Source: Euryarchaeota archaeon SCGC AAA252-I15
GTDB taxonomy: Archaea; Altiarchaeota; Altiarchaeia; IMC4; SCGC-AAA252-I15
Assembly: GCA_000402775.1 (NCBI GenBank)
Contig: AQSC01000059.1
Span: 4,257 to 68,256 of the forward strand
DNA length: 64,000 nucleotides
Reading direction: 5' to 3'
Numbering within the stretch: the stretch's first letter is position 1; the number at the start of each line of letters is the position of its first letter. The notes beneath the pieces were generated by a model. The model did no database searches. It was not told the DNA's origin and worked only from the letters and a program-made list of their open reading frames with translations. This document shows, one piece after another, positions 1-64,000 of this stretch. The position numbers and the translations under genes are program-made.

Positions 1-1
1 T

Positions 2-1441
2 TACCAGGTTGATGCCTACAAGTCGGGTTACTGCAAGGATACGATAACGTTTGAGATTTCGAAGAAGCTTGTTTTGACCGGACCGTTTCCGGACAAGCCG
101 CAGGCGGGCAACTCCTTCACTATGAAGGTTACGGATGAGGCCGGCAACGCATTGCATTTCATAAGAGTGGTCATAAGCCCCGACATGCACATAGCCACGT
201 CAGATTCGGACGGGTACGCGAAGTTTACGATAAACAATCCCGGCTCTTACACTGCCGCCGCGGCGTCGACCGATTATGATGACGCCATCCCAATATCATT
301 AATAGTCTACGAGATGCCGTCTCTTTCAATTGGAGTTTCACCGACAAACCCGATGGTGGGGGAGACTGTAACCTTGACTGTGACTGCAGATGGGGCTACA
401 GTAAGCGGGGCATCACTTTCCGTCACACTCCCAACTGGAACCGAGAAATCTTTCACGTCCTCATCTAGCGGGAGAGTAGCCTATACCCCACAGTATCCTG
501 GATACCACAGTATTGACGCTACAAAGGAAGACTATGATCCAGGCTCGTCAAGCTTTACGGTCTTAGATACCTTTAATGTGGCTATTCCAGACTTAGCCTC
601 AAAACAGGCGGGAGACGAGGTTTCCGTGATAGTCAAGGATAGTTCCGGCAACCCCGTTTCCGGGGCAATGGTCTCAGTCCTCGGAACCGCTATAGCGGGG
701 TCAACCGGCTCTTCAGGACAATATAAATTCAATCTACCCAAAACCGGGACCTACACGCTACATGTATCTAAAGACTCGTATACCCCAAAAGACATACCAC
801 TGAACTCTCTGGGAGCCCTAATACTTCAGCTTAGCAGTAAAAACGTTGGAGTTGGTGAAATCGTCAAGGTCACAGTCATGGATGATTCAGCAATGAAAGT
901 CTACGGAAACATCCAAATCACAAAACCAGACGGAACCAGGGATACTGTAATAAAAGACGAATACGACTACATTCCGCACGAACCCGGCACATACGCAATA
1001 ATAGTGTCAAAGGAAAACTATGCATCAGCCTCAGACACATTCGAAGTAACACTAAGCTCAATAATATTCGAACTTTCCCTTGAAAAAAACACCCTTAAAA
1101 TAATGGCAACAAGCGAAGGAGAACCCGCAAGCGACGTAACAATAACAGTTACAACACCCACGGGCGCCCGCAAGGAAGTTGTGACAGACAACGAGGGGAT
1201 AGGGCTCCTTAAGGCGGATGAAAACGGCCGATACTCAGTAACAACAAACGACCCCTCCTATGAAAGCGGCACCGTCACAATTGAAAAACAGGGAATAAGC
1301 TCCTATATCTGGTGGATAATACTTGCAATAATCATGGTCTTATTCTTCATCCTGGTCGTGGGAGCCGGAATATTCCACTGGCACTTCAAAAAAAAGGGCA
1401 AAGTCATTAAAGTAGGCGGGAAAAAACCGAGTCTGGGCTGA
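2..1441 (+). CDS. Surface protein, 5'-truncated by the window edge. Tandem Ig-like/carboxypeptidase-regulatory-like beta-sandwich repeats, C-terminal TM anchor and Lys-rich tail.
   Basis: The frame stays open to nt 2 (YQVDAYKSGYCKDTITFEISKK...), so the ORF-track TTG start at 74 is artificial. Repeated units fit the pattern P.vGetVtltVt..dG. Hydrophobic YIWWIILAIIMVLFFILVVGAGIF is followed by KKKGK. Paralog of 13605-15707. Confidence 0.75.
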   Translation, partial: YQVDAYKSGYCKDTITFEISKKLVLTGPFPDKPQAGNSFTMKVTDEAGNALHFIRVVISPDMHIATSDSDGYAKFTINNPGSYTAAAASTDYDDAIPISLIVYEMPSLSIGVSPTNPMVGETVTLTVTADGATVSGASLSVTLPTGTEKSFTSSSSGRVAYTPQYPGYHSIDATKEDYDPGSSSFTVLDTFNVAIPDLASKQAGDEVSVIVKDSSGNPVSGAMVSVLGTAIAGSTGSSGQYKFNLPKTGTYTLHVSKDSYTPKDIPLNSLGALILQLSSKNVGVGEIVKVTVMDDSAMKVYGNIQITKPDGTRDTVIKDEYDYIPHEPGTYAIIVSKENYASASDTFEVTLSSIIFELSLEKNTLKIMATSEGEPASDVTITVTTPTGARKEVVTDNEGIGLLKADENGRYSVTTNDPSYESGTVTIEKQGISSYIWWIILAIIMVLFFILVVGAGIFHWHFKKKGKVIKVGGKKPSLG

Positions 1442-1445
1442 ATAA

Positions 1446-2534
1446 ATGATAAGTCTCTCAACCAATGTTTTAGGAGTTTTTGCCCTAAAAGAAGGTCGAC
1501 TAATAAAACATTTCACTTTTTCGGATAATCCTAAAGAGATTGCTAAAGAATTTTCCAAAACTCGTGAGGGAATCTGTGACCTTGAAGAAAAGATAATCAA
1601 AGAGCTTGCAGGATCAGGGATCAATGAATTATTTGTCGATAATCCGAAACGCTTCTACTACCTGGATTTGGACGTGTCATTTACTCCTGATAAAAATCCT
1701 GCTGATGTTTATTCAATTGCGGAGGAAATAGGCTTTGATACTAAAAACATTCAGGGATTAATCCATTCAGTCAACAGGGAATTGGTTAGAACCCAACTTC
1801 AATCCCCCGAGCGTGACCAGCTTGTAGTCCAAGCAGTTAAATCATTGGACGAGCTTGAAGAGTCTGTAAACATTTTGTCTGAAAGGCTTCGGGAATGGTA
1901 TTCCCTGCATTTCCCTGAATTAAATTACATAGTACCCAAAAACGAGATTTACGCACATATCGTATCAGAAGCAGGGGATAGGATAAACATTAAGGAATTA
2001 AAGATTGGTTTGGATACAGGTTATATGGAAAAAATTGTCCTAGCAAGTTTGGATTCCTTTGGATTCGAGTTTAAAAAAGAAGATGCGGTAGGGATTAAAT
2101 CGATAGCTCAATCTATTGTGTCTCTTCACAGTGCAAGGACTCAAACCGAAAAATATCTTGGAAATCTTATGGGCGATATCGCACCCAACATCACCCACCT
2201 TATTGGCCCGCAGCTTGGGGCAAGATTGATTGCGAAAGCCGGAAACTTAAACCGGCTTGCAAGGCTTCCCGCCGGGACCATACAGGTTCTCGGAGCCGAA
2301 GACGCATTCTTCCGATTTCTAAAGACGGGGGAAAACCCCCCAAAACACGGTTTAATATTCACCCATCCTGACATTCGAAGCGCGAACAAGAAAGTGCGGG
2401 GTAGGCTCTCACGGACGTTAGCCGCAAAGATCGCCCTCGCAGCCAGGTCTGACGCCTTCCACGGTGAGTTTATTGCAGATAAACTCCTAGCGAAATTCAA
2501 GGAGAGAGTTTACTCTCAAAAACGGGCTTCATAG
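1446..2534 (+). CDS. nop5: Nop5 (Nop56/58 homolog), C/D box sRNP core protein
   Basis: Nop-domain signature GPQLGARLIAKAGNLNRLARLPAGTIQVLGAEDAFFRFLKTGENPPKHGLIFTHPDI. Lys/Arg-rich C-terminus. Confidence 0.9.
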   Translation: MISLSTNVLGVFALKEGRLIKHFTFSDNPKEIAKEFSKTREGICDLEEKIIKELAGSGINELFVDNPKRFYYLDLDVSFTPDKNPADVYSIAEEIGFDTKNIQGLIHSVNRELVRTQLQSPERDQLVVQAVKSLDELEESVNILSERLREWYSLHFPELNYIVPKNEIYAHIVSEAGDRINIKELKIGLDTGYMEKIVLASLDSFGFEFKKEDAVGIKSIAQSIVSLHSARTQTEKYLGNLMGDIAPNITHLIGPQLGARLIAKAGNLNRLARLPAGTIQVLGAEDAFFRFLKTGENPPKHGLIFTHPDIRSANKKVRGRLSRTLAAKIALAARSDAFHGEFIADKLLAKFKERVYSQKRAS

Positions 2535-2572
2535 ATTATTTAAACCGCGAGTAGTAATTCTTTAAGCGAAGA

Positions 2573-5500
2573 ATGCAGCCCAAAAAGTTACCCCTAAAAG
2601 CCGAGTTTATATGGTTGATTTCCGTTAGCCTACTACTCTTTCCAACCTTATGTTCAGCCCAACCGACTGATGAACCAGTCGCCTACGAATTTTCCTACAT
2701 AAAATTTGCCATGTTCTACAATGGGGTTAACCTCTCCACTATTGAGAACATGATAAAAACATATATTGAGGCTAAGGGCGCTCAACAATTCACATTATTC
2801 GACAACTCCACGGCAGTATCCTCCCTTGAGGAATATGACGTAATAATCCAAATCGGCAATTACTTGAACACCACTCAAATAGATGCGATTGAAGATGCAA
2901 ACGGGAGTCTTATCCTCATACACGAGGGATTAACGAACATTAACACTACTCGGTGGGGCATCGAACAAGTATACCCGCCCGAAAACATTTCAAACTTATC
3001 GTTTATGATAGGCGCAGATTCCGGTCCAACACGAGGATATCCCGTGAACTCAACTTTTTCAATCCTAAAAACCAGTGCTGTATCCTTTAATGTAACTGGA
3101 AGTCACACTCAAAACCTTATAAACACGAACAACTCAAGAGCGGTTGTCGCAAGCAAACAACAACAAGTGGGGGGTAAGACAATCCTAATCGGATTTAATT
3201 TAACATCCTACCACGAAATTCGAATCTTAGATAAGGCAATATACTGGATTGAAGGTAAATCCCCGACAGTACAGCAAAACTCAAGATACTGTCTCTACGA
3301 ATGTCTTTCCCCCACAGTATGCAGATCCTGCTCTGATGCCGTAGTAGTCATCGAAGATCCCAGTGCAGTAACGCCACAAGAAAACTCATCCTACTACTTC
3401 ATCTATATCCAACACGGAGACATCGTAAATAAAATCGAGTATTCAGAGTTCACGCTCGCAAACCTGTCTGAAACCAAACTTATTGTTGTTCCAAAAGAAA
3501 ATAAAATAACCTCTCAGATACCCTCACTTAGATCCGATAACAAGAGTCTCATGTTCGTCCACCAAGGGGCGTTTGAGGCGTGGAATGACCACTTCAATGG
3601 ATTTGCATCCGAACTGGTTAATAAAACGAATATTACTAACGGCGACGCAATAATCGTGCAAAACAGGGAATATGAATTAACTTATGGTTATCCAGTGTCA
3701 TCTCACATTTACACTCAAAACGAAAGCACAAGGGTTTTAGCCGAAGTCCCCGGATTTACAACCCTTGTGAACACTTCTGATGGAAGTTTGTTGTCCTATG
3801 TGAACGGATCATCAAAAGTGGTTTTCTATGGATTCGATCCTTACGCAAGCCAAAGTACTCAATGTATGCCCATGGGTTATCATGGGGGGGTACTATATCT
3901 TAGGGCGGTTGAATGGGCGTTGGGTAATCTAAATGTCGGCCTACAACAACCCAACGAAATAACTTTTATTGTATACAACAACAATGTTATGGGCTTTTAT
4001 GGTTGTGGTAATACTCTCACCTTATCTGAAAATTCCACAGCGAATCGGCTTACTGGAAGGTATGAGTCTGGAACTGTTTCATTCATTGACTTATCGCTTG
4101 CTAATGCCACAAATTATTCAGCAACTTCGGTTGTGATTTCGATTTCTAGTGAGAGGGTTTCATCCAAGATTTCGGATTGGGTTAGCCTCAACAAAAGTTT
4201 ACTGTTGTTATATGAGGGTGCAGTGGACGTAAACATCACGTTACTCGGCGGGTCGAGTGAAAATGACTTTACATCCACGGGACCGGGTTATATCAGGGGT
4301 AATGTTGCAGGAAGTATATCGAGGGGATACCCCTACAATGCATACGTTCACACTCAAAATGATTCAGTGAGATATCTAACAGACACTCCCGGATTCTCTT
4401 CAATAGTAAATTACGGGTCAAAAGACATACTACAATCTAGAGAATCAGGGAATCGTATCGTAGCTTATGGATTCGATCCTTACCAGGCAGACGTAGACTC
4501 AACACCCCTCTGTCTTGGATACCACGGCTGGAAGCTTTTTGATAGGAGTGTGGACTGGCTGTTGTACTCTTTGAATATCTCAGCTCCGCAAGCTAAGCGA
4601 ATTGCAATACAATTTTACGGTGCGAATGAAAGCTGGTACTGTGATACTGGGCAGGAAAGCAAGGCTAGAAGGAGAATATCCGGGAAGGAGTATGGTGGTG
4701 GAAACGTGAGTAGTATCGACTTGTCTGTGGCGGACTTAACTGACTACTCTAACACTGAATTAATCATTATAGGTGATAGTTGGCGGGTTACCTCCATGAT
4801 TTCTGGATGGAAAGATGGCGGTAAGGACTTAATGTTTCTCATGCATGCTACTACTGATGCGACAAATACTTTCGGAGGGTCATCAGGAATCGACCTTACA
4901 AATGACACCCGAGTGAACTTGACATCTTACGCGGGGTCATTAGGTTTTATAACTGAAGGATACTCTCCCACGGGAATAATAGAATCTGACTTTGCACTTG
5001 GAAGAACCTGGGCTGATATAAGCGGATTCGCAATACTTGGTAGGAATGTAGACTCAAATACCATTCTCTCATCAAAACACACTTTAAGCTCTGATACTGT
5101 TGTCTACACACTTAATCTAACTGAATATGATAGTCCCTGCCGCGGTTACCACGGTTGGAAGCTTTTTGATAGGTCGGTTGAATGGCTTCTTGGAGAACTT
5201 ACAGTCCCAATTCCAAGAATTGATAGGATAGGTCTTGTAGTAAACATACTGTATAATGAAACTCATCAGTGCTTGTTGGGTGAGGAAGACGTGACGTTTG
5301 AGAGGATAGAATCCCTTGAAAATGTGTCTCTTGCGGGAATAAATACCACAACATTCGAGATATCGACGATAAGCACTGCCGACTTCACTGATACGGAGGC
5401 GGTGGTAATCACCGACTCGAACATCAACGCTGTCGGAACGTACTACGAACAGATTCTAAACGGTTATACCAAGGCCACCGCAGCCTCAAACGTTCTCATG

Positions 5501-8500
5501 TTCCGAACAGGAATGGATAGGTATCGTCGAGACCATAATCAGACGCCTTGTAATAACACAATGCACTACGGCTCGCTTTACGGGCGGATTACGACCACAA
5601 ACGATCAAAACCGCCAGGGGGGGAGGCCTCCCTACGGCTACCCGTTCAATGCCAAAGTCCAGGTACACGGGGACGTAATGGATGCCTGCTACTGGTCGAA
5701 TCTACCCCAGGATTTCTTTGGTTTTTTGAAAAACGACACGGAATCAAGGGTTGAATGGATTGGGGTTGGAGTACCACCCGCATCTTCAATGTATACTAAC
5801 AAGCTTGCCATACTAGGTTATCGTCCTTACGAGGCTTGGCTGGACAACCACGATGATACGGACAATGAGTATCATCATGGTTCAACCATCTTTGACAGGG
5901 TGATAATCTGGCTTCTGGGAGATCCAGTAGTAAAGGATAAAACAAAAGATATTGTTGTCATGGTCTATAATAAAAACAATAGATTACTGAGTGAAAATGT
6001 CACTCTAAACTGGTCTATTGAAGCCTTCAATGATGAACGAGTGAGTATCCTTGACATATCCGATGTATTGTATTACGACACTTGCGGGACTTCACGTTTC
6101 ATCCCGGTAAAAGGTGATCTAGTCTCTGGAATCGTTGACCACTGGAGTGATCAACTTCGGGGAATAATATTTTTGGGGGAATCACTATATGATGCGGCGA
6201 AAGGTCTTAGTGCCTTCCCTGAAGGCAAGGTCGATCCCCTAGATGACGAATACTCTTACAGCATTTATGGGGAAGTGGTAAACACATCATATCCCAGAAT
6301 AATCAATCTAACACTTAATTCAGTCTGGGAGATTACAGAAAGCTCCACGGGTGTTTACTCCATTGAAAACATGTCTTTTTTAAATGTTAATTACACACCC
6401 TTGATATTACATGCAAACCGAAGCAGTGGAGATGAGGTTATTCTCACTGTGTCAAACACCTCAAGCCAGACTGGAATAGCATTATTCGGAATCAACACCC
6501 TCTCTACCACTGATAAGGGGAAAAACTGGACTTTAAACGCAATAGAATGGTCCAACCCACTAGATGCAATCGCTCCAAATGTGACTAGTATCGACATTCA
6601 ACCATACTCATACAGTCCAGGTGACGAGATAATCTTCAATGTTGAGATAATCGACAACAGAAACTGGAGTGTCTATTATTCTACTCTAAATTATTCGAAA
6701 AATAATGTTAATTGGACTCTTGCCAATCTGACTCACAGGGTTGACCCTGACTCGTACACTTGTGAGTCAAAACCTTTTATGAATGATTGGAATCATTCAA
6801 TAGGTCCTTTCAATGAGTCTTTTATTGTTTATACTATCTCAGCGGTTGATACAACAGGGAATAAGGATGCTACGAGAATTAGATATTATGGTGTTGAGGA
6901 TAATGATCCGCCAGAGATTGCGAATATAGGTTTTACTCCTTATATGCCAAACTCAAGTGATAACGTTGTAATCAATTGTGATACAAATGAATTTTCGAAT
7001 GCAACGGTATTCTACCGGATTAAAGGGTCTTCAGACGCTTGGACTGAAGTAATCCAATCAGAATTCAAGGTGTTTAATCATACAATAAACACTGGGACAC
7101 ATAATGCAAGTACAAGCTACGAGTTTTGGCTTGAGCTGTGTGACCTCTCTGGAAACTGTGGTAATGAAACCAACGGCGGGATATACTACTGGTTTTGCAT
7201 CGAGCCTGGTTGCGAGAAGAATCCTCCAAACATCAATAACTACACTCCTGCAAATAATACAATATTCCCTCCGAACACAACTAACATCACTCTCGAATTG
7301 TCAACAGACGAGTGGGCTGAGTGCAGGTACTCTAACACGTCAGATAATCCATACGACCTTTTAGAATACGTTTTTAATGCAACACACAACACAACAAACA
7401 TCGCGTATCTTGCGATCTATAGCCAAAGTTACTACTACATTAAATGCAAGGACATGCTCGGAAACAAGCATAATGACAGTCTAATACTGTATTACTGGGT
7501 GGATACAGTCCCTCCAACAGTTACTTTAAATAACCCTCAAAATTTTTTGACGAATAGGGGGAGTATTGTCGCCTTCAAGTACACTCCAGACGACAATGGT
7601 ATGGTGGATCGTTGTGCAGTTTACTCGAACTTCGGTGGCTGGAGTATTGAGGTTACAGAATCCGATATTACAGATGGAGTTCAATCAGAAACTAACGGCA
7701 GGCTCTGTGATGGTACCTTCATTTGGAATGTGAAATGTTGGGATAGTGTTAATAACAGCGCCTTCGCAGTTGGAAACTACACAATCATTGTTAATTCAAC
7801 CATGCCCGTTCTAGTAATAGATACTGGTGAGGGTAGCGCCCTAGGACAACTCGATCAACCTGAAGGGTTGGATATATACCAGAATAGGATTTATGTGGCA
7901 GATACAAATAATCACCGAATACAAAAATTCAGCAGTACAACAGGGACATACCTTTCAAGTTTTGGAGGGCAAGGTGGTGGCATAACTAACTTGTATTATC
8001 CAGGTGATGTTGCTGTAGGCTACATACCTTACAATAGAACTGTAAATGAGACTACAAACGAATCAGAAATAATTAATATTTCTGTAATCTATGTGGCGGA
8101 CACTCAAAACCTTAGGGGTCAAATCTACTACGATTTCAACAACACATGGAAGCAGAATATTTCATCACAGAATCCAGACGATACGCAAAACCCTTTCTAT
8201 CTCGACGACCCGCAGGGAGTGGCAGGATACGCGGAGAGGGTATTTTTCTCATCCACAGACAGGGACAAAATCAACGTCTATAACGTGACAAACCTCACAT
8301 CCGAATTCAACATATCGACTGGAGGACTAAACCGCCCGCAGGGAGTAACAACAGACGGTAATAAAATCTATGTATCCAACACGCAAAACCACAACATTCT
8401 AATATACAACATGTACGGCACCTTCCTGGATTCAATTGGATCCTTTGGATCCCAGCCAGGCCAATTCAACAAACCAGAGGACGTGGCAACAGACAGTCAA

Positions 8501-9280
8501 GGAAATATTTACGTGGCAGACACATTAAACCACAGAATACAAGTCTTCAATTCAACCAAAGGCCAAATAAAAACCCTCGGAGTATACGGCTTTGGGGAAA
8601 CGCAGTTCAGAGAACCAAAAGGGGTGGCAATAGACGAGGAAGACAAACTCTTTATCTCAGACACAGACAACAGCAGAATCCAAGTCTTCAGCCTCTGCTA
8701 CGTGTCGACCTCAAGCTCGACAACATCAACCATAACATCAACAACAACATCAACAACAACATCAACCACAACATCATCAACAACATCATCAACAACGTCG
8801 ACGACAACGACAACGTCAATCGTGAGAAAAGACGTGGCATTAAACGAAGTAATGCCTTACACTGGAGACGGGTCATATGACTGGGTTGAATTATACAATA
8901 GAGGGAATCTTGACGTTGACTTGAGTGGATGGAATATCGGGGACGCTCCCGGTGGCTCAGGAAACCTTTCAATATCCTCCGGTCTAATAAACGTTAGCGG
9001 ATTCTTTCTGTTAAACTTCTCAACAGCCGGATTCAACATAAATGCGAATCCGGGTGAAGAAGTCGTACTCTACAACGAGACCGGCCACCGCGTCGACAAC
9101 CTCACCCTCTGGGCTTGGACCAGCATCAATCAATCGTATATGCGCTCTCCAGATGGCTGGGGTGATTGGATACTATCAAGCGACGATAACCCACCCTCTC
9201 CCGGCGAACCCAATGCTATACCATTTACTGGGAACCTTGTAACTGGGTGGAATCTGATTTCAATACCCTTAATCCTTTGA
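2573..9280 (+). CDS. Giant (2235 aa) secreted, sequon-rich surface protein. Signal peptide, six DUF4350/ThuA-like modules, Ig-like domains, six-bladed NHL propeller, Ser/Thr linker, lamin-tail domain, short hydrophobic C-terminus.
   Basis: N-terminal KKLPLKAEFIWLISVSLLLFPTLCSAQP. Module ends recur (GYHGWKLFDRSVDWLL, GYHGWKLFDRSVEWLL, YHHGSTIFDRVIIWLL, ILDKAIYWIEG). NHL blades include ...IYVADTNNHRIQKF, IYVADTLNHRIQVF, LFISDTDNSRIQVF. The LTD-like segment reads LNEVMPY..DWVELYNRG..DLSGW...VVLYNETGHRVD. NxS/T sequons are very frequent. Confidence 0.9.
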   Translation: MQPKKLPLKAEFIWLISVSLLLFPTLCSAQPTDEPVAYEFSYIKFAMFYNGVNLSTIENMIKTYIEAKGAQQFTLFDNSTAVSSLEEYDVIIQIGNYLNTTQIDAIEDANGSLILIHEGLTNINTTRWGIEQVYPPENISNLSFMIGADSGPTRGYPVNSTFSILKTSAVSFNVTGSHTQNLINTNNSRAVVASKQQQVGGKTILIGFNLTSYHEIRILDKAIYWIEGKSPTVQQNSRYCLYECLSPTVCRSCSDAVVVIEDPSAVTPQENSSYYFIYIQHGDIVNKIEYSEFTLANLSETKLIVVPKENKITSQIPSLRSDNKSLMFVHQGAFEAWNDHFNGFASELVNKTNITNGDAIIVQNREYELTYGYPVSSHIYTQNESTRVLAEVPGFTTLVNTSDGSLLSYVNGSSKVVFYGFDPYASQSTQCMPMGYHGGVLYLRAVEWALGNLNVGLQQPNEITFIVYNNNVMGFYGCGNTLTLSENSTANRLTGRYESGTVSFIDLSLANATNYSATSVVISISSERVSSKISDWVSLNKSLLLLYEGAVDVNITLLGGSSENDFTSTGPGYIRGNVAGSISRGYPYNAYVHTQNDSVRYLTDTPGFSSIVNYGSKDILQSRESGNRIVAYGFDPYQADVDSTPLCLGYHGWKLFDRSVDWLLYSLNISAPQAKRIAIQFYGANESWYCDTGQESKARRRISGKEYGGGNVSSIDLSVADLTDYSNTELIIIGDSWRVTSMISGWKDGGKDLMFLMHATTDATNTFGGSSGIDLTNDTRVNLTSYAGSLGFITEGYSPTGIIESDFALGRTWADISGFAILGRNVDSNTILSSKHTLSSDTVVYTLNLTEYDSPCRGYHGWKLFDRSVEWLLGELTVPIPRIDRIGLVVNILYNETHQCLLGEEDVTFERIESLENVSLAGINTTTFEISTISTADFTDTEAVVITDSNINAVGTYYEQILNGYTKATAASNVLMFRTGMDRYRRDHNQTPCNNTMHYGSLYGRITTTNDQNRQGGRPPYGYPFNAKVQVHGDVMDACYWSNLPQDFFGFLKNDTESRVEWIGVGVPPASSMYTNKLAILGYRPYEAWLDNHDDTDNEYHHGSTIFDRVIIWLLGDPVVKDKTKDIVVMVYNKNNRLLSENVTLNWSIEAFNDERVSILDISDVLYYDTCGTSRFIPVKGDLVSGIVDHWSDQLRGIIFLGESLYDAAKGLSAFPEGKVDPLDDEYSYSIYGEVVNTSYPRIINLTLNSVWEITESSTGVYSIENMSFLNVNYTPLILHANRSSGDEVILTVSNTSSQTGIALFGINTLSTTDKGKNWTLNAIEWSNPLDAIAPNVTSIDIQPYSYSPGDEIIFNVEIIDNRNWSVYYSTLNYSKNNVNWTLANLTHRVDPDSYTCESKPFMNDWNHSIGPFNESFIVYTISAVDTTGNKDATRIRYYGVEDNDPPEIANIGFTPYMPNSSDNVVINCDTNEFSNATVFYRIKGSSDAWTEVIQSEFKVFNHTINTGTHNASTSYEFWLELCDLSGNCGNETNGGIYYWFCIEPGCEKNPPNINNYTPANNTIFPPNTTNITLELSTDEWAECRYSNTSDNPYDLLEYVFNATHNTTNIAYLAIYSQSYYYIKCKDMLGNKHNDSLILYYWVDTVPPTVTLNNPQNFLTNRGSIVAFKYTPDDNGMVDRCAVYSNFGGWSIEVTESDITDGVQSETNGRLCDGTFIWNVKCWDSVNNSAFAVGNYTIIVNSTMPVLVIDTGEGSALGQLDQPEGLDIYQNRIYVADTNNHRIQKFSSTTGTYLSSFGGQGGGITNLYYPGDVAVGYIPYNRTVNETTNESEIINISVIYVADTQNLRGQIYYDFNNTWKQNISSQNPDDTQNPFYLDDPQGVAGYAERVFFSSTDRDKINVYNVTNLTSEFNISTGGLNRPQGVTTDGNKIYVSNTQNHNILIYNMYGTFLDSIGSFGSQPGQFNKPEDVATDSQGNIYVADTLNHRIQVFNSTKGQIKTLGVYGFGETQFREPKGVAIDEEDKLFISDTDNSRIQVFSLCYVSTSSSTTSTITSTTTSTTTSTTTSSTTSSTTSTTTTTSIVRKDVALNEVMPYTGDGSYDWVELYNRGNLDVDLSGWNIGDAPGGSGNLSISSGLINVSGFFLLNFSTAGFNINANPGEEVVLYNETGHRVDNLTLWAWTSINQSYMRSPDGWGDWILSSDDNPPSPGEPNAIPFTGNLVTGWNLISIPLIL
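8700..8820 (+). repeat. Tandem ACN/TCN codon repeats encoding the Ser/Thr linker of the giant protein
   Basis: acatcaacaacaacatcaacaacaacatcaaccacaacatcatcaacaaca..., translated as STSSSTTSTITSTTTSTTTSTTTSSTTSSTTSTTTTTS. Confidence 0.9.
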
Positions 9281-9318
9281 GGATATTTAAGTTCCTATTC
9301 CAATTTGTTTTGGTTAAA

Positions 9319-9822
9319 ATGCCTGACAATCGACCATCCTGGGATGATTATTTCATGAAGATTGTGTATACTGTGGCAGAACGGGCTACATGCGATCGTG
9401 GGAAAAATGGGTGTGTGATATCAAAGGACAAGAGAATTCTGGCAACCGGTTATGTTGGAGCGCCCGCAGGGCTTGCCCACTGCGATGAAGTAGGTCATCA
9501 AATGAAGACTGTGACGCATGAAGACGGCTCTACAAGCAGGCATTGTGTTAGGACTTGTCATGCTGAGGAAAACGCGATAGTCCATTCTGCGAAAGTCGGA
9601 GTCTCCGTGGATGGTGGGACTTTATACACAAAGATGATGCCTTGCTATTCATGCGCAAAGATGATCATAAATGCTGGTATAAGAAGGGTCGTGGCAGACA
9701 AGGATTATCATGCGTCTTCTGAGTCAAAAAAGATTTTAAATGAAGCAGGAGTCGAATATTCAATATTAAAACCTGAAGTCGAATGCTACGACGACCAGTG
9801 CATTGAAAAAAAATCCAAATGA
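9319..9822 (+). CDS. dCMP deaminase (cytidine/deoxycytidylate deaminase family)
   Basis: Zinc motifs HAEENAI and PCYSCAKMIINAGIRRVV. The ATG at 9319 avoids overlap with the giant ORF; the ORF-track start at 9247 overlaps it. Confidence 0.85.
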   Translation: MPDNRPSWDDYFMKIVYTVAERATCDRGKNGCVISKDKRILATGYVGAPAGLAHCDEVGHQMKTVTHEDGSTSRHCVRTCHAEENAIVHSAKVGVSVDGGTLYTKMMPCYSCAKMIINAGIRRVVADKDYHASSESKKILNEAGVEYSILKPEVECYDDQCIEKKSK

Positions 9823-10367
9823 CGTTGGTTATTGGCCTAATCGGGCGCATCGCATCGGGGAAAGGCGAGGCTGCAAAATATCTGTCAGAAAAGTATTACG
9901 CCAAGACTTTTCGTTTTTCCGACATACTCAAAGACATCCTCGAAACATTAGGAATTGAGGATACTCGAAAAAACCTCCAACTTTTAGGGGAAACCTTGAG
10001 AAAATCATTCGGGGAAAACATTCTAGTAGACGCGATGCGGTCAAAGATTTTAAGGTCTGATTCAAAAATTATTGTAATCGATGGTATTCGATACGCTTCT
10101 GAGGCAAAAATTGTACGCTCATCCAAACCAAATTTACTATTATTCGTGGATGCTCCACTTGAAGTAAGATATGAGCGTGCTGTTTTGCGGAGTACTAGGG
10201 GGGAGTCGGATATTAGTTTGGATGATTTTAGAAAATCTGATTTCAGCGGTACTGAGGCAATGTTTGACGAGCTTGTGGGGTTGACTGATGTTGTGATTGA
10301 TAATGTTGGGGATATTGAAGAGTTTCAAGTCAAGGTTGACGAGTCTGTTAGATCACTTATTGCTTAG
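9819..10367 (+). CDS. P-loop nucleotide/nucleoside kinase (dephospho-CoA-kinase/dNMP-kinase-like)
   Basis: Walker A IGLIGRIASGKGE at the N-terminus. Small size. 4-nt overlap with the dCMP deaminase gene. Confidence 0.6.
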   Translation: MTLVIGLIGRIASGKGEAAKYLSEKYYAKTFRFSDILKDILETLGIEDTRKNLQLLGETLRKSFGENILVDAMRSKILRSDSKIIVIDGIRYASEAKIVRSSKPNLLLFVDAPLEVRYERAVLRSTRGESDISLDDFRKSDFSGTEAMFDELVGLTDVVIDNVGDIEEFQVKVDESVRSLIA

Positions 10368-10472
10368 TTAAAATTCTGGTTTTTCCATTTTTTTACGGAA
10401 GTTTAAACTTTTATAAGGTATATGTAATAGTTAAGTGTCACATTGATAAAAAATAATTGTTGGGGTGTCATA

Positions 10473-11327
10473 ATGTATGATAATGTGGCCTTATCAAACA
10501 ACAAAGAATATAATATCGAAAAAGTATTATCTCAAAGAAAACCCTTATCAGACACACATCTTATGCATTATTCCCGTGACAATACTCACCCTGTTAATGT
10601 CCGATATCTTATTAAAAACAACGACTTTTTCATCTCTGACCCATTTGAAGTTCTAAAAGACTATATTAACTCGATTGACAAGCGGCCTTTATTCATAGGA
10701 ATCGATGGTGGATCATGTGCTGGAAAAACTTTTTTTGTAAAAAAACTAGTCAAGAGGCTGACTAAATCGAAAATACACCACCACGTAATCAAAATGGATT
10801 ACTACGTAATCGGTAGGAAAAAAAGATTGCCTCCGAGTGAAAAATTCTTTGACATGAAAAAATGGTTTAAACTCACTCAAGTAGAAGAAGACCTTGAAAA
10901 AATTAGTGGCGGGGGCAAAACACTTTATATTCCAAATTATGACCACAAAACCGGGAGGGAAACAAAAAAGATAAAGCACACAATCAACAAAAACGATATT
11001 GTATTAGTAGAAGGTATGTATTCACTGGATGATTCAATAAGAAAGTACTTGAATTTAAGCATACTGATACATACAAATTCAAAAGTCAGGCTTCAAAGGG
11101 AACTATTAAGAAACACAGCTCGTGTGGATGAAACTCCAATATTCATTAAAAACCGTTTCATACTAGCCTCCGACCCATCTTACAGAAAACACTTCCGGAA
11201 AGTTAATCCCCACGCAAACATAATCATTGACAACAACGATCATAATCAACCGAAAATAATTCACATAGACGACCATATACTCAACGACACAGGATTAAGC
11301 TGGTATCGGACTGCGTTCTACTCTTAA
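10473..11327 (+). CDS. Uridine kinase/phosphoribulokinase-family protein
   Basis: FIGIDGGSCAGKTFFVKKL (P-loop), IPNYDHKTGRE and VLVEGMY motifs typical of the PRK/UDK family. GGGGTG SD lies 7 nt before the ATG at 10473. The gene is AT-rich. Confidence 0.65.
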   Translation: MYDNVALSNNKEYNIEKVLSQRKPLSDTHLMHYSRDNTHPVNVRYLIKNNDFFISDPFEVLKDYINSIDKRPLFIGIDGGSCAGKTFFVKKLVKRLTKSKIHHHVIKMDYYVIGRKKRLPPSEKFFDMKKWFKLTQVEEDLEKISGGGKTLYIPNYDHKTGRETKKIKHTINKNDIVLVEGMYSLDDSIRKYLNLSILIHTNSKVRLQRELLRNTARVDETPIFIKNRFILASDPSYRKHFRKVNPHANIIIDNNDHNQPKIIHIDDHILNDTGLSWYRTAFYS

Positions 11328-11364
11328 TTAAATATATTGTCAAACCAAGTAATACTGAATTAAA

Positions 11365-12084
11365 TTGAGATTACTAATTGATGAGAAAGGTAACACCTAC
11401 TTGGTAAACGGGAAATTCGACTTTCACACGAAATACGGATTCATAACCGGGAAGGACTTAAACTCGGCGAAACCGGGAGACGTATTAAAGTCGAATATTG
11501 GTCGAACTTTCAGGATTCTAAACCCTAATGTGGTAGACTACTTCCACAAGGCGAAGAGGGGTCCGCAGGCGGTAACGCTCAAAGATTGCGGCACAATCGT
11601 AGCGAAAACAGGCATATCCTCCAACTCAAAGGTTTTGGAATCAGGGACCGGATCCGGCTTGCTATCAATCTTTCTAGCAAACAGTGTTTCACCAGGAAAA
11701 CTCACAACCTATGAAATAAGGGATGATTTCGCGGAAATCGCAAGAAAAAACTTCGAAAGATTCAACATAAAAAACATCAACCTGAAAGCAGGAAACATTT
11801 ACGAGGGAATCAACGAGAAGAATCTAGACGCGATAATACTCGACTTGCCAGAACCATGGTTCGTCGTAGAACACGCGAAAAAAGCCTTAAAGGTTGGAGG
11901 ATACCTGACATCATACTCTCCCAGCATAACACAATCAAAAAAAATCCACGACGCCCTCGAACAAGACTTCGAATCAGAAACAATCGAAACACTCGAACGC
12001 ACATGGAACATGAAGACAGTCCGCCCAAACACAAGAATGCTCGGACACACAGGATTCATCACGATAGCAAGGTTTATGGGCTGA
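11365..12084 (+). CDS. trmI: tRNA (adenine57/58-N1)-methyltransferase TrmI (Gcd14 family)
   Basis: GPQAVTLKDCGTIVAKTGI, SAM motif VLESGTGSGLLSIFLA, ILDLPEPW. TTG start, with no in-frame ATG nearby. Confidence 0.8.
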   Translation: MRLLIDEKGNTYLVNGKFDFHTKYGFITGKDLNSAKPGDVLKSNIGRTFRILNPNVVDYFHKAKRGPQAVTLKDCGTIVAKTGISSNSKVLESGTGSGLLSIFLANSVSPGKLTTYEIRDDFAEIARKNFERFNIKNINLKAGNIYEGINEKNLDAIILDLPEPWFVVEHAKKALKVGGYLTSYSPSITQSKKIHDALEQDFESETIETLERTWNMKTVRPNTRMLGHTGFITIARFMG

Positions 12085-12122
12085 TTTTTAACTAATAAAA
12101 AAAATAATTATTAGATACTAAA

Positions 12123-12659
12123 TTGACATTCGACATTCACTTATACATTACGGACCACAAGGATTCGCTCCCTGACTTGCATACTCTTGAGCATTCCGAC
12201 GAGGTTATGGATTGGTTTAGCAAGGTTGATGACGTCTGCGTCCACCACGACCACTTCGACAAAATCGACGACAAGATTCTTACTGAAGCTCACAAGCATA
12301 AGATTCTCCAGGCTTTCGCAGTCATCTTTTATCCTCCCGGAGAGATGCTTGAGTCTGACGAGGAGGTTGGCGAGCAGTTAAAAAAACTATTTAAAGGTCA
12401 CAACATCAAGTTTTCTTGGAATCTCAGCGTGAATGATAAACTTCACGGCAATTTCTACGAAACCTACCTCGAGCTTATAGTGAGCAAGGAGGAGGTTGAG
12501 GATAAGGGGGAGGAAAAAACCGAGAAGAAGCTTTCACTGGCTGACAAGGAGAAGATGCGTTTGGGTGAACTCCATCCCGAGGCTGAGGAGGCGAACCCAG
12601 TGGAAAGGGATACTAGAAGTCTTGAGGAGAAAATCCTCGACAGACTCGACAGTAAGTAA
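12123..12659 (+). CDS. Hypothetical acidic protein
   Basis: Long ORF with coding-like composition and a Glu/Lys-rich C-terminus. No recognised motif. Start uncertain (TTG). Confidence 0.45.
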   Translation: MTFDIHLYITDHKDSLPDLHTLEHSDEVMDWFSKVDDVCVHHDHFDKIDDKILTEAHKHKILQAFAVIFYPPGEMLESDEEVGEQLKKLFKGHNIKFSWNLSVNDKLHGNFYETYLELIVSKEEVEDKGEEKTEKKLSLADKEKMRLGELHPEAEEANPVERDTRSLEEKILDRLDSK

Positions 12660-12924
12660 ATCTTTTTTAGGTCTGTTGTTGCTTACACTCTTGAAACTTA
12701 TTTTAGGATGAATTATAGCATGCCTGGAAATCGATTTAACCCTCAAAAGGAATTTAATTCTTTCCGACCACATACCACGGGCATTTCATTCAGTAACTGG
12801 GATTCCCGTGCAAGAAAAGGTTGCCTTTCATTGGGGGTTAGTGGGGAAACAATAGTTCCGAAAGTACTATTTTAATACCTGATCTTATTTACTTACTCAC
12901 ACTTCTACTTAACTCCAACTTAAG

Positions 12925-13326
12925 TTAATCTCTCCTTCTGTAATATGTTCTATGGAATCCTAGATATTTGAAATACTTCCATGTTCGCCTGTAGACGGTT
13001 TTCCAATCTAGCTCATTATAGGTGCATCCATATTGTCTCTTGAGTTTCGATGCCATATAGTCCAAACATCTATGTCCATACGCTATCCGAACATAGTCTG
13101 TTGCTGTTTCATGGTATATGGTTCCTATACTGTTCATTATCTGATCAACATAATCTCTTATCCCCGAATCAGAATGAAAATAATCCAAATCTCTATGAGC
13201 ATCAGCATATATCTTTGATCCTCTATCCATCCTTGCGTGAACAGAATTTCCATCAGTATCCGCATATATCACTCCCTTCTTTCTCAGATACTCATCAAAT
13301 TCCAGATGTCGTTTTCTTGATGGCAT
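12925..13326 (-). CDS. Hypothetical protein (133 aa, His/Tyr/Arg-rich)
   Basis: ATG-initiated ORF isolated in an AT-rich non-coding stretch. No family recognised. Confidence 0.45.
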   Translation of the reverse strand: MPSRKRHLEFDEYLRKKGVIYADTDGNSVHARMDRGSKIYADAHRDLDYFHSDSGIRDYVDQIMNSIGTIYHETATDYVRIAYGHRCLDYMASKLKRQYGCTYNELDWKTVYRRTWKYFKYLGFHRTYYRRRD

Positions 13327-13604
13327 TTACAATCACCTTTTCAACAGGATGTCAAATTGGTCAAGATTCTTCAGGGTTATTTTCATATCCATGGCTATGA
13401 TGAACTGTTAATTAAATATCCAATAGCAAATATATTAATTTAACTGAACCAAAAATTAGCTAAAAATCACTATACTGTGTTGTTGCTTTGCCGATTATTT
13501 CCCATTCGGAACTACTGTGGGAAAACCGAAAGCTTTTTATATTAGTTTGTACTTATAATATAACAGAACATTTAACTGAAAATGTATTCAATAAGGGGGT
13601 AAAA

Positions 13605-15707
13605 ATGAGAAATACTAAAAAATTGGACATTCTGGTTTTGATTAGTTGTTTTATTTTGATGGGAACAATGCTAGTGAGTGCTGAAGTTACAATCTCAACT
13701 AATATTGCTATGTCAGAGACCACAACAACTGTCTCAGCTACGACAACTACCATTCCACCGACCGAAACAACAACTTCAACCACGTACCCTTCTTGGGAAA
13801 CAACAACTTCAATCACGTACCCTACAACAACTTCGACTATATTCCCCCTAACAACTTCAACGACAATAACTGTTCCAGCTACAACAACAACCACAACCGT
13901 GCCACCAACTAACGAAATCCTCTTTTGTAATCCTGCTTGGATTAAACCAAATACTGGAGAATTAAGTTGTACATCAATAATTGATGTATATGCTAAAGTT
14001 GGTGAATTAGACAATCAAACAGTAACTATTTCTGATGCAGCACCTAGCATGGTTATAATGACACGTTTTGGCGAGAATTATTCTGGATTAAGAGTTGTTG
14101 GACGGAGTGATAGAGTACATGGAAGTCAAGAGATGTGTTTAATGATTCGTGCTGATTCAAATGAGGATGGCATATACGAAAAAGAGGTTACTAATTATTG
14201 TTGGGGTACCGTTCCATCAAATTATTCTTTTGACTCTAGTTTTGATGTTTCTGAGACAGGATCATCTATGCCTCTACTATTCTATCCTCCAACAGGTGTG
14301 ATAGCAGTAGATTATATAGCTCCGGTAATGACTACATTAACCGTCACTGGCCCATATCCAACTAACCCCCTAGTAGGAGAGTCATTTACGATAAGGGTAA
14401 CCAATGAAGCAGGAGACCCATTGCGTTTCATAAGAGTGGTCATAAGCCCCGGCCTGCACATAGCCACGTCAGATTCCGACGGTTACGCGAAATTCACGAT
14501 AAGTACCCCCGGAACATACACGGCTGCTGCGGCATCAACCCAATATGATGATGCAACCCCAATAAATGTTGTGGTATACGAGAGGCCCTCACTCTCCGTT
14601 TCAGTAGCCCCAACCGAACCTAAAATCGGGGACACAGTAACGATTACGGTGACGTCAGAAGATGGCGATCCAGTAAAGAAGGCGGATGTAAACGTCATCT
14701 ACTTGGGGCCTGAAGCGAGAGTGAACTACAAGGTCTTCTACGGAGACACTGACGAGAACGGAGAATACCAGTTCACTCCAACAAAAGAAGGTGACTACCC
14801 GATAACGGTTGTAGCGACACGCTACAGGGAGGCGGAGTTAACTGTGTCAGTAAAGTCCCGTGTTGTTACTACAACGACGGTTCCTGTGACAACAACTGTC
14901 CCAGTTACAACAACTAGCATTCTACCGACCACAACAACCATTATAGTTTCAACCACAGCAATACCACAACCAATTGACTCAGACAATGATGGAGTGACAG
15001 ATGATATAGATGCATGTCCAAACACGCCACAAAATTGTAATGTTGATTCAAGAGGTTGTGAGATAGACACAGACAAGGATGGAATCTGTGATGGAGTAGA
15101 TCAGTATCCAAGCGATTACGACAATGATGGTGTTGCGTCGAATATTGATTGCAACGACAACGATCCAAGCGAAATAAGAATCAAGGGCAATTGTGAAGTG
15201 CCGAATGTCATGGCACCGCACATCTACTCAAGAGTAGTGGATGCTGAAGTTGGCAAACCAGCGAGCATGATCGTTGACATACTAAACCCGATGGACAATC
15301 CAAATATTGAGGTTCAGGTTATGATAGATGTTCCAGATAACGTAAATGTGTTTGGCACAGATCTATCTAGTGGTGCGGCAACATACACTGGAATGTATAA
15401 TGTTCCACCAGGAGAAAGTTATCCAGTTAAGATAGAATTTACATCATATGTCGATGGCGATTACGGTATTGGAGTTACCTACCTGTGGAAGGTGAAGGGT
15501 GAAACGACGCTACATAAACTTACCGGTGTGAGGAAGATAGTGCATATCACACCTGCTGGAGTAACGCAACCACCGGCAGAAGTACCGACCAAGCCAATTT
15601 GGGAAAGTCCTATAGCATTGATAGCGGTTATTGCCGTAGTATGTCTTGGAATTGGGGTAATCCTCGGCATGAGACGGAAACCCCCAAAGGTAACTGTTGA
15701 GGAGTAG
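13605..15707 (+). CDS. Surface adhesin-like protein. Signal peptide, Thr-rich linkers, beta-sandwich repeats, thrombospondin-type-3-like Ca-binding Asp repeats, C-terminal TM anchor.
   Basis: MRNTKKLDILVLISCFILMGTMLVSAEV follows an AAGGGGGT SD. DSDNDGVTDDIDACPN...DTDKDGICDGVDQYPSDYDNDGV. C-terminal IALIAVIAVVCLGIGVILGMRRKPPK. Shares a near-identical segment with the ORF at 2-1441. Confidence 0.85.
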   Translation: MRNTKKLDILVLISCFILMGTMLVSAEVTISTNIAMSETTTTVSATTTTIPPTETTTSTTYPSWETTTSITYPTTTSTIFPLTTSTTITVPATTTTTTVPPTNEILFCNPAWIKPNTGELSCTSIIDVYAKVGELDNQTVTISDAAPSMVIMTRFGENYSGLRVVGRSDRVHGSQEMCLMIRADSNEDGIYEKEVTNYCWGTVPSNYSFDSSFDVSETGSSMPLLFYPPTGVIAVDYIAPVMTTLTVTGPYPTNPLVGESFTIRVTNEAGDPLRFIRVVISPGLHIATSDSDGYAKFTISTPGTYTAAAASTQYDDATPINVVVYERPSLSVSVAPTEPKIGDTVTITVTSEDGDPVKKADVNVIYLGPEARVNYKVFYGDTDENGEYQFTPTKEGDYPITVVATRYREAELTVSVKSRVVTTTTVPVTTTVPVTTTSILPTTTTIIVSTTAIPQPIDSDNDGVTDDIDACPNTPQNCNVDSRGCEIDTDKDGICDGVDQYPSDYDNDGVASNIDCNDNDPSEIRIKGNCEVPNVMAPHIYSRVVDAEVGKPASMIVDILNPMDNPNIEVQVMIDVPDNVNVFGTDLSSGAATYTGMYNVPPGESYPVKIEFTSYVDGDYGIGVTYLWKVKGETTLHKLTGVRKIVHITPAGVTQPPAEVPTKPIWESPIALIAVIAVVCLGIGVILGMRRKPPKVTVEE

Positions 15708-15711
15708 AACA

Positions 15712-16311
15712 GTGAAGAAGATAACTCTTGAGGGAGAGGGAGAACTGAGAATAAAACGAAAGCGAGGAAAAGTTACAATAATCAGGAAGGAGGGTTTTTA
15801 TCTATCCCCAAAAATGCTGAATTACATGCAAATTAGGACAGAGGGCGTGTTTAGACCAGGTCAAAAGGACATTGAGGTTGTTTATGCGTTATCTGGAACA
15901 CACATGAAACCAGACAGACTACATACGTTTGCGAGCAAACTCTTGCTCTATGACTCTAATACAGAAGAGGCTAAGGTAAATGTATCAGATATCTTGAGTC
16001 ATGTAATTGATGAACCAAGAAAAGACACGCCAGAGTTGCTTATAATCGTTCATACACACCCTGAAGGAATACCGGAGCCCAGCGAATACGACCTAGAGTT
16101 TTTCAGGTCAAGCGAGAAGGCAATAAAGAAAGAATTTCCTAAAATGAAGGTATTATATGGTGTGCATGCGATTAGTGGGGGCGATCGTCCTATAGGGCAG
16201 AAAGAACCAGAGAGAGTTAAGCTAAATACTGTAAAGTGGAGCAGCATAACCCATGAACATGAAGTTAGTTTTTACAATTCAGGTGGAAAAACTGTCGAGG
16301 TGGTAATATGA
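15712..16311 (+). CDS. JAB/MPN (JAMM) metalloprotease-domain protein
   Basis: Exact JAMM spacing H-T-H-PEGIPEP-S-EY-D (HxHx7Sx2D) in LLIIVHTHPEGIPEPSEYDLEFF. A GTG start just after the upstream stop is assumed. Confidence 0.7.
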   Translation: MKKITLEGEGELRIKRKRGKVTIIRKEGFYLSPKMLNYMQIRTEGVFRPGQKDIEVVYALSGTHMKPDRLHTFASKLLLYDSNTEEAKVNVSDILSHVIDEPRKDTPELLIIVHTHPEGIPEPSEYDLEFFRSSEKAIKKEFPKMKVLYGVHAISGGDRPIGQKEPERVKLNTVKWSSITHEHEVSFYNSGGKTVEVVI

Positions 16312-16817
16312 GCAATATTGAAAAGTTAATGGAATTGCTAAAGACGAAAGGCGAAAAAGGTGAAGAACTTGCAGGAAAAATTAACTCTTTGTTAGCTAAT
16401 GAGCAATCTGAAGAAATTTTTCTGGCACGTCTAAATGAAATACGGAAAGAAATTTTTACCCTAAAGCAGGAGATAATAATCAGTGCAAAAGAAAAGGCTA
16501 TCAGAGGTTATGTCTTAGAACAAAAGAAACCACCAACTACAAGTGAGATATCCAAAGCATTGGGTAAGAAGTACAAGAGCTTACAACATAGGACACACGC
16601 ATCTGTGGTTGTAAACTCATTAACAGGTAAAGGAGTGCTAGGAAAATTCAGGATAGGCCACAGTTATTACTTTACAAGCCCGGAGGGGGCTGTGAAACAG
16701 GTGATTGCCCAACGAAATGAGATACCAGAAGATTGTAATAGAGTTAAAGTGAGTGTGGAAACAGGATTACCACTGGCTACAATAAATTCAATATTAAAGA
16801 GACTGATGGTGGGCTAG
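16308..16817 (+). CDS. Coiled-coil plus winged-helix DNA-binding-like protein
   Basis: 4-nt overlap with the JAB gene. N-terminal heptad-like region, then TTSEISKALGKKYKSLQHRTHASVVVNSLTGKGVLGKF (wHTH-like). Confidence 0.5.
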   Translation: MSNIEKLMELLKTKGEKGEELAGKINSLLANEQSEEIFLARLNEIRKEIFTLKQEIIISAKEKAIRGYVLEQKKPPTTSEISKALGKKYKSLQHRTHASVVVNSLTGKGVLGKFRIGHSYYFTSPEGAVKQVIAQRNEIPEDCNRVKVSVETGLPLATINSILKRLMVG

Positions 16818-16874
16818 AAAAAGGGTTCCTTTTGGAAAATTTTTACAATTGATTGAAAGAAATGATTGACTCGA

Positions 16875-17927
16875 TCAGTAACTCAGATTCTCCCAGTATT
16901 TGTCTCCACTAATCCTTTCTCCCACGTCGACGTCGTAGAATCCTCCCACAGGCTCAAGGTGTTCTGGAGTATTCTCCCATACCGTCCTAAGCGCGCTTCG
17001 CACCATCTCAACTCCCTTTTTCGTAAGCTTTCCCAATGGCCTCTTACACGTTAACTCTTGCATTCCAAGCCCGCACATCATGGTTTTCACTGGAACCGGG
17101 TTCGGAAACTTGTAGGTGGTTTTCACGGTGCTTCCGTCAGGGAGTGTTATCTCCTCTTCGGTTGAGATGCCGACTACATTGAAAAGCGGTTGTAGTGCGT
17201 TGTCGATTATACGGGCATCATCAATCTTTCCGGCAAGTATCTGTCGAACGTATTTTTCAATCGCACCTGGAGTAATATTCGAAATAACAGAGATCACTCC
17301 AGAAGCGCTAATACCCTCGTCAGTCATCATGGAAAAAGTGTTCGGGTCATCGCCAGACAATATGTTGAAGTCGTCGTCCATAAGTTTCCTAGTCCAAATC
17401 ATCCGATCAAAATCACCAGTAGCCTCCTTAACAGCCACGATATTTGAGTGCTCACTCCTAAGTATCGCAAGATCCTCGGGCTTTAAGGCTGTAACACTTC
17501 TTCCAGGAATGACATAAGGTATGATATCCAAGTCGGGGAATTTCTCCGCGACAGTCGAGTAATACTCCCTCCTAAGCCAAAGGCTTCCAGGCTTGTTGTA
17601 GTAGCAGTCTACGAGCAAAACCGCGTCAACTCCACAATCCAAAGCCTTCCCGGTTTCGTAAACTGCTTCATCAGTGGAATTAGACCCAGTACCAGCCAAA
17701 ACGAGAGCCTTCCCTGAAGCAAGTTCACTTACCTTCTCAATGACTTGAGCGTGCTCTTCATGGGTGACTGTTGCAGACTCGCCAGTGGTTCCCATGGGAA
17801 GTAGCCCGGTCAAACCCTCTTTTACCTGAAAGGCCACGTTCCTTCCAAGCTGATTCCAGTCAACCGTATGATCGTCTTTGAATGGGGTCACAAGCGCCGT
17901 CCAGCATCCAGTGTACTTGTCGTTCAT
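16875..17927 (-). CDS. dapA: 4-hydroxy-tetrahydrodipicolinate synthase family (DapA-like) with C-terminal extension
   Basis: GLLPMGTTGESATVTHEEH, KALVLAGTGSNSTDEAV and IVAVKEATGD match class I aldolase DapA motifs. Confidence 0.8.
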   Translation of the reverse strand: MNDKYTGCWTALVTPFKDDHTVDWNQLGRNVAFQVKEGLTGLLPMGTTGESATVTHEEHAQVIEKVSELASGKALVLAGTGSNSTDEAVYETGKALDCGVDAVLLVDCYYNKPGSLWLRREYYSTVAEKFPDLDIIPYVIPGRSVTALKPEDLAILRSEHSNIVAVKEATGDFDRMIWTRKLMDDDFNILSGDDPNTFSMMTDEGISASGVISVISNITPGAIEKYVRQILAGKIDDARIIDNALQPLFNVVGISTEEEITLPDGSTVKTTYKFPNPVPVKTMMCGLGMQELTCKRPLGKLTKKGVEMVRSALRTVWENTPEHLEPVGGFYDVDVGERISGDKYWENLSY

Positions 17928-18079
17928 TCCTCAGCCTCTTTACTGTGTTTCATGCGATACAATATGATCGGTAATACTCCCCCGCGAAGGTCGTCAAATT
18001 CTTCTGCAGTAAGATTTAGGATTCTATCTCCCTCCTTGAGCAGCCAATCACCAGTATCCTTATTCTCAAAGATTTCCAT
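17924..18079 (-). CDS. Small ORF (51 aa) translationally coupled to dapA
   Basis: MEIFENKDTGDWLLKEGDRILNLTAEEFDDLRGGVLPIILYRMKHSKEAEE. Its stop overlaps the dapA ATG (GAGGAATGA). The longer ORF-track version runs antisense into glmS. Confidence 0.35.
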   Translation of the reverse strand: MEIFENKDTGDWLLKEGDRILNLTAEEFDDLRGGVLPIILYRMKHSKEAEE

Positions 18080-18161
18080 GAAATCCCCTCCTAAAGCATT
18101 AGCTTTGGGAGTATAAAATAAGGTCGTTTTTAAAATACGCAACCACCATATATTAAGCGAA

Positions 18162-19934
18162 ATGTGTGGGATAGCTGGATACGTTGGTGGGAAGAATGCA
18201 CCTGAAATACTTTTTGACATGCTAAAGCGCTTGGAATATCGGGGGTATGATTCAGCTGGTATTGCGTGCATCACTGGGGAAGAAATCATCATACCAAAAG
18301 ATAAGGGGAAGGTTGATGAAGTTCGAAGTAAAATCAAGCCCGAGGAATTAGATTCGAAAATTGGGGCGGGCCACACCCGTTGGGCAACACACGGCCGACC
18401 ATCACAACTTAATGCACACCCCCACTTAAGTCAAGACCGGAAAATTGCTGTGGTACACAACGGCATTATTGAAAACTTTCAGGAATTAAAAGAGGAGCTT
18501 ATAAAACACGGCTTTAAGTTCCAATCCGAAACTGATACCGAGGTTATCGCACACTTGATTGAACTTTATTACGAGGGGGACTTGCTCGCCGCTTTTAAGA
18601 AGGCTCTTCACCGGCTCCACGGGAGCTTTGCGTTGACTGTGATTTCACTGCACGAGCCCGATAAAATCCTGGTGGCACGAAACGAAAGCCCGCTCCTACT
18701 AGGTGTGGGCAAGCAAGAAAACTACGTAGCCTCTGATGCGCCCGCATTTTTACCTTATACTAAAAAATTGGTCATTTTAGAGGATATGGACTACGGAGTA
18801 ATCACGAAAAAATCCATCGAATTGTGGAATTTATCAACGGGTAAGAGAATCAAACCCAGAGTCGAAGAGATTAAATGGGATGTTGCGGAAGCGGAAAAAG
18901 GCGGTTTCCACCACTTTATGCTCAAGGAAATCATGGAGGAGGCTGACGCGGCAAAAAAAGCATTCAGTGGGCTAAGAGACTGTGTCAATGAAATTACTAC
19001 TGAGCTTACCGCTAGAAAGCGTATCTATCTCGTCGCATGCGGTACCGCTTACTATGCCAGTATGGTCGGTAAATATACTCTCGAAAACTTTGGCATTCAG
19101 GCAGAATCAGTCGTCGCATCTGAATTCAGGTACTCCACATTAAACACGATTGATGATAATTGTGCCGTAATCGCGATATCACAGTCTGGGGAAACTGCAG
19201 ATACGTTAGCCGCGGTCAAGGGTGCGAAATCGCGCGGAGCTTATGTTGTGGGCATCATCAATGTAGTGGGTTCTTCGCTCACCCGTATAGCCGATAAAAC
19301 AATCTACATCCACTCCGGCCCTGAGATAGGAGTAGCATCCTCGAAGGCTTACATAGGCCAGCTTGTCTGCCTTATTGGTTTAACCTTAAGTGTTGCCCTG
19401 CAAAAAAAAGCAATTTCTGAAGTGGAAGCCAAGGCGCATCTTAAGGAGTTGTCGGAAATCCACGAAAAAATATCCCTTATCTTGGGTGACGACAGCATCA
19501 AGGATCTTGCAGAAAAATACGCAAACACTAAAACTTTTTTCTACATCGGACGCAAACAAAACTACCCGACAGCATTGGAAGGCGCCCACAAGCTAAAAGA
19601 GATCAGTTATGTTCATGCCGAAGCATATCCTGCGGGGGAGTTAAAGCACGGCGCCAACGCACTACTTGAGTCTGAAGTAGTCGTTATCGCAGTATTGTCT
19701 ACTGACGAGCTCGGAAAGAAAATGCAATCCAACATCCAGGAGATGGCAGCTCGGGGAGCTTCCGTTTTGACCGTGGGGCCTAAGGGCGTCTTCAAGGTCC
19801 CTGAAGTGAATCCCTTGTTCGCACCCATACTGGATATAGTCCCCCTCCACTTGTTCGCCTACTATATTTCAGTGCTTAAGGGATTAGACCCGGACAAGCC
19901 GAGAAACCTCGCCAAGAGTGTAACTGTCGAATGA
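18162..19934 (+). CDS. glmS: Glutamine--fructose-6-phosphate aminotransferase
   Basis: N-terminal MCGIAGYVG (Ntn Cys). Two SIS domains (ISQSGETADT). C-terminal KPRNLAKSVTVE. Confidence 0.95.
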   Translation: MCGIAGYVGGKNAPEILFDMLKRLEYRGYDSAGIACITGEEIIIPKDKGKVDEVRSKIKPEELDSKIGAGHTRWATHGRPSQLNAHPHLSQDRKIAVVHNGIIENFQELKEELIKHGFKFQSETDTEVIAHLIELYYEGDLLAAFKKALHRLHGSFALTVISLHEPDKILVARNESPLLLGVGKQENYVASDAPAFLPYTKKLVILEDMDYGVITKKSIELWNLSTGKRIKPRVEEIKWDVAEAEKGGFHHFMLKEIMEEADAAKKAFSGLRDCVNEITTELTARKRIYLVACGTAYYASMVGKYTLENFGIQAESVVASEFRYSTLNTIDDNCAVIAISQSGETADTLAAVKGAKSRGAYVVGIINVVGSSLTRIADKTIYIHSGPEIGVASSKAYIGQLVCLIGLTLSVALQKKAISEVEAKAHLKELSEIHEKISLILGDDSIKDLAEKYANTKTFFYIGRKQNYPTALEGAHKLKEISYVHAEAYPAGELKHGANALLESEVVVIAVLSTDELGKKMQSNIQEMAARGASVLTVGPKGVFKVPEVNPLFAPILDIVPLHLFAYYISVLKGLDPDKPRNLAKSVTVE

Positions 19935-20002
19935 CTTGGTGAGGGATTGAGCGAATGCATGTGAGCGAGGCAGATCTTGTGAAAAGTGTCCTGGTTGAGT
20001 GA

Positions 20003-20593
20003 CTAATTCATTTTTCGTTTCTGGGAACGGGTTCTAATCCTGCTAAACTCCATTTTCGATAATCCAATTTCCCTTGTAAGGATTTGCCTGCCTTCTTTTA
20101 TCAGAGTCTTTGCTACTTCAGGCTCAATGCCCCAGCGCTCGGAAATATCATCGACTGAATCACCATCCATCCACGAGCAAGTAACTCGCATGTTCACCTC
20201 AATCTCAGGTTGCTCTTTTCCAATTCGCTCCACCTGATTCTGAATCGCTTTTTTCCGAAAAGCTAAAATATCCTCTTCTGAAAGATTGGCGTCTTTCTGC
20301 AACATTATCATCCCCCTCCGGACGATTTGGCGTATGGTATCAAGACTTACCCCCTCATCCCTTCCGATTTTCGCATATCCAAAACCCTTCAGAAGCCAAG
20401 CCTTCACACGCCTTTCATAATCCTCCTTATCTAATGACTGCTCAAAAGTCATCTTTTCCATTATCTTCATAAAACACTCCTCCGGAGTCTCTCCCAGAAT
20501 AAGCGCACTCTCATTCATTAATGCCCTTTCCACGGGCCCGGGGCTTGGATCAATAACAACTCGCTCCTTACTCCTTTTCCTAAAGATTGCCAT
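20003..20593 (-). CDS. Putative DNA-binding protein with two HTH-like segments
   Basis: KGFGYAKIGRDEGVSLDTIRQIVRRG and GDSVDDISERWGIEPEVAKTLIKEGRQIL resemble sigma70-region4/LuxR-type HTHs. Basic tail. Confidence 0.5.
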   Translation of the reverse strand: MAIFRKRSKERVVIDPSPGPVERALMNESALILGETPEECFMKIMEKMTFEQSLDKEDYERRVKAWLLKGFGYAKIGRDEGVSLDTIRQIVRRGMIMLQKDANLSEEDILAFRKKAIQNQVERIGKEQPEIEVNMRVTCSWMDGDSVDDISERWGIEPEVAKTLIKEGRQILTREIGLSKMEFSRIRTRSQKRKMN

Positions 20594-20633
20594 TTAATTC
20601 AGTATTTATTCCTAATGAGTAATTTAATACACA

Positions 20634-21329
20634 ATGAATATTTTATGCATCGCAGACATCCACGGCGACCAGGATGGACTGGTTCTCGCGCGCAACTTCG
20701 TAGTACAGCGGGACATTACAACTTCGGATGTAGAAGATATAGACTACATAATCCTAATGGGCGACTACAGCGTCGGCTTCAAGGATCCGAAACAAAATCT
20801 GATCGACACAAAATACGCCCTAGAATTTCTGAAAGACGATGCTAAACTTCTCACCATGCCCGGAAACTGTGATCAACCAGAAATCGTCGACATAATGAAA
20901 AAACATGATATGAACTTCCACGAAAAAGTAGTCGAATTAGACGGAACCTCATTTATCGGGCTTGGAGGAAGCAATCCAACACCATTCGAAACACCAATGG
21001 AACTGAGCGAAGAAGAAATAAGTGAGAAATTAACGAAACTCTTCGAACAGGCAAAAACAGAAAAAATAGTATTAGTAACCCACTTCCCACCGAAAGACAC
21101 TAAATGCGATAGAGTACCTTCAGGAGCGCACGTAGGCTCAACATCCCTCCGAAAAATAATCGAGGATAAAAGACCATCCGCGTGCATATGCTCGCACATT
21201 CACGAGTCGGCGGGGGAAGAAGACTTCATTGGGGAGACTAAAATAGTGAATGTTGGCATGTTATCCCACGGAAATGGAGTTGTCATCAAGACGAACCCAT
21301 TTGAAGTGGAACACGTAAAAATCAAATAA
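20634..21329 (+). CDS. Calcineurin-like metallophosphoesterase
   Basis: MNILCIADIHGD, ILMGDY, GNCD, VTHFPP and SHIHES form the canonical metallophosphatase motif series. Confidence 0.8.
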   Translation: MNILCIADIHGDQDGLVLARNFVVQRDITTSDVEDIDYIILMGDYSVGFKDPKQNLIDTKYALEFLKDDAKLLTMPGNCDQPEIVDIMKKHDMNFHEKVVELDGTSFIGLGGSNPTPFETPMELSEEEISEKLTKLFEQAKTEKIVLVTHFPPKDTKCDRVPSGAHVGSTSLRKIIEDKRPSACICSHIHESAGEEDFIGETKIVNVGMLSHGNGVVIKTNPFEVEHVKIK

Positions 21330-21338
21330 AATCTGATT

Positions 21339-21935
21339 TCAAGCTTTCCCCCGGGAATGACCCGACACTATTCCCGACGCAATCAAATGCGCAACCCGTA
21401 TCGGCTCGGGAATAAGGCTTCTAGTAGAAGAAATAATTATTATCTTTTTCGCATCCTCAAGATCTAATCCCGCGCATTGCATGTAAATGAACTTGTTTTT
21501 CCCAGTCTCGACTTTCACCGGCTCCCCGGCATTTTTAATGATTCTAGACCTCTCAATCTTTCGGTCAATATTATCTAAAGCCTTGTCTATCTCCTTGAAA
21601 TCCGGTTTCTTTCGGACGACAACTATCACGGGCAAACCCGTCTCCTTGTAAACCCGTTTTATGTCTACAAGGTTGAATCCCCCGAAACCCAGGCCGTCAA
21701 GCATTATCACCCTCAAATCCTTGAAACTGCAATTGTTTACGAGCTCGATAACCTTTTTTGTCGCGTCGAGTCCGTCAACCAAAATTTTGGTTGAGAGTAC
21801 TCCGTCAATAAAGTTTCCACCCCGAAACACGGTTCCGACGACGATTACTTCCTTATCACCTCTTTTAAAGGGTCCGTCATCCAAACCTAAAATTCTGACT
21901 TCCTTTTTAATCCTGTAAAAACGAATTTTTTTCAT
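21339..21935 (-). CDS. UPF0215/DUF99 family protein (endonuclease-V-like fold)
   Basis: KEVRILGLDDGPF...VVGTVFRGG..IDGVLST.I.VDGLDAT...LRVIMLDGLGFGGFN is the typical DUF99 pattern, as I recall it. Confidence 0.65.
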   Translation of the reverse strand: MKKIRFYRIKKEVRILGLDDGPFKRGDKEVIVVGTVFRGGNFIDGVLSTKILVDGLDATKKVIELVNNCSFKDLRVIMLDGLGFGGFNLVDIKRVYKETGLPVIVVVRKKPDFKEIDKALDNIDRKIERSRIIKNAGEPVKVETGKNKFIYMQCAGLDLEDAKKIIIISSTRSLIPEPIRVAHLIASGIVSGHSRGKA

Positions 21936-21968
21936 TTATTTAACTATTTGAAATACTTTTCTTATATT

Positions 21969-23378
21969 ATGAATCCTGTTGGCGTCGTAGTATCCTCTCA
22001 TGGAAGAGAGCTTGAAGTCCAGGTTCAAGGGGGGGAGCTTGAGCTTGGGAGCATCGTGAAGATTTCAGATAATTTCGGGATTGTAGCGTCAATGCATTAT
22101 GTCGAGGACGAAAAAATAGGGGCCAAGCAAAAGCTTATTGCGGAAGTTCAGGTTTTCGGATCGCTTGTGAATGGGAGGCTTAAGCGTTTGAAAAAACCTT
22201 TGAAGCCTTATCTTGAAGTTTTTCTAGTCGATAAAAGTGATCTTGAGGGAATTCTTTCGGTCTCGGATTCAATAAGTCTTGGAACGGTTCATGGTACGAG
22301 TGCGAGGGCTTTTCTTAATGCTAGTGAATTCGACCGTCACACCGCAATTCTTGCAAGCACTGGATCCGGGAAATCCTATACAGCGTCGAATCTTATAAAA
22401 GAATTCGGTTTACTGTCACTTCCCGTAGTAGTGGTAGACACGCATGGGGAATACGCAAGAATCCTGTCTAAACTCGCATCTGAAAACCCCTTTAAGATTG
22501 AAGTGCACACTGTTAAAAGGACTCGGCAAGGCGTTTCACAGCTGAAAATTCCGGTTTCAAATCTTGAGGCAACAGACTATCACCACTTCCTCCATTTAAC
22601 GGAACCGCAGGAGTCTGCGCTCGTGGAAATACTCGGTAATCTATCCGGCGACTACAATCTAAGTGACGTTGTCTCGGGCACAAGCAAGCTTAACGTAAAC
22701 GTCTACCACGAAGGAACAATCGCAGCCTTAACCCGCAAGCTCAAGACACTCGAACGAGTGTTTAAAGACGTTTTCGACAAATTCGGTACCGACATTTCAA
22801 ATCTTGTAGAGCCAGGCCAGGTCACGATAATCGACTGTTCGCTCGCTTCCCAGAATGTAAGGCGTTCCGTGGTCTCATACCTTTCTAAAGAGCTTTTGTC
22901 ATCCCGTATCAACAAACTAAACGATTTCGATGGGGAAAAAATAGATTACCCGCTACTTCTAGTCGTTGAGGAAGCCCACAACTACGCTGGATCGAATCTC
23001 TCCCACTCCTGTAAGAAACAGCTTCAAAGAGTTGCCTCTGAAGGTAGGAAATTCGGCATCGGATTGTGCGTCATAAGCCAGAAGCCCAGCAAAATCGACG
23101 AGGAAATCCTATCTCAATGCAATACCGGAATCTACATGCACATCACAAACCCACGCGACAAAGACCACATCCGTAGAAGCTTCGAATCAATAAACGACGC
23201 AATAATCTCAGACCTCGACAGCCTTGACGTCGGAGAATGCATCATAGCGGGAGCCATGCTCGACATACCGTTTCTCGTGTGCCAAGTCGACCGGATAGAG
23301 CTTAAAAAGGAGAAGAAAAGCAAATTCGACTTCAAAAAAAAAGCGGAAGTAAAACACGCGAAAGCAGACTACGTATGA
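21969..23378 (+). CDS. HerA-like (DUF87) hexameric ATPase
   Basis: Walker A ILASTGSGKSY, VVVDTHGEY, Walker B LLLVVEEAHNYA, EGRKFGIGLCVISQKPSKIDEEILSQCNTGIYMHITNPRD. Confidence 0.8.
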   Translation: MNPVGVVVSSHGRELEVQVQGGELELGSIVKISDNFGIVASMHYVEDEKIGAKQKLIAEVQVFGSLVNGRLKRLKKPLKPYLEVFLVDKSDLEGILSVSDSISLGTVHGTSARAFLNASEFDRHTAILASTGSGKSYTASNLIKEFGLLSLPVVVVDTHGEYARILSKLASENPFKIEVHTVKRTRQGVSQLKIPVSNLEATDYHHFLHLTEPQESALVEILGNLSGDYNLSDVVSGTSKLNVNVYHEGTIAALTRKLKTLERVFKDVFDKFGTDISNLVEPGQVTIIDCSLASQNVRRSVVSYLSKELLSSRINKLNDFDGEKIDYPLLLVVEEAHNYAGSNLSHSCKKQLQRVASEGRKFGIGLCVISQKPSKIDEEILSQCNTGIYMHITNPRDKDHIRRSFESINDAIISDLDSLDVGECIIAGAMLDIPFLVCQVDRIELKKEKKSKFDFKKKAEVKHAKADYV

Positions 23379-24431
23379 TTAAATTTCTTTTTTTATGTTG
23401 AAAATTTTTTTCACCAGAGGTGCGCAACGAAGTTTCAAATGGTTTCTAATCTGGTTTACCGGGATGATTTTTATGGTCGGATCTTTCGCCAAGAAATGGT
23501 TTCTCGTGTATTGGCTTATTAACTGACCTAAGGTTTTTTCAAAGCTTGAGTAGTTGTTGAAAGCGGACAGAAGAATGCTCTCCATGTTCCCCGAGATTAT
23601 CAAATACTGGGACCCCTCTCTTATGACCTGCTCCACACCCTTAATCCTCTCTTTTAAGGATACCCTCGGATTCATAAATACGTGGCTGAATGAAATAATT
23701 TCGAACCCTAGTCTGCCTAGATCAGGGAATCTAACCGTTGAAACGAGTTTTTTCGACTCAATTTTCTGCCTAATGGTGTTTATCCTCTGTCTAGTTAGAG
23801 ATAACTTGTCTGCAATATCCTTATCCTTTATCGACCCATACTTTACCATTGCATACAAGACAAGCTTTTCAGTGTCTGTTAACCCTACAACCTCAGTTTC
23901 ACGGAATTTAGTGTCTAAACTAAATTTCTCGTTAAACCCGAGGTTAAAGTGTTTGTTGAGAAGAGGGGCGAAATCGAAAAAAAGGAAGAGTTTACTCAAT
24001 CCTAAGGGAAAATAGATGTGTTTAATACCGTTTGCAGTCAAGAAATTATGGGTAGCGTGCCTGTGCTCCGCCGCATCCAAATACCTTCTAACTTCAGTGA
24101 AGTTTTCGGCTGCTGCAAGACTTATGCGGCACGTGTCGGTGGATATCCTATAGAAAAGCACTGGCTCCCTGCTTGCAAACCGCTCTCTATTACCCCACGG
24201 AGTCAAGGGGTTGAAATCACCATATCTTGCAACTAAGAGTTCACAACCAATCTTTCCAAGATTTGGTAGGGTAAGTTCTGTGAAATAGCCTTTCGCAACT
24301 AACTTGTTTCTTATGGCAGTTACGGTAGGCCTTTTAACATCGATTTTATCGCTTAGTTCAATATCGTTTAGGTTCGGCCATCTAACGAGGCCGTAGAAGA
24401 CGATCTTCTCCTTGTCTGTGAGTTTGATCAT
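23379..24431 (-). CDS. Transcriptional regulator with two duplicated winged-helix modules
   Basis: LTDKEKIVFYGLVRWPNLNDIELSDKIDVKRPTVTAIRNKL and LTDTEKLVLYAMVKYGSIKDKDIADKLSLTRQRINTIRQKI show an internal duplication. Confidence 0.6.
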   Translation of the reverse strand: MIKLTDKEKIVFYGLVRWPNLNDIELSDKIDVKRPTVTAIRNKLVAKGYFTELTLPNLGKIGCELLVARYGDFNPLTPWGNRERFASREPVLFYRISTDTCRISLAAAENFTEVRRYLDAAEHRHATHNFLTANGIKHIYFPLGLSKLFLFFDFAPLLNKHFNLGFNEKFSLDTKFRETEVVGLTDTEKLVLYAMVKYGSIKDKDIADKLSLTRQRINTIRQKIESKKLVSTVRFPDLGRLGFEIISFSHVFMNPRVSLKERIKGVEQVIREGSQYLIISGNMESILLSAFNNYSSFEKTLGQLISQYTRNHFLAKDPTIKIIPVNQIRNHLKLRCAPLVKKIFNIKKEI

Positions 24432-24522
24432 TTCAGTATTAAAGGGTGGGTATTTTGTGTTTAAATAAAGGGTGTTGGTATAACTAATTCTTTTTGAATA
24501 CTAAAAGACAAGGGTTTTTTAG

Positions 24523-25359
24523 ATGATTGAAGTTGACGTGAGATGGGGGGATGAGGTAAGTGAAAAACAATTTAAATCCCCGGGAAGGGAATTAGTGGTC
24601 ATTGTAGACACTCTCAGAGCAACCTCAACCATCCCTGTAGCCTTAAGTTGCGGAGCAAGTAGTGTAACTGTTTTAAGCGATTTAACAAGGTCTTTAAAGC
24701 TTAAGGCATCTCATCCTCACGCGATTCTTGCTGGAGAGCGGAGCGGTGTCAAGATTTGCGACTTTGATGTGGGAAACTCACCGTTTAAAATCAAAACGTT
24801 ATTGACTGGAGGCGGCAAGTCGGTTTCGGAGGTCATATTAAACACCAGTAATTTTTCCAGGGTGCTTGAGGAAGTATCGGGTTTGACTAATCAACCGGTT
24901 ATTGCTGCAAGCCTTGTGAATTCAACCAGGATTTCCAAGTTTATCTTGGACAATGAGGGTATGCTGGATGGTCTTTTTTTCGTTCCTGTTGGAACGTACT
25001 TGATGGGTGGTCGGGAGCTTGAAAGGCCTAAACGGTTTTGTGAGGATTGTCTTGCAGCCTTTCACGTAATTGAAAAACTTACGGATGGTGGTTGTGATCT
25101 GGATTTTATAGGTGGTGCAAAAAACTGTATGGCCGAGTCAAAGTATAAGGGGTCTTTAAGTGATGATTTGGCTGTTGTTGACTACCTTTGGGGGACTGAG
25201 TATGTGACATATCTTCTTGAATTAGACTCGTCTTCCGGTGTTGATGATAATCGAAGGGATATTGAAGTCTGTTTTAGTGTTGACTCACACCCCACCGTCC
25301 CCTTGCTTTTTCGCAATAAAAGTATTCTCTCCTTTAAGGAGTCGCCTGATACGTTGTGA
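24523..25359 (+). CDS. comB: 2-phosphosulfolactate phosphatase family (ComB-like)
   Basis: VVIVDTLRATSTIPVAL and GERSGVKICDFDVGNSP are characteristic ComB motifs. Confidence 0.7.
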   Translation: MIEVDVRWGDEVSEKQFKSPGRELVVIVDTLRATSTIPVALSCGASSVTVLSDLTRSLKLKASHPHAILAGERSGVKICDFDVGNSPFKIKTLLTGGGKSVSEVILNTSNFSRVLEEVSGLTNQPVIAASLVNSTRISKFILDNEGMLDGLFFVPVGTYLMGGRELERPKRFCEDCLAAFHVIEKLTDGGCDLDFIGGAKNCMAESKYKGSLSDDLAVVDYLWGTEYVTYLLELDSSSGVDDNRRDIEVCFSVDSHPTVPLLFRNKSILSFKESPDTL

Positions 25360-25414
25360 TGTATGCCCTCTGATTATTGTATTTATTTCCACCCTTCCAA
25401 TTTCTTTTTAGACT

Positions 25415-26902
25415 ATGGAATTACATCCTCATGAAGTCAAGGTCTTAAAAGCACTGTCTAACGGCGAGTGGTCTAATCCTGAAAAAACATCTTCAGAGAC
25501 GGGATTAGACTCTGATGCGGTCTTGCGTGCAGTCTCCTGGCTGAAGACTAAGGAATTTATCGAATCTCCAGAAGAGATTAGGATTGAAGTTTCTTTAGGA
25601 GATGAGGGAATAGAGTACGCAAAAAAAGGCCTGCCTGAAAGAAGGCTAATGAACGCGATTGGGAAAGAAATTGGAATTGCCGAGCTGAAAAAAAAGGTCG
25701 ACTCCGAGACCTTCAAAATCGGTTTTGGCTGGCTCAGGAAAAAAGGAGTAATAACTTTTTCTGAAGGGTTGGTGAAAATCATAGACTCATCCGAAACCGA
25801 GGATGAAAAACTCCTAATACTTCTTAAGGAAAAGAGAAAACTTATCGTAAATGATTTATCTAAAAAGGAACAAGAGGCAGTTGAACAGTTAAAGGCTAGG
25901 AAGAACGTCATAAAATTGAGCGAGGAGAAGATTATAAAGTTCAAGGCAACAAAAAAAGGAATTTCAGCATCGAAATCATTGAAAATAGGGGATAGCTTGT
26001 CCCAACTCACCCCAGAGCTTATAACGTCTTCAGGTTGGAAGAACAAGAAGTTCCGCCCTTATGATGTCTCAGTTTACGTGAAACCCGAGTATCCTGCTAA
26101 AAAACACCCGCTTCAAGTTGAATTAGAGCGTATTAGAAGGATTTTCATTTCAATGGGATTCTCTGAGATTTCTGGCAATTTCGTTGAATCGTCTTTCTGG
26201 AACTTTGACGCGTTGTTCACCGCCCAGGATCATCCAGTCCGGGACATGCATGATACGTTCTACCTTAAAAAACCTTCTAAAATCGATATCCCCGGATTTG
26301 ACAGGCTTTGGAAGGATGTCGCCAAAACCCATGAATCGGGAGGTTCTACTGGTTCGGCGGGTTGGCAGTACAAGTGGGATAAGTCCAAGTCTTACCGAAC
26401 AGTTCTTAGAACTCACACTACGGCCGTGACTGCAAGGTATCTTAGCGGTCTCTCTCCCGAGGATCTTCCCGTCAAGGTTTTTTCTCTGGGTAAAACCTTC
26501 CGAAACGAGTCACTGGATTACAAGCACCTTCCAGAGTTTTACCAAGTCGAAGGTATTGTTGTGGACAAGAATGCGACTTTCAGAAACCTTCTTTCAATCC
26601 TTAAGGAGTTTTACGACCAGATGGGCTTTAAAGTGCGGTTTAGGCCTGCATACTTCCCGTACACTGAGATGAGTGTTGAACCTGAAGTGTATTTTGAGGA
26701 GAAGGGCGAGTGGATCGAGCTTGGGGGTTCGGGGATATTCAGACCCGAAGTTGTAAGGCCGCTTCTTGGATTTGATTGTCCGGTTTTAGCCTGGGGTCTT
26801 GGGGTGGATCGTGTGGTGGCTTTAAAGCTTGGTCTGAAAGATATTCGAAATCTTTATGTCAGCGACTTGGACTGGCTTAGAAAGACCAAAACTCAGTTCT
26901 GA
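25415..26902 (+). CDS. pheS: Phenylalanine--tRNA ligase alpha subunit
   Basis: Class II core FDALFTAQDHPVRDMHDTFY, RTHTTAV, GKTFRNE, GSGIFRPEV, AWGLGVDR. Confidence 0.95.
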   Translation: MELHPHEVKVLKALSNGEWSNPEKTSSETGLDSDAVLRAVSWLKTKEFIESPEEIRIEVSLGDEGIEYAKKGLPERRLMNAIGKEIGIAELKKKVDSETFKIGFGWLRKKGVITFSEGLVKIIDSSETEDEKLLILLKEKRKLIVNDLSKKEQEAVEQLKARKNVIKLSEEKIIKFKATKKGISASKSLKIGDSLSQLTPELITSSGWKNKKFRPYDVSVYVKPEYPAKKHPLQVELERIRRIFISMGFSEISGNFVESSFWNFDALFTAQDHPVRDMHDTFYLKKPSKIDIPGFDRLWKDVAKTHESGGSTGSAGWQYKWDKSKSYRTVLRTHTTAVTARYLSGLSPEDLPVKVFSLGKTFRNESLDYKHLPEFYQVEGIVVDKNATFRNLLSILKEFYDQMGFKVRFRPAYFPYTEMSVEPEVYFEEKGEWIELGGSGIFRPEVVRPLLGFDCPVLAWGLGVDRVVALKLGLKDIRNLYVSDLDWLRKTKTQF

Positions 26903-26927
26903 AAGTCAACTGGTTTAATAAATTAGT

Positions 26928-27593
26928 ATGAAAGACGTGTTTTGCGGGATAGACGAGGCTGGAAGAGGCCCAGTGATTGGATCCCTAGTTATGGCTTGTG
27001 TATGTCTCGACGAGAAAAGCATTAGAAAACTTAAGGGTCTTGGAGTCAGGGACTCTAAGAAGATGACTCCTAAAAAACGCGAGGAACTTGAGCCCGTGAT
27101 AAAGGAATTAGCCCTTGAATGGTCTACAATAAAAATTACCCCCCAAGAGATCGATAAACTTCGGAAAAAAAAGTCTTTAAATGTAATTGAAGCCGACAAG
27201 ACCGCTGAACTCATCCTGTCTCTTACGGTCAAGCCTTCAAAGATTTTCGTGGACGCGACCGACAGTATTGCGAAAAACTACGAGAAAAAAATAATCGACC
27301 AGATAGTAAAGCTCAATCCCGAATACAAGATCCCCAAGATGGTTTGCGAGCACAGGGCGGACGACAAATACATCCCGGCGTCGGCTGCCTCAGTAATAGC
27401 CAAAGTTGAACGAGACCGGGAGATTGAAGAGCTTAAGAAAGAATACGGCAACATTGGAAGCGGCTATCCAAGCGACGAGCGCACCCAAAAGTTTGTGAGA
27501 AAGCTTGTGAGAGAAGGTAGTCTTCCAAGTTTTGTTCGAAGAAGCTGGGGTACGGTAAACAAGTTAAAGCAGTCGAGTCTAAGCGAGTTTTAA
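26928..27593 (+). CDS. rnhB: Ribonuclease HII
   Basis: GIDEAGRGPVIGSLV, VRDSKKMTPKKRE, ASVIAKVERD. Confidence 0.9.
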   Translation: MKDVFCGIDEAGRGPVIGSLVMACVCLDEKSIRKLKGLGVRDSKKMTPKKREELEPVIKELALEWSTIKITPQEIDKLRKKKSLNVIEADKTAELILSLTVKPSKIFVDATDSIAKNYEKKIIDQIVKLNPEYKIPKMVCEHRADDKYIPASAASVIAKVERDREIEELKKEYGNIGSGYPSDERTQKFVRKLVREGSLPSFVRRSWGTVNKLKQSSLSEF

Positions 27594-28171
27594 ACCCCTT
27601 TAAACTCAATAAGATCAGTTACCACTGCATACAAACCGTCTTGCGCGGAGAGTTCGGTCTTCCCAAAGGAGATGACTACGACATCACCTTCGCTCAAATC
27701 GAGAGTTGAAACCTTTCTCTTCGTCTCGGATAACTCATCCATGCTCGAATCATGTATCGGGAACTTAAGCTCCCCTCCTTTATAGATCATGACTACTGCC
27801 CCGTCGGCGCCAGCCTTTACTGCAGTGTCTCTCTCATCCAAGCCTTTTTTTATATTTGCGGCGGCATCATGCACTGAAGTCACGTATTTGGGGCTTCCAC
27901 ACGCAAGGTCGAAGGACTCTAATCTCACAGGTTCAGTGAATCTTTCAAGAAAATCCTTGATGAATTCCTCTCCAAGAGGGGTTAGGGTGTGGCCCTGCTT
28001 TACTGACGCGATGAAACCCTTATTCTTCAGTTTCTTTAGTATAGTCCGCACACTTCCTTCCCCCAAACCCAGTTCCCTCACAAGTTTCTTGCGGCCGCAT
28101 CTTTTACTCTTAAGTTTCACGAAAGTCTTCAAAACGTGCCGGTCCTCGAAACTCGGGCGTGCTCCAACCAT
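27590..28171 (-). CDS. wHTH regulator with DUF4443-like C-terminal domain
   Basis: GRKKLVRELGLGEGSVRTILKKLKNKGFI (HTH) followed by a beta-rich domain. 4-nt overlap with the rnhB end. Confidence 0.55.
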   Translation of the reverse strand: MVGARPSFEDRHVLKTFVKLKSKRCGRKKLVRELGLGEGSVRTILKKLKNKGFIASVKQGHTLTPLGEEFIKDFLERFTEPVRLESFDLACGSPKYVTSVHDAAANIKKGLDERDTAVKAGADGAVVMIYKGGELKFPIHDSSMDELSETKRKVSTLDLSEGDVVVISFGKTELSAQDGLYAVVTDLIEFKGV

Positions 28172-28227
28172 TATAATGTATTGTAGGGGGCATTTTTAAA
28201 TCCTGATTACATTATTAGTAGTCTGAA

Positions 28228-28767
28228 ATGGCTAAACGTATTCGTCCTGGAAGATGCTACAGGTGGGATACTCCCGCATACTCGCGGGTTTCAAATAATC
28301 CTGCAGACTCTTTCATTACTGGAATCCCCGGGTCGAAGATAACCCGGTTTGACATGGGCAACGTCTCAGGGACATTTGACTCCACCCTAGCAATCGCGGT
28401 GAAAGACGATATCATCATTAGACACAACTCGATTGAGGCTGCCCGAATCGTAATACAAAAAAAGATCGAGAAGGCTGTTGGCGCTGCAAACTACCATTTC
28501 AAAATAAACATTTACCCGCACCACATAATCAGGGAGAATACTATGGCCACTGGTGCTGGGGCGGACCGGGTCCAGGACGGCATGAGAAAGTCCTACGGCA
28601 AGCCCATTGGGCGCGCAGCCAGGGTCTACAAGGGTCAGCCAGTGTTCACAGTCTACTTCAACCACACGGACGATCGTTTCAACCGTGTAAAAGGCGCTCT
28701 TCGCGCGGCTTCCAAGAAGCTTCCAGGCAATTTTTTCTTTGTTGAAAAAAGGAGTGTTGCAGCTTAA
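28228..28767 (+). CDS. rpl10e: 50S ribosomal protein L10e (uL16)
   Basis: MAKRIRPGRCYRW...GAGADRVQDGMRKSYGKPIG. Confidence 0.95.
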   Translation: MAKRIRPGRCYRWDTPAYSRVSNNPADSFITGIPGSKITRFDMGNVSGTFDSTLAIAVKDDIIIRHNSIEAARIVIQKKIEKAVGAANYHFKINIYPHHIIRENTMATGAGADRVQDGMRKSYGKPIGRAARVYKGQPVFTVYFNHTDDRFNRVKGALRAASKKLPGNFFFVEKRSVAA

Positions 28768-28768
28768 A

Positions 28769-29041
28769 ATGGTTGAACTTAATGTTGTCGCAAAGGTTAA
28801 GGTATTGCCTGAGGGTGTTGACGTCGATTTGGAGGTTATACAGAAAAAACTTTCCGAGATCGTCTCCGATTACGGTAAAATCCACTCTCTCGAGGTCAAG
28901 CCCGTAGCGTTCGGATTAAATTGTATTGAAGCAAACCTTCTTTTAAGCGACTCGGAAGGCGGGCTCGAAGAAATCGAGCGGAAGGTCGCAGATCTAGCTG
29001 GTGTTTCAGACGTAAACGTGTTAGACGTAAACAGGCTCTAA
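28769..29041 (+). CDS. Elongation factor 1-beta (aEF-1B)
   Basis: VVAKVKVLPEGVDVDL...VKPVAFGLNCIEANLLL. The ATG at 28769 comes directly after the L10e stop. Confidence 0.85.
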   Translation: MVELNVVAKVKVLPEGVDVDLEVIQKKLSEIVSDYGKIHSLEVKPVAFGLNCIEANLLLSDSEGGLEEIERKVADLAGVSDVNVLDVNRL

Positions 29042-29050
29042 AAAGAATTA

Positions 29051-29136
29051 GTTTACATGTTTTTATAAAATTTTGTAAACATTAATTCAGATTCCACCCA
29101 TATACGTCTTTTTTCACGTGTAAACTATTTACACGT
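29051..29136. terminator. Convergent-gene terminator region with two hairpins and a T-run
   Basis: GTTTACA(29051-57)/TGTAAAC(29074-80). ACGTGTAAA(29116-24)/TTTACACGT(29128-36) spans the cdc6 stop. An oligo-T run (tctttttt) lies just upstream of the second hairpin. Confidence 0.4.
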
Positions 29137-30255
29137 TTTAACATGATCTTGGATGTCTTGAGCCTTATACCGCAACACAATCTTCCTGCTCCTGCCCCGC
29201 TCTCCCTCAAGATGCACTGTATCAACAAGCTTTAAGTGCTCTAACTTTTTAACCATCTCATTATACTTTTTAATTCCAACACCCGTCTCCTCCTTGAATC
29301 TCTCATAGACGACTCCAGAAACCTCCTCGCCCGAAGACGCAAGGTATGAAAGCAGGCTCCTCTCAGTATCATCCAAACCTCTGATAGTATTCTTTAAAGC
29401 CAGCATCTGAGATCCCCCCCCAAAAGCCTCGTCAACCTGCTTTACGGTTATCTCGCGCTTGGCATCCCGCTCGGCGACCAACCCGCTCCGCCTTAAAAGA
29501 TCAATTCCAATACGCAAATCCCCAAGGGAAAAAGTCCTATCAACCATATAATCCAAAACCTTCCTAGACACAACTCCCTGATAATATGCATGTTTCACAC
29601 GCTCCGACAAAATCTCGAAAAGCTCGTCCCGAGTGTAAGGCTCAAAGAAAACACGTTCTGGGTTGAAAACACTCCTAGTCTTGTCGTCAAGCTTCGCCAT
29701 AAACCTCTCGTCGATCATGGCACCGAAAACACCTACCCTGTCAAAACCGTAAGTCGTATGTGCTTTTAAAAGATCCACGAGAATCTTGTCGACGTTTTTT
29801 TTGATGAACAGTTGATCCAATTCATCCAAGGCAACAATTAAACCCTTATCCTCCTTTAAAAGCTTCGAAAAAATCTTCTCCTTCACCGACTCAATGGGTT
29901 TACCAGTGTCCGGGGGACTCGTCCCGAAAAGCATTTCATGAATCCTCGCAAATACTGCGAAACGCGTGTTCGCGTCTTCACAGTTAATGTATACTGTGAC
30001 AATCTTTCCCGAAGCCTCGTTAGCCTGGTCGAAGAGGTGTTTTATTATGGTGGTCTTTCCGGTCCCTGGAGGGCCGTACACTAGTGTGTTTATGGGGTTT
30101 AGTCCTCGAAGGCCGGGTTTAAGGGCGTATGACAGTGCCTTGAGTTGTTCGTCACGGTGTTGTATGTTTTCGGGTACGTATCCGGGGGTTAAAACTTTTC
30201 CGTTTCTAAAGAGGGTTTCCTCGTCCAATAGTATGTCTTTTGCGTCCACTGTCAT
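29125..30255 (-). CDS. cdc6: Orc1/Cdc6 replication initiator
   Basis: Walker A VYGPPGTGKTT, Walker B LIVALDELD, C-terminal winged helix. Confidence 0.95.
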   Translation of the reverse strand: MTVDAKDILLDEETLFRNGKVLTPGYVPENIQHRDEQLKALSYALKPGLRGLNPINTLVYGPPGTGKTTIIKHLFDQANEASGKIVTVYINCEDANTRFAVFARIHEMLFGTSPPDTGKPIESVKEKIFSKLLKEDKGLIVALDELDQLFIKKNVDKILVDLLKAHTTYGFDRVGVFGAMIDERFMAKLDDKTRSVFNPERVFFEPYTRDELFEILSERVKHAYYQGVVSRKVLDYMVDRTFSLGDLRIGIDLLRRSGLVAERDAKREITVKQVDEAFGGGSQMLALKNTIRGLDDTERSLLSYLASSGEEVSGVVYERFKEETGVGIKKYNEMVKKLEHLKLVDTVHLEGERGRSRKIVLRYKAQDIQDHVKTCK

Positions 30256-30550
30256 ATTATATCATTTCTTAAAGAAATAGTGAGGGCGTGAATTTCTGAC
30301 CCTATTTAATTTCATGGGAAGATGAATTTTAGGGGTTTTGCGGTGCCGATGCAAATGGGTTTTTTAATCATTTTTTTTCACGCCCTCATGATCCAAGTGG
30401 ATTGTGACCACATCACCCCATTTCAAACTTAGCTTCTCCTTCTATTAAAAAATCATCCAAGAGAGCAAAGGAAAAGTATCCCTACTCATTTTGTGGTAAC
30501 TAATCATTTTTTTGTATTTTTATACTTGCCTACATATTACCTACAATACC
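30256..30550. promoter_or_regulatory. Candidate replication origin (cdc6-adjacent intergenic region with inverted repeats)
   Basis: Perfect 12-bp inverted repeat TGAGGGCGTGAA (30281-30292) / TTCACGCCCTCA (30377-30388) flanks an 84-bp spacer with A/T runs. The AT-rich stretch 30430-30530 also holds the divergent promoters. Confidence 0.5.
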
Positions 30551-31215
30551 ATGGAAAACATAGAAAAATCGCTTAAGGCACTTCAAGACGGCTCTTTCAT
30601 ACTCGTGCACGATTCCTCTGGGAGAGAAGACGAAACCGATCTTATAGTCGCCGCCGAAAAAATCACTCCAGCTCACGTACGCACGATGAGAAACGAGGGG
30701 GGAGGATTGATATGCACTGCCCTGGCAAAAGATTTAGCCGAAAAATTAAGTCTAGTCTTCATCCAAGACATATACCAAGCCGCAGCAAAATCCTTTCAAA
30801 TCCTCCCGGAACTTAAAGCCGACGACATACCCTACGACGAAAAATCATCTTTTTCCATAACCGTAAACCACAGGAAAACATTCACAGGAATAACCGACAC
30901 AGACAGGGCGCTCACCATACGGGAACTAGCCTACATCGCGAAAGCCGAGCCAAACCCACAGGCGTTTGGCTTGAATTTCCGAACACCCGGGCACATTCCA
31001 CTTCTTATCTCTTCAGGATTGGGCAAGCGGGAGGGACACACAGAACTTTCAATAGGACTTCTTGAGATGGCGGGGCTTACTCCAGTCTCCGTGGTTTGTG
31101 AGATGATGGACGATGAAACCTTCAAAGCCTTGACGGCGGAGAAGGCGAAGGCTTATGCAGAGAAAAACGGTCTAGTATTCCTTGAAGGATCTGAAATTCT
31201 AAATGCATATGAGAA

Positions 31216-31228
<13 letters not shown>
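30551..31228 (+). CDS. ribB: 3,4-dihydroxy-2-butanone-4-phosphate synthase
   Basis: VHDSSGREDETDLIVAAEKITPAHVRTMRNEGGGLICTAL and RTPGHIPLL. Confidence 0.9.
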
Positions 31229-32314
<1,086 letters not shown>

Positions 32315-32325
32315 GGTGGAAAAAA

Positions 32326-32745
32326 ATGACTGAGAAAATAAGTTTAGGTATTGTGGCAAGCGAATTCAACTACGACATAACGTACGCCATGGTAGAGCTT
32401 GCGAAAGAGCACGCCGACTTTCTGGGGGCCAGCGTCTCCCAGGTCGTTAAGGTTCCGGGAGTCTTCGACATGCCGCTTGCAGTCAAGAAGCTATTGGAGA
32501 AGAAGGACGTTGACGCGGTCGTAACACTTGGGTGCGTCATCGAAGGCCAGACAGAACACGACGACGTGGTCATACAGCACGCCAGCCGAAAGATTGCGGA
32601 CTTGGCCTTGGAATACGACAAGCCCACCGCACTCGGAATCTCAGGCCCCGGCATGAGCAGGCTCGAAGCTCACAAGAGGGTGGAATACGCAAAACGGGCC
32701 GTAGAAGCGGCTGTGAAAACAGTCAAAGTATTAAAGGCGATTTAA
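32326..32745 (+). CDS. ribH: 6,7-dimethyl-8-ribityllumazine synthase
   Basis: [15 protein letters not shown]...[15 protein letters not shown]...[28 protein letters not shown] lies before the ATG at 32326. Confidence 0.9.
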
Positions 32746-32949
32746 GGCGGCTAAGCGAGCGGTAGCGAGCGCACACAGTAGACTTTTAGTTTGGTGTGTG
32801 TCCTACTTTAGTCGGCCACATGTCGCCTCTTTGCCTCCGGCTAACTCCGACCAGTTTAGGCGGTGAAGGTTGTGCTGGTGTTTTTATCCTGTTATCCGGT
32901 GATGACTCCATGAATCCTTTTTTTATTTCTTGCTTTCCCATACTTATTC

Positions 32950-33099
32950 ATGACAGAGCCGTCTTCCGCGCCTGTGCCGGGTGAGTCGGAGCGCGAGTGG
33001 ACTATCGAAGATGACTTGAGAATCCAGGAGTTGTTGAGGTTGCTTGAGGATTCCTTAAAGAGGCTTAAGGATTTGAACAAAAAAAATCGGGGTGAATAA
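32950..33099 (+). CDS. Small ORF (49 aa) preceding tandem paralog 1
   Basis: MTEPSSAPVPGESEREWTIEDDLRIQELLRLLEDSLKRLKDLNKKNRGE. A degenerate, frameshifted copy (ILRLLADALKET.. / LRRLNKKKDQGE) precedes paralog 2. Confidence 0.35.
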   Translation: MTEPSSAPVPGESEREWTIEDDLRIQELLRLLEDSLKRLKDLNKKNRGE

Positions 33100-33105
33100 A
33101 GGAAA

Positions 33106-33714
33106 ATGCATAAAAAAACAGTGCTAACGGAAACAGCTAAATTGTTGCGCAAAGGATTGGATAAAAGAACTGGGGAAGTCGGTGGTACTCTCGAAGAGAG
33201 AAGTGAAGCGGAATTCAAGCGGATGCTCGACCCAAACACTGATACGGGTCGGATGGTGGGTGAATTAGTCAAAGAAATAGTAGATACGGCCTCACGCCTA
33301 ACACATAGTGACCCCCTCGCCAAGGTAATAAGTGACTTGGGTGGTGTTCCAGTACAATTGTTTAAATTTATTACCGGGCGACCCGAACTTGACTATCCCA
33401 ACAGGGAAGGAGCCCGTGATCCCAGATCCGCCATATTTGAAGATGGTAGACCCGCCTTCAAACTATCTGGAGGTAAAGTGTCTGATGGACAAAGCTTGCT
33501 GCTTCTCGGAGAAATGGGTAATAAAAAAATCGGATTTCACTACAGGACGCCTGATCCCGCGGCAGAACTTTCAGCAGCGATAAGAGGTCGCTATACCACA
33601 CTAAACAATGTGGATCCCTTAAACCATAGGGTAAGCCCGCAATCCGTTTACGAGCATCTATTGAGTGCTGCCGATGCAATGGAAAAAACGCAAAGAAGAT
33701 TAGCATTCACGTAA
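33106..33714 (+). CDS. Hypothetical protein, tandem paralog 1 (202 aa)
   Basis: Conserved blocks shared with 33795-34409 (RMLD..T.TG, GVPVQ, LG....GF, VY...L.AA.A.EK). GGGTGA SD. Confidence 0.7.
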   Translation: MHKKTVLTETAKLLRKGLDKRTGEVGGTLEERSEAEFKRMLDPNTDTGRMVGELVKEIVDTASRLTHSDPLAKVISDLGGVPVQLFKFITGRPELDYPNREGARDPRSAIFEDGRPAFKLSGGKVSDGQSLLLLGEMGNKKIGFHYRTPDPAAELSAAIRGRYTTLNNVDPLNHRVSPQSVYEHLLSAADAMEKTQRRLAFT

Positions 33715-33794
33715 AATCTTGAGGTTGCTTGCGGACGCCTTAAAGGAAACTTAAGGCGTCTAAACAAAAAAAAAGATCAGGGTGAACGGAAAAA

Positions 33795-34409
33795 ATGCCA
33801 ACAGTAATACAGAAAGATTTGGAGCATTTTAAGGGGCTTCGTGATTCCTCGCTTAGGGCTGAGTTGTTGCAGGGCAGGCACGGTGACAGAAACCTAGAGA
33901 TGAAGGAGTCTGGGACAGGGTTTACCGAACGAAACGGGCAAGAGTTGGATAGAATGCTCGATGCGACAACTGCCACTGGAGCGATGATGACAGCTTTAGT
34001 TGACGAGCTTGTCGGAAGCGGCAGGCAAGGGCCTCTCGCCAGCGCAATGCAAGGTTTTAATGGCGTTCCAGTGCAGGTGTTAGAGCACCTTGGTAGTACA
34101 GACGAAATCTATCAACGATCACCCGCGGTTGATGATGAAGGCGAGCTCACTTTCATGATGAACTCTGACGGGCGAATAATGAAAAGGACAAGGGGTTTAT
34201 CAGGATCCAATGTCCAGGATGTGTTGTTTCTAGGCAAAACAAAGGGTGGAGGACTTGGTTTTTTTGTTGAATATAATAGCAAGGAATTTCCTGGAAGGAC
34301 TAACATAAGGGCTGCAACAGAGGGAGAGAAAACAAATATTAGTGCGACAGACGTATACGGCCAGTTTTTACACGCCGCACACGCAATAGAAAAAGCCCCC
34401 ACAATCTGA
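33795..34409 (+). CDS. Hypothetical protein, tandem paralog 2 (204 aa)
   Basis: Paralog of 33106-33714. The upstream ~80 nt, including the SD context, is also duplicated. Confidence 0.7.
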   Translation: MPTVIQKDLEHFKGLRDSSLRAELLQGRHGDRNLEMKESGTGFTERNGQELDRMLDATTATGAMMTALVDELVGSGRQGPLASAMQGFNGVPVQVLEHLGSTDEIYQRSPAVDDEGELTFMMNSDGRIMKRTRGLSGSNVQDVLFLGKTKGGGLGFFVEYNSKEFPGRTNIRAATEGEKTNISATDVYGQFLHAAHAIEKAPTI

Positions 34410-34458
34410 CCTAAACATGATGGGTTGGGTTCCGAAAAAAAAGGTTTGATTTAAATAC

Positions 34459-35121
34459 GTGTTCAAAATACTATTCGGTGGTTTTAGGGTGCAACCGCAT
34501 GTAATACTCAATTCTGCGATGAGCCTGGACGGGCAGATCGGAAAAAAGGGCCAGCAGATAGTATTCTCTAACAGGATCGACAACTACCGGGTGCAGGAGC
34601 TTCGCGGAAGCGTTGACGCCGTCATGGTGGACGTCGAGACCATCATAAAAGACAACCCTGACTTGCATGCTCCAAGCGCTGCCGAGAAAGCACCCGTCAA
34701 AGTCGTCGTCGACAAAAACTGTGAAATCCCCCTGGACTCGAAAGTACTTGAAGGCGAAGACGAAGTGATAATCGTAGTCGCCGCAACAGCAACAAAAAGC
34801 CGCACCGAAAAACTAACCAAGCTTCGCGAACGAATCGAAGTCTTAACTTCAGGGAAAAACGCAGTAAACCTTGAAAACCTGCTTTGGACGCTCTATGAGC
34901 GGAGGATCAGGAAAATACTGCTTGAAGGCGGCCGGGCCCTAAACCGCAGGATGCTCGACGAAGGCTTGGTAGACGAAATTTATTTGACTGTCGCGCCCAT
35001 GCTCATCGGCGAAGGCTTGAACTTTTATGAGAGCAAGGAAAAGCAGAAGATAGAGCTTAATCTCGAGGGGATTTTACAGTACGGCGACCAGGTTGTCTTG
35101 CACTATCACGTCAAGAAGTAG
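34459..35121 (+). CDS. RibD C-terminal-domain reductase (archaeal diaminohydroxyphosphoribosylaminopyrimidine reductase type)
   Basis: HVILNSAMSLDGQIGKKG...LLEGGRALNRRMLDEGLVDEIYLTVAPMLIG. The true start may be the GTG at 34489. Confidence 0.8.
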   Translation: MFKILFGGFRVQPHVILNSAMSLDGQIGKKGQQIVFSNRIDNYRVQELRGSVDAVMVDVETIIKDNPDLHAPSAAEKAPVKVVVDKNCEIPLDSKVLEGEDEVIIVVAATATKSRTEKLTKLRERIEVLTSGKNAVNLENLLWTLYERRIRKILLEGGRALNRRMLDEGLVDEIYLTVAPMLIGEGLNFYESKEKQKIELNLEGILQYGDQVVLHYHVKK

Positions 35122-35130
35122 CGGTTTTTC

Positions 35131-36312
35131 ATGGAGCGTATTCTAGTCTGCGGTTTGAATTGCCGTCCAGTCGCGCTTTCCGCGAAAGCATTGGGTTTTG
35201 AAGTTCACGTTGTCGATTTCTTCGGGGATGTAGACTTAAAGCGTAATGTCGACAAGCTTTATTCCCTTGGAGGGGAATATGACTCGCAAAAGCTTTGTGA
35301 TCTGGCAGTCTCGGTTACGGAAAAAGGCTCTTTCGACGGTGTTTTTCTGACTTCAGAGCTAGGTTGTAATGCAAGTTATGTTAAAGCATTCGAGCCTTGC
35401 GGGTCAATTTTGGGAAATGACTCGAAAACCGTTGCTGCTGTGAGAGACTGGAAGGCTTTTTTCGAAAAGCTTTCGGAGCTTGACATACCCCACCCGAAAA
35501 CACGGGTAGTGTCGAGTGAGGGCGAGGTTGCTGGGGTGGTGGGTGAGATTGGTTTTCCCCTCGTGGTCAAGCCAACTCACGGTTCGGCAGGTTTTGGGGT
35601 GATATTGGCTGAAACTGAAAGTGAAGTCTATGATTCACTAAAACATTATGGAGTGATACTCGTCCAAGAATACATTCAAGGGGTTGATGCGAGCGTTAGC
35701 GCGTTGGGATCTGGCGGGGCAGTTAAGTCCTTGTCTTTTAACAGGCAGTTTCTAGGCCTTGAGTTTCTGGGTTGCACTCTTCCCTTCCAATACTGCGGGA
35801 ACATGGTACCCGTAAAACATGGGCTTGCATCTGAATGCAAGCGAATAACTGAACTGATTGGATCCCAATTCAATCTGAAAGGATCCTTTGGAATAGACTT
35901 TGTAATCGCCGACAAACCCTACGTCATCGAAGTAAACCCCCGGTTTCAAGACACATTAGAGTGCGTTGAAAGAGCATATGGGGTAAACCTGGTTGAACAG
36001 CACCTTAATTCGCTTGAAGGAAGACTCCCAAACAATATGGAAGCCTCAAAAGTCTGTGCAAAAGGAATCCTCTATGCTGTTTCCGACCTCACGGTTTCAG
36101 GGGATCTCACAAAAATTTCCGATGTCGCAGACATCTACAAGCCGGGGACGAAAGTAAGCAACGGCGAGCCGGTCTGCAGCGCCTTCAGCACGGGATCTTG
36201 TGAAGACGAAGCGCTTAATAATCTTAAAATCAAAGTAGGAGAAATCCAAAAGAATCTTTTGAAGGTGAATCAATGTTGGCAATCATCGCAGGATACTTCA
36301 TCCTCCTGCTAG
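35131..36312 (+). CDS. ATP-grasp superfamily ligase (carboligase-like)
   Basis: FPLVVKPTHGSAGFGV, ILVQEYIQG, GSFGIDFVIADKPYVIEVNPRF. Confidence 0.7.
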   Translation: MERILVCGLNCRPVALSAKALGFEVHVVDFFGDVDLKRNVDKLYSLGGEYDSQKLCDLAVSVTEKGSFDGVFLTSELGCNASYVKAFEPCGSILGNDSKTVAAVRDWKAFFEKLSELDIPHPKTRVVSSEGEVAGVVGEIGFPLVVKPTHGSAGFGVILAETESEVYDSLKHYGVILVQEYIQGVDASVSALGSGGAVKSLSFNRQFLGLEFLGCTLPFQYCGNMVPVKHGLASECKRITELIGSQFNLKGSFGIDFVIADKPYVIEVNPRFQDTLECVERAYGVNLVEQHLNSLEGRLPNNMEASKVCAKGILYAVSDLTVSGDLTKISDVADIYKPGTKVSNGEPVCSAFSTGSCEDEALNNLKIKVGEIQKNLLKVNQCWQSSQDTSSSC

Positions 36313-37610
36313 TTATGGGATTTTACACTAGGAAAACCAAGACCCTGAGCGAGTTCATGCTCGCGGGAAAAAATTTATCCTTCTGGGTTCTCGTAGCCTC
36401 GATTGCAACCACATTCTACGGTGCGACAGCAATCCTTGGCGGGGCAGAACTCTCATTCTACTTTGGTTTGGGTGCCCTCTGGTTTATGATTCCATTCTAC
36501 CTTGGAAACATCTTAGTGTTTTATTTCATTGGAAGAATTGAAAAATCCCAAGCTGAGACGCTTCCCGACTTTCTAGGGCAATTCTACGGAAGCAAGACAG
36601 TGGTCGCATCCGCACTATTACTCTCGTTTCTATGTCTCGTCCCCGGTTCAATCATCGCTGCCGGAAAAATAATGCACTTCATCCAGCCAGTATCACCGGA
36701 ATTTTGGATGACTGCAGTCACGGCAGTTATTACAGTCTACACTCTCTTGGGAGGGATGAGGGCTGTATCCTACTCAGACGTACTACAGTTTGTGATAATG
36801 ATCGCAGGGCTGCTCATACTACTCCCCTTTGCACTGCAATATTCTCCCGACTTCATAAACCAAATTCCTGCTGAGAGTAAAAACCCTTTTTCATATTCTT
36901 CAATGTTTCCCCAAAACGCCTTAAGATGGGCGATACTTCTTCTCTTTCTGCCCATAACTTCAGCCCCCCTCTATCAAAGGTTTTTCGCAACGCAGCCGAA
37001 AGTAAACCGGAAGAAAGCAATAGTCTACACAATACTCTTCTACATGATAGTTGACGTAATAGTATTGACTTCAGGACTCATCGCCCAAGCGAACGCCGAA
37101 ACCTTAGGGATTTCCGAAGAAAACGCGGACATAGCCTTCATAATACTCGGGCTTACAATACTACCCGCCCCCATAAAAATATTATTCTCACTGGGGATGC
37201 TTGCCGCAATAATGAGCACCGCCGACTCATGGCTTCACGCCGGAGGATCATCGCTCGCCCACGATGTGCTAAGAAAATTAAGCAAGACTTCCGAAGAAAA
37301 GCTCGTAGTTGCTTCCAGGATACTCATCCTGGCTCTAGGACTTGTCAGTCTAGCACTCGCCTTATACTTCAACGACTTCTTAACAGCCTTAACCTTCCTT
37401 CTCACAGTCTGGATTTCGGGAATACTCGTTCCCACGCTCGCAATACTTTCGAATAAAAAAATAACCGAAAAAAGCGCATTTTACGCAATAATTGCCGGTG
37501 GATTATCCTCAATAATCTGGGGGCTTATAAATCCACTTCCAATAGACCCCCTGTTTGTCGGACTAGCATTCTCATTTTCCGAAGCCCTTCTTTTTAACCG
37601 GCAACCCTAA
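36273..37610 (+). CDS. Sodium:solute symporter family transporter
   Basis: About 12 predicted TM helices. FMLAGKNLSFWVLVASIATTFYGATAILGGAE is typical of the SSS N-terminus. Substrate unknown. Confidence 0.7.
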   Translation: MLAIIAGYFILLLVMGFYTRKTKTLSEFMLAGKNLSFWVLVASIATTFYGATAILGGAELSFYFGLGALWFMIPFYLGNILVFYFIGRIEKSQAETLPDFLGQFYGSKTVVASALLLSFLCLVPGSIIAAGKIMHFIQPVSPEFWMTAVTAVITVYTLLGGMRAVSYSDVLQFVIMIAGLLILLPFALQYSPDFINQIPAESKNPFSYSSMFPQNALRWAILLLFLPITSAPLYQRFFATQPKVNRKKAIVYTILFYMIVDVIVLTSGLIAQANAETLGISEENADIAFIILGLTILPAPIKILFSLGMLAAIMSTADSWLHAGGSSLAHDVLRKLSKTSEEKLVVASRILILALGLVSLALALYFNDFLTALTFLLTVWISGILVPTLAILSNKKITEKSAFYAIIAGGLSSIIWGLINPLPIDPLFVGLAFSFSEALLFNRQP

Positions 37611-37626
37611 AAGAATAACGAAGAAA

Positions 37627-39057
37627 ATGGGCGATAAACTCAAACTTCCCGGCAATCCCAAAGACGTCGTCATGCGGTTCGCACCGAACCCGAACGGCCC
37701 CTTAACATTAGGCCACGCGCGAGGAGTAGTCGTAAACAGTGAGATGGTTGCAAAATACGGGGGAAAATTAATCTTGCGCTTTGACGATACTGACCCCCGG
37801 ATTAAAAAACCGCTTCTTACCGCATACGATTGGATTGAGAAGGATATGGAATGGCTTGGTGCTAAACCAGATGAAATCGTCATCGCCTCCGACCGGATTC
37901 CAGTCTACTACGAGCATGCTGAAAAGCTTATCGGATTGGGGAAGGCTTACGTATGTGAGTGTGAGCGGGAGGAATTCAAGAGCCGGAAAGCCCAAGGCCA
38001 GGTCTGCGCGTGCAGGGAGTCGGAGGAATCCCTGGATGGCTGGAAGCAGATGATTGAAGGCAAGTTCGAGGAAGGTGAAACAGTTCTTAGGATAAAGACT
38101 GACATGCATCATCCAAATCCCGCATTGCGTGACTGGGTCGCATTTCGCATAATAAAGGAGGATCATCCGCGAGTGGGGGGGAAATACGTCGTGTGGCCGA
38201 TGCTTGATTTCGAGTCCGCGATAGAAGACCACTTGCTCGGAATAACCCACATAATACGCGGCAAGGATCTTTCGGACTCTGAGAAAAAACAGGGGTTTGT
38301 ATACGGCTACTTAGGCTGGGATTACCCTTCCGTCATCCACTGGGGAAGGCTTGCGATACACGAGTACGGTAAATTCTCCACATCAGAAATGTCAAAGGCA
38401 ATAGCGGAAGGAAGATACTCCGGTTGGGATGATCCAAGCCTTCCAACCTTAAGGTCCCTCAAGCGCCGGGGAATACAAGCTGCGGCCATCCGGACCCTAA
38501 TGACGGATCTGGGCTTAAGCCTCTCAGATATTACAGTAAGCCTTGAAAACCTTTACGCTGAAAACAGAAAGCTTATTGACGGAACATCAAACAGGTACTT
38601 TTACGTGGAAGACCCGGTGAAAGTCACAGTAAAAAACTCACCGTGCAAGACCTTCAGGATGCCGCTTCACCCCGTACACAGGGGCAGAGGAGTCCGGGAA
38701 TACGCGTTAAGCAATAAGAATGGGGAGGCGGAAGTATTCATTTCAAATGATGACGCGTGCAAGCTGGAAAAAGGTGACGTACTCCGGCTTATAGGATACT
38801 GTGCTGTCGAAGTTGAATCAGTCGAAGGAAATCCAGTATGCAAGACTTCAAACGAAAAAACGAAGGGTAAAATCCAGTGGATACAAGATGGAGTCAACTG
38901 TAAAATTGCAAAACCAGAGGGAACCACACATGGATTATGCGAGAAAAAATGCACGGAACTTAAAGTCGGTGACGTAATCCAGTTCGAAAGATACGGATTT
39001 GTCAAGCTAGACGAAAAAAAAGAGGGTGAACTAGTCTTCTACTACGCCCACAGATAA
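37627..39057 (+). CDS. gltX: Glutamate--tRNA ligase (archaeal type)
   Basis: RFAPNPNGPLTLGHARG (HIGH region), LRFDDTDP, GITHIIRGKDL, KFSTSEM (KMSKS-like). Confidence 0.9.
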   Translation: MGDKLKLPGNPKDVVMRFAPNPNGPLTLGHARGVVVNSEMVAKYGGKLILRFDDTDPRIKKPLLTAYDWIEKDMEWLGAKPDEIVIASDRIPVYYEHAEKLIGLGKAYVCECEREEFKSRKAQGQVCACRESEESLDGWKQMIEGKFEEGETVLRIKTDMHHPNPALRDWVAFRIIKEDHPRVGGKYVVWPMLDFESAIEDHLLGITHIIRGKDLSDSEKKQGFVYGYLGWDYPSVIHWGRLAIHEYGKFSTSEMSKAIAEGRYSGWDDPSLPTLRSLKRRGIQAAAIRTLMTDLGLSLSDITVSLENLYAENRKLIDGTSNRYFYVEDPVKVTVKNSPCKTFRMPLHPVHRGRGVREYALSNKNGEAEVFISNDDACKLEKGDVLRLIGYCAVEVESVEGNPVCKTSNEKTKGKIQWIQDGVNCKIAKPEGTTHGLCEKKCTELKVGDVIQFERYGFVKLDEKKEGELVFYYAHR

Positions 39058-39142
39058 AAAAAAATTTTTATTTTTAAAGCACAACTACCATATTCTTGAC
39101 CTGAATTTTAGATGATCCGATGAATTAAATGAGGTGATAATT

Positions 39143-39502
39143 ATGAATTACGTAAAGTTTGAAGCTCCAAAGGAATTAGTAGATAATTCCTTGGAAGCTC
39201 TGGAGATTGCAAGAGACTCCGGGAAAACCAGGAAAGGAACCAATGAAGTTACGAAAGCCTGCGAGAGAGGCACAGCCAAACTCGTATTAATCGGCTCCGA
39301 CGTAGACCCACCAGAAATAGTCATGCACCTTCCAATGCTGTGCGAGGAAAAAGAGATCCCCTACATCTACGTGGCAAAAGCGGAGATAGGGGAGTCAATC
39401 GGAATACACGTTCCCACAGCCTCAGCATGCATTATCGAGGAAGGAAAAGCTAAAGACCTTATCGAAGAAGTTAAGAAAAAACTCTCCGAAATCAAGAAGT
39501 AA
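39143..39502 (+). CDS. rpl7ae: 50S ribosomal protein L7Ae
   Basis: [55 protein letters not shown]. Confidence 0.95.
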
Positions 39503-39504
39503 AG

Positions 39505-39699
39505 ATGGTTAACGCTGAAGTAGTGAAAATTATCGGTCGAACCGGAATATACGGGGAAGTCATACAAGTCATGTGCAAGATAAAAGAAGGCGAAACAGAA
39601 GGACGAGTAATCCGCCGAAACGTCCGAACACCCGTAAGACAAGGAGACATACTAGACCTTCGAGAATCTGAGAGAGAGGCAAAACCAATCAACAGGTAA
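39505..39699 (+). CDS. rps28e: 30S ribosomal protein S28e
   Basis: [21 protein letters not shown]...[27 protein letters not shown]. Confidence 0.95.
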
Positions 39700-39703
39700 A
39701 AAA

Positions 39704-40054
39704 ATGGATTGCACATTCTGCAGTAAAAAAATCGAGAAGGGAACAGGCCTAATACACATAAACCGGGCGGGAAAAGCCCTAAACTTCTGCTCCTCAAAAT
39801 GCAGGAGAAACCAGCTAGACCTAAAAAGAAAACCCCGGAAAGTCAAGTGGACTAAAACCTACCGGGAAGAAAAAGAAATCAGGGTGCGCGCTCAAACTCC
39901 AGTTAAAGAGACTCAAACACCAGTTAAAGAGACTCAGACTACAGTGAAAGAGAAAAAAGAGGAGACTCCAAAACCAATAAAAACCGAGAAAAAGAAGAAC
40001 AAGCCAACTCCAGTGAAAAAGGCTTCCGAAAAGAAACCGAAACCTAAAAAATGA
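39704..40054 (+). CDS. rpl24e: 50S ribosomal protein L24e with Lys-rich repeat tail
   Basis: MDCTFCSKKIEKGTGLIHINRAGKALNFCSSKCRRN, then TPVKETQ x3 and KKxKP repeats. Confidence 0.9.
   Translation: MDCTFCSKKIEKGTGLIHINRAGKALNFCSSKCRRNQLDLKRKPRKVKWTKTYREEKEIRVRAQTPVKETQTPVKETQTTVKEKKEETPKPIKTEKKKNKPTPVKKASEKKPKPKK
39893..39955 (+). repeat. Three tandem 21-nt repeats inside the L24e tail
   Basis: actccagttaaagagactcaa / acaccagttaaagagactcag / actacagtgaaagagaaaaaa. Confidence 0.8.
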
Positions 40055-40497
40055 ACACCTTGATAATCATTAAACCCTGGGCAGTTCAAAGAGGATTGGT
40101 TGGTGAAATACTCGCAAGATTCGAAAGACACGGGATTAGGATTGCCGCAGTAAAAGCAGTACTCTTGTCAAAAGATAAAGCTGAAAAACTATACGCAGTA
40201 CACGAAGGCAAACCCTTCTTCAAAGATGTGGTCGGACACATGACATCAACCCCCATCGTGGCCGCCGTCCTTGAAACCGACATGCTTGATGATGAAGCCG
40301 CGGTCGCATTAGTCAGGAAAATCGTGGGCGTGACAGACCCCACGAAAGCCGAGATGGGCACCATCCGAGGAGACTTTGGAATGAGAAAAGACCGCAATAT
40401 AATCCATGCGTCCGACTCGCCCGAATCCGCTGAATACGAAATACCACTATTCTTCACTAAAAATGATATAGTATCCTATGTAAAACAGGTGATTTAA
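40051..40497 (+). CDS. ndk: Nucleoside diphosphate kinase
   Basis: LIIIKPWAVQRGLVGEILARFERHG...GTIRGDFG...NIIHASDS. Confidence 0.9.
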   Translation: MNTLIIIKPWAVQRGLVGEILARFERHGIRIAAVKAVLLSKDKAEKLYAVHEGKPFFKDVVGHMTSTPIVAAVLETDMLDDEAAVALVRKIVGVTDPTKAEMGTIRGDFGMRKDRNIIHASDSPESAEYEIPLFFTKNDIVSYVKQVI

Positions 40498-40501
40498 CAA
40501 T

Positions 40502-40936
40502 ATGACAACAGCATTTGAGATAAAACCAGACAAACTGATAAAGGCAGTAGCCATTGATCTGAAAGACAACGTGAAAATTCCAAAACCTGATTGGTCAGAC
40601 ACAGTCAAAACAGGCTCCAACAAGGAAAGAGCTCCAGACGACCCCAACTGGTGGTGGATGCGCACTGCATCAATACTCCGGAAAATATATATTGGAGGGC
40701 CAGTGGGTGCAAGCAAACTCCGAGTAGAGTATGGTAGTGCGAAAAATCGAGGTAGAAGACCAGAACAATTCCGCAAGGCAGGAGGCAAAGTCATCCGCAC
40801 GATACTGCAGCAGCTCGATGAGGCAGGATTCACCGAAAAAGACACAAACAAATTCCGCGGGAGGAAACTCACACCAAAGGGGTGCTCATACCTTGATAAA
40901 ATAGCCTCGAAGCTCGAAAAAACCGACAATGTCTGA
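40502..40936 (+). CDS. rps19e: 30S ribosomal protein S19e
   Basis: PDWSDTVKTGSNKERAPDDPNWWWMRTASILRKIY..GPVG...YG. Confidence 0.9.
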   Translation: MTTAFEIKPDKLIKAVAIDLKDNVKIPKPDWSDTVKTGSNKERAPDDPNWWWMRTASILRKIYIGGPVGASKLRVEYGSAKNRGRRPEQFRKAGGKVIRTILQQLDEAGFTEKDTNKFRGRKLTPKGCSYLDKIASKLEKTDNV

Positions 40937-41267
40937 GCTAGACGAACTTAGGGCAAAGCGCATGCAGGAACTTTTACAGTCTCAGGGTGCGCAGGATCCT
41001 CAACAGCAGATTCAGCATCAGATGCAGCAGCAGGAGGTTGAACGTCAAATCCACCAGATTATCTCTCAAGTACTTTCTCCAGAGGCTCGTGAGAGGCTGG
41101 GAAATATTCGTGCTGCACGGTCGGAGCATGCGCGTCAGATAGAGGTTTTATTGATTCAACTCGCCCAATCCGGAAGGCTTCCCGCGAAAATTTCTGATGA
41201 TCAGTTCAAAGAGATTTTGGGGAAACTTAAAGGGCAGCAGAGGGATACTAAGATTTCTAGGAGATAA
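40929..41267 (+). CDS. PDCD5/TFAR19-like dsDNA-binding protein
   Basis: ELDELRAKRMQEL...ISQVLSPEARERLGNIRAARSEHARQIEVLLIQLAQSGRL...ISDDQFKEIL. Confidence 0.8.
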   Translation: MSELDELRAKRMQELLQSQGAQDPQQQIQHQMQQQEVERQIHQIISQVLSPEARERLGNIRAARSEHARQIEVLLIQLAQSGRLPAKISDDQFKEILGKLKGQQRDTKISRR

Positions 41268-41271
41268 TCTT

Positions 41272-42444
41272 TCAAATGTCTGCCAGTTCCTTGTCTAATT
41301 CGTCTGTGTCTATCTCGTCTGAGTCCTCTCCCCCTGGTTTATCCTCTTCTTCGAACTCGTAGCCTAACTCACCTAAAATGTCGTCCTCCCTCTTTTTCTC
41401 TGCATGGATTCCCCCACCTCTTCTGGCAACGACTAAGGCTGCGCCTAGTATGAAGAATCCGGCTAAAACAATAGCCCACTGGTTCCTTGTGAAAGGCCCG
41501 ATTTTCCCGCGTAAAATCTCCGCTAGTTGGCTTGAAACATCGTATAAATTGGAACTCAATACTGTTTTTTCCCTCTCAAGGTTTTCTATTTGCGATTCAA
41601 GTCCGCCTCTGTCGTTTTCCATTCGAAGTTTTTCCAGTTTAAGCTGTCCTATCATGACCTGACACTCTTCATAGCTGAAGTTTCCTCTAACATCGGGTAC
41701 GGTGATGCTAAGCCAGTCTATTATGTTCTGGGCGAATACCATGTTGTCGTGTAGTTTGATGTTGGAGTCGATTAGCATGTCAGAGTCTGAAAGACCGAAC
41801 ACTAGTCCTTTGCTGAACAGGGTGGCTGCCGCAACACAGGGGTAGCTTCCAGTCTGGAATGATTGTGTGTCCGAGTAAGTGTCGCTGTCTCCCGAAACAA
41901 TGCATTCTGCGTTTCCTGATATGAACATTCCGTGTCCATTGTAGAAACCCAGTTTCGAAATTCCCTTCCTGATAATCCTGGTTGTCTCACTTTCAGTGAA
42001 CCTGTCTATCACGAAGTTTTTGGAATCCATTTCAGGTATTGTGTCGGTTGCGTCGACGAGTACTCCGTCGTCCATTGTCATTCCGAATGGAATCATAAGT
42101 TGGTTCGAATCAGAGGGCTCTCCCCCTAAAATTAAGACGCCGCCGCCCTTAGTAGCAACAAACCATAGTATTGCGGATAATTCCTCAATTTTTAGTTGAG
42201 CGCTAGGTCTGATAATTAATAGGTCATATGTTGAAAGGGATTCTCTTGAAAGCCCTCCCTTGCTGATTGAGGCAATCTCGTATCCTTCAGCCCTGATTTT
42301 CCTTGCGAACTCGGATAATCCCCCATCCTTTGTATAAGTTCCGGGAGTGTTTATTTCATAGAAAATTATTTTTTTAACAGACTGTACACTAGAGGATAAA
42401 AGTACTATAACCAATAAAATCATTAAATTCTTCTTAAAATCCAT
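41272..42444 (-). CDS. Membrane-anchored DUF4350-like ectodomain protein with coiled coil, TM helix and acidic tail
   Basis: Signal/anchor MILLVIVLLSSSVQS. YDLLIIRPSAQLKIEELSAILWFVATKGGGVLILGG...DNMVFAQNIIDWLS. TM WAIVLAGFFILGAALVVA. Tail EEEDKPGGEDSDEIDTDELD. Confidence 0.7.
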   Translation of the reverse strand: MDFKKNLMILLVIVLLSSSVQSVKKIIFYEINTPGTYTKDGGLSEFARKIRAEGYEIASISKGGLSRESLSTYDLLIIRPSAQLKIEELSAILWFVATKGGGVLILGGEPSDSNQLMIPFGMTMDDGVLVDATDTIPEMDSKNFVIDRFTESETTRIIRKGISKLGFYNGHGMFISGNAECIVSGDSDTYSDTQSFQTGSYPCVAAATLFSKGLVFGLSDSDMLIDSNIKLHDNMVFAQNIIDWLSITVPDVRGNFSYEECQVMIGQLKLEKLRMENDRGGLESQIENLEREKTVLSSNLYDVSSQLAEILRGKIGPFTRNQWAIVLAGFFILGAALVVARRGGGIHAEKKREDDILGELGYEFEEEDKPGGEDSDEIDTDELDKELADI

Positions 42445-42485
42445 CTACGTCAACTAAATATTACTTTAATAAATTAAAAAATCCG

Positions 42486-43760
42486 TCATTTACTCAATAA
42501 CTCTCTCGCCCTTTGTTTCCAGATTCCAATCCTCTCCTCGGAAATCCCAGTATTTTCGACCATCCAATCAATATCCACCTCAACGAGTTTTTCAAGAGAG
42601 TCGACTCCACCGTATCTCAGCCTGTCTTGGGCGACCCTCCCTATACCTTCAATGTCTGTTAACGAGTATTCCATCTTAGATTTTTGAACGGTTTTTGGAG
42701 TTAGATCATCCTCGTCTCCTCCACTCCTCCTCAAAACTCTTATGTAGAGGAAAAAGATTGCGAATACAACACCGAAGACTAGTGCGAAAATGATTGCGAA
42801 AATTGTTGTTGAGCTAAATTCACCCGAATCTTGAGTTTCTTCTTCTTCCATGCCAACAATTACCTTAAGGCTTGTTGATGTGGATGATGTTGACGTTTTT
42901 TCGACCGATGTTGTGGCGGGCTTAAGGCTGCTTGAGCTTGATTCTTCCACATCAATTGTCGTGGATTTGGATTGGGGTGTTGTGGTTGTTGAAGTCGTTT
43001 GAACTGAGGTTGTTGAAGTCTCGACAATCTCGGAACCCAAAAGTATCTCACCGTCATAAGCCTTAATCTCATTAGCCTTCTCAATCAAACCGTCTAGAAT
43101 GCTCGCAATCTTTGTGTCCGTCACTATGAAATCCTGTTTATGGGAAACCTTCTTGCTCTGGCCGGCCCGAGGCTCCCAATACTCGTAAACACACTTGTTT
43201 CTGACACTCCAATCACCATTCGTCCAAATCACCTCATCAACCTTCGACTTGAAGTATTCAGCACACTGCTCATTTTCTATTGTTATCTGGTACGGTTGGA
43301 AAAATCTTTTTGAATAATAGTCTGCCCCAATGCAAAAGGCGTAAAGTCTAGTACACTCTCCTGCAAGGTTCCTAGATTTCGTAAACCAGTTTTCAGCCTG
43401 AACTTTCGCAGGAGCAGCGTCTTTACTCCCACACAAGTATCCTCCTGCAAGCCCCCTCACCGGACATTGGGAATAGTCGTGGTGCTTTGAATCATCCTGA
43501 AATACATCGTCTACCACGCTCCAAGGCATGACGGTGAGGTCTTCACACAAATCCTTGTAACCACCGTCTAGGAGTGAGCACATCTCCTCGATTCTAGTGC
43601 TTACAAAACACTTGGCGTAGGTATCTTCCCCGAAAGCTTGTGACACGGCTTGCCTGCAAAAGTATTCACGAGTATCCGGCCCCCACGCTGAGGATGTGGT
43701 GGTAAAAAGAATAATTACTATCAAACAAAAGGATTTTTTCACGCAACTCATGGTTATCAA
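42486..43760 (-). CDS. Membrane protein: Cys-rich ectodomain, Ser/Thr linker, TM helix, cytoplasmic helix-hairpin-helix (DUF4332-like) domain
   Basis: Signal peptide FCLIVIILFTTTSSAWG. Multiple Cys. TSTTTTPQSKSTT linker. TM IFAIIFALVFGVVFAIFFLYI. C-terminal LTDIEGIGRVAQDRLRYGGVDSLEKLVEVD. Confidence 0.7.
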   Translation of the reverse strand: MITMSCVKKSFCLIVIILFTTTSSAWGPDTREYFCRQAVSQAFGEDTYAKCFVSTRIEEMCSLLDGGYKDLCEDLTVMPWSVVDDVFQDDSKHHDYSQCPVRGLAGGYLCGSKDAAPAKVQAENWFTKSRNLAGECTRLYAFCIGADYYSKRFFQPYQITIENEQCAEYFKSKVDEVIWTNGDWSVRNKCVYEYWEPRAGQSKKVSHKQDFIVTDTKIASILDGLIEKANEIKAYDGEILLGSEIVETSTTSVQTTSTTTTPQSKSTTIDVEESSSSSLKPATTSVEKTSTSSTSTSLKVIVGMEEEETQDSGEFSSTTIFAIIFALVFGVVFAIFFLYIRVLRRSGGDEDDLTPKTVQKSKMEYSLTDIEGIGRVAQDRLRYGGVDSLEKLVEVDIDWMVENTGISEERIGIWKQRARELLSK

Positions 43761-43782
43761 TTTACTCGGAAGGAAAAATAAA

Positions 43783-44712
43783 CTAATTTAAGTTAATCTC
43801 ACCCCTTAAACTATGCTTTGCGAAGTTTTCACCGACAACATTCTTGTAGGAGATTTCAACTCCAATCCGACGATAATCCGAATCGACCACAGTCATGGGA
43901 GGACAACCCTTAAATTCCACTATAAAAGATTTAGCCCCCTGAGAAATCTCAACTCCCACATCAGTTAAATTCTCACCACTCACCATAACGTCGCCTGAAC
44001 ATTTACGTGAATTCTCAGCATTAAAAGCCTGGGCGGATACTAAAACCATCTTCAAGTTCGGTTTAATAAACTCAATATGAATATCTCCTGAAGGGGAAAC
44101 AGTAGTTCCGGGCAAAGGCTTGACCGCTCCAAAACCCACAAGTGTCTCCCGTCCACTGAACATCCTTACTGCGAATTTTCTGGCAGAAGAAAGCATATTC
44201 TCCTTGTCCGGCTTTTCAAAAGGTTTTTTAACGAAATCCAATACCATCTCCGTAAAATGCAAGTCAACCTCCAACACACAAGTCACGTAAAAAAATATCA
44301 AGAAAAAAACAGCTATAACAGACACGACTGCGTGTTTTCTAAGCACCACAACCTTTGGTTTATCAACCACATCCAAACTGTCAATATTGTTTTTACCCGC
44401 CTTCAAAGCAGTCAACTCGCGAGTAAACTCGGCTAGAGCCTCCTGAAGTCCAACATGCTCGTCATGGTATGCGGTTTCATCCACATTACCTTCAGAGAAT
44501 TCTTCTTCAAGATTGTGCAACCTGAAAGTCTCAGACTCCTTCTGTTTTTCAATGTTTTTAATCTTTGAGTCGAGGAGTTTGTTCAATTCGGAAGAGATCT
44601 TTTTCTTCCCATCGTAATACTCCTGCTTGCTGATTACTTTCGCGCTCCCCCCTCTTTTCAATGACTCATATTCAGCGAGCTTCTTCTTAATCTTTTCATC
44701 CAGAAAATCCAT
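43783..44712 (-). CDS. Coiled-coil / single-TM / beta-rich ectodomain protein
   Basis: N-terminal heptad-rich 130 aa. TM AVVSVIAVFFLIFFYVTCVL. No family recognised. Confidence 0.6.
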   Translation of the reverse strand: MDFLDEKIKKKLAEYESLKRGGSAKVISKQEYYDGKKKISSELNKLLDSKIKNIEKQKESETFRLHNLEEEFSEGNVDETAYHDEHVGLQEALAEFTRELTALKAGKNNIDSLDVVDKPKVVVLRKHAVVSVIAVFFLIFFYVTCVLEVDLHFTEMVLDFVKKPFEKPDKENMLSSARKFAVRMFSGRETLVGFGAVKPLPGTTVSPSGDIHIEFIKPNLKMVLVSAQAFNAENSRKCSGDVMVSGENLTDVGVEISQGAKSFIVEFKGCPPMTVVDSDYRRIGVEISYKNVVGENFAKHSLRGEINLN

Positions 44713-44716
44713 TGTC

Positions 44717-45910
44717 TTAAAGTATTGAAAGGGTGAAACCTGCGATACTCATCAAGATTATTAGTGGTGCAAGCATTATATAGACTCTTCTAACGTCTGC
44801 CTTAAAGTATTCCCGAGTCAAGACCAGGCACAGGTGTACTGGCGATAGAAAAAGTCCCATAAGGCCTCCGCAGTAGGCAAGAAGGGCGGCGTCAAGACTT
44901 GATAGAAATGGAAGGATTATGGGGAAGCTTATCCCCACCATCGCCCAACTGTATCCCGTCAATAATCCGACAATAAATGGGATGGAAAAAATTATGACTG
45001 GAATCGGGATGGAAAGTTCGGTGAATATTTGGGGGAGGTTCACTGCTGCTTGAGACGTCTCAACCATTGACTTGAATATCATGGCGGAAAAGACGAGGAT
45101 GATAAGTCTGGTAGCATTAACTTGATTGAACATTTTTAATGCATCAACTAATTTAACCTTCCTTGAAGCTGCGAAAAATGTTATCGTAACTATGAGGGAG
45201 GCTAAAAGGTTTACCTTAAAGAGGAGGGCTAATATTATTACTAAGGCTACCGGCCACACATCTTTTATCAAAACAACCCCGTTTTCAAAAAAACTTTTTT
45301 CTACAACTAGATAGCCCTTACCTCTAATTCTCGTGCAAATTAAAAGAAAACCAACGACTACTGCAATAATCGTCAAAGGAAACTGATTCACGCAAATCTC
45401 GGAATACGGGACCTCAAGGATTGCGGCTGCTAAGATAATTGCGGGATACAAAGGAAAGCTAAACTCCCAAATATGCCTAAACCAGTAGTTTACGACAGTC
45501 TTCTGTTCAGGTGAAATACCTACTTTGTCTCCCAACTCCCCGACGAAAGGAGCCGAAACCATAGCTCCCGCAGGCATTGGCAAAAGCCCGATAAACGCGG
45601 GAATCCCCATTAAAGCAACTCTCGCATCACCAAACAAACCATTTAATGAATCCACAATATTAGATAAACTTTCGACATGCTTCATCAAGACTCCTAAAAA
45701 AGTAATCAAAACAACAATTAAAGCAAGCTCGACAGTATCAGCATCCAAGAAAGCACGGAAGGAAACCTGAAGTATCTCAGCCAAACCCAAGCCAAAAATC
45801 AACCCCAAAAAAACTGCACTGGAAAAAATCGTGTACTCGACCCTAACATTTTTGTAAATTAAGAAGACCGCGACTGCCAGGACCAAAAAAATCTTTAAAA
45901 GCTCAATCAT
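44717..45910 (-). CDS. Polytopic membrane protein (DUF401/permease-like)
   Basis: About 10-12 hydrophobic helices throughout the 397 aa. 4-nt spacing to the downstream gene. Confidence 0.65.
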   Translation of the reverse strand: MIELLKIFLVLAVAVFLIYKNVRVEYTIFSSAVFLGLIFGLGLAEILQVSFRAFLDADTVELALIVVLITFLGVLMKHVESLSNIVDSLNGLFGDARVALMGIPAFIGLLPMPAGAMVSAPFVGELGDKVGISPEQKTVVNYWFRHIWEFSFPLYPAIILAAAILEVPYSEICVNQFPLTIIAVVVGFLLICTRIRGKGYLVVEKSFFENGVVLIKDVWPVALVIILALLFKVNLLASLIVTITFFAASRKVKLVDALKMFNQVNATRLIILVFSAMIFKSMVETSQAAVNLPQIFTELSIPIPVIIFSIPFIVGLLTGYSWAMVGISFPIILPFLSSLDAALLAYCGGLMGLFLSPVHLCLVLTREYFKADVRRVYIMLAPLIILMSIAGFTLSIL

Positions 45911-45916
45911 ATTCCC

Positions 45917-46759
45917 TCAGCTACCCCCAACATCCTCGAAAAACTCGGGAGGAAGGCGCCGGACCAATGCGAAAAAACGACACTTGTTCCTAAGCTCCTC
46001 TTCCGTTTCAGGCTTAATCCTCCTAGATTGCGCATCCGCCTCCAATATTCCCATCGGGGCTGCTTCAACATAATCCTGCTGGCCCACAACGACCTCACCC
46101 TCAATCCGTGAAGCCGCTCGAATCCTCTCTGCTTCCAGCCTGAGGCGGCCTGCCTCTCCCGGCCGGGAACCATACACCTCAACGAGAAAATCACCGCTAT
46201 TATCGAATTTAACTCGAAGGTCGCTTTCATTCTCCACAAGCAGGTTGAGATCATCCAACACGTCAGTTTGAAGCATCCTCCTCTTGGAAGAGACGAGCAG
46301 GTTGAAGGCCTTTCGGAGTTCGGGCATGGTTTTCGGGTCGGGAGCTTGTCCCAGAATTTTCTCAACTTGATGCGCTGGGGGATCTCGTAGATGGCATAAG
46401 AAATCGTATGTGTCAGAGAGGGTTACACTTGTATCGTCCGGTTTCTCACCTGCCGCGGTTGAGACGGGACGACCCTCAAGCCAGGCAACAGCCCTCGCAT
46501 ACTGGGCGCACTGCTGAATCTTGTCGGCGTCTCTTCCAAAAACCGTGAGGTGGAATAAATCCCTCGCAGGCCTGCCTGGGATAGTGGGCTCCCCGCTTTT
46601 ACCTCGATGGCTTTTTGCAAAGTCAAGCTCTTTTTCTACATGCATGTTGCCAAATTTTGTTAGTAAGTAAAGGATGTATGGGTCATCGATTAGAGTGCTT
46701 TGAGCTTGGGTAATTTCCCGGACTGCTTTGTGTTCAGGAATGTTTTCTTGTTTTTGCAT
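45917..46759 (-). CDS. Hypothetical cytosolic protein (280 aa), first gene of the envelope operon
   Basis: Long ATG ORF with locally elevated GC. No motif recognised. Confidence 0.55.
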   Translation of the reverse strand: MQKQENIPEHKAVREITQAQSTLIDDPYILYLLTKFGNMHVEKELDFAKSHRGKSGEPTIPGRPARDLFHLTVFGRDADKIQQCAQYARAVAWLEGRPVSTAAGEKPDDTSVTLSDTYDFLCHLRDPPAHQVEKILGQAPDPKTMPELRKAFNLLVSSKRRMLQTDVLDDLNLLVENESDLRVKFDNSGDFLVEVYGSRPGEAGRLRLEAERIRAASRIEGEVVVGQQDYVEAAPMGILEADAQSRRIKPETEEELRNKCRFFALVRRLPPEFFEDVGGS

Positions 46760-46962
46760 GTTAATTTATCGCGTAAATGCCTTGAAAAAGTCGTATGTTT
46801 TTATATAGTAAACTCTAATAATACATGTTCATAATTGTTTGCCATAAGGTAAACAAAGTACAAGATTATCGATGGGTGGTTGGTAATTGTGGAAAATAAA
46901 TCATTGAGTGGGGAGCGAATTATTCCGGGTACTACTCCTTCAATTTATGGGGTGGTATCTTT

Positions 46963-47151
46963 ATGAAGTGTATTTTTTGTTGTTCCCTGCTGACACCTGG
47001 TGTGCGGCAAATCACGGATGGGGGGAGATTAACTTTGTGTGACGCCTGCTGTGACAAACTCGCTGAAAACGGATTTCTAAATTGTGTTGATGATAAAATC
47101 GAATTGCAAAAACCTTTAAAAGATATTCTGGTTGGCTACTCCTCCTTGTAA
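46963..47151 (+). CDS. Small Cys-rich (zinc-ribbon-like) protein
   Basis: MKCIFCCSLL...LTLCDACCDKL (CxxC...CxxC). GGGGTGGT SD upstream. Confidence 0.45.
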   Translation: MKCIFCCSLLTPGVRQITDGGRLTLCDACCDKLAENGFLNCVDDKIELQKPLKDILVGYSSL

Positions 47152-47573
47152 TTCAATCCCAAAAGCCAGATATCAACGTCTTTAACACCATCAACAGACA
47201 TAATCTTATCGTGTAGTTCTCTAATGTCTTGGTGGTTTCTAAACCTGCATTTAATCAATAAGTCGAATGTTCCGGCACTAATGTCCCATATGCCAAATAC
47301 GTTCTTATCTTTTTCGATCTTTCCGGTGAGATTCTTGATGGAATCATTCAGACAGATCACTCCGACGTAACCGTCAAGGTCGTAGCCTAGTTTCTCCCAA
47401 TCCAGTTCAGGTCGATAACCCTTAATGATTCCGTTTTTCTCTAAATTAGTTACTCTGAGATTTACTGTGCTACGGTGCTCCTTAAGCTCTGTTGCAAGTT
47501 CGGTGAGTCTGGGTCTTATACCGACACCTTTCTGCATTGTATCGAGAATTCGGTCATCAAGTTCGTCTGTCAT
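47136..47573 (-). CDS. lrp: Lrp/AsnC family transcriptional regulator
   Basis: LDDRILDTMQKG..RPRLTELATELKEHRSTVNLRVTNLEKNGIIKGY followed by a RAM-like domain. Start set at MTDELDD. Confidence 0.8.
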   Translation of the reverse strand: MTDELDDRILDTMQKGVGIRPRLTELATELKEHRSTVNLRVTNLEKNGIIKGYRPELDWEKLGYDLDGYVGVICLNDSIKNLTGKIEKDKNVFGIWDISAGTFDLLIKCRFRNHQDIRELHDKIMSVDGVKDVDIWLLGLNYKEE

Positions 47574-47693
47574 TTTGTCATAATAATATGTCATTAATAC
47601 TCTAAAAAAATGACACGGCATCTTGAAAAATAACATTGTTCTAAAAATATATTAAAATATCATATTTTGTTCATTACAACCTTCGCAAGGATA

Positions 47694-47802
47694 CTGCGAC
47701 CTTTAGGTCGCAGAGGAATTGCGTACTATTTTTCCCCACCTTGTGTTTTCCTCCTCTGTTTTTAATGTATTACCAAAGCGGCGCCCCCCCAAAGGGGGGC
47801 GC
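47694..47802 (+). promoter_or_regulatory. Two perfect GC-rich hairpins in the lrp/LTD-gene intergenic region
   Basis: CTGCGACC-TTTA-GGTCGCAG (47694-47713) and GCGCCCCCC-CAAA-GGGGGGCGC (47781-47802). Confidence 0.5.
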
Positions 47803-47904
47803 AAAAAAACGCTGTCCAGATACTCTGAACAGCTACCGTGGTTGGGGTGTATCAACCCACTACCCTTAGGTAAATACCCAAAGGTAAAGGAGGAAAAGAT
47901 AAAA

Positions 47905-48481
47905 ATGAATGCACTAAAAATAGTGATTACCGCAATGACCTTAATGGCATTAATCGGTCTAGTATCAGCAGGAAGCGGAAACAACGTTCCAACAAACGCC
48001 GACCTATCAGGCTGCTCAAACCCACCTTGGATCAAGGCTAAGTTCGAGCTAAACGACGACGGTGACGATTGGATTGAGCTATTCAACAATGAGGCAATAC
48101 AAAACGATATTGGCGACTGGATTCTGGCACATAAAAACGGGGCGTACACAGCCTACAAGATCCCGCAAGGAACGGTTATTAATGCGAAAAGTTTCCTAAT
48201 CTTCTACAGGAACAAGACTAGCATAAACCTGAATGAATCAGAAGGCGATATAATGCTCTATAACCCCGAGTGTAATACTTATGGGCTCGGTGAAATACAA
48301 TTCCACACACTTCAACAACACTTGGGCTCAGTTCCCAATAAACACCTCACTGTGGAGGAACGAGTCGGGACTATGGGGTATCCGAGGAAACCCCAACCTT
48401 GATCCAACAGGCCCACGGGAAACCTGCAAACTCCTATCCCTAACCAACGGATGGAACCTGGTCTCAATAACCTGTATTTGA
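47905..48481 (+). pseudogene. Secreted lamin-tail-domain protein, interrupted by a frameshift near 48280
   Basis: AAAGGAGG SD, then MNALKIVITAMTLMALIGLVSAGSG. DWIELFN...ILAHKNG...MLYNPECNTY in frame 1. SVKYNSTHFNNTWAQFPINTSLWRNESGLW...TNGWNLVSITCI in frame 2 (48281-48481). Confidence 0.7.
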
Positions 48482-48538
48482 ACAATAACAAGTCTATTTG
48501 AACGGCTACTTATCTTTCTTTGATACCAAAGTACTAGT

Positions 48539-49246
48539 ATGGTTCATAAAGAAATCAATCCACAACCAGGTACAGTCAAGTGGGTTGAAATAGGTTCTGG
48601 AGGCGAAGCCTGCTGCCAGAAAGGCAATCCAAACGAGCTTGAAGGAATCGGCGGAACTCTAAAAGTCGAAAAACCACTCGCCGCAGTAAAAAGGGTCAAT
48701 CACATGAGCACATCCCAGATAGTGGGGGAAGGATTGTTTCTAAAGCACCTTTGCGCTAAAATCCTCGACGACCACTTCGTTGCCGAGGGCGTGTATGATA
48801 CAAGCCATGTCACGTCACCGCTTGGATCTTTCCCAGGCGGATACTACTATGAGTATGCGGTTGGAAGTGACGGTTTTTATTGGGAAGATACAGAATTAAG
48901 CGGATTCATAAAATTCACCAATAATCTGTCAAATGCAGGGATAAGCGTGGGTGATGACACAACCGATGTGGACGATGCGAGATGGTCAAAAAACATAGTC
49001 CATGATTCCGGACACCCAGCAAACTGGAAGAGGATAGACTTTGGAGGTTCAAGCTGCCCTACTCGAGCCGAGAAATTCAAAACATTCCTTGAATCCAACC
49101 CTCAGTTGGAGCAGAAGATGGGGTGGAAACACGAGCTGCTAACACTTGCAGGTCGAAAAAGCATACTCCAAGAAACCCTTAAACCCCCCGAAGAAGAACG
49201 GTTAACCAGTCTTTCGAGAAAATACCGGGAAAGTATTCTTAAGTAA
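48539..49246 (+). CDS. Hypothetical protein (235 aa)
   Basis: ATG ORF with coding-like composition. No motif recognised. Confidence 0.5.
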   Translation: MVHKEINPQPGTVKWVEIGSGGEACCQKGNPNELEGIGGTLKVEKPLAAVKRVNHMSTSQIVGEGLFLKHLCAKILDDHFVAEGVYDTSHVTSPLGSFPGGYYYEYAVGSDGFYWEDTELSGFIKFTNNLSNAGISVGDDTTDVDDARWSKNIVHDSGHPANWKRIDFGGSSCPTRAEKFKTFLESNPQLEQKMGWKHELLTLAGRKSILQETLKPPEEERLTSLSRKYRESILK

Positions 49247-49259
49247 AAAGGGGTTTGTT

Positions 49260-49333
49260 GGGTCCGTCGAGATTTGAACTCGAGTTCCTAGCTCCCAAAG
49301 CTAGAAGGATGGGCCAAGCTACCCCACGGACCC
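49260..49333 (-). tRNA. tRNA-Pro (anticodon UGG), no intron, CCA not encoded
   Basis: Minus strand: GGGUCCG UG GGGU AGCUUGGCCC AUCC U(U) CUAGC UUUGGGA GCUAG GAAC UCGAG UUCAAAU CUCGA CGGACCC, folded as a cloverleaf by hand. Confidence 0.85.
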
Positions 49334-49417
49334 TTCCGTGTCATCGAGCCGTAGCGAAGATGGCACCCGCATGTCAACTGGGCGTGACAGTTGGGGGTCA
49401 AGCTACCCCACGGACCC
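49334..49417 (+). repeat. 65-nt two-hairpin insert plus a 19-nt duplicate of the tRNA-Pro 5' end
   Basis: caagctaccccacggaccc occurs at 49315-49333 and again at 49399-49417. Hairpins GTGTCATC/GATGGCAC (49338-66) and TCAACTG/CAGTTGG (49374-94) lie between. Confidence 0.8.
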
Positions 49418-49483
49418 GGTGGAGAGAGAAATTGGTTTATTAATTCAGGGTGTTGGATTTAAAAAATGATTTTTTTAATAACC

Positions 49484-50212
49484 TTAGATTCGCCGTCCTC
49501 TCCTAGTTTCTTCTTGTCCGAATTTTGATGCGGCGATTACTTTGTCGGCGAGCCTTGAAAACGGGAGTGTTTGGAGTATTACTTTTCCGGGTCCTGTGAG
49601 GGTTGCGAAAAAGAGGCCTTCCCCCCCGAAGAGGGCGGATTTAACCCCTCCAACAAACTTTATGTCGTAGTGGACTGACTCTGAGAAGGCTACCAAACAA
49701 CCCGTGTCAACGCGCACTTCCTCACCGGGAGCAAGCTCAAGCTTGATCATAGTCCCCCCAGAGTGGAGGAATACTTTACCTTCCCCATGAATCTTCTGGA
49801 GGATGAATCCTTCCCCGCCGAAGAGTCCCGCGCCAAACCGCTTCGTAAACCCTACGGATACTTCGACTCCTTCGGTAGAGCAAAGGTAAGCGTCTTTCTG
49901 GCAGAGGAAGCTGCGCTCGGGTGTAACTTTGATCGGAGTGATCTTTCCCGGGTAAGGCCCTGAAAAGCTTACTGTACCAGCCGCCCCCTCGCACGTGAAA
50001 GAGGTTATGAAAAAGCTTTCGCCAGTAATTGTTCGCTTCAAACCCTTGATCAACCCCCCTCCAGTGTGAGTGTCCATCTTGATAGTAGAGTCCATGTAAA
50101 TCATGGCTCCCGCTTCGGCTCGAATATTCTGTCCACTTGCAAGGTTGAACTTCACAGCCTGCATGTCATCCCCTACAATCTCATAATTAAGCTCGTGCAT
50201 CCTCTTAAACAA
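49484..50212 (-). CDS. AIM24/DUF124 (TIGR00266-like) family protein
   Basis: YEIVGDDMQAVKFNL..GQNIRAEAGAMIYMD...GESFFITSF...GGEGFILQKI.G.G.VFL. Confidence 0.75.
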   Translation of the reverse strand: MFKRMHELNYEIVGDDMQAVKFNLASGQNIRAEAGAMIYMDSTIKMDTHTGGGLIKGLKRTITGESFFITSFTCEGAAGTVSFSGPYPGKITPIKVTPERSFLCQKDAYLCSTEGVEVSVGFTKRFGAGLFGGEGFILQKIHGEGKVFLHSGGTMIKLELAPGEEVRVDTGCLVAFSESVHYDIKFVGGVKSALFGGEGLFFATLTGPGKVILQTLPFSRLADKVIAASKFGQEETRRGRRI

Positions 50213-50325
50213 TTGTTTTCGAGTTTTTTAAATCACAACAGGCAGCCCAAGGATTCGAGTTCACATTCCCCTTAAAAAAGTGAGAAGACACCCTGAAAAA
50301 AGGAAAGCTTTTTATAGTAGAGTGA

Positions 50326-50386
50326 GTAATTAGTTACTAGTTAGTTACTGATTAGTAAATAGTTATTAACTAATTAGTTACTAATA
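50326..50386. promoter_or_regulatory. Operator-like TTAGTTACT repeat cluster upstream of the RHH gene
   Basis: TTAGTTACT at 50331-39, 50342-50 and 50375-83, plus TTAGTAA/TAGTTATTAACTAAT variants, downstream of the TATA-like TTTTATAG (50311-18). Confidence 0.55.
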
Positions 50387-50434
50387 TGTAAGCAGGGGTG
50401 TTTACGGGGTTAAACATGAAAAGTGTCGTAAACC

Positions 50435-50599
50435 ATGAGCAAGTTGATAGGGATCCGAGTAAGCGCAGGGATAGACGACATCCTGGACGAGATCTCTGGG
50501 AAACTAGGAAAGAAGAAATCGGTCTTAGCGCGCGAGCTTATGGAGCAGCGACTCTTCGAGATGAGTTTGGTTTCCACGAAACTTAAGAAAACAATGTAA
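50435..50599 (+). CDS. Ribbon-helix-helix (CopG-like) protein, 54 aa (below the ORF-track cutoff)
   Basis: MSKLIGIRVSAGIDDILDEISGKLGKKKSVLARELMEQRLFEMSLVSTKLKKTM has a beta-strand/helix/helix pattern. It competes with the overlapping ORF-track frame 50398-50586. Confidence 0.6.
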   Translation: MSKLIGIRVSAGIDDILDEISGKLGKKKSVLARELMEQRLFEMSLVSTKLKKTM

Positions 50600-50893
50600 G
50601 GCTCACATCGCTTAGTTGTGTGTGATTCAGCCACATCACCCCAACCACCTGGTGTGCCCGCTCAGTAGGGGGGTGGGCACACCGCATGGGGGGTGGATGA
50701 ATTTCTAGGATTTCTAATTCAGGATTATCGAGCCGCGAAGCGGTGAAGATAGTCCATTTGATGAACCTTTAGTAAAGGTTCTGCGAAAGAGAGCTGAAAC
50801 CAACCTTTTTCTTTGTCGGAGTTTCCCGACGAGAAACCGCGAGTTAATTGAGGGGTCTTACCGACCCCCCGGTAACGCACATTATAGAAGTAT
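50600..50893 (+). repeat. 290-nt non-coding hairpin array containing relatives of all three gene-5' inserts
   Basis: Hairpins GGTGTGCCC/GGGCACACC (50651-83), GGATTATC/GATAGTCC (50722-55), GAACCTTT/AAAGGTTC (50763-81), a ...GTCGG/CCGAC... hairpin within the 50811-50835 stretch, and a GGGGTC-ttacc-GACCCC hairpin at about 50851-50867. No ORF. Confidence 0.75.
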
Positions 50894-51649
50894 TTATTCT
50901 GTTTTCACTATCCGCCAGAGTTTGGCGGGCGCTCCCGCTCCGCCGACTGCGTGGATGCTGGTTTTTAGTTCATAACCTTCAAATTTTTCCATGTGCTGCT
51001 GAACCACTCTGTCGAATTTTTCAGCAAATTCTTTTCCCTCCTGAAATTTCATCCCTATGAGAACGCTCGCGCCATTCGGATTGCATGTGCCGGAGACATT
51101 GAGTTTCTGAAGCATGAGCCTGGCTAATTCCTCACCAGAGCCAGCAGATGGGAAACGGCAAGTCATCTGGTCGAAATGAGAGTTAGGGTGCTTAAGTAGT
51201 ATTTCCCCGAGAGAACCTTGCTTGACTATCAGATTCTGGCCTTCTGAAGGAATCCCCAAACGAGCCCACTCCGCCTTACGATGCTGAAAACGCTCTGTCC
51301 AAGCGTGGTATGTATTGGCTGCAATGGCCACGTCTATTGCATCGCTTTGGGCGAGAAGACACGCAAGAGGAGTTAATGGGGCAACCCTTTTACTCGTTGG
51401 TTTGAAGTGGCGGGGAATAGGCCCGGTTATGGTTTGGTACCGCCTGCCGCTTGCTTCAATGTCAGGGCCGATACCAGTTCCGAATAACTCATCGACGTAG
51501 CCCCCGTAAGCCATCTGTCTCTGGATTCTCTTTTGCGGATCAGTGACACGGATTATTTCTTGTAGAACACGCATTGCTGGATTTACAGGTATGGACCCTA
51601 CACCGTGTTTTAGAGCCTGAGGTGTTTGATCATGTCTGTAGATTGGCAT
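50894..51649 (-). CDS. Hypothetical protein (251 aa)
   Basis: ATG ORF with elevated GC. No motif recognised. Confidence 0.55.
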   Translation of the reverse strand: MPIYRHDQTPQALKHGVGSIPVNPAMRVLQEIIRVTDPQKRIQRQMAYGGYVDELFGTGIGPDIEASGRRYQTITGPIPRHFKPTSKRVAPLTPLACLLAQSDAIDVAIAANTYHAWTERFQHRKAEWARLGIPSEGQNLIVKQGSLGEILLKHPNSHFDQMTCRFPSAGSGEELARLMLQKLNVSGTCNPNGASVLIGMKFQEGKEFAEKFDRVVQQHMEKFEGYELKTSIHAVGGAGAPAKLWRIVKTE

Positions 51650-51711
51650 GGTAGGTGGAAAAAGTTATTCCCAATTATTTAATACACCCTCAGACAAATA
51701 AATGCTGTAGT

Positions 51712-52749
51712 ATGAACACCCAAAGTATTTTATCTGTTGATGATGACCTGATTTTTAATCCTTCAAACAGGCGGGATTCCGCATTAAGGCTTTTGGACGG
51801 GGAGAAGGTTTTTGAGAAAATCACCCCGCATTTCTTGTCTTTCTACAACCTCTATTTCATATGGGTTTATTTAATGCTTTTAAGCGGGGTGATACTCCTT
51901 TACTACGACGTATTAATCGACAACTTAAAGTGGATTTTATCCGGCGCTACAGGAGTCTTCAAACTGCCCTTCGGGGATCTGGGAATGCTTTCAGAAGTCG
52001 GTTTTTTCAGTAACATACAATTATTTCTGTATGTTTTAATGGGTCAGGCATCATATATCATAAATAGCAGTGAATTCATTCTAGCAATACTCTGGCTTGT
52101 ACCAATCGCCTTCTTCTCAACAGTATTTTCCATACTTCGAATAGAGTGGAAATGGATACTAGTGATGATAGGTGTTGGAGCGGCAAGCATATTAATCACT
52201 TTTTTACTTGAGCTTCCCGGTGAATCAGTTTACTATATCTCAATAATAATCTCAATTTTAGGTTGTGTTGGAGTTGACTTGTATAGGAGGGCTCACAGAT
52301 TTTACATCACAAACTATAGGATAATAACCGAGCTGAAGTTTCTGGGTGTGAAGCAAAACACGTTAAGCTATGACAAGATAAACAATCTCATCGTGGAACA
52401 ATCCTTGATTGCAAGGATTTTTGATTTCGGGACTGTAATCCCGATTACTGCTTCTGGTTTGGGTATGGGCGAGGACTCGGCTTCAGTGAGCATTGGGGCG
52501 GCAGGAAGACTTGGAGGTAAAGGATTCATTGGAGGTGCCGTTACAGGAGGTAGAAGCATCGACATTCCAAGGACGAGGAGCCAGTACGCCCTGTTCGGGG
52601 TTTCTAATCCCAAGAGGATTTACCACATCCTGTCAAAGTTCATGCAAGAGTATGTGGAAGCACCTTATCTTAAGGACATGAGCGTGAATATTCGAAAGCT
52701 TTTAGAGGCGCAGGAAAAAAGAGTGGGTAAAGACGGCGAGCTACTTTAA
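51712..52749 (+). CDS. Membrane protein with bacterial PH-like (DUF304/YdbS-type) domain
   Basis: Four or more TM helices, then HRFYITNYRIITELKFLGVKQNTLSYDKINNLIVEQSLIARIFDFGTV. Gly-rich segment. Start at MNTQSIL preferred. Confidence 0.65.
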   Translation: MNTQSILSVDDDLIFNPSNRRDSALRLLDGEKVFEKITPHFLSFYNLYFIWVYLMLLSGVILLYYDVLIDNLKWILSGATGVFKLPFGDLGMLSEVGFFSNIQLFLYVLMGQASYIINSSEFILAILWLVPIAFFSTVFSILRIEWKWILVMIGVGAASILITFLLELPGESVYYISIIISILGCVGVDLYRRAHRFYITNYRIITELKFLGVKQNTLSYDKINNLIVEQSLIARIFDFGTVIPITASGLGMGEDSASVSIGAAGRLGGKGFIGGAVTGGRSIDIPRTRSQYALFGVSNPKRIYHILSKFMQEYVEAPYLKDMSVNIRKLLEAQEKRVGKDGELL

Positions 52750-53991
52750 AGCTTCTGGTATTTTTTGTTCCGCTATCAGGTCGCTGTAGGATCTTCGGGT
52801 TCTAATCAACTCGCCAATTCCACCCCTCACCAAAACTTCGCAGGGTAGGGGTTGGCTGTTGTATTCGCTCGCCATGGCAAACCCGTAGGCCCCGCAATCT
52901 TTTATTGAGATTATGTCTCCAACACTTGTTTTTGGAAGACTTCTGTCTCTTCCCAGTATGTCGCCGCTTTCACAAACGTTTCCTGCAACATCAACTAGTT
53001 CCTCATTCCCGGATTTTCCTAAAACAGTCATGTGATGGTAGGCGTCGTACAATGTAGGTCTTGCAAGAGTGTTGAAACCTGCATCCACGTTAACGAAATT
53101 TTTGTAGGGGGTCTTCTTCACAGAATTAACTTTAGTCAAGAGTACTCCAGCAGGGCCCACAATGTATCTTCCCGGCTCAAGGTACAGGTAGGGTTCATTT
53201 GAAAGATCTTCGAGTCCATTTAAAAAGTTTGGAAGTATTGCTTCAGCAAACTCTTTTGGAGTTAGAGTTTTCTCGCCTTGATGGGATATTCCAAGACCCC
53301 CTCCAAGGTCAATGAAATCCAACTCAACCCCTAATTCCTTTTTAAGCATAACCGCGAAGTCCATAAGCTTTGAAACCGCCTCTTCAAATGCTTGAGACTC
53401 GTGAATTTGAGATCCAATATGAGCGTGAACCCCAATGGGTTTCACACCATTTAATTCCAAGGCTTTTTCATAGGCCTTTAACGCAATATCACCTTCAAGG
53501 TGCAATCCAAATTTCGAATTCTTAAGACCCGTTGCAATCTTCGGGTGAGTCTTGGAGGAAACATCAGGATTCACCCTGAAACAAATTCTCGCAGTCTTCC
53601 CCCTTTCCTCTGCAATCGAAGAAAAAGTCAACAATTCCGAGACATTCCCGTGAGTTACGATAACATCCTCCTCTAAAGCCAATTCAAGCTCTTGCACGGT
53701 CTTGCTGCTTGAAGTGAAGATTATGTCTTCAGATTTAATTCCTGCCTTGCGAGCGATAAAAAGCTCCCCCCCTGATACAACGTCTGCCCCACAACCCTGC
53801 TTTGCCAGAAGTCGAAGCAGCGCCAGCGATGAATTGGCCTTAACCGCGTACATGACCTTCGTCTTCTTATATCTGCTCTTGAAGGCTTTGAGGAAACTAT
53901 TATACCTAGCTACAACTTCATCCCCATCGTAGACGTAAAGAGGAGTCCCGTAATCCTTTGCCAGTTGCACGAGCAGGGTGTCTTCAATCAT
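52741..53991 (-). CDS. lysA: Diaminopimelate decarboxylase
   Basis: GTPLYVYD, YAVKANSSLALLRLL (PLP Lys), HIGSQ, DLGGGLG, GRYIVGPAG, CESGD. Confidence 0.9.
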   Translation of the reverse strand: MIEDTLLVQLAKDYGTPLYVYDGDEVVARYNSFLKAFKSRYKKTKVMYAVKANSSLALLRLLAKQGCGADVVSGGELFIARKAGIKSEDIIFTSSSKTVQELELALEEDVIVTHGNVSELLTFSSIAEERGKTARICFRVNPDVSSKTHPKIATGLKNSKFGLHLEGDIALKAYEKALELNGVKPIGVHAHIGSQIHESQAFEEAVSKLMDFAVMLKKELGVELDFIDLGGGLGISHQGEKTLTPKEFAEAILPNFLNGLEDLSNEPYLYLEPGRYIVGPAGVLLTKVNSVKKTPYKNFVNVDAGFNTLARPTLYDAYHHMTVLGKSGNEELVDVAGNVCESGDILGRDRSLPKTSVGDIISIKDCGAYGFAMASEYNSQPLPCEVLVRGGIGELIRTRRSYSDLIAEQKIPEALK

Positions 53992-54007
53992 GGTAAGATA
54001 TAGGTTC

Positions 54008-54716
54008 TTATCTATTAATCTTTTCGGAAATCTTTCTGAAAACACCTATTAGAGTGAAAGCCTCCCTACCCGACACGAACGCCCTGCCTAAAAGACTTCG
54101 AAAAGTTTTTTTCGCAAGCCCCCTCTCATAATCCCCGACGTGAACGGAATCAATTACAGAATCATACTTTTCAATCAACACATCTTTTTCCACCTTGTTG
54201 AGTCTCCTAAACTTTTTCCGCTTGTGTAATTTTTTTTCAAACTCGCTTCTCTTAAGCTCATAGAGTATGATGGCTGCCGACTGAGCTATATTGAGTGTGG
54301 GATAACTCGGGTTTGCGGGAATGCAAACTAGCACATCACATGACTTGATTTCATAATTGTTTAAACCATGGTCTTCACGTCCAAACACCAGTCCGATTTT
54401 ACCTGAAGTCTTAAGGGATTCCTGAAGGTGTTCAGGGGTAACTGGGTTTCTCATACTGTTTTTATCAGTGGCTGATATCGCGGAAGTTGCAACAAGAAAA
54501 TCAAACTCATTTTTCACTTCCTTAAAGTTTTTGAAAACGCGGGCGTTTTCAAGGACGTCAATGGCATGCATGCTCATCTTCCTTGCTTCCCCCCCCAAGT
54601 TTTGGGGGGTTTACGAGAACCAATTCTTCGAAACCGAAGTTTTTCATGATGCGGGCGATAGAACCTATGTTCCCATCATACAAGGGTTCGACCAAGACTA
54701 CGGAGTATTCTGCCAT
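54008..54716 (-). pseudogene. SpoU/TrmJ-like RNA 2'-O-methyltransferase, reading frame broken in an 8-nt homopolymer
   Basis: N-terminal part [37 protein letters not shown] (frame a). Remainder [19 protein letters not shown]...GLVFGREDHGL...CIPANPSYPTLNIAQSAAIILYEL (frame b). The frames join if the C8 run at 54589-96 is 7 nt. Confidence 0.75.
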
Positions 54717-54784
54717 TTTATTAGGTATCGTCGAGCAAGCGGGAGCGAGCGAAGACGGCACATTTGTCGTCGGCAAACTCCGAC
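54717..54784 (+). repeat. 68-nt two-hairpin insert between the trmJ-like 5' copies
   Basis: GTATCGTC/GACGGCAC (54725-61) then ATTTG and GTCGG/CCGAC (54769-84). 54763-87 matches 50811-35 at 23/25 in reverse-complement orientation; the segment is near-palindromic. Confidence 0.75.
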
Positions 54785-54870
54785 AAACCGAAGTTTTTCA
54801 TGATTCGTGCGATAGAACCTATGTTCCCATCATACAAGGGTTCGACCAGGATGATTGAGTAATCCGCCAT
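54721..54870 (-). other. Decoy ORF: diverged duplicate of the first 28 codons of the trmJ-like gene fused to insert sequence (49 codons)
   Basis: [28 protein letters not shown] + [28 protein letters not shown] double stop ends 1 nt before the downstream ATG at 54716. Confidence 0.6.
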
Positions 54871-54913
54871 AGTATTAATTTATTGTGGTTTATTGAAATA
54901 ACTTAATTGATTC

Positions 54914-56425
54914 ATGAAACAAGTCGGCAAGATTCACGGTCCGGTTAAACCCACGACGTTTCAGATTCTTCTTTCTGATTTGTCGACTGAGAGGGGAAGT
55001 TACATCAAGGTCAACCACGACGTATACGGGTGGGTGCTGGCGAAAATCGAGTCTATGAAGCGGTATTTAGACGACTTTGATGATGAGGTGATGCTTGCTG
55101 AAGCGCGAACGGTGGGTTATAAACGGGATGATAACGTTCTCATACCGAAAACTCCGTTCAAGCCTGGAGAAAAAGTTTACACTGCGGATAAATCGCTTAT
55201 CATGAGTATTCTCGGACTTCGCAGGGATAAGAAAGATAGTATGTACATTGGAATGCTTGAAGGCCATGACATTCCAGTATACCTTGACGTGAAAAAGACT
55301 ATTGGAAAACACACTTCCGTGCTTGCTAAAACCGGGGCTGGAAAGTCTTATACAGTTGCAGTGCTTTTGGAGGAGTTGATAAAAAATGATGTCGCCATCG
55401 TAATCATTGACCCTCACGGGGAATACGGGTCCTTAAGGATTGAAAATGACGACTACGACGCAATGTTAAAATACAACATCAAGGCTGCGTCCTATGCCGA
55501 TAAGGTGGTTGAGTACGCCACAAATCGGAGGGTGAATCCGAATGCTGGAAAACTTATACTTCCCTCCGACTTTGATTTAATCGAACTAACCGAGATTATG
55601 CCCATGAGTCTGGGTGACCGGCAGAAATCGACTTTGTATTCGGCGCTTCGCGATCTTGAAGGTGAAAGATATACTTTGAAAGATCTTATGGTGAGGGTTG
55701 AGCAGGAGCCTACCCAGGCGAAGTGGAAGGTGATGTCAGGGCTTGAGGGTTTGGACGAAAGCGGAATATTTGAGGGGGATCCTATCGCGCTGGAAGATCT
55801 CGTTCAAAAGGGTCAGGCCACGATAATTAATCTTTTGGGGACTGAACACCACATCCAAGAGCTTGTTGTCGCAAAGCTTGCCCGCATGCTCTTTGACGGG
55901 ATTAGGGTCGGTAAGATTCCGGAATTTTTCTTTCTGGTTGAGGAAGCCCATAATTTTTGTCCGGAGAGGGGTTTCGGGGATTCTATTTCATCTTCGATTT
56001 TGCGCGATATTGCGTCGGAGGGTAGGAAGTTTGGTTTTCACTTGTGTGTTGTGAGCCAGAGGCCTGCCAGGGTCGACAAGAATGTTTTGTCTCAGTGTAA
56101 CACTCAGATTATTCTTAAAGTTACGAACCCGAATGACTTGCGGGCTATAAGCCATTCAATTGAGGGTTTTACTCCGGGGATGGAGAAGGAGATTCGTCAG
56201 CTTTCGGTGGGCCATGCTTTGATTGTTGGGGAGTCTGTGGAGCAGCCGATCACTGTTGACATAAGGGTTAGGGAGACTAAGCATCATACGTCTCATGTGA
56301 GGGCGATGGTGGCTGAACAATCGTCTGACGAAGATGATGTTGGTGGGACTTTTTCAGGAGAGGATATTGTTGAGGGGTCATCTTCAAGTTTTTTAAGATT
56401 ACTTAAAAGAATATTTCTGAAATAG
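54914..56425 (+). CDS. HerA-like (DUF87) hexameric ATPase, second copy
   Basis: VLAKTGAGKSY, IIDPHGEYG, FFLVEEAHNFCP, EGRKFGFHLCVVSQRPARVDKNVLSQCNTQIILKVTNPND. Confidence 0.8.
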   Translation: MKQVGKIHGPVKPTTFQILLSDLSTERGSYIKVNHDVYGWVLAKIESMKRYLDDFDDEVMLAEARTVGYKRDDNVLIPKTPFKPGEKVYTADKSLIMSILGLRRDKKDSMYIGMLEGHDIPVYLDVKKTIGKHTSVLAKTGAGKSYTVAVLLEELIKNDVAIVIIDPHGEYGSLRIENDDYDAMLKYNIKAASYADKVVEYATNRRVNPNAGKLILPSDFDLIELTEIMPMSLGDRQKSTLYSALRDLEGERYTLKDLMVRVEQEPTQAKWKVMSGLEGLDESGIFEGDPIALEDLVQKGQATIINLLGTEHHIQELVVAKLARMLFDGIRVGKIPEFFFLVEEAHNFCPERGFGDSISSSILRDIASEGRKFGFHLCVVSQRPARVDKNVLSQCNTQIILKVTNPNDLRAISHSIEGFTPGMEKEIRQLSVGHALIVGESVEQPITVDIRVRETKHHTSHVRAMVAEQSSDEDDVGGTFSGEDIVEGSSSSFLRLLKRIFLK

Positions 56426-56515
56426 TATTATTATTGTATATAAGTTACAATAGTATTTTACTCTGTTTAATAATTTTTTCGATAAAATTGAGAATCAATA
56501 AAATTTTAGTTATTA

Positions 56516-56929
56516 TTATTGTATTTTATTTACAATAATGTCTTGAAATTCAACTGAATAATTCCTCTTCAAGACTAAAAACAGGTAAATCTTCTTAAAT
56601 TGCGGATAAATTAAGTAAAAAAGACGAATCTTCCACTCATCAAACATTGAAATCCTCCCGTAATCCGAAAAGATCAGCTTGTCATCACGCTTCCCATCAT
56701 CGATTAATTTCACCTTACCCACAATAGGACACTCAACAACTTCACCCTGCTTAAGCCTTCGACCTAAAACTATCGCATCCTCCCCCAAACCATCCTCTGA
56801 AACAGTGCCTTCCACAAAACCATAATTGAATGGATTCGGAAACGGGGAAAACAACTCCTTGACAAATTCATTCCCCTCCAACCTATACTTCACAAAACTC
56901 CACTTCGGAGTCTCGACGACGACTCGCAT
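56516..56929 (-). CDS. Inorganic pyrophosphatase-like protein (short, divergent)
   Basis: VVVETPKWSFVKYRLE...PFPNPFNYGFVEGTVSEDGLGEDAIVLG...GKVKLIDDGKRDDKLIF resembles family I PPase, but DGDPLD is replaced by DGLGED. Confidence 0.55.
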   Translation of the reverse strand: MRVVVETPKWSFVKYRLEGNEFVKELFSPFPNPFNYGFVEGTVSEDGLGEDAIVLGRRLKQGEVVECPIVGKVKLIDDGKRDDKLIFSDYGRISMFDEWKIRLFYLIYPQFKKIYLFLVLKRNYSVEFQDIIVNKIQ

Positions 56930-56974
56930 GGAAAAGTATTTAGTATTATACCATAAAACCATTATACGTATGCG

Positions 56975-58633
56975 ATGAGATTTAAGGAACTGACTGACGT
57001 ATTCGAGAAGATTGACGGCACCTCAAAGAGACTAGAGAAAACCGACATCATCGCAGAATTTCTAGGGAAAACCGACGACTACCTCATACCCACGTTATGT
57101 AATTTCCTGCAGGGAAGAGTCTTCCCCTTGTGGAGTGAAAGGGAGTTGGGCGTCGCTCAAAAGCTCATGGTGAAGTGCATTTCAACTGTTTCCGGCCGGG
57201 CCGAGAAGGAGATTGAAGGTGAGGTTAAGAATTTAGGCGACACGGGGGCTGCGGCGGAAAAAGTGTTATTAACTAAAAAACAGACTACCTTGTATTCAAG
57301 AACTCTTAATGTCGAAGACGTTGAAAACAGTTTGAAAAGACTGGCAGACCTTGGAGGGAAGGGAAGCCAAGACAAGAAGATGGCATACATCAAGGAGCTC
57401 TTGTCGTCTGCTGAAGGAAATGAGGCGAAGTTTATCGTAAGGATAATTTTAGGGGAGCTTCGACTTGGAGTTGGAGACGGCATAGTCAGGGACTCGATAG
57501 TCAAGGCCTTTGAAGTGCCGGTCGAGGAAGTTGAGAGGGCATATTACCTGACATCTGATTTGGGTGAAGTAGCTCGAACAGTGAAGATAAATGGTGTTTC
57601 AGGTTTGAAGGAGATTTCAATGGAGCCTGGAAGGCCCATCAAGGTGATGTTGGCGCAGAAAAAACAGGGTGTTAGGGAGGCTGTCGAAGATTTGGGTGAA
57701 GCAGCCTACGAAATAAAATATGATGGTGCAAGAGTCCAGATTCACAAGAAGGGGGATGAGGTTGTCCTTTACACTCGAAGACTTGAGAACGTGACCGACC
57801 AGTTTCCAGAGATAGTGAATGCCGCGAGAGACCACGTAAAAGTTGCGGCTGCGATAATTGAGGGGGAAATTGTCGCCATCACGATGATGGGGGATAGGAC
57901 TCCGCGCCCATTCCAAGATTTATCGCGAAGGATTAAGAGAAAATACAATATAGGTGAAGTTCAGAAGAAGATTCCAGTGGAAGTAAACTTATTCGACGTC
58001 CTATACATTGATGGAGAGAATACGCTCTCAACCCCTTTTTCCGAGCGTAGAAAGCTGTTGAAAAAGATTATCGATGCAACGGCTATTTTCAGGGTTGCCG
58101 AGCAGAAAGTCACCGCGAATCCCGACATAGCTGAAAATTTCTACAATCATGCACTCTCGATGAAACATGAGGGGGTGATGGTGAAGGTCTTAAACGCCCC
58201 GTACAAGCCGGGTTCTAGAGTCGGCTACATGTATAAGGTAAAGCCGATTATGGAGACTTTAGACTTGGTTGTTGTGGGAGCGACTTGGGGTGAAGGCCGC
58301 CGAGCAAACTGGCTTGGGTCTTACCTCCTAGCAGTTTTTGATGCGAACACCGGGGAGTTTCAGACTATTGGCCGCATGGCAACTGGCTTATCAGACCAGC
58401 AACTTGAAGAATACACTGAACTATTCAAACAATACATTATAAGAGAGTCCGGTCAAGACTTATCCATTAAACCTCACATAATATTTGAAGTCGCCTACGA
58501 AGAGATTCAGAAAAGCCCGACTTATGATTCAGGGTATGCGCTTAGGTTTCCAAGGCTTGTGCGCCTTCGAGACGATAAGGGACCTCAAGACGCAGACTCC
58601 CTTGAGAGAGTTGAGGAGATACTTAAAAAATGA
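56975..58633 (+). CDS. lig: ATP-dependent DNA ligase
   Basis: Adenylation motif EIKYDGARVQIHK, plus EGEIVA, LFDVLYIDGE, EGVMVK, RFPRLVRLRDDK. Confidence 0.95.
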   Translation: MRFKELTDVFEKIDGTSKRLEKTDIIAEFLGKTDDYLIPTLCNFLQGRVFPLWSERELGVAQKLMVKCISTVSGRAEKEIEGEVKNLGDTGAAAEKVLLTKKQTTLYSRTLNVEDVENSLKRLADLGGKGSQDKKMAYIKELLSSAEGNEAKFIVRIILGELRLGVGDGIVRDSIVKAFEVPVEEVERAYYLTSDLGEVARTVKINGVSGLKEISMEPGRPIKVMLAQKKQGVREAVEDLGEAAYEIKYDGARVQIHKKGDEVVLYTRRLENVTDQFPEIVNAARDHVKVAAAIIEGEIVAITMMGDRTPRPFQDLSRRIKRKYNIGEVQKKIPVEVNLFDVLYIDGENTLSTPFSERRKLLKKIIDATAIFRVAEQKVTANPDIAENFYNHALSMKHEGVMVKVLNAPYKPGSRVGYMYKVKPIMETLDLVVVGATWGEGRRANWLGSYLLAVFDANTGEFQTIGRMATGLSDQQLEEYTELFKQYIIRESGQDLSIKPHIIFEVAYEEIQKSPTYDSGYALRFPRLVRLRDDKGPQDADSLERVEEILKK

Positions 58634-59280
58634 GGTTTAAAAGAATTTTCCCGGGAGTATACGAGATAAACGGAAGACTCGCCACAAAAAACAGCACTAA
58701 AGGATTTCGAGTATACGATGAAAAGCTCATTAAATTCAGAAAGGATGAATACAGGGAGTGGGAGCCGACTCGAAGCAAGCTTGCTGCCGCTATTTTAAAG
58801 GATTTAAGGAAGCTTCCCATAAAAGAGCACTCCCCAATACTGTATCTTGGTGCTTCTTCAGGTACGACTGCAAGCCACATTGCAGACGTCACAGACGGCC
58901 TAGTTTTTTGCGTGGAGTATTCGAAGCGAATGATGCGTGAGCTTCTTTTTGTGTGCGAGGTTAAGAAGAATATGATTCCGATACTCGGTGATGCTAATCT
59001 CCCGCAATCTTTCGCGCACATGACGTCTAGAGTCGATGTAGTCTACCAGGATGTGGCCCAGAAAAACCAGACCGAGATTTTTATTAAGAACATGGATTAC
59101 TTCAAGGCGAGAAATGGTTTGCTTGCTATCAAGGCCCGGAGTATTGACTGCGTTGAAAAACCTAAAAACATTTTCAAGCGGGAAGTATCCAAGCTTGAGG
59201 GCAAATTTGACGTTTTAGATGTTATTGAACTATCTCCTTTCGAGAAAGACCACGTATTGGTTTCTGTTCAGGTGGCTTAG
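58630..59280 (+). CDS. flpA: Fibrillarin-like rRNA/tRNA 2'-O-methyltransferase
   Basis: YREWEPTRSKLAAAI, ILYLGASSGTTASHIADV, DVAQKNQ. 4-nt overlap with lig. Confidence 0.9.
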   Translation: MRFKRIFPGVYEINGRLATKNSTKGFRVYDEKLIKFRKDEYREWEPTRSKLAAAILKDLRKLPIKEHSPILYLGASSGTTASHIADVTDGLVFCVEYSKRMMRELLFVCEVKKNMIPILGDANLPQSFAHMTSRVDVVYQDVAQKNQTEIFIKNMDYFKARNGLLAIKARSIDCVEKPKNIFKREVSKLEGKFDVLDVIELSPFEKDHVLVSVQVA

Positions 59281-59790
59281 ATGGGCCTTGAAGTCGAGTT
59301 GAAAGCTCCCTGCGACGGAAAAATACTTGAGATGCTTAAGGGCGTTGGTGCGAAATTCAATAGAGAAGAAATCCAAGTCGACAGGTATTTCAACCATCCG
59401 TCAAGGGACTTTAAGAATACTGATGAGGCATTAAGAATTCGTTGTGTGGGAAACTGCTTTTACTTGACCTACAAGGGGCCTAAGCTTTCTGGGAAGTTGA
59501 AGGTTAGAGAGGAGTATGAAATGCCAGTCACAAAAGACTTTAAAATGGTTTTGGAAAAACTCGGTTTCAGTGAAGTAGGCAAGATCGGAAAGACTAGGAG
59601 GATTTACGATTTTGAAGGATTGATCATTTGTATTGACCGTGTTGATGGTCTGGGATTATTTATTGAAATTGAATCAGAATCCCTGGAGATGGAGGGAAAA
59701 ATCATTGAAACACTATCAAAATTGGGAGTGGATGAGAAAACTTGCACTACAAACTCGTATCTAGAACTAATTCTTGAAAAAAAAGGTTAA
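59281..59790 (+). CDS. CYTH-domain protein (class IV adenylate cyclase/triphosphatase family)
   Basis: N-terminal LEVELKA (ExExK), ALRIR, LTYKGPK, FIEIE. Confidence 0.75.
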   Translation: MGLEVELKAPCDGKILEMLKGVGAKFNREEIQVDRYFNHPSRDFKNTDEALRIRCVGNCFYLTYKGPKLSGKLKVREEYEMPVTKDFKMVLEKLGFSEVGKIGKTRRIYDFEGLIICIDRVDGLGLFIEIESESLEMEGKIIETLSKLGVDEKTCTTNSYLELILEKKG

Positions 59791-60212
59791 GTGCACTTTA
59801 TCACTATTTGTTTCGAAGCCTCAACTTCATAAACAGTCTCATTAAAGGTTACATCAGTAAGATCAGTTATCGTGGGTTCACAATCTGGTTTGCATGCGAG
59901 ACACCCTAAACCCGGAATTGAAAGCGAATCGGGATCCCCCGCAAACTTGCCATTACAATACAAGTGGGCGTAAGAATCCTGTCTTGAAGTCATATCCAAA
60001 AAAGCTTCGTCTTGAGTGTCTCCAACACCGTATACTTGAAATCCCGAGAAATAGCAGTCCGTAATGTTTAATGACTGGCCTGTGAACTTTCCAATCGGAA
60101 AAGCCGCGTCCATGAAAATGAACATGAGATTAATAACCAGTATAATGAATATCAAGCCGATGATGATCCACTGGGTTTTTAACACCCTGTCAACTTCCTC
60201 CTTCGACATCAT
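59787..60212 (-). CDS. Hypothetical N-terminally anchored Cys-containing secreted protein
   Basis: TM WIIIGLIFIILVINLMFIFM. Six Cys in the ectodomain. Confidence 0.5.
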   Translation of the reverse strand: MMSKEEVDRVLKTQWIIIGLIFIILVINLMFIFMDAAFPIGKFTGQSLNITDCYFSGFQVYGVGDTQDEAFLDMTSRQDSYAHLYCNGKFAGDPDSLSIPGLGCLACKPDCEPTITDLTDVTFNETVYEVEASKQIVIKCT

Positions 60213-60216
60213 TTTT

Positions 60217-60543
60217 TTACCTTAATATTATGTCTAGTATGGGGTTTACGACGATCTTGAATAAGAGAGCCGCAACCATTATCATAACTCCCCAACCAAT
60301 GAACTGTATTCCCTTGTCCATGAAACTTAGGGGAAGCATCACATATAAATATAATTTAGGCCACAACCACATGCAAAATCCTATAAACACAAAAAGCAGG
60401 CCAAACCCCATCGCCTTGCGAGGCAGAACATTCCTAGCCTTATGGACGTGGGAAATGTTTGAAGATTTCTCATCTTCCTCAATCAGCTCTATGTCCCCTA
60501 TTGTGCCAGAAGCATCCACACCAGAACGATCCCTACCCTTCAT
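60217..60543 (-). CDS. Hypothetical membrane protein (2-3 TM)
   Basis: Hydrophobic segments GFGLLFVFIGFCMWLW and IGWGVMIMVAALLF. Confidence 0.45.
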   Translation of the reverse strand: MKGRDRSGVDASGTIGDIELIEEDEKSSNISHVHKARNVLPRKAMGFGLLFVFIGFCMWLWPKLYLYVMLPLSFMDKGIQFIGWGVMIMVAALLFKIVVNPILDIILR

Positions 60544-60589
60544 CCTAGTTTAATCATTCGCATTAATGTATTTATAGACGGTATCCACG

Positions 60590-61819
60590 TCAATCTTTAA
60601 AGCGGACTGAAATACTTTCCTTGTGTTTCACAAGGCCTTCCGCTTCAGCGAGTGTTTCAATTGTTTCCTTAAGGTTTTCCAATCCTTCCTTTTCAATGCG
60701 TGTTATCTGTGTTGTTTTCAAAAAATCTCTGACTGAAAGCGGAGACGCATAACGTGCGGAGCCGGCCGTAGGCAGCACGTGGTTTCCGCCGGAAGCATAG
60801 TCACCAGCCGCAACCGGGGAATAATGGCCGACAAAGATTGCTCCGGCATTTTTGATTTTTTTTGCCACATCCTTGGCATTCCTAGTCATTATCTCAAGGT
60901 GTTCGGGGGCGAGTCCGTCCACGACTTCAATTGCACGGTCAATAGAGTCGACGGTTATGGCAGTAAACTGTTTGCCATCTGCGTCCACCTTTCTGGGGAG
61001 GTTTTTTTCAGTAGTTACGAGAATGCATCTTGCGTCGGGGTCGTGTTCAGCTTGCGCGAGTAAATCAGCGGTAATAAACTCTGGATTTGCCGTCTCATCC
61101 GCTATTATCGCAATCTCGCTTGGACCTGCGGACATGTCAATGTCGACTTTCCCGTATACTAGCGTTTTAGCTGCCATGACGTATTTGTTGCCGGGACCCA
61201 CGATCTTTGACACTGACTGGATTGATTCCGTACCCCACGCGAGCGCGCCAATTGCCTGGGCGCCTCCGACACAGTAGAGCTCATCCACTCCGACTAGAGA
61301 ACATGCCGCACGGACTTCAGGACTGATGGGAGGTGGCGACACTACGACGATTCGCTCAACACCCGCGACTTTAGCCGGGATGCAGTTCATAAGAACGGTC
61401 GAAGGATAAGAAGCTCTTCCCCCGGGCACATAGCAACCCACAGAGTCTATTGGATTGACTCGCTCTCCAACTAGAACTCCACTTTCAATTTCTTCATCCC
61501 ATGATAAGTTTACTTTCTCAAATTGTTTCTCGTGGAATTTTTTTATGTTTTTTTGGGCGTGTTTTAAGGCCTTAAAAAATTTTTCGTCGACTTTTTTTAG
61601 TGAGTCTTCGATTTCCTTTGAACTTACAGTTAGATTCTGTTTGTTTAATTGAAAGTCATCGAATTTTTCCGTGAATTTGAATAATGCAGTGTCGCCGTCT
61701 TTTCTGACTTCGTCTATGATGGATGCAACAACATCGGATAATTCAGGGAATCGTTGACTTCCCAAGCTGACTATTCTTTCTATTTCAGCCGCATCTTCAA
61801 AGTAATCAATGATTTTCAT
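60590..61819 (-). CDS. hisD: Histidinol dehydrogenase
   Basis: VGCYVPGGRASYPSTVLM, GGAQAIGALAWGT, GPGNKYV, AGPSEI, QAEHD, APEHLE. Confidence 0.95.
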   Translation of the reverse strand: MKIIDYFEDAAEIERIVSLGSQRFPELSDVVASIIDEVRKDGDTALFKFTEKFDDFQLNKQNLTVSSKEIEDSLKKVDEKFFKALKHAQKNIKKFHEKQFEKVNLSWDEEIESGVLVGERVNPIDSVGCYVPGGRASYPSTVLMNCIPAKVAGVERIVVVSPPPISPEVRAACSLVGVDELYCVGGAQAIGALAWGTESIQSVSKIVGPGNKYVMAAKTLVYGKVDIDMSAGPSEIAIIADETANPEFITADLLAQAEHDPDARCILVTTEKNLPRKVDADGKQFTAITVDSIDRAIEVVDGLAPEHLEIMTRNAKDVAKKIKNAGAIFVGHYSPVAAGDYASGGNHVLPTAGSARYASPLSVRDFLKTTQITRIEKEGLENLKETIETLAEAEGLVKHKESISVRFKD

Positions 61820-62850
61820 AAGTCCTCCAAAGCCGCGAATAAAATTTCGTTTTCCGAAGAAGTTCCCACAGTAACCCTTACGTATTCTCCAGGAAAACCT
61901 TTAAAGGACCCGAACGCCCTCACAACAAAATCTTTATCAAGAAACTTGTTAAAACAGTCCTGAGCGCTCAATGGAGAAGTATCAAACAGCAAGAAGTTCG
62001 CTTCAGAAGGGAAAACCTTGAATTTATTTGAAATTGCTTTTTCTAAAATACTTCGGTCGGCCTTTATTTTCTCGACACAATCTCTCATGTATTCCAAATC
62101 ATCAAGAGCCGTAAGAACTGCTTCTTGGGCTAGATTATTAACGTTGAACGGTGGCTTCGTCCGGATTATTAATGAGATAACCTCTGGGCTTGCTATCGCG
62201 TATCCGACTCGGAGCCCTGCGAGTGCGAAGGCTTTGGCGAAAGTCCGAATGATTATCAGGTTGTCGTATTTTGGTAGTAGTGAAAGTGAAGTTTTGTTTG
62301 AGAATTCATAGTATGCTTCGTCAACCACAGTGGGTTTGCCAAGGTTAAGCACTTCCTCAATATCTTTGGGGGAAATTATGTTTCCGGTTGGATTGTTGGG
62401 ACTGCACAAGAAAAGAAGGTTAGCTTTGTCAGCAGCTTTTAAAAATTCTTCCAAGGGGAATGTGAAATCCCCCTTTAACTGAACTTCATCGTATTCCATG
62501 CCATTTGTCGCGGACACGATCCCATACTCTGAAAACGAGGGGTAAACTCCCAGAGACGGTCCCCTAAAAGTCTTTACGATAAGATCAATTAGCTCGTCTG
62601 AACCATTTCCAATGATTACATTTTCGGGTGCCACACCAGCGTATTCAGCCGTCTTAACCCTCACCAACTCGTCTTTGTAAGGATACCTGTAAATAGAGGG
62701 CACGCTACCTTTAAGCGTCTCAATCACCTTCGGTGAGGGACCGTAATTATTTTCATTCGAGGAAAGCTTCACAGCCCCCTCCACGGTCCTTCCCGGAGTA
62801 TAGGTTGCTATCCCCCTAATCCATGGTTTCATACTATCTTCGGCTTCCAT
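61816..62850 (-). CDS. hisC: Histidinol-phosphate aminotransferase
   Basis: KLSSNENNYGPSP, GNGSDELIDL, NPNNPTG, RTFAKAFALAGLRVGY (PLP Lys). 4-nt overlap with hisD. Confidence 0.9.
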   Translation of the reverse strand: MEAEDSMKPWIRGIATYTPGRTVEGAVKLSSNENNYGPSPKVIETLKGSVPSIYRYPYKDELVRVKTAEYAGVAPENVIIGNGSDELIDLIVKTFRGPSLGVYPSFSEYGIVSATNGMEYDEVQLKGDFTFPLEEFLKAADKANLLFLCSPNNPTGNIISPKDIEEVLNLGKPTVVDEAYYEFSNKTSLSLLPKYDNLIIIRTFAKAFALAGLRVGYAIASPEVISLIIRTKPPFNVNNLAQEAVLTALDDLEYMRDCVEKIKADRSILEKAISNKFKVFPSEANFLLFDTSPLSAQDCFNKFLDKDFVVRAFGSFKGFPGEYVRVTVGTSSENEILFAALEDL

Positions 62851-62936
62851 CCTAGTTTACTTTTTTCATATACCAAGATAAATACGGGTTCATCCCCGTC
62901 GCATTGAACACAAATGTTTTTTTGATTATCCTCCAT
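62829..62936 (-). CDS. Small ORF (35 aa) overlapping the hisC start
   Basis: GGAGGTG SD, then MEDNQKNICVQCDGDEPVFILVYEKSKLGWKPKIV. The stop lies 20 nt inside hisC. Confidence 0.3.
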   Translation of the reverse strand: MEDNQKNICVQCDGDEPVFILVYEKSKLGWKPKIV

Positions 62937-62964
62937 TTTTCTTTAATACACCTCCAAATCTTTC

Positions 62965-63048
62965 CTAACTTTCTTTCTCGTGCTTCCACTCAAGCGGCAA
63001 CACGTTGTATGGATCAAATTCCAGTTTCTTTTTCAAATGTTTTTCCAT
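62965..63048 (-). CDS. Small ORF (27 aa)
   Basis: GGAGGTGAAAGGAAA precedes the ATG. MEKHLKKKLEFDPYNVLPLEWKHEKES. Confidence 0.25.
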   Translation of the reverse strand: MEKHLKKKLEFDPYNVLPLEWKHEKES

Positions 63049-63566
63049 TTTCCTTTCACCTCCAAAATTTTTGTATGGAACTTTGCGTGAACCTGTGATA
63101 AGCGTCGAAAAAAGCATCAAAGCCAAACCAAGAGCTTGATACCGAACTCAAAAAGAGAATTTAGACGCTCACACACACTTAGCACACAATTTGCGTGCCA
63201 GTGCATGTGGTTTTAGTCACATACGGCACCCACACTAAACCATTCATGGCCTGGGCTTCCCGCCCTCTTAAAAAGTGTGGGTACAAAAATTCCATTCTTT
63301 CGACTATGTTATACGCAATACATATATAAAAAACATTTCGAAAACAATTAGGTCTTAAAAACCTTCTTAAATAAGTATATTCAATACAATAATTAATTGA
63401 ATTTATTTGGAGGAACTTAAAACAACACAATGTATAATAATATGGTTTTTTCAGGTTTCTCTAAGTATCTGGCGTTATTACCCCATGATTATTCTCAATG
63501 CATCAATAAATCACACCCAATTCATCCGTTAATTAATGTGTGTAAATCCAAAAGGAGGTGAATGAC

Positions 63567-63776
63567 ATGGTAGCGAAAAAGAAAAAGACTGTGAAGAAAA
63601 AAGTTGTGAAGAAAAATCCGATGAAAAAAGTAGTGAAAAAGAAGGTAGTGAAAAAAGTAGTCAAGAAAAAAGTTGTGAAAAAGATGCCTGTGAAAAAAGT
63701 TGTGAAAAAAAAGACAGTAAAGAAAAAACCGGTTAAAAAAACAGTCAAGAAAAAAACGACGAAGAAGAAGAGATAA
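63567..63776 (+). CDS. Extremely Lys-rich repeat protein (histone-H1-like low-complexity, 69 aa)
   Basis: AAAGGAGGTGA SD lies 6 nt before the ATG. MVAKKKKTVKKKVVKKNPMKKVVKKKVVKKVVKKKVVKKMPVKKVVKKKTVKKKPVKKTVKKKTTKKKR. Confidence 0.65.
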   Translation: MVAKKKKTVKKKVVKKNPMKKVVKKKVVKKVVKKKVVKKMPVKKVVKKKTVKKKPVKKTVKKKTTKKKR

Positions 63777-64000
63777 AAGCGTTTGTTGAGGTTTTACTTG
63801 TTACCCTCACCGCATATTTTTTTTTTAACTCACTTATCTGAATTCCCTCTAAAGCCTCAGCTTCAGGTAATCCAGAAACCATCGCAAGCTGAAGCGCCTG
63901 CTCTTGACTGATCAAATCCTTGTGAGAGTGAGCGTCAGTGTCAACGATAAAAGACGCACCTGCCAAAAGGCCCACTTCCGCAACATGCTTATTACCTGTA
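63745..64000 (-). CDS. PHP-domain phosphoesterase, 5'-truncated by the window edge
   Basis: The frame is open to nt 64000 (...TGNKHVAEVGLLAGASFIVDTDAHSHKDLI), matching the C-terminal PHP His/Asp motif. Could be a HisJ-type histidinol phosphatase, unproven. Confidence 0.5.
   Translation of the reverse strand, partial: TGNKHVAEVGLLAGASFIVDTDAHSHKDLISQEQALQLAMVSGLPEAEALEGIQISELKKKYAVRVTSKTSTNAFISSSSSFFS

Follow-up and report, generated by a model that had tools for sequence, protein, structure and literature searches.

A 61-nt two-hairpin unit between diverged copies of the 5′ end of a trmJ-like gene, and a recurrent family of gene-end units in Altiarchaeota

The trmJ-like gene described here lies on the minus strand at positions 54008–54716 of the window (the whole 64,000-nucleotide stretch of DNA analysed) and encodes a SpoU/TrmJ-like RNA 2′-O-methyltransferase, in which a SpoU_methylase domain (Pfam accession: PF00588; E = 3.4e-29) spans residues 5–152, most of the protein; homologues are named TrmJ/YjtD or TrmH family in their sources. 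The product is 235 aa long if a homopolymer at 54589–54596 is read as C7. In the window the tract reads C8 on the plus strand (G8 in the orientation of the gene), one base more than the intact C7 form of all other contigs of the species, which shifts the frame by +1 at about codon 42. The neighbours comprise HerA, LysA and host genes.

A repeat search identified a 93-nt direct repeat with 88% identity and a spacing of 154 nt, formed by positions 54631–54723 and 54785–54877; the 86-nt repeat around an insert at the gene start that had been noticed in the preliminary description is thereby extended by a 7-nt leader (TAATAnnATG). On the minus strand, the downstream copy (54631–54723) is joined to the gene body and supplies the real ATG at 54716, while the upstream or ‘decoy’ copy (54785–54877) comprises its own 7-nt leader and an ATG at 54870, with a 28-residue peptide encoded by each. 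Separating the two is a unique insert of 61 nt (54724–54784; 68 nt when counted from the 86-nt repeat), the interior of which holds no ORF. The decoy ORF (54721–54870, minus strand) comprises 49 aa, with 28 TrmJ codons followed by 21 codons through the unit, and ends at TAA TAA just before the real ATG, as had been described. The decoy ATG stands in the native position, 43 nt from the divergent HerA ATG (54914). Imperfect direct repeats flank the insert and the downstream copy is continuous with the trmJ body, as in a gene-restoring element.

The same two-copy structure is present in JGI contigs L001, L002 and L037–L042, in ENA and Logan contigs, and in the GenBank MAG JBDRAY01 (L034), a close relative that also carries the insertion. 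The 19 contigs of the species that were read share one arrangement at trmJ, the insertion being fixed in the species. Logan contigs break inside the repeat, as an assembly artefact joining two strain alleles might predict; this explanation, of negligible probability, is already refuted: more than 10 independent assemblies, made by different pipelines from different samples, show the identical structure, which also occurs with diverged sequence in JBDRAY01, a second species, and in L045, a third lineage. At the orthologous, syntenic Altiarchaeota loci L006, L009 and L011, the HerA–trmJ gap is only 36–43 nt and lacks the insert; this gap matches the distance between HerA and the decoy ATG in the window, and the insertion is therefore lineage-specific. 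The 154-nt block is an insertion, and the decoy occupies the native position. The trmJ-specific unit was found in the window lineage and in L045, and not in L006 (the sister of L045), L009 or L011. Empty sites at ribC occur in two other lineages (L046 and L047), so that both the related insertions and the empty sites on which the preliminary description had made its reading depend do exist. Repeated precise loss by recombination between repeats is a possible alternative source of this patchy distribution. An extra 790 nt in L034 near 56940 was set aside as an unrelated extra gene without repeats.

The 61-nt insert is predicted to fold into two hairpins. The first, H1a (TTGTCGGAGTTTGCCGACGACAAA; 54763–54786, minus strand), is the leftmost part of the unit, directly adjoining the decoy; it recurs at window positions 50812–50837 and in L012, L013/L018, L019, L026, L033, L034, L036 and L045, with its sequence kept across contigs of 34–49% GC. 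The second, H2 (GTGCCGTC-loop(TTCGCT..GCTC)-GACGATAC; 54725–54761, minus strand), is a conserved fold: in an alignment including the trmJ and tRNA-Pro hairpins, 97.6% of cells were paired, compensatory changes were present in four of seven pairs, a C.A mismatch was invariant, and only one of 500 shuffles equalled this covariation. A covariance model was built for H2 only, a joint H1 and H2 model having been dropped, with H1a and H1b aligning poorly; it gave a 43-bit match at this hairpin and also finds copies outside its training set. Support for the hairpins comes from H2 covariation, the folding energy of the insert being ordinary (z = -1.1 as RNA, about 0 as DNA) and not significant. Searches of Rfam under gathering and E-value thresholds returned no family match for the units. 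A candidate ‘fourth H2’ at 50918–50952 was discarded because these bases encode the conserved peptide VGGAGAPAKLW in a host gene. The ‘LSEF’ continuation of the decoy was considered as residual trmJ and rejected, since the same bases form the H1a module found elsewhere; L045 restores part of the idea, its own native gene having GTGTCGGA at the junction.

The same modules occur at at least eight different gene ends within about 170 kb, at a density of about 3–5 units per 64 kb, and at least eight sites share a common layout: a displaced gene-end fragment, H1, H2, 0–900 nt of cargo, and the functional gene with its replacement end. The 5′-end sites are trmJ, tRNA-Pro, ribC and tRNA-Met (L012/L033), and the 3′-end sites a tRNA-Leu-like gene (L019), Trm112 (L012), the tRNA-Met 3′ end (L012) and ArgRS (L026), the tRNA-Met of L012 bearing units at both ends. 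Units are sense to the gene at 5′ ends and antisense at 3′ ends, so that their polarity tracks the gene body, not the direction of transcription; the family is recurrent and its polarity fixed. Within the window, the tRNA-Pro case (49334–49417, minus strand) consists of a 23-nt 5′ decoy (49395–49417) and a 61-nt H1b/H2 unit (49334–49394), with the intact tRNA-Pro downstream of both at 49259–49333. In the ribC case (31215–31423, plus strand), the decoy (31215–31253) overlaps the ribB stop, and a 131-nt multi-hairpin unit (31254–31384) ends with an H2-type hairpin and the SD-like GAGGTGGATGA ahead of the functional start from 31385. The shared architecture at tRNA-Pro and ribC that had been proposed is borne out by the H2-type hairpin common to all three sites, and extends to further sites in other contigs. 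Additional modules at 50719–50837 (H2, 50719–50758, minus strand; a hairpin, 50763–50781; H1a, 50812–50837, plus strand) lie in the spacer between a 251-aa gene and an RHH ORF, with no clear duplication. These two ORFs were considered as a recombinase or regulator and rejected, having no Pfam, NCBIfam, PHROG or PDB matches; the first of them, a host gene, exists in one copy and keeps its synteny in relatives.

Unit interiors measure 61 nt at trmJ and tRNA-Pro, 64 nt in L045 (hand count) and about 60 nt at Trm112, and flanking repeats measure 23, 39, 93 and about 190 nt across sites, with diverged copies. Repeats of such variable length, with diverged copies, fit neither a solitary CRISPR-like repeat nor the off-target insertion of a spacer, and both ideas were rejected. 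At ArgRS in L026, about 900 nt of cargo follow H2 and contain a 273-aa ORF that is TM/HEPN-like and not a recombinase. No recombinase, integrase, Rep or transposase gene was seen adjoining any unit. Neither H1a nor H1b matched any of the viral contigs scanned, and blastn comparison with phages and plasmids was equally negative, so that no autonomous parent is known.

Between the two trmJ copies, 9 (window) to 12 (L001) of 84 coding nucleotides differ, with none of the differences at codon position 2 and only 3–4 amino-acid changes, all of them conservative. In simulations, so small a number of amino-acid changes had P = 0.01/0.003, and P was < 1e-4 for all being conservative; the pattern is non-neutral, and the copies are thus two functional alleles rather than a decaying duplicate. 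A diversity-generating retroelement with template and variable repeats was rejected on inspection, the differences not being adenine-specific. Clustered substitution patches relative to L001 indicate that recombination with diverged alleles is frequent in the population. Synonymous differences alone separate the gene-end copies of ribC in the window (AAG/AAA and TTC/TTT), of ribC in L048 (TGT/TGC, GAT/GAC, TTT/TTC and CGC/AGA) and of Trm112 in L012 (GAG/GAA and AAA/AAG), and the ArgRS copies of L026, with about 90% identity over about 190 nt, differ largely in synonymous or conservative ways when judged by eye rather than by count.

A comparison of start regions bears on which trmJ copy is foreign. 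The start of the L045 decoy (ATGGTTGAAG..) agrees at 12 of 15 positions with the one native to its sister L006; the L045 functional copy, which matches at 8 of 15, begins MPEFA, like other Altiarchaeota TrmJ proteins. The two L045 copies differ at 9 of their first 15 nt and are 97% identical thereafter. Alignment with orthologues, suggested earlier as a means of finding the native copy, showed for L045 a decoy tip resembling the native start of L006, and resolved the window only weakly: by reading of the L011 alignment, the upstream copy has the L011 state or is nearer to it at six of the eight sites where the copies differ. Judged from the sequences, the substitution pattern is xenologous, and the downstream copy is probably the element-borne, xenologous one. 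The preliminary proposal that the copies evolved under protein-level constraint, with one brought in from another genome, is backed by the non-neutral pattern and by the L045 start comparison, and neutral drift, which had been set against it, fared poorly in simulation (P about 0.003–0.01). The tandem orientation of the direct repeats would suit a local duplication, produced with filler DNA by slippage or by unequal crossing-over, whose unused copy then decayed neutrally; this explanation, of almost vanishing probability, is already refuted by the simulated substitution pattern and by family recurrence, the 61-nt filler being a conserved family member present elsewhere, and runs counter to the lack of homology (by reading) between the insert and the downstream gene sequence, as well as to the concentration of L045 differences in the first 15 nt.

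Two further explanations of the block are both unlikely. A large integrase-encoding virus or plasmid may have entered the trmJ 5′ end between attL and attR and been mostly deleted, leaving 61 nt; att-like imperfect direct repeats and gene-end restoration are what such elements leave, and the L026 version retains about 900 nt of cargo. This account, to which only a small probability is given, is opposed by at least five independent sites with an interior of just H1 and H2, on which random deletions would not converge, by H2 being under structural selection, and by the position of the L026 cargo, which lies after H2 and not between H1 and H2, so that the hairpins are not two surviving termini. 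Alternatively, an ordinary intergenic hairpin, serving as terminator or processing signal ahead of trmJ in some related genome, may have been imported, with no dedicated mobility, by homology-facilitated illegitimate recombination, with homology joining on the gene side, microhomology joining on the other, and the duplication as a by-product. The frequency of recombination with diverged alleles is in keeping with such an import, as are junctions at which H1a units share only TT or GGTT with the target (none at H1b junctions), and a copy of H1a downstream of tRNA-Ser without obvious duplication. It is nevertheless improbable, given the join at the same first H1a bases in trmJ, L019, L026 and the L012 tRNA-Met, and an invariant polarity at at least eight gene ends in about 170 kb, too regular for accidents.

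The covariation of H2 is of the kind seen in structured RNA, raising a further explanation at the RNA level: a bulge-helix-bulge intron or processed RNA, with the upstream copy as the true first exon. The intact TrmJ-like N-terminus retained by the decoy agrees with this, as does the placement of H1a units at D-loop and T-loop positions, which are also sites of non-canonical tRNA introns. An RNA-level element is very improbable, however, as no bulge-helix-bulge motif could be drawn at the junctions on inspection, polarity follows the gene body rather than transcription, the L019 decoy is unable to form a T-stem (base-pairing check by hand), and L026 carries protein-coding cargo; Rfam likewise gave no match.

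Literature searches on Altiarchaeota introns, mobile elements and repeats yielded no description of these units and general precedents only. Integrated elements are on record that give their target gene a new 5′ end and leave a remnant of the old one (PMC4482086). Like the units, dusA islands insert in the 5′ coding end of a housekeeping gene, supply a new 5′ end and keep the remnant, with attL and attR as imperfect direct repeats and with empty and occupied alleles coexisting; they differ in spanning tens of kb, encoding their own tyrosine integrase and having a 21-bp conserved att core, whereas the units have interiors of 61–131 nt without an ORF, many target genes, the same hairpin modules and an archaeal host. 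Partial tRNA genes are left by integrated elements in archaea, for example PYG1 in Pyrococcus yayanosii, where the inserts are 9–23 kb of viral or plasmid DNA (PMC9897764). The partial and complete tRNAs standing as direct repeats resemble the tRNA-Pro, tRNA-Leu and tRNA-Met cases, but the units measure 61–140 nt and one tRNA (L012) has units at both ends.

Comparable features occur in several other systems. In the Escherichia coli icd gene, phage 21 and e14 supply an alternative gene end with mainly synonymous changes, and the piece of native gene that they push aside survives as a pseudogene copy. The units share both the element-borne end differing mainly synonymously from the native one and the persisting fragment; the two phages differ in their 3′-end target, as full prophages with an integrase, and in having no conserved hairpin module. 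CIMEs, cis-mobilisable derivatives of integrative elements, are kb-sized and retain the att sites of one known integrase, and MITEs are marked by terminal inverted repeats together with a short target-site duplication of fixed length. Both are, like the units, miniature gene-less derivatives that retain only recombination sites and would need an enzyme in trans, yet the two MITE features are absent here; a search of the units found no terminal inverted repeats and no fixed-length target-site duplication. Rolling-circle capture by ISCR1 and IS91-type elements produces complex class 1 integrons with a duplicated 3′-CS, and an HUH Rep-type transposase is encoded. The likeness is of topology only, in one defined end, adjacent DNA co-mobilised as a circle, and re-insertion via captured homology giving a flanking partial duplication; the Rep-type transposase gene has no counterpart seen at the units. 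IS200/IS605 PATEs and integron attC sites are imperfect hairpins in which fold and mismatches are conserved rather than sequence, PATEs having subterminal hairpins and inserting 3′ of a fixed tetra- or pentanucleotide. These too are short imperfect-hairpin elements, and the H1a end has a possible GGTT target motif beside it, but they lack the long diverged flanking repeats and replacement gene end present here, and neither a TnpA nor an IntI was identified beside the units. By this comparison, the gene-restoring logic matches that of dusA islands and phage 21/e14, but the insert here is of miniature size, lacks an integrase and bears a conserved hairpin module.

The reading favoured here, and considered probable, is that the 154-nt block is a small non-autonomous element inserted in codon 29 of the trmJ-like gene. 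Such an element would consist of a 61-nt H1a–H2 module, an optional cargo in larger relatives, and its own copy of the displaced gene end, in this case a 7-nt leader with the initial 86 nt of trmJ, derived from another allele of that gene. Arrival may have been by Campbell-type insertion of a small circle, carrying H1, H2, any cargo and the gene end, into the homologous gene end, with an expected circle junction at which the end of the gene copy (...AACTTCGGTTT) is joined to H1 GTCGG, out of the downstream copy; among the assembled contigs, neither an excised circle nor an attP form was observed. The native 5′ end would stay on its native promoter, now opening the 49-aa decoy ORF, and the trmJ body would be fused to the element-borne 5′ end, so that the protein stays intact; the two copies may later swap patches by gene conversion. 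A recombinase would presumably act in trans, candidates being an integrase-like enzyme, an HUH/attC-like enzyme recognising single-strand hairpins, or host homologous recombination on a circle made by either enzyme type. Targets differ from unit to unit, which speaks against a single classical sequence-specific integrase. The folding energies of units are unexceptional, an observation that runs against an element model.

A broader, tentative proposal, at somewhat under even probability, is that these units are Altiarchaeota ‘spare-end’ non-autonomous elements, each with a module of ∼60 nt (H1/H2) and sometimes HEPN-like cargo, that home to and repair the 5′ or 3′ end of one tRNA or protein-coding gene, spread between lineages, and are integrated in a homology-programmed manner by a trans-acting recombinase working on folded single strands. 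The carried gene end would then serve as targeting homology, and the recombinase would read the covarying H2 with its invariant C.A mismatch.

Expression of trmJ behind the decoy would begin at the native, leaderless-looking promoter, with the real AUG reached by termination–reinitiation after the decoy ORF, and the relay of ribosomes to the trmJ start by this uORF is plausible from the sequence. In three cases the decoy ORF ends close to the real start: 4 nt before the ATG (window trmJ), 13 nt before it (L045), or with a 13-nt overlap (ribC). Shuffling leaves the ORF open in 61% of units, and with a chance of an open ORF of about 0.6, a decoy stop near the real ATG is weak evidence for coupling. 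The trmJ unit shows no SD and no TATA-like box, and on that ground translational coupling is a reasonable inference only.

For annotation, the units yield decoy starts, partial tRNA genes, contig breaks and false N-terminal extensions; seven listed places spanning the trmJ 5′ end have a gene call of 250 aa that starts at a GTG within the insert, against the real 235 aa. The H1/H2 modules offer a handle for tracing the putative recombinase, which, if the carried gene fragment sets targeting, may be of interest as a programmable integration system. If the element reading is correct, target-gene-repairing integration would not be limited to large integrase-encoding viruses and islands, a 60–130-nt form being abundant in one archaeal phylum. 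Essential genes, including trmJ, ribC, ArgRS and tRNAs, would be expressed with a remnant mini-ORF or a long structured leader in front of them, and would thus be natural test cases for reinitiation on leaderless archaeal mRNAs. If the units are spare-end elements, they would shape where translation starts, and which 5′ leader precedes it, in many housekeeping genes.

The SpoU/TrmJ-like methyltransferase gene (PF00588, E = 3e-29) lies on the minus strand of the window, divergent from a HerA-like ATPase gene and with lysA downstream. A repeat search returned a sole strong local direct repeat, which pairs 54631-54723 with 54785-54877 (93 nt, 88% identity, spacing 154) and takes in the ATG and codons 1-28 of trmJ as well as 7 nt of leader. 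From the upstream copy a 49-aa decoy ORF (54721-54870, minus strand) crosses the intervening 61 nt and ends in TAA TAA, 4 nt ahead of the real trmJ ATG at 54716; the direct repeat, insert and 49-aa decoy ORF are all present as the preliminary description of this locus had them. An assembly artefact is refuted by independent JGI, ENA, Logan and GenBank assemblies, in which the 154-nt structure recurs, with Logan contigs breaking within the repeat as k-mer assemblers do in such sequence. The names that homologues bear in their source records mark the organism as a member of the Altiarchaeota. Elsewhere in the window, a 34-nt AT-rich direct repeat (56426-56459 and 56511-56544; 82% identity, spacing 85) sits where the HerA and pyrophosphatase genes converge with their 3′ ends, and the close relative JBDRAY01 carries an extra ∼247-aa gene (L034 2237-3029; window ∼56940), missing from the window and lacking flanking repeats, between the pyrophosphatase and DNA ligase genes.

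HerA and trmJ starts are separated by 36–43 nt in three syntenic orthologous loci (contigs L006, L009 and L011), whose TrmJ proteins are 76–71% identical to that of the window, and the decoy ATG of the window lies exactly 43 nt from the HerA ATG. As this spacing matches the empty loci, the upstream copy is the one in native position, next to the native promoter region, and the insertion amounts to 154 nt placed after codon 28. Gene callers place the trmJ start at a GTG within the inserted unit, giving 250 rather than 235 aa (L001 5096-5848 in the window species, and L037-L044); this call is probably an annotation artefact due to the insertion, since the extension is not kept in a homologous locus, L045, where a TAA stands 3 codons upstream. 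The trmJ body of the window is itself frameshifted at about codon 42 by one extra homopolymer base (C8 at 54589-54596, G8 on the gene strand), where species contigs L001 and L002 have a C7 tract and an intact 235-aa protein; this is the sole indel between window and L001 over 11.7 kb, and trmJ is called intact in every listed species contig spanning the 5′ end of the gene. The C8 tract may represent a rare allele or have arisen by slippage at a C6..G8 hairpin; an isolated assembly error is a third possibility.

Of 84 coding positions, 9 differ between the two trmJ copies in the window and 12 in L001; a patch of the window's upstream copy that looks gene-converted is missing from the upstream copy of L001. 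None of these differences falls at codon position 2, and the amino-acid changes number 3–4 (E/D, V/I, V/I, D/E); in simulations of random substitution, so few changes arose with P = 0.01 (window) and 0.003 (L001), and an all-conservative outcome with P < 1e-4. Tandem duplication followed by drift is refuted by this pattern, which bears out the protein-level constraint earlier proposed for both copies and by which they read as two functional alleles rather than a decaying duplicate. Among upstream copies (window, L001 and L034), most differences fall where one of them has taken on the functional-copy state, so that gene conversion between copies appears to be still ongoing. Where the window and L001, 99.6% identical overall, do differ, the substitutions form pronounced clusters (52602-52807, 54104-54200, 58369-58615 and 60430-60440), suggesting that diverged alleles are often imported by homologous recombination.

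The architecture shared with tRNA-Pro and ribC was likewise correctly described: ahead of tRNA-Pro (49259-49333) lie 23 nt repeating its 5′ end and a 61-nt insert, and ahead of ribC lie 39 nt repeating its start, which overlap the ribB stop, and a 131-nt insert, with a same-design hairpin at the gene-side end of all three inserts. On its left side the trmJ insert has the hairpin H1a (TTGTCGGAGTTTGCCGACGACAAA), which occurs a second time in the window (50812-50837) and, by pattern scans, in other Altiarchaeota contigs of 34–49% GC. At every locus inspected the order is a displaced gene-end copy joined to the outside flank, H1, the second hairpin H2, 0 to ∼900 nt, and the functional gene, in which the other copy forms the terminal part. 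Targets include a confirmed tRNA 3′ end (L019); the 3′ end of a Trm112-like gene (L012), with a left hairpin of the H1b type found in the tRNA-Pro unit; both ends of a tRNA-Met-like gene (L012 and L033); and the 3′ end of ArgRS (L026), where the duplication covers ∼190 nt and H2 is separated from the restored gene end by a 273-aa TM/HEPN-like cargo ORF (800-1621). Given its N-terminal membrane segment and weak DUF4145/Swt1-like HEPN match, this ORF looks like a defence or abortive-infection passenger. A relic of a large element would leave unexplained both the recurring minimal H1+H2 interior and the placement of cargo outside H1-H2. Across all sites, duplicated coding sequences differ mainly by synonymous or conservative changes. 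The preliminary description had staked its account on empty sites or related insertions, and both occur: empty sites are found at trmJ and at ribC, two other lineages having ribB and ribC in an 8-nt overlap, and related units lie elsewhere, the ribC unit itself being present in JBDRAY01.

Units are sense to the gene at 5′ ends and antisense at 3′ ends; their polarity therefore tracks the gene body, not transcription. An RNA intron fits poorly, as the orientation at 3′ ends is wrong and a bulge-helix-bulge motif cannot be drawn, while accidental homology-facilitated illegitimate recombination leaves both this invariant polarity and the defined H1 terminus unexplained. H1a junctions have GGTT or TT in common with the target (trmJ CGGTTT|, L019 AGGTT|, L012 TCGGTT|, L026 CAATT|), several lying within hairpin loops (a D-loop, T-loops and the trmJ palindrome CTTCG-GTTT-CGAAG); no common motif emerged among the H1b junctions compared. 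Across six units, 97.6% of H2 stem cells are paired and 4 of 7 pairs show compensatory changes, equalled in 1 of 500 shuffles; pairing is lost when partners are slid. One C.A mismatch, fifth from the loop, is invariant, and the loops, made of CGCT-like repeats, begin with TTC and end with CTC. A covariance model trained on these six units found further copies outside the training set, among them a third H2 in the window (50719-50758, minus strand). Rfam holds no family matching the units, and their folding energies are not unusual.

That H2 lies, with the plus-strand H1a at 50812-50837, in a spacer without long ORFs (50213-50893) between an AIM24 gene and a 251-aa ORF, the latter rejected as a recombinase candidate, being a single-copy host gene. 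The spacer also contains AT-rich TAGTTACT-type repeats (50320-50385), a 54-aa RHH-like ORF (50435-50599) and a GTGTGCCC..GGGCACAC hairpin followed by CATGGGGGGTGGATGAAT, resembling the right end of the ribC unit; as a whole it looks like several unit modules back to back, without clear duplications. In JBDRAY01, the H1a loop of the tRNA-Met 5′ unit (L033 ∼2995-3130) holds a nested two-hairpin insert of ∼48 nt, missing from the homologous L012 unit. At L012 8663-9087, an intron-less tRNA-Ser(GCU) has a colinear second copy ahead, interrupted after the anticodon by an insert of 86 nt and in the T-loop by one of 57 nt, with two hairpins each; the first insert opens with the 3′ trailer of the intact gene copy. 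This may be a multi-intron paralogue or a nested decoy set.

Movement between lineages is suggested by L045 (GCA_043822165.1), whose TrmJ is only 71% identical to that of the window, and which carries a homologous unit at the same trmJ site with the same H1a variant TTTGCCGACGACAAA, a 47-aa decoy ORF and a 77-nt repeat of 97% identity. Three neighbouring proteins make L045 the sister of the empty-site lineage L006 (75–89% identity) and put the window lineage farthest away (62–75%). Over the first 15 nt, the L045 decoy matches the native L006 start at 12 positions and the functional copy at 8, the latter beginning MPEFA as do many other Altiarchaeota TrmJ proteins. Because the decoy tip resembles L006 more closely than the functional tip does, gain of the unit with a foreign gene tip after the split from L006 is favoured; the alternative is a distribution produced by at least three precise losses through recombination between the repeats.

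The simplest topology fitting all cases would be a circle, [H1-H2-(cargo)-gene end], inserting into a homologous gene end. Covariation of H2 around a fixed mismatch suggests that folded single strands may be recognised, and the diversity of targets that specificity may reside in the gene end being carried, not in a fixed att core. Neither a TATA-like box nor a Shine-Dalgarno motif is seen within the trmJ unit, and the native promoter has a leaderless look; ribosomes would therefore come to the real AUG after translating the decoy ORF. In three cases the decoy ends ≤13 nt from the real start, weak support for coupling, since the reading frame remains open in 61% of shuffled units. The circle logic is that of integrative elements restoring their target: in dusA islands the 5′ end of dusA is exchanged for a new one and a remnant stays behind (PMC4482086), and in archaea tRNA fragments remain from integrated elements (PMC9897764). 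The Altiarchaeota units differ in having only a hairpin module as interior and encoding no recombinase, and the collections searched held no viral or plasmid relatives of them. As far as the present searches reach, this Altiarchaeota family has no earlier description; its members are gene-end-restoring integrative elements in a new form, miniature and without an integrase.
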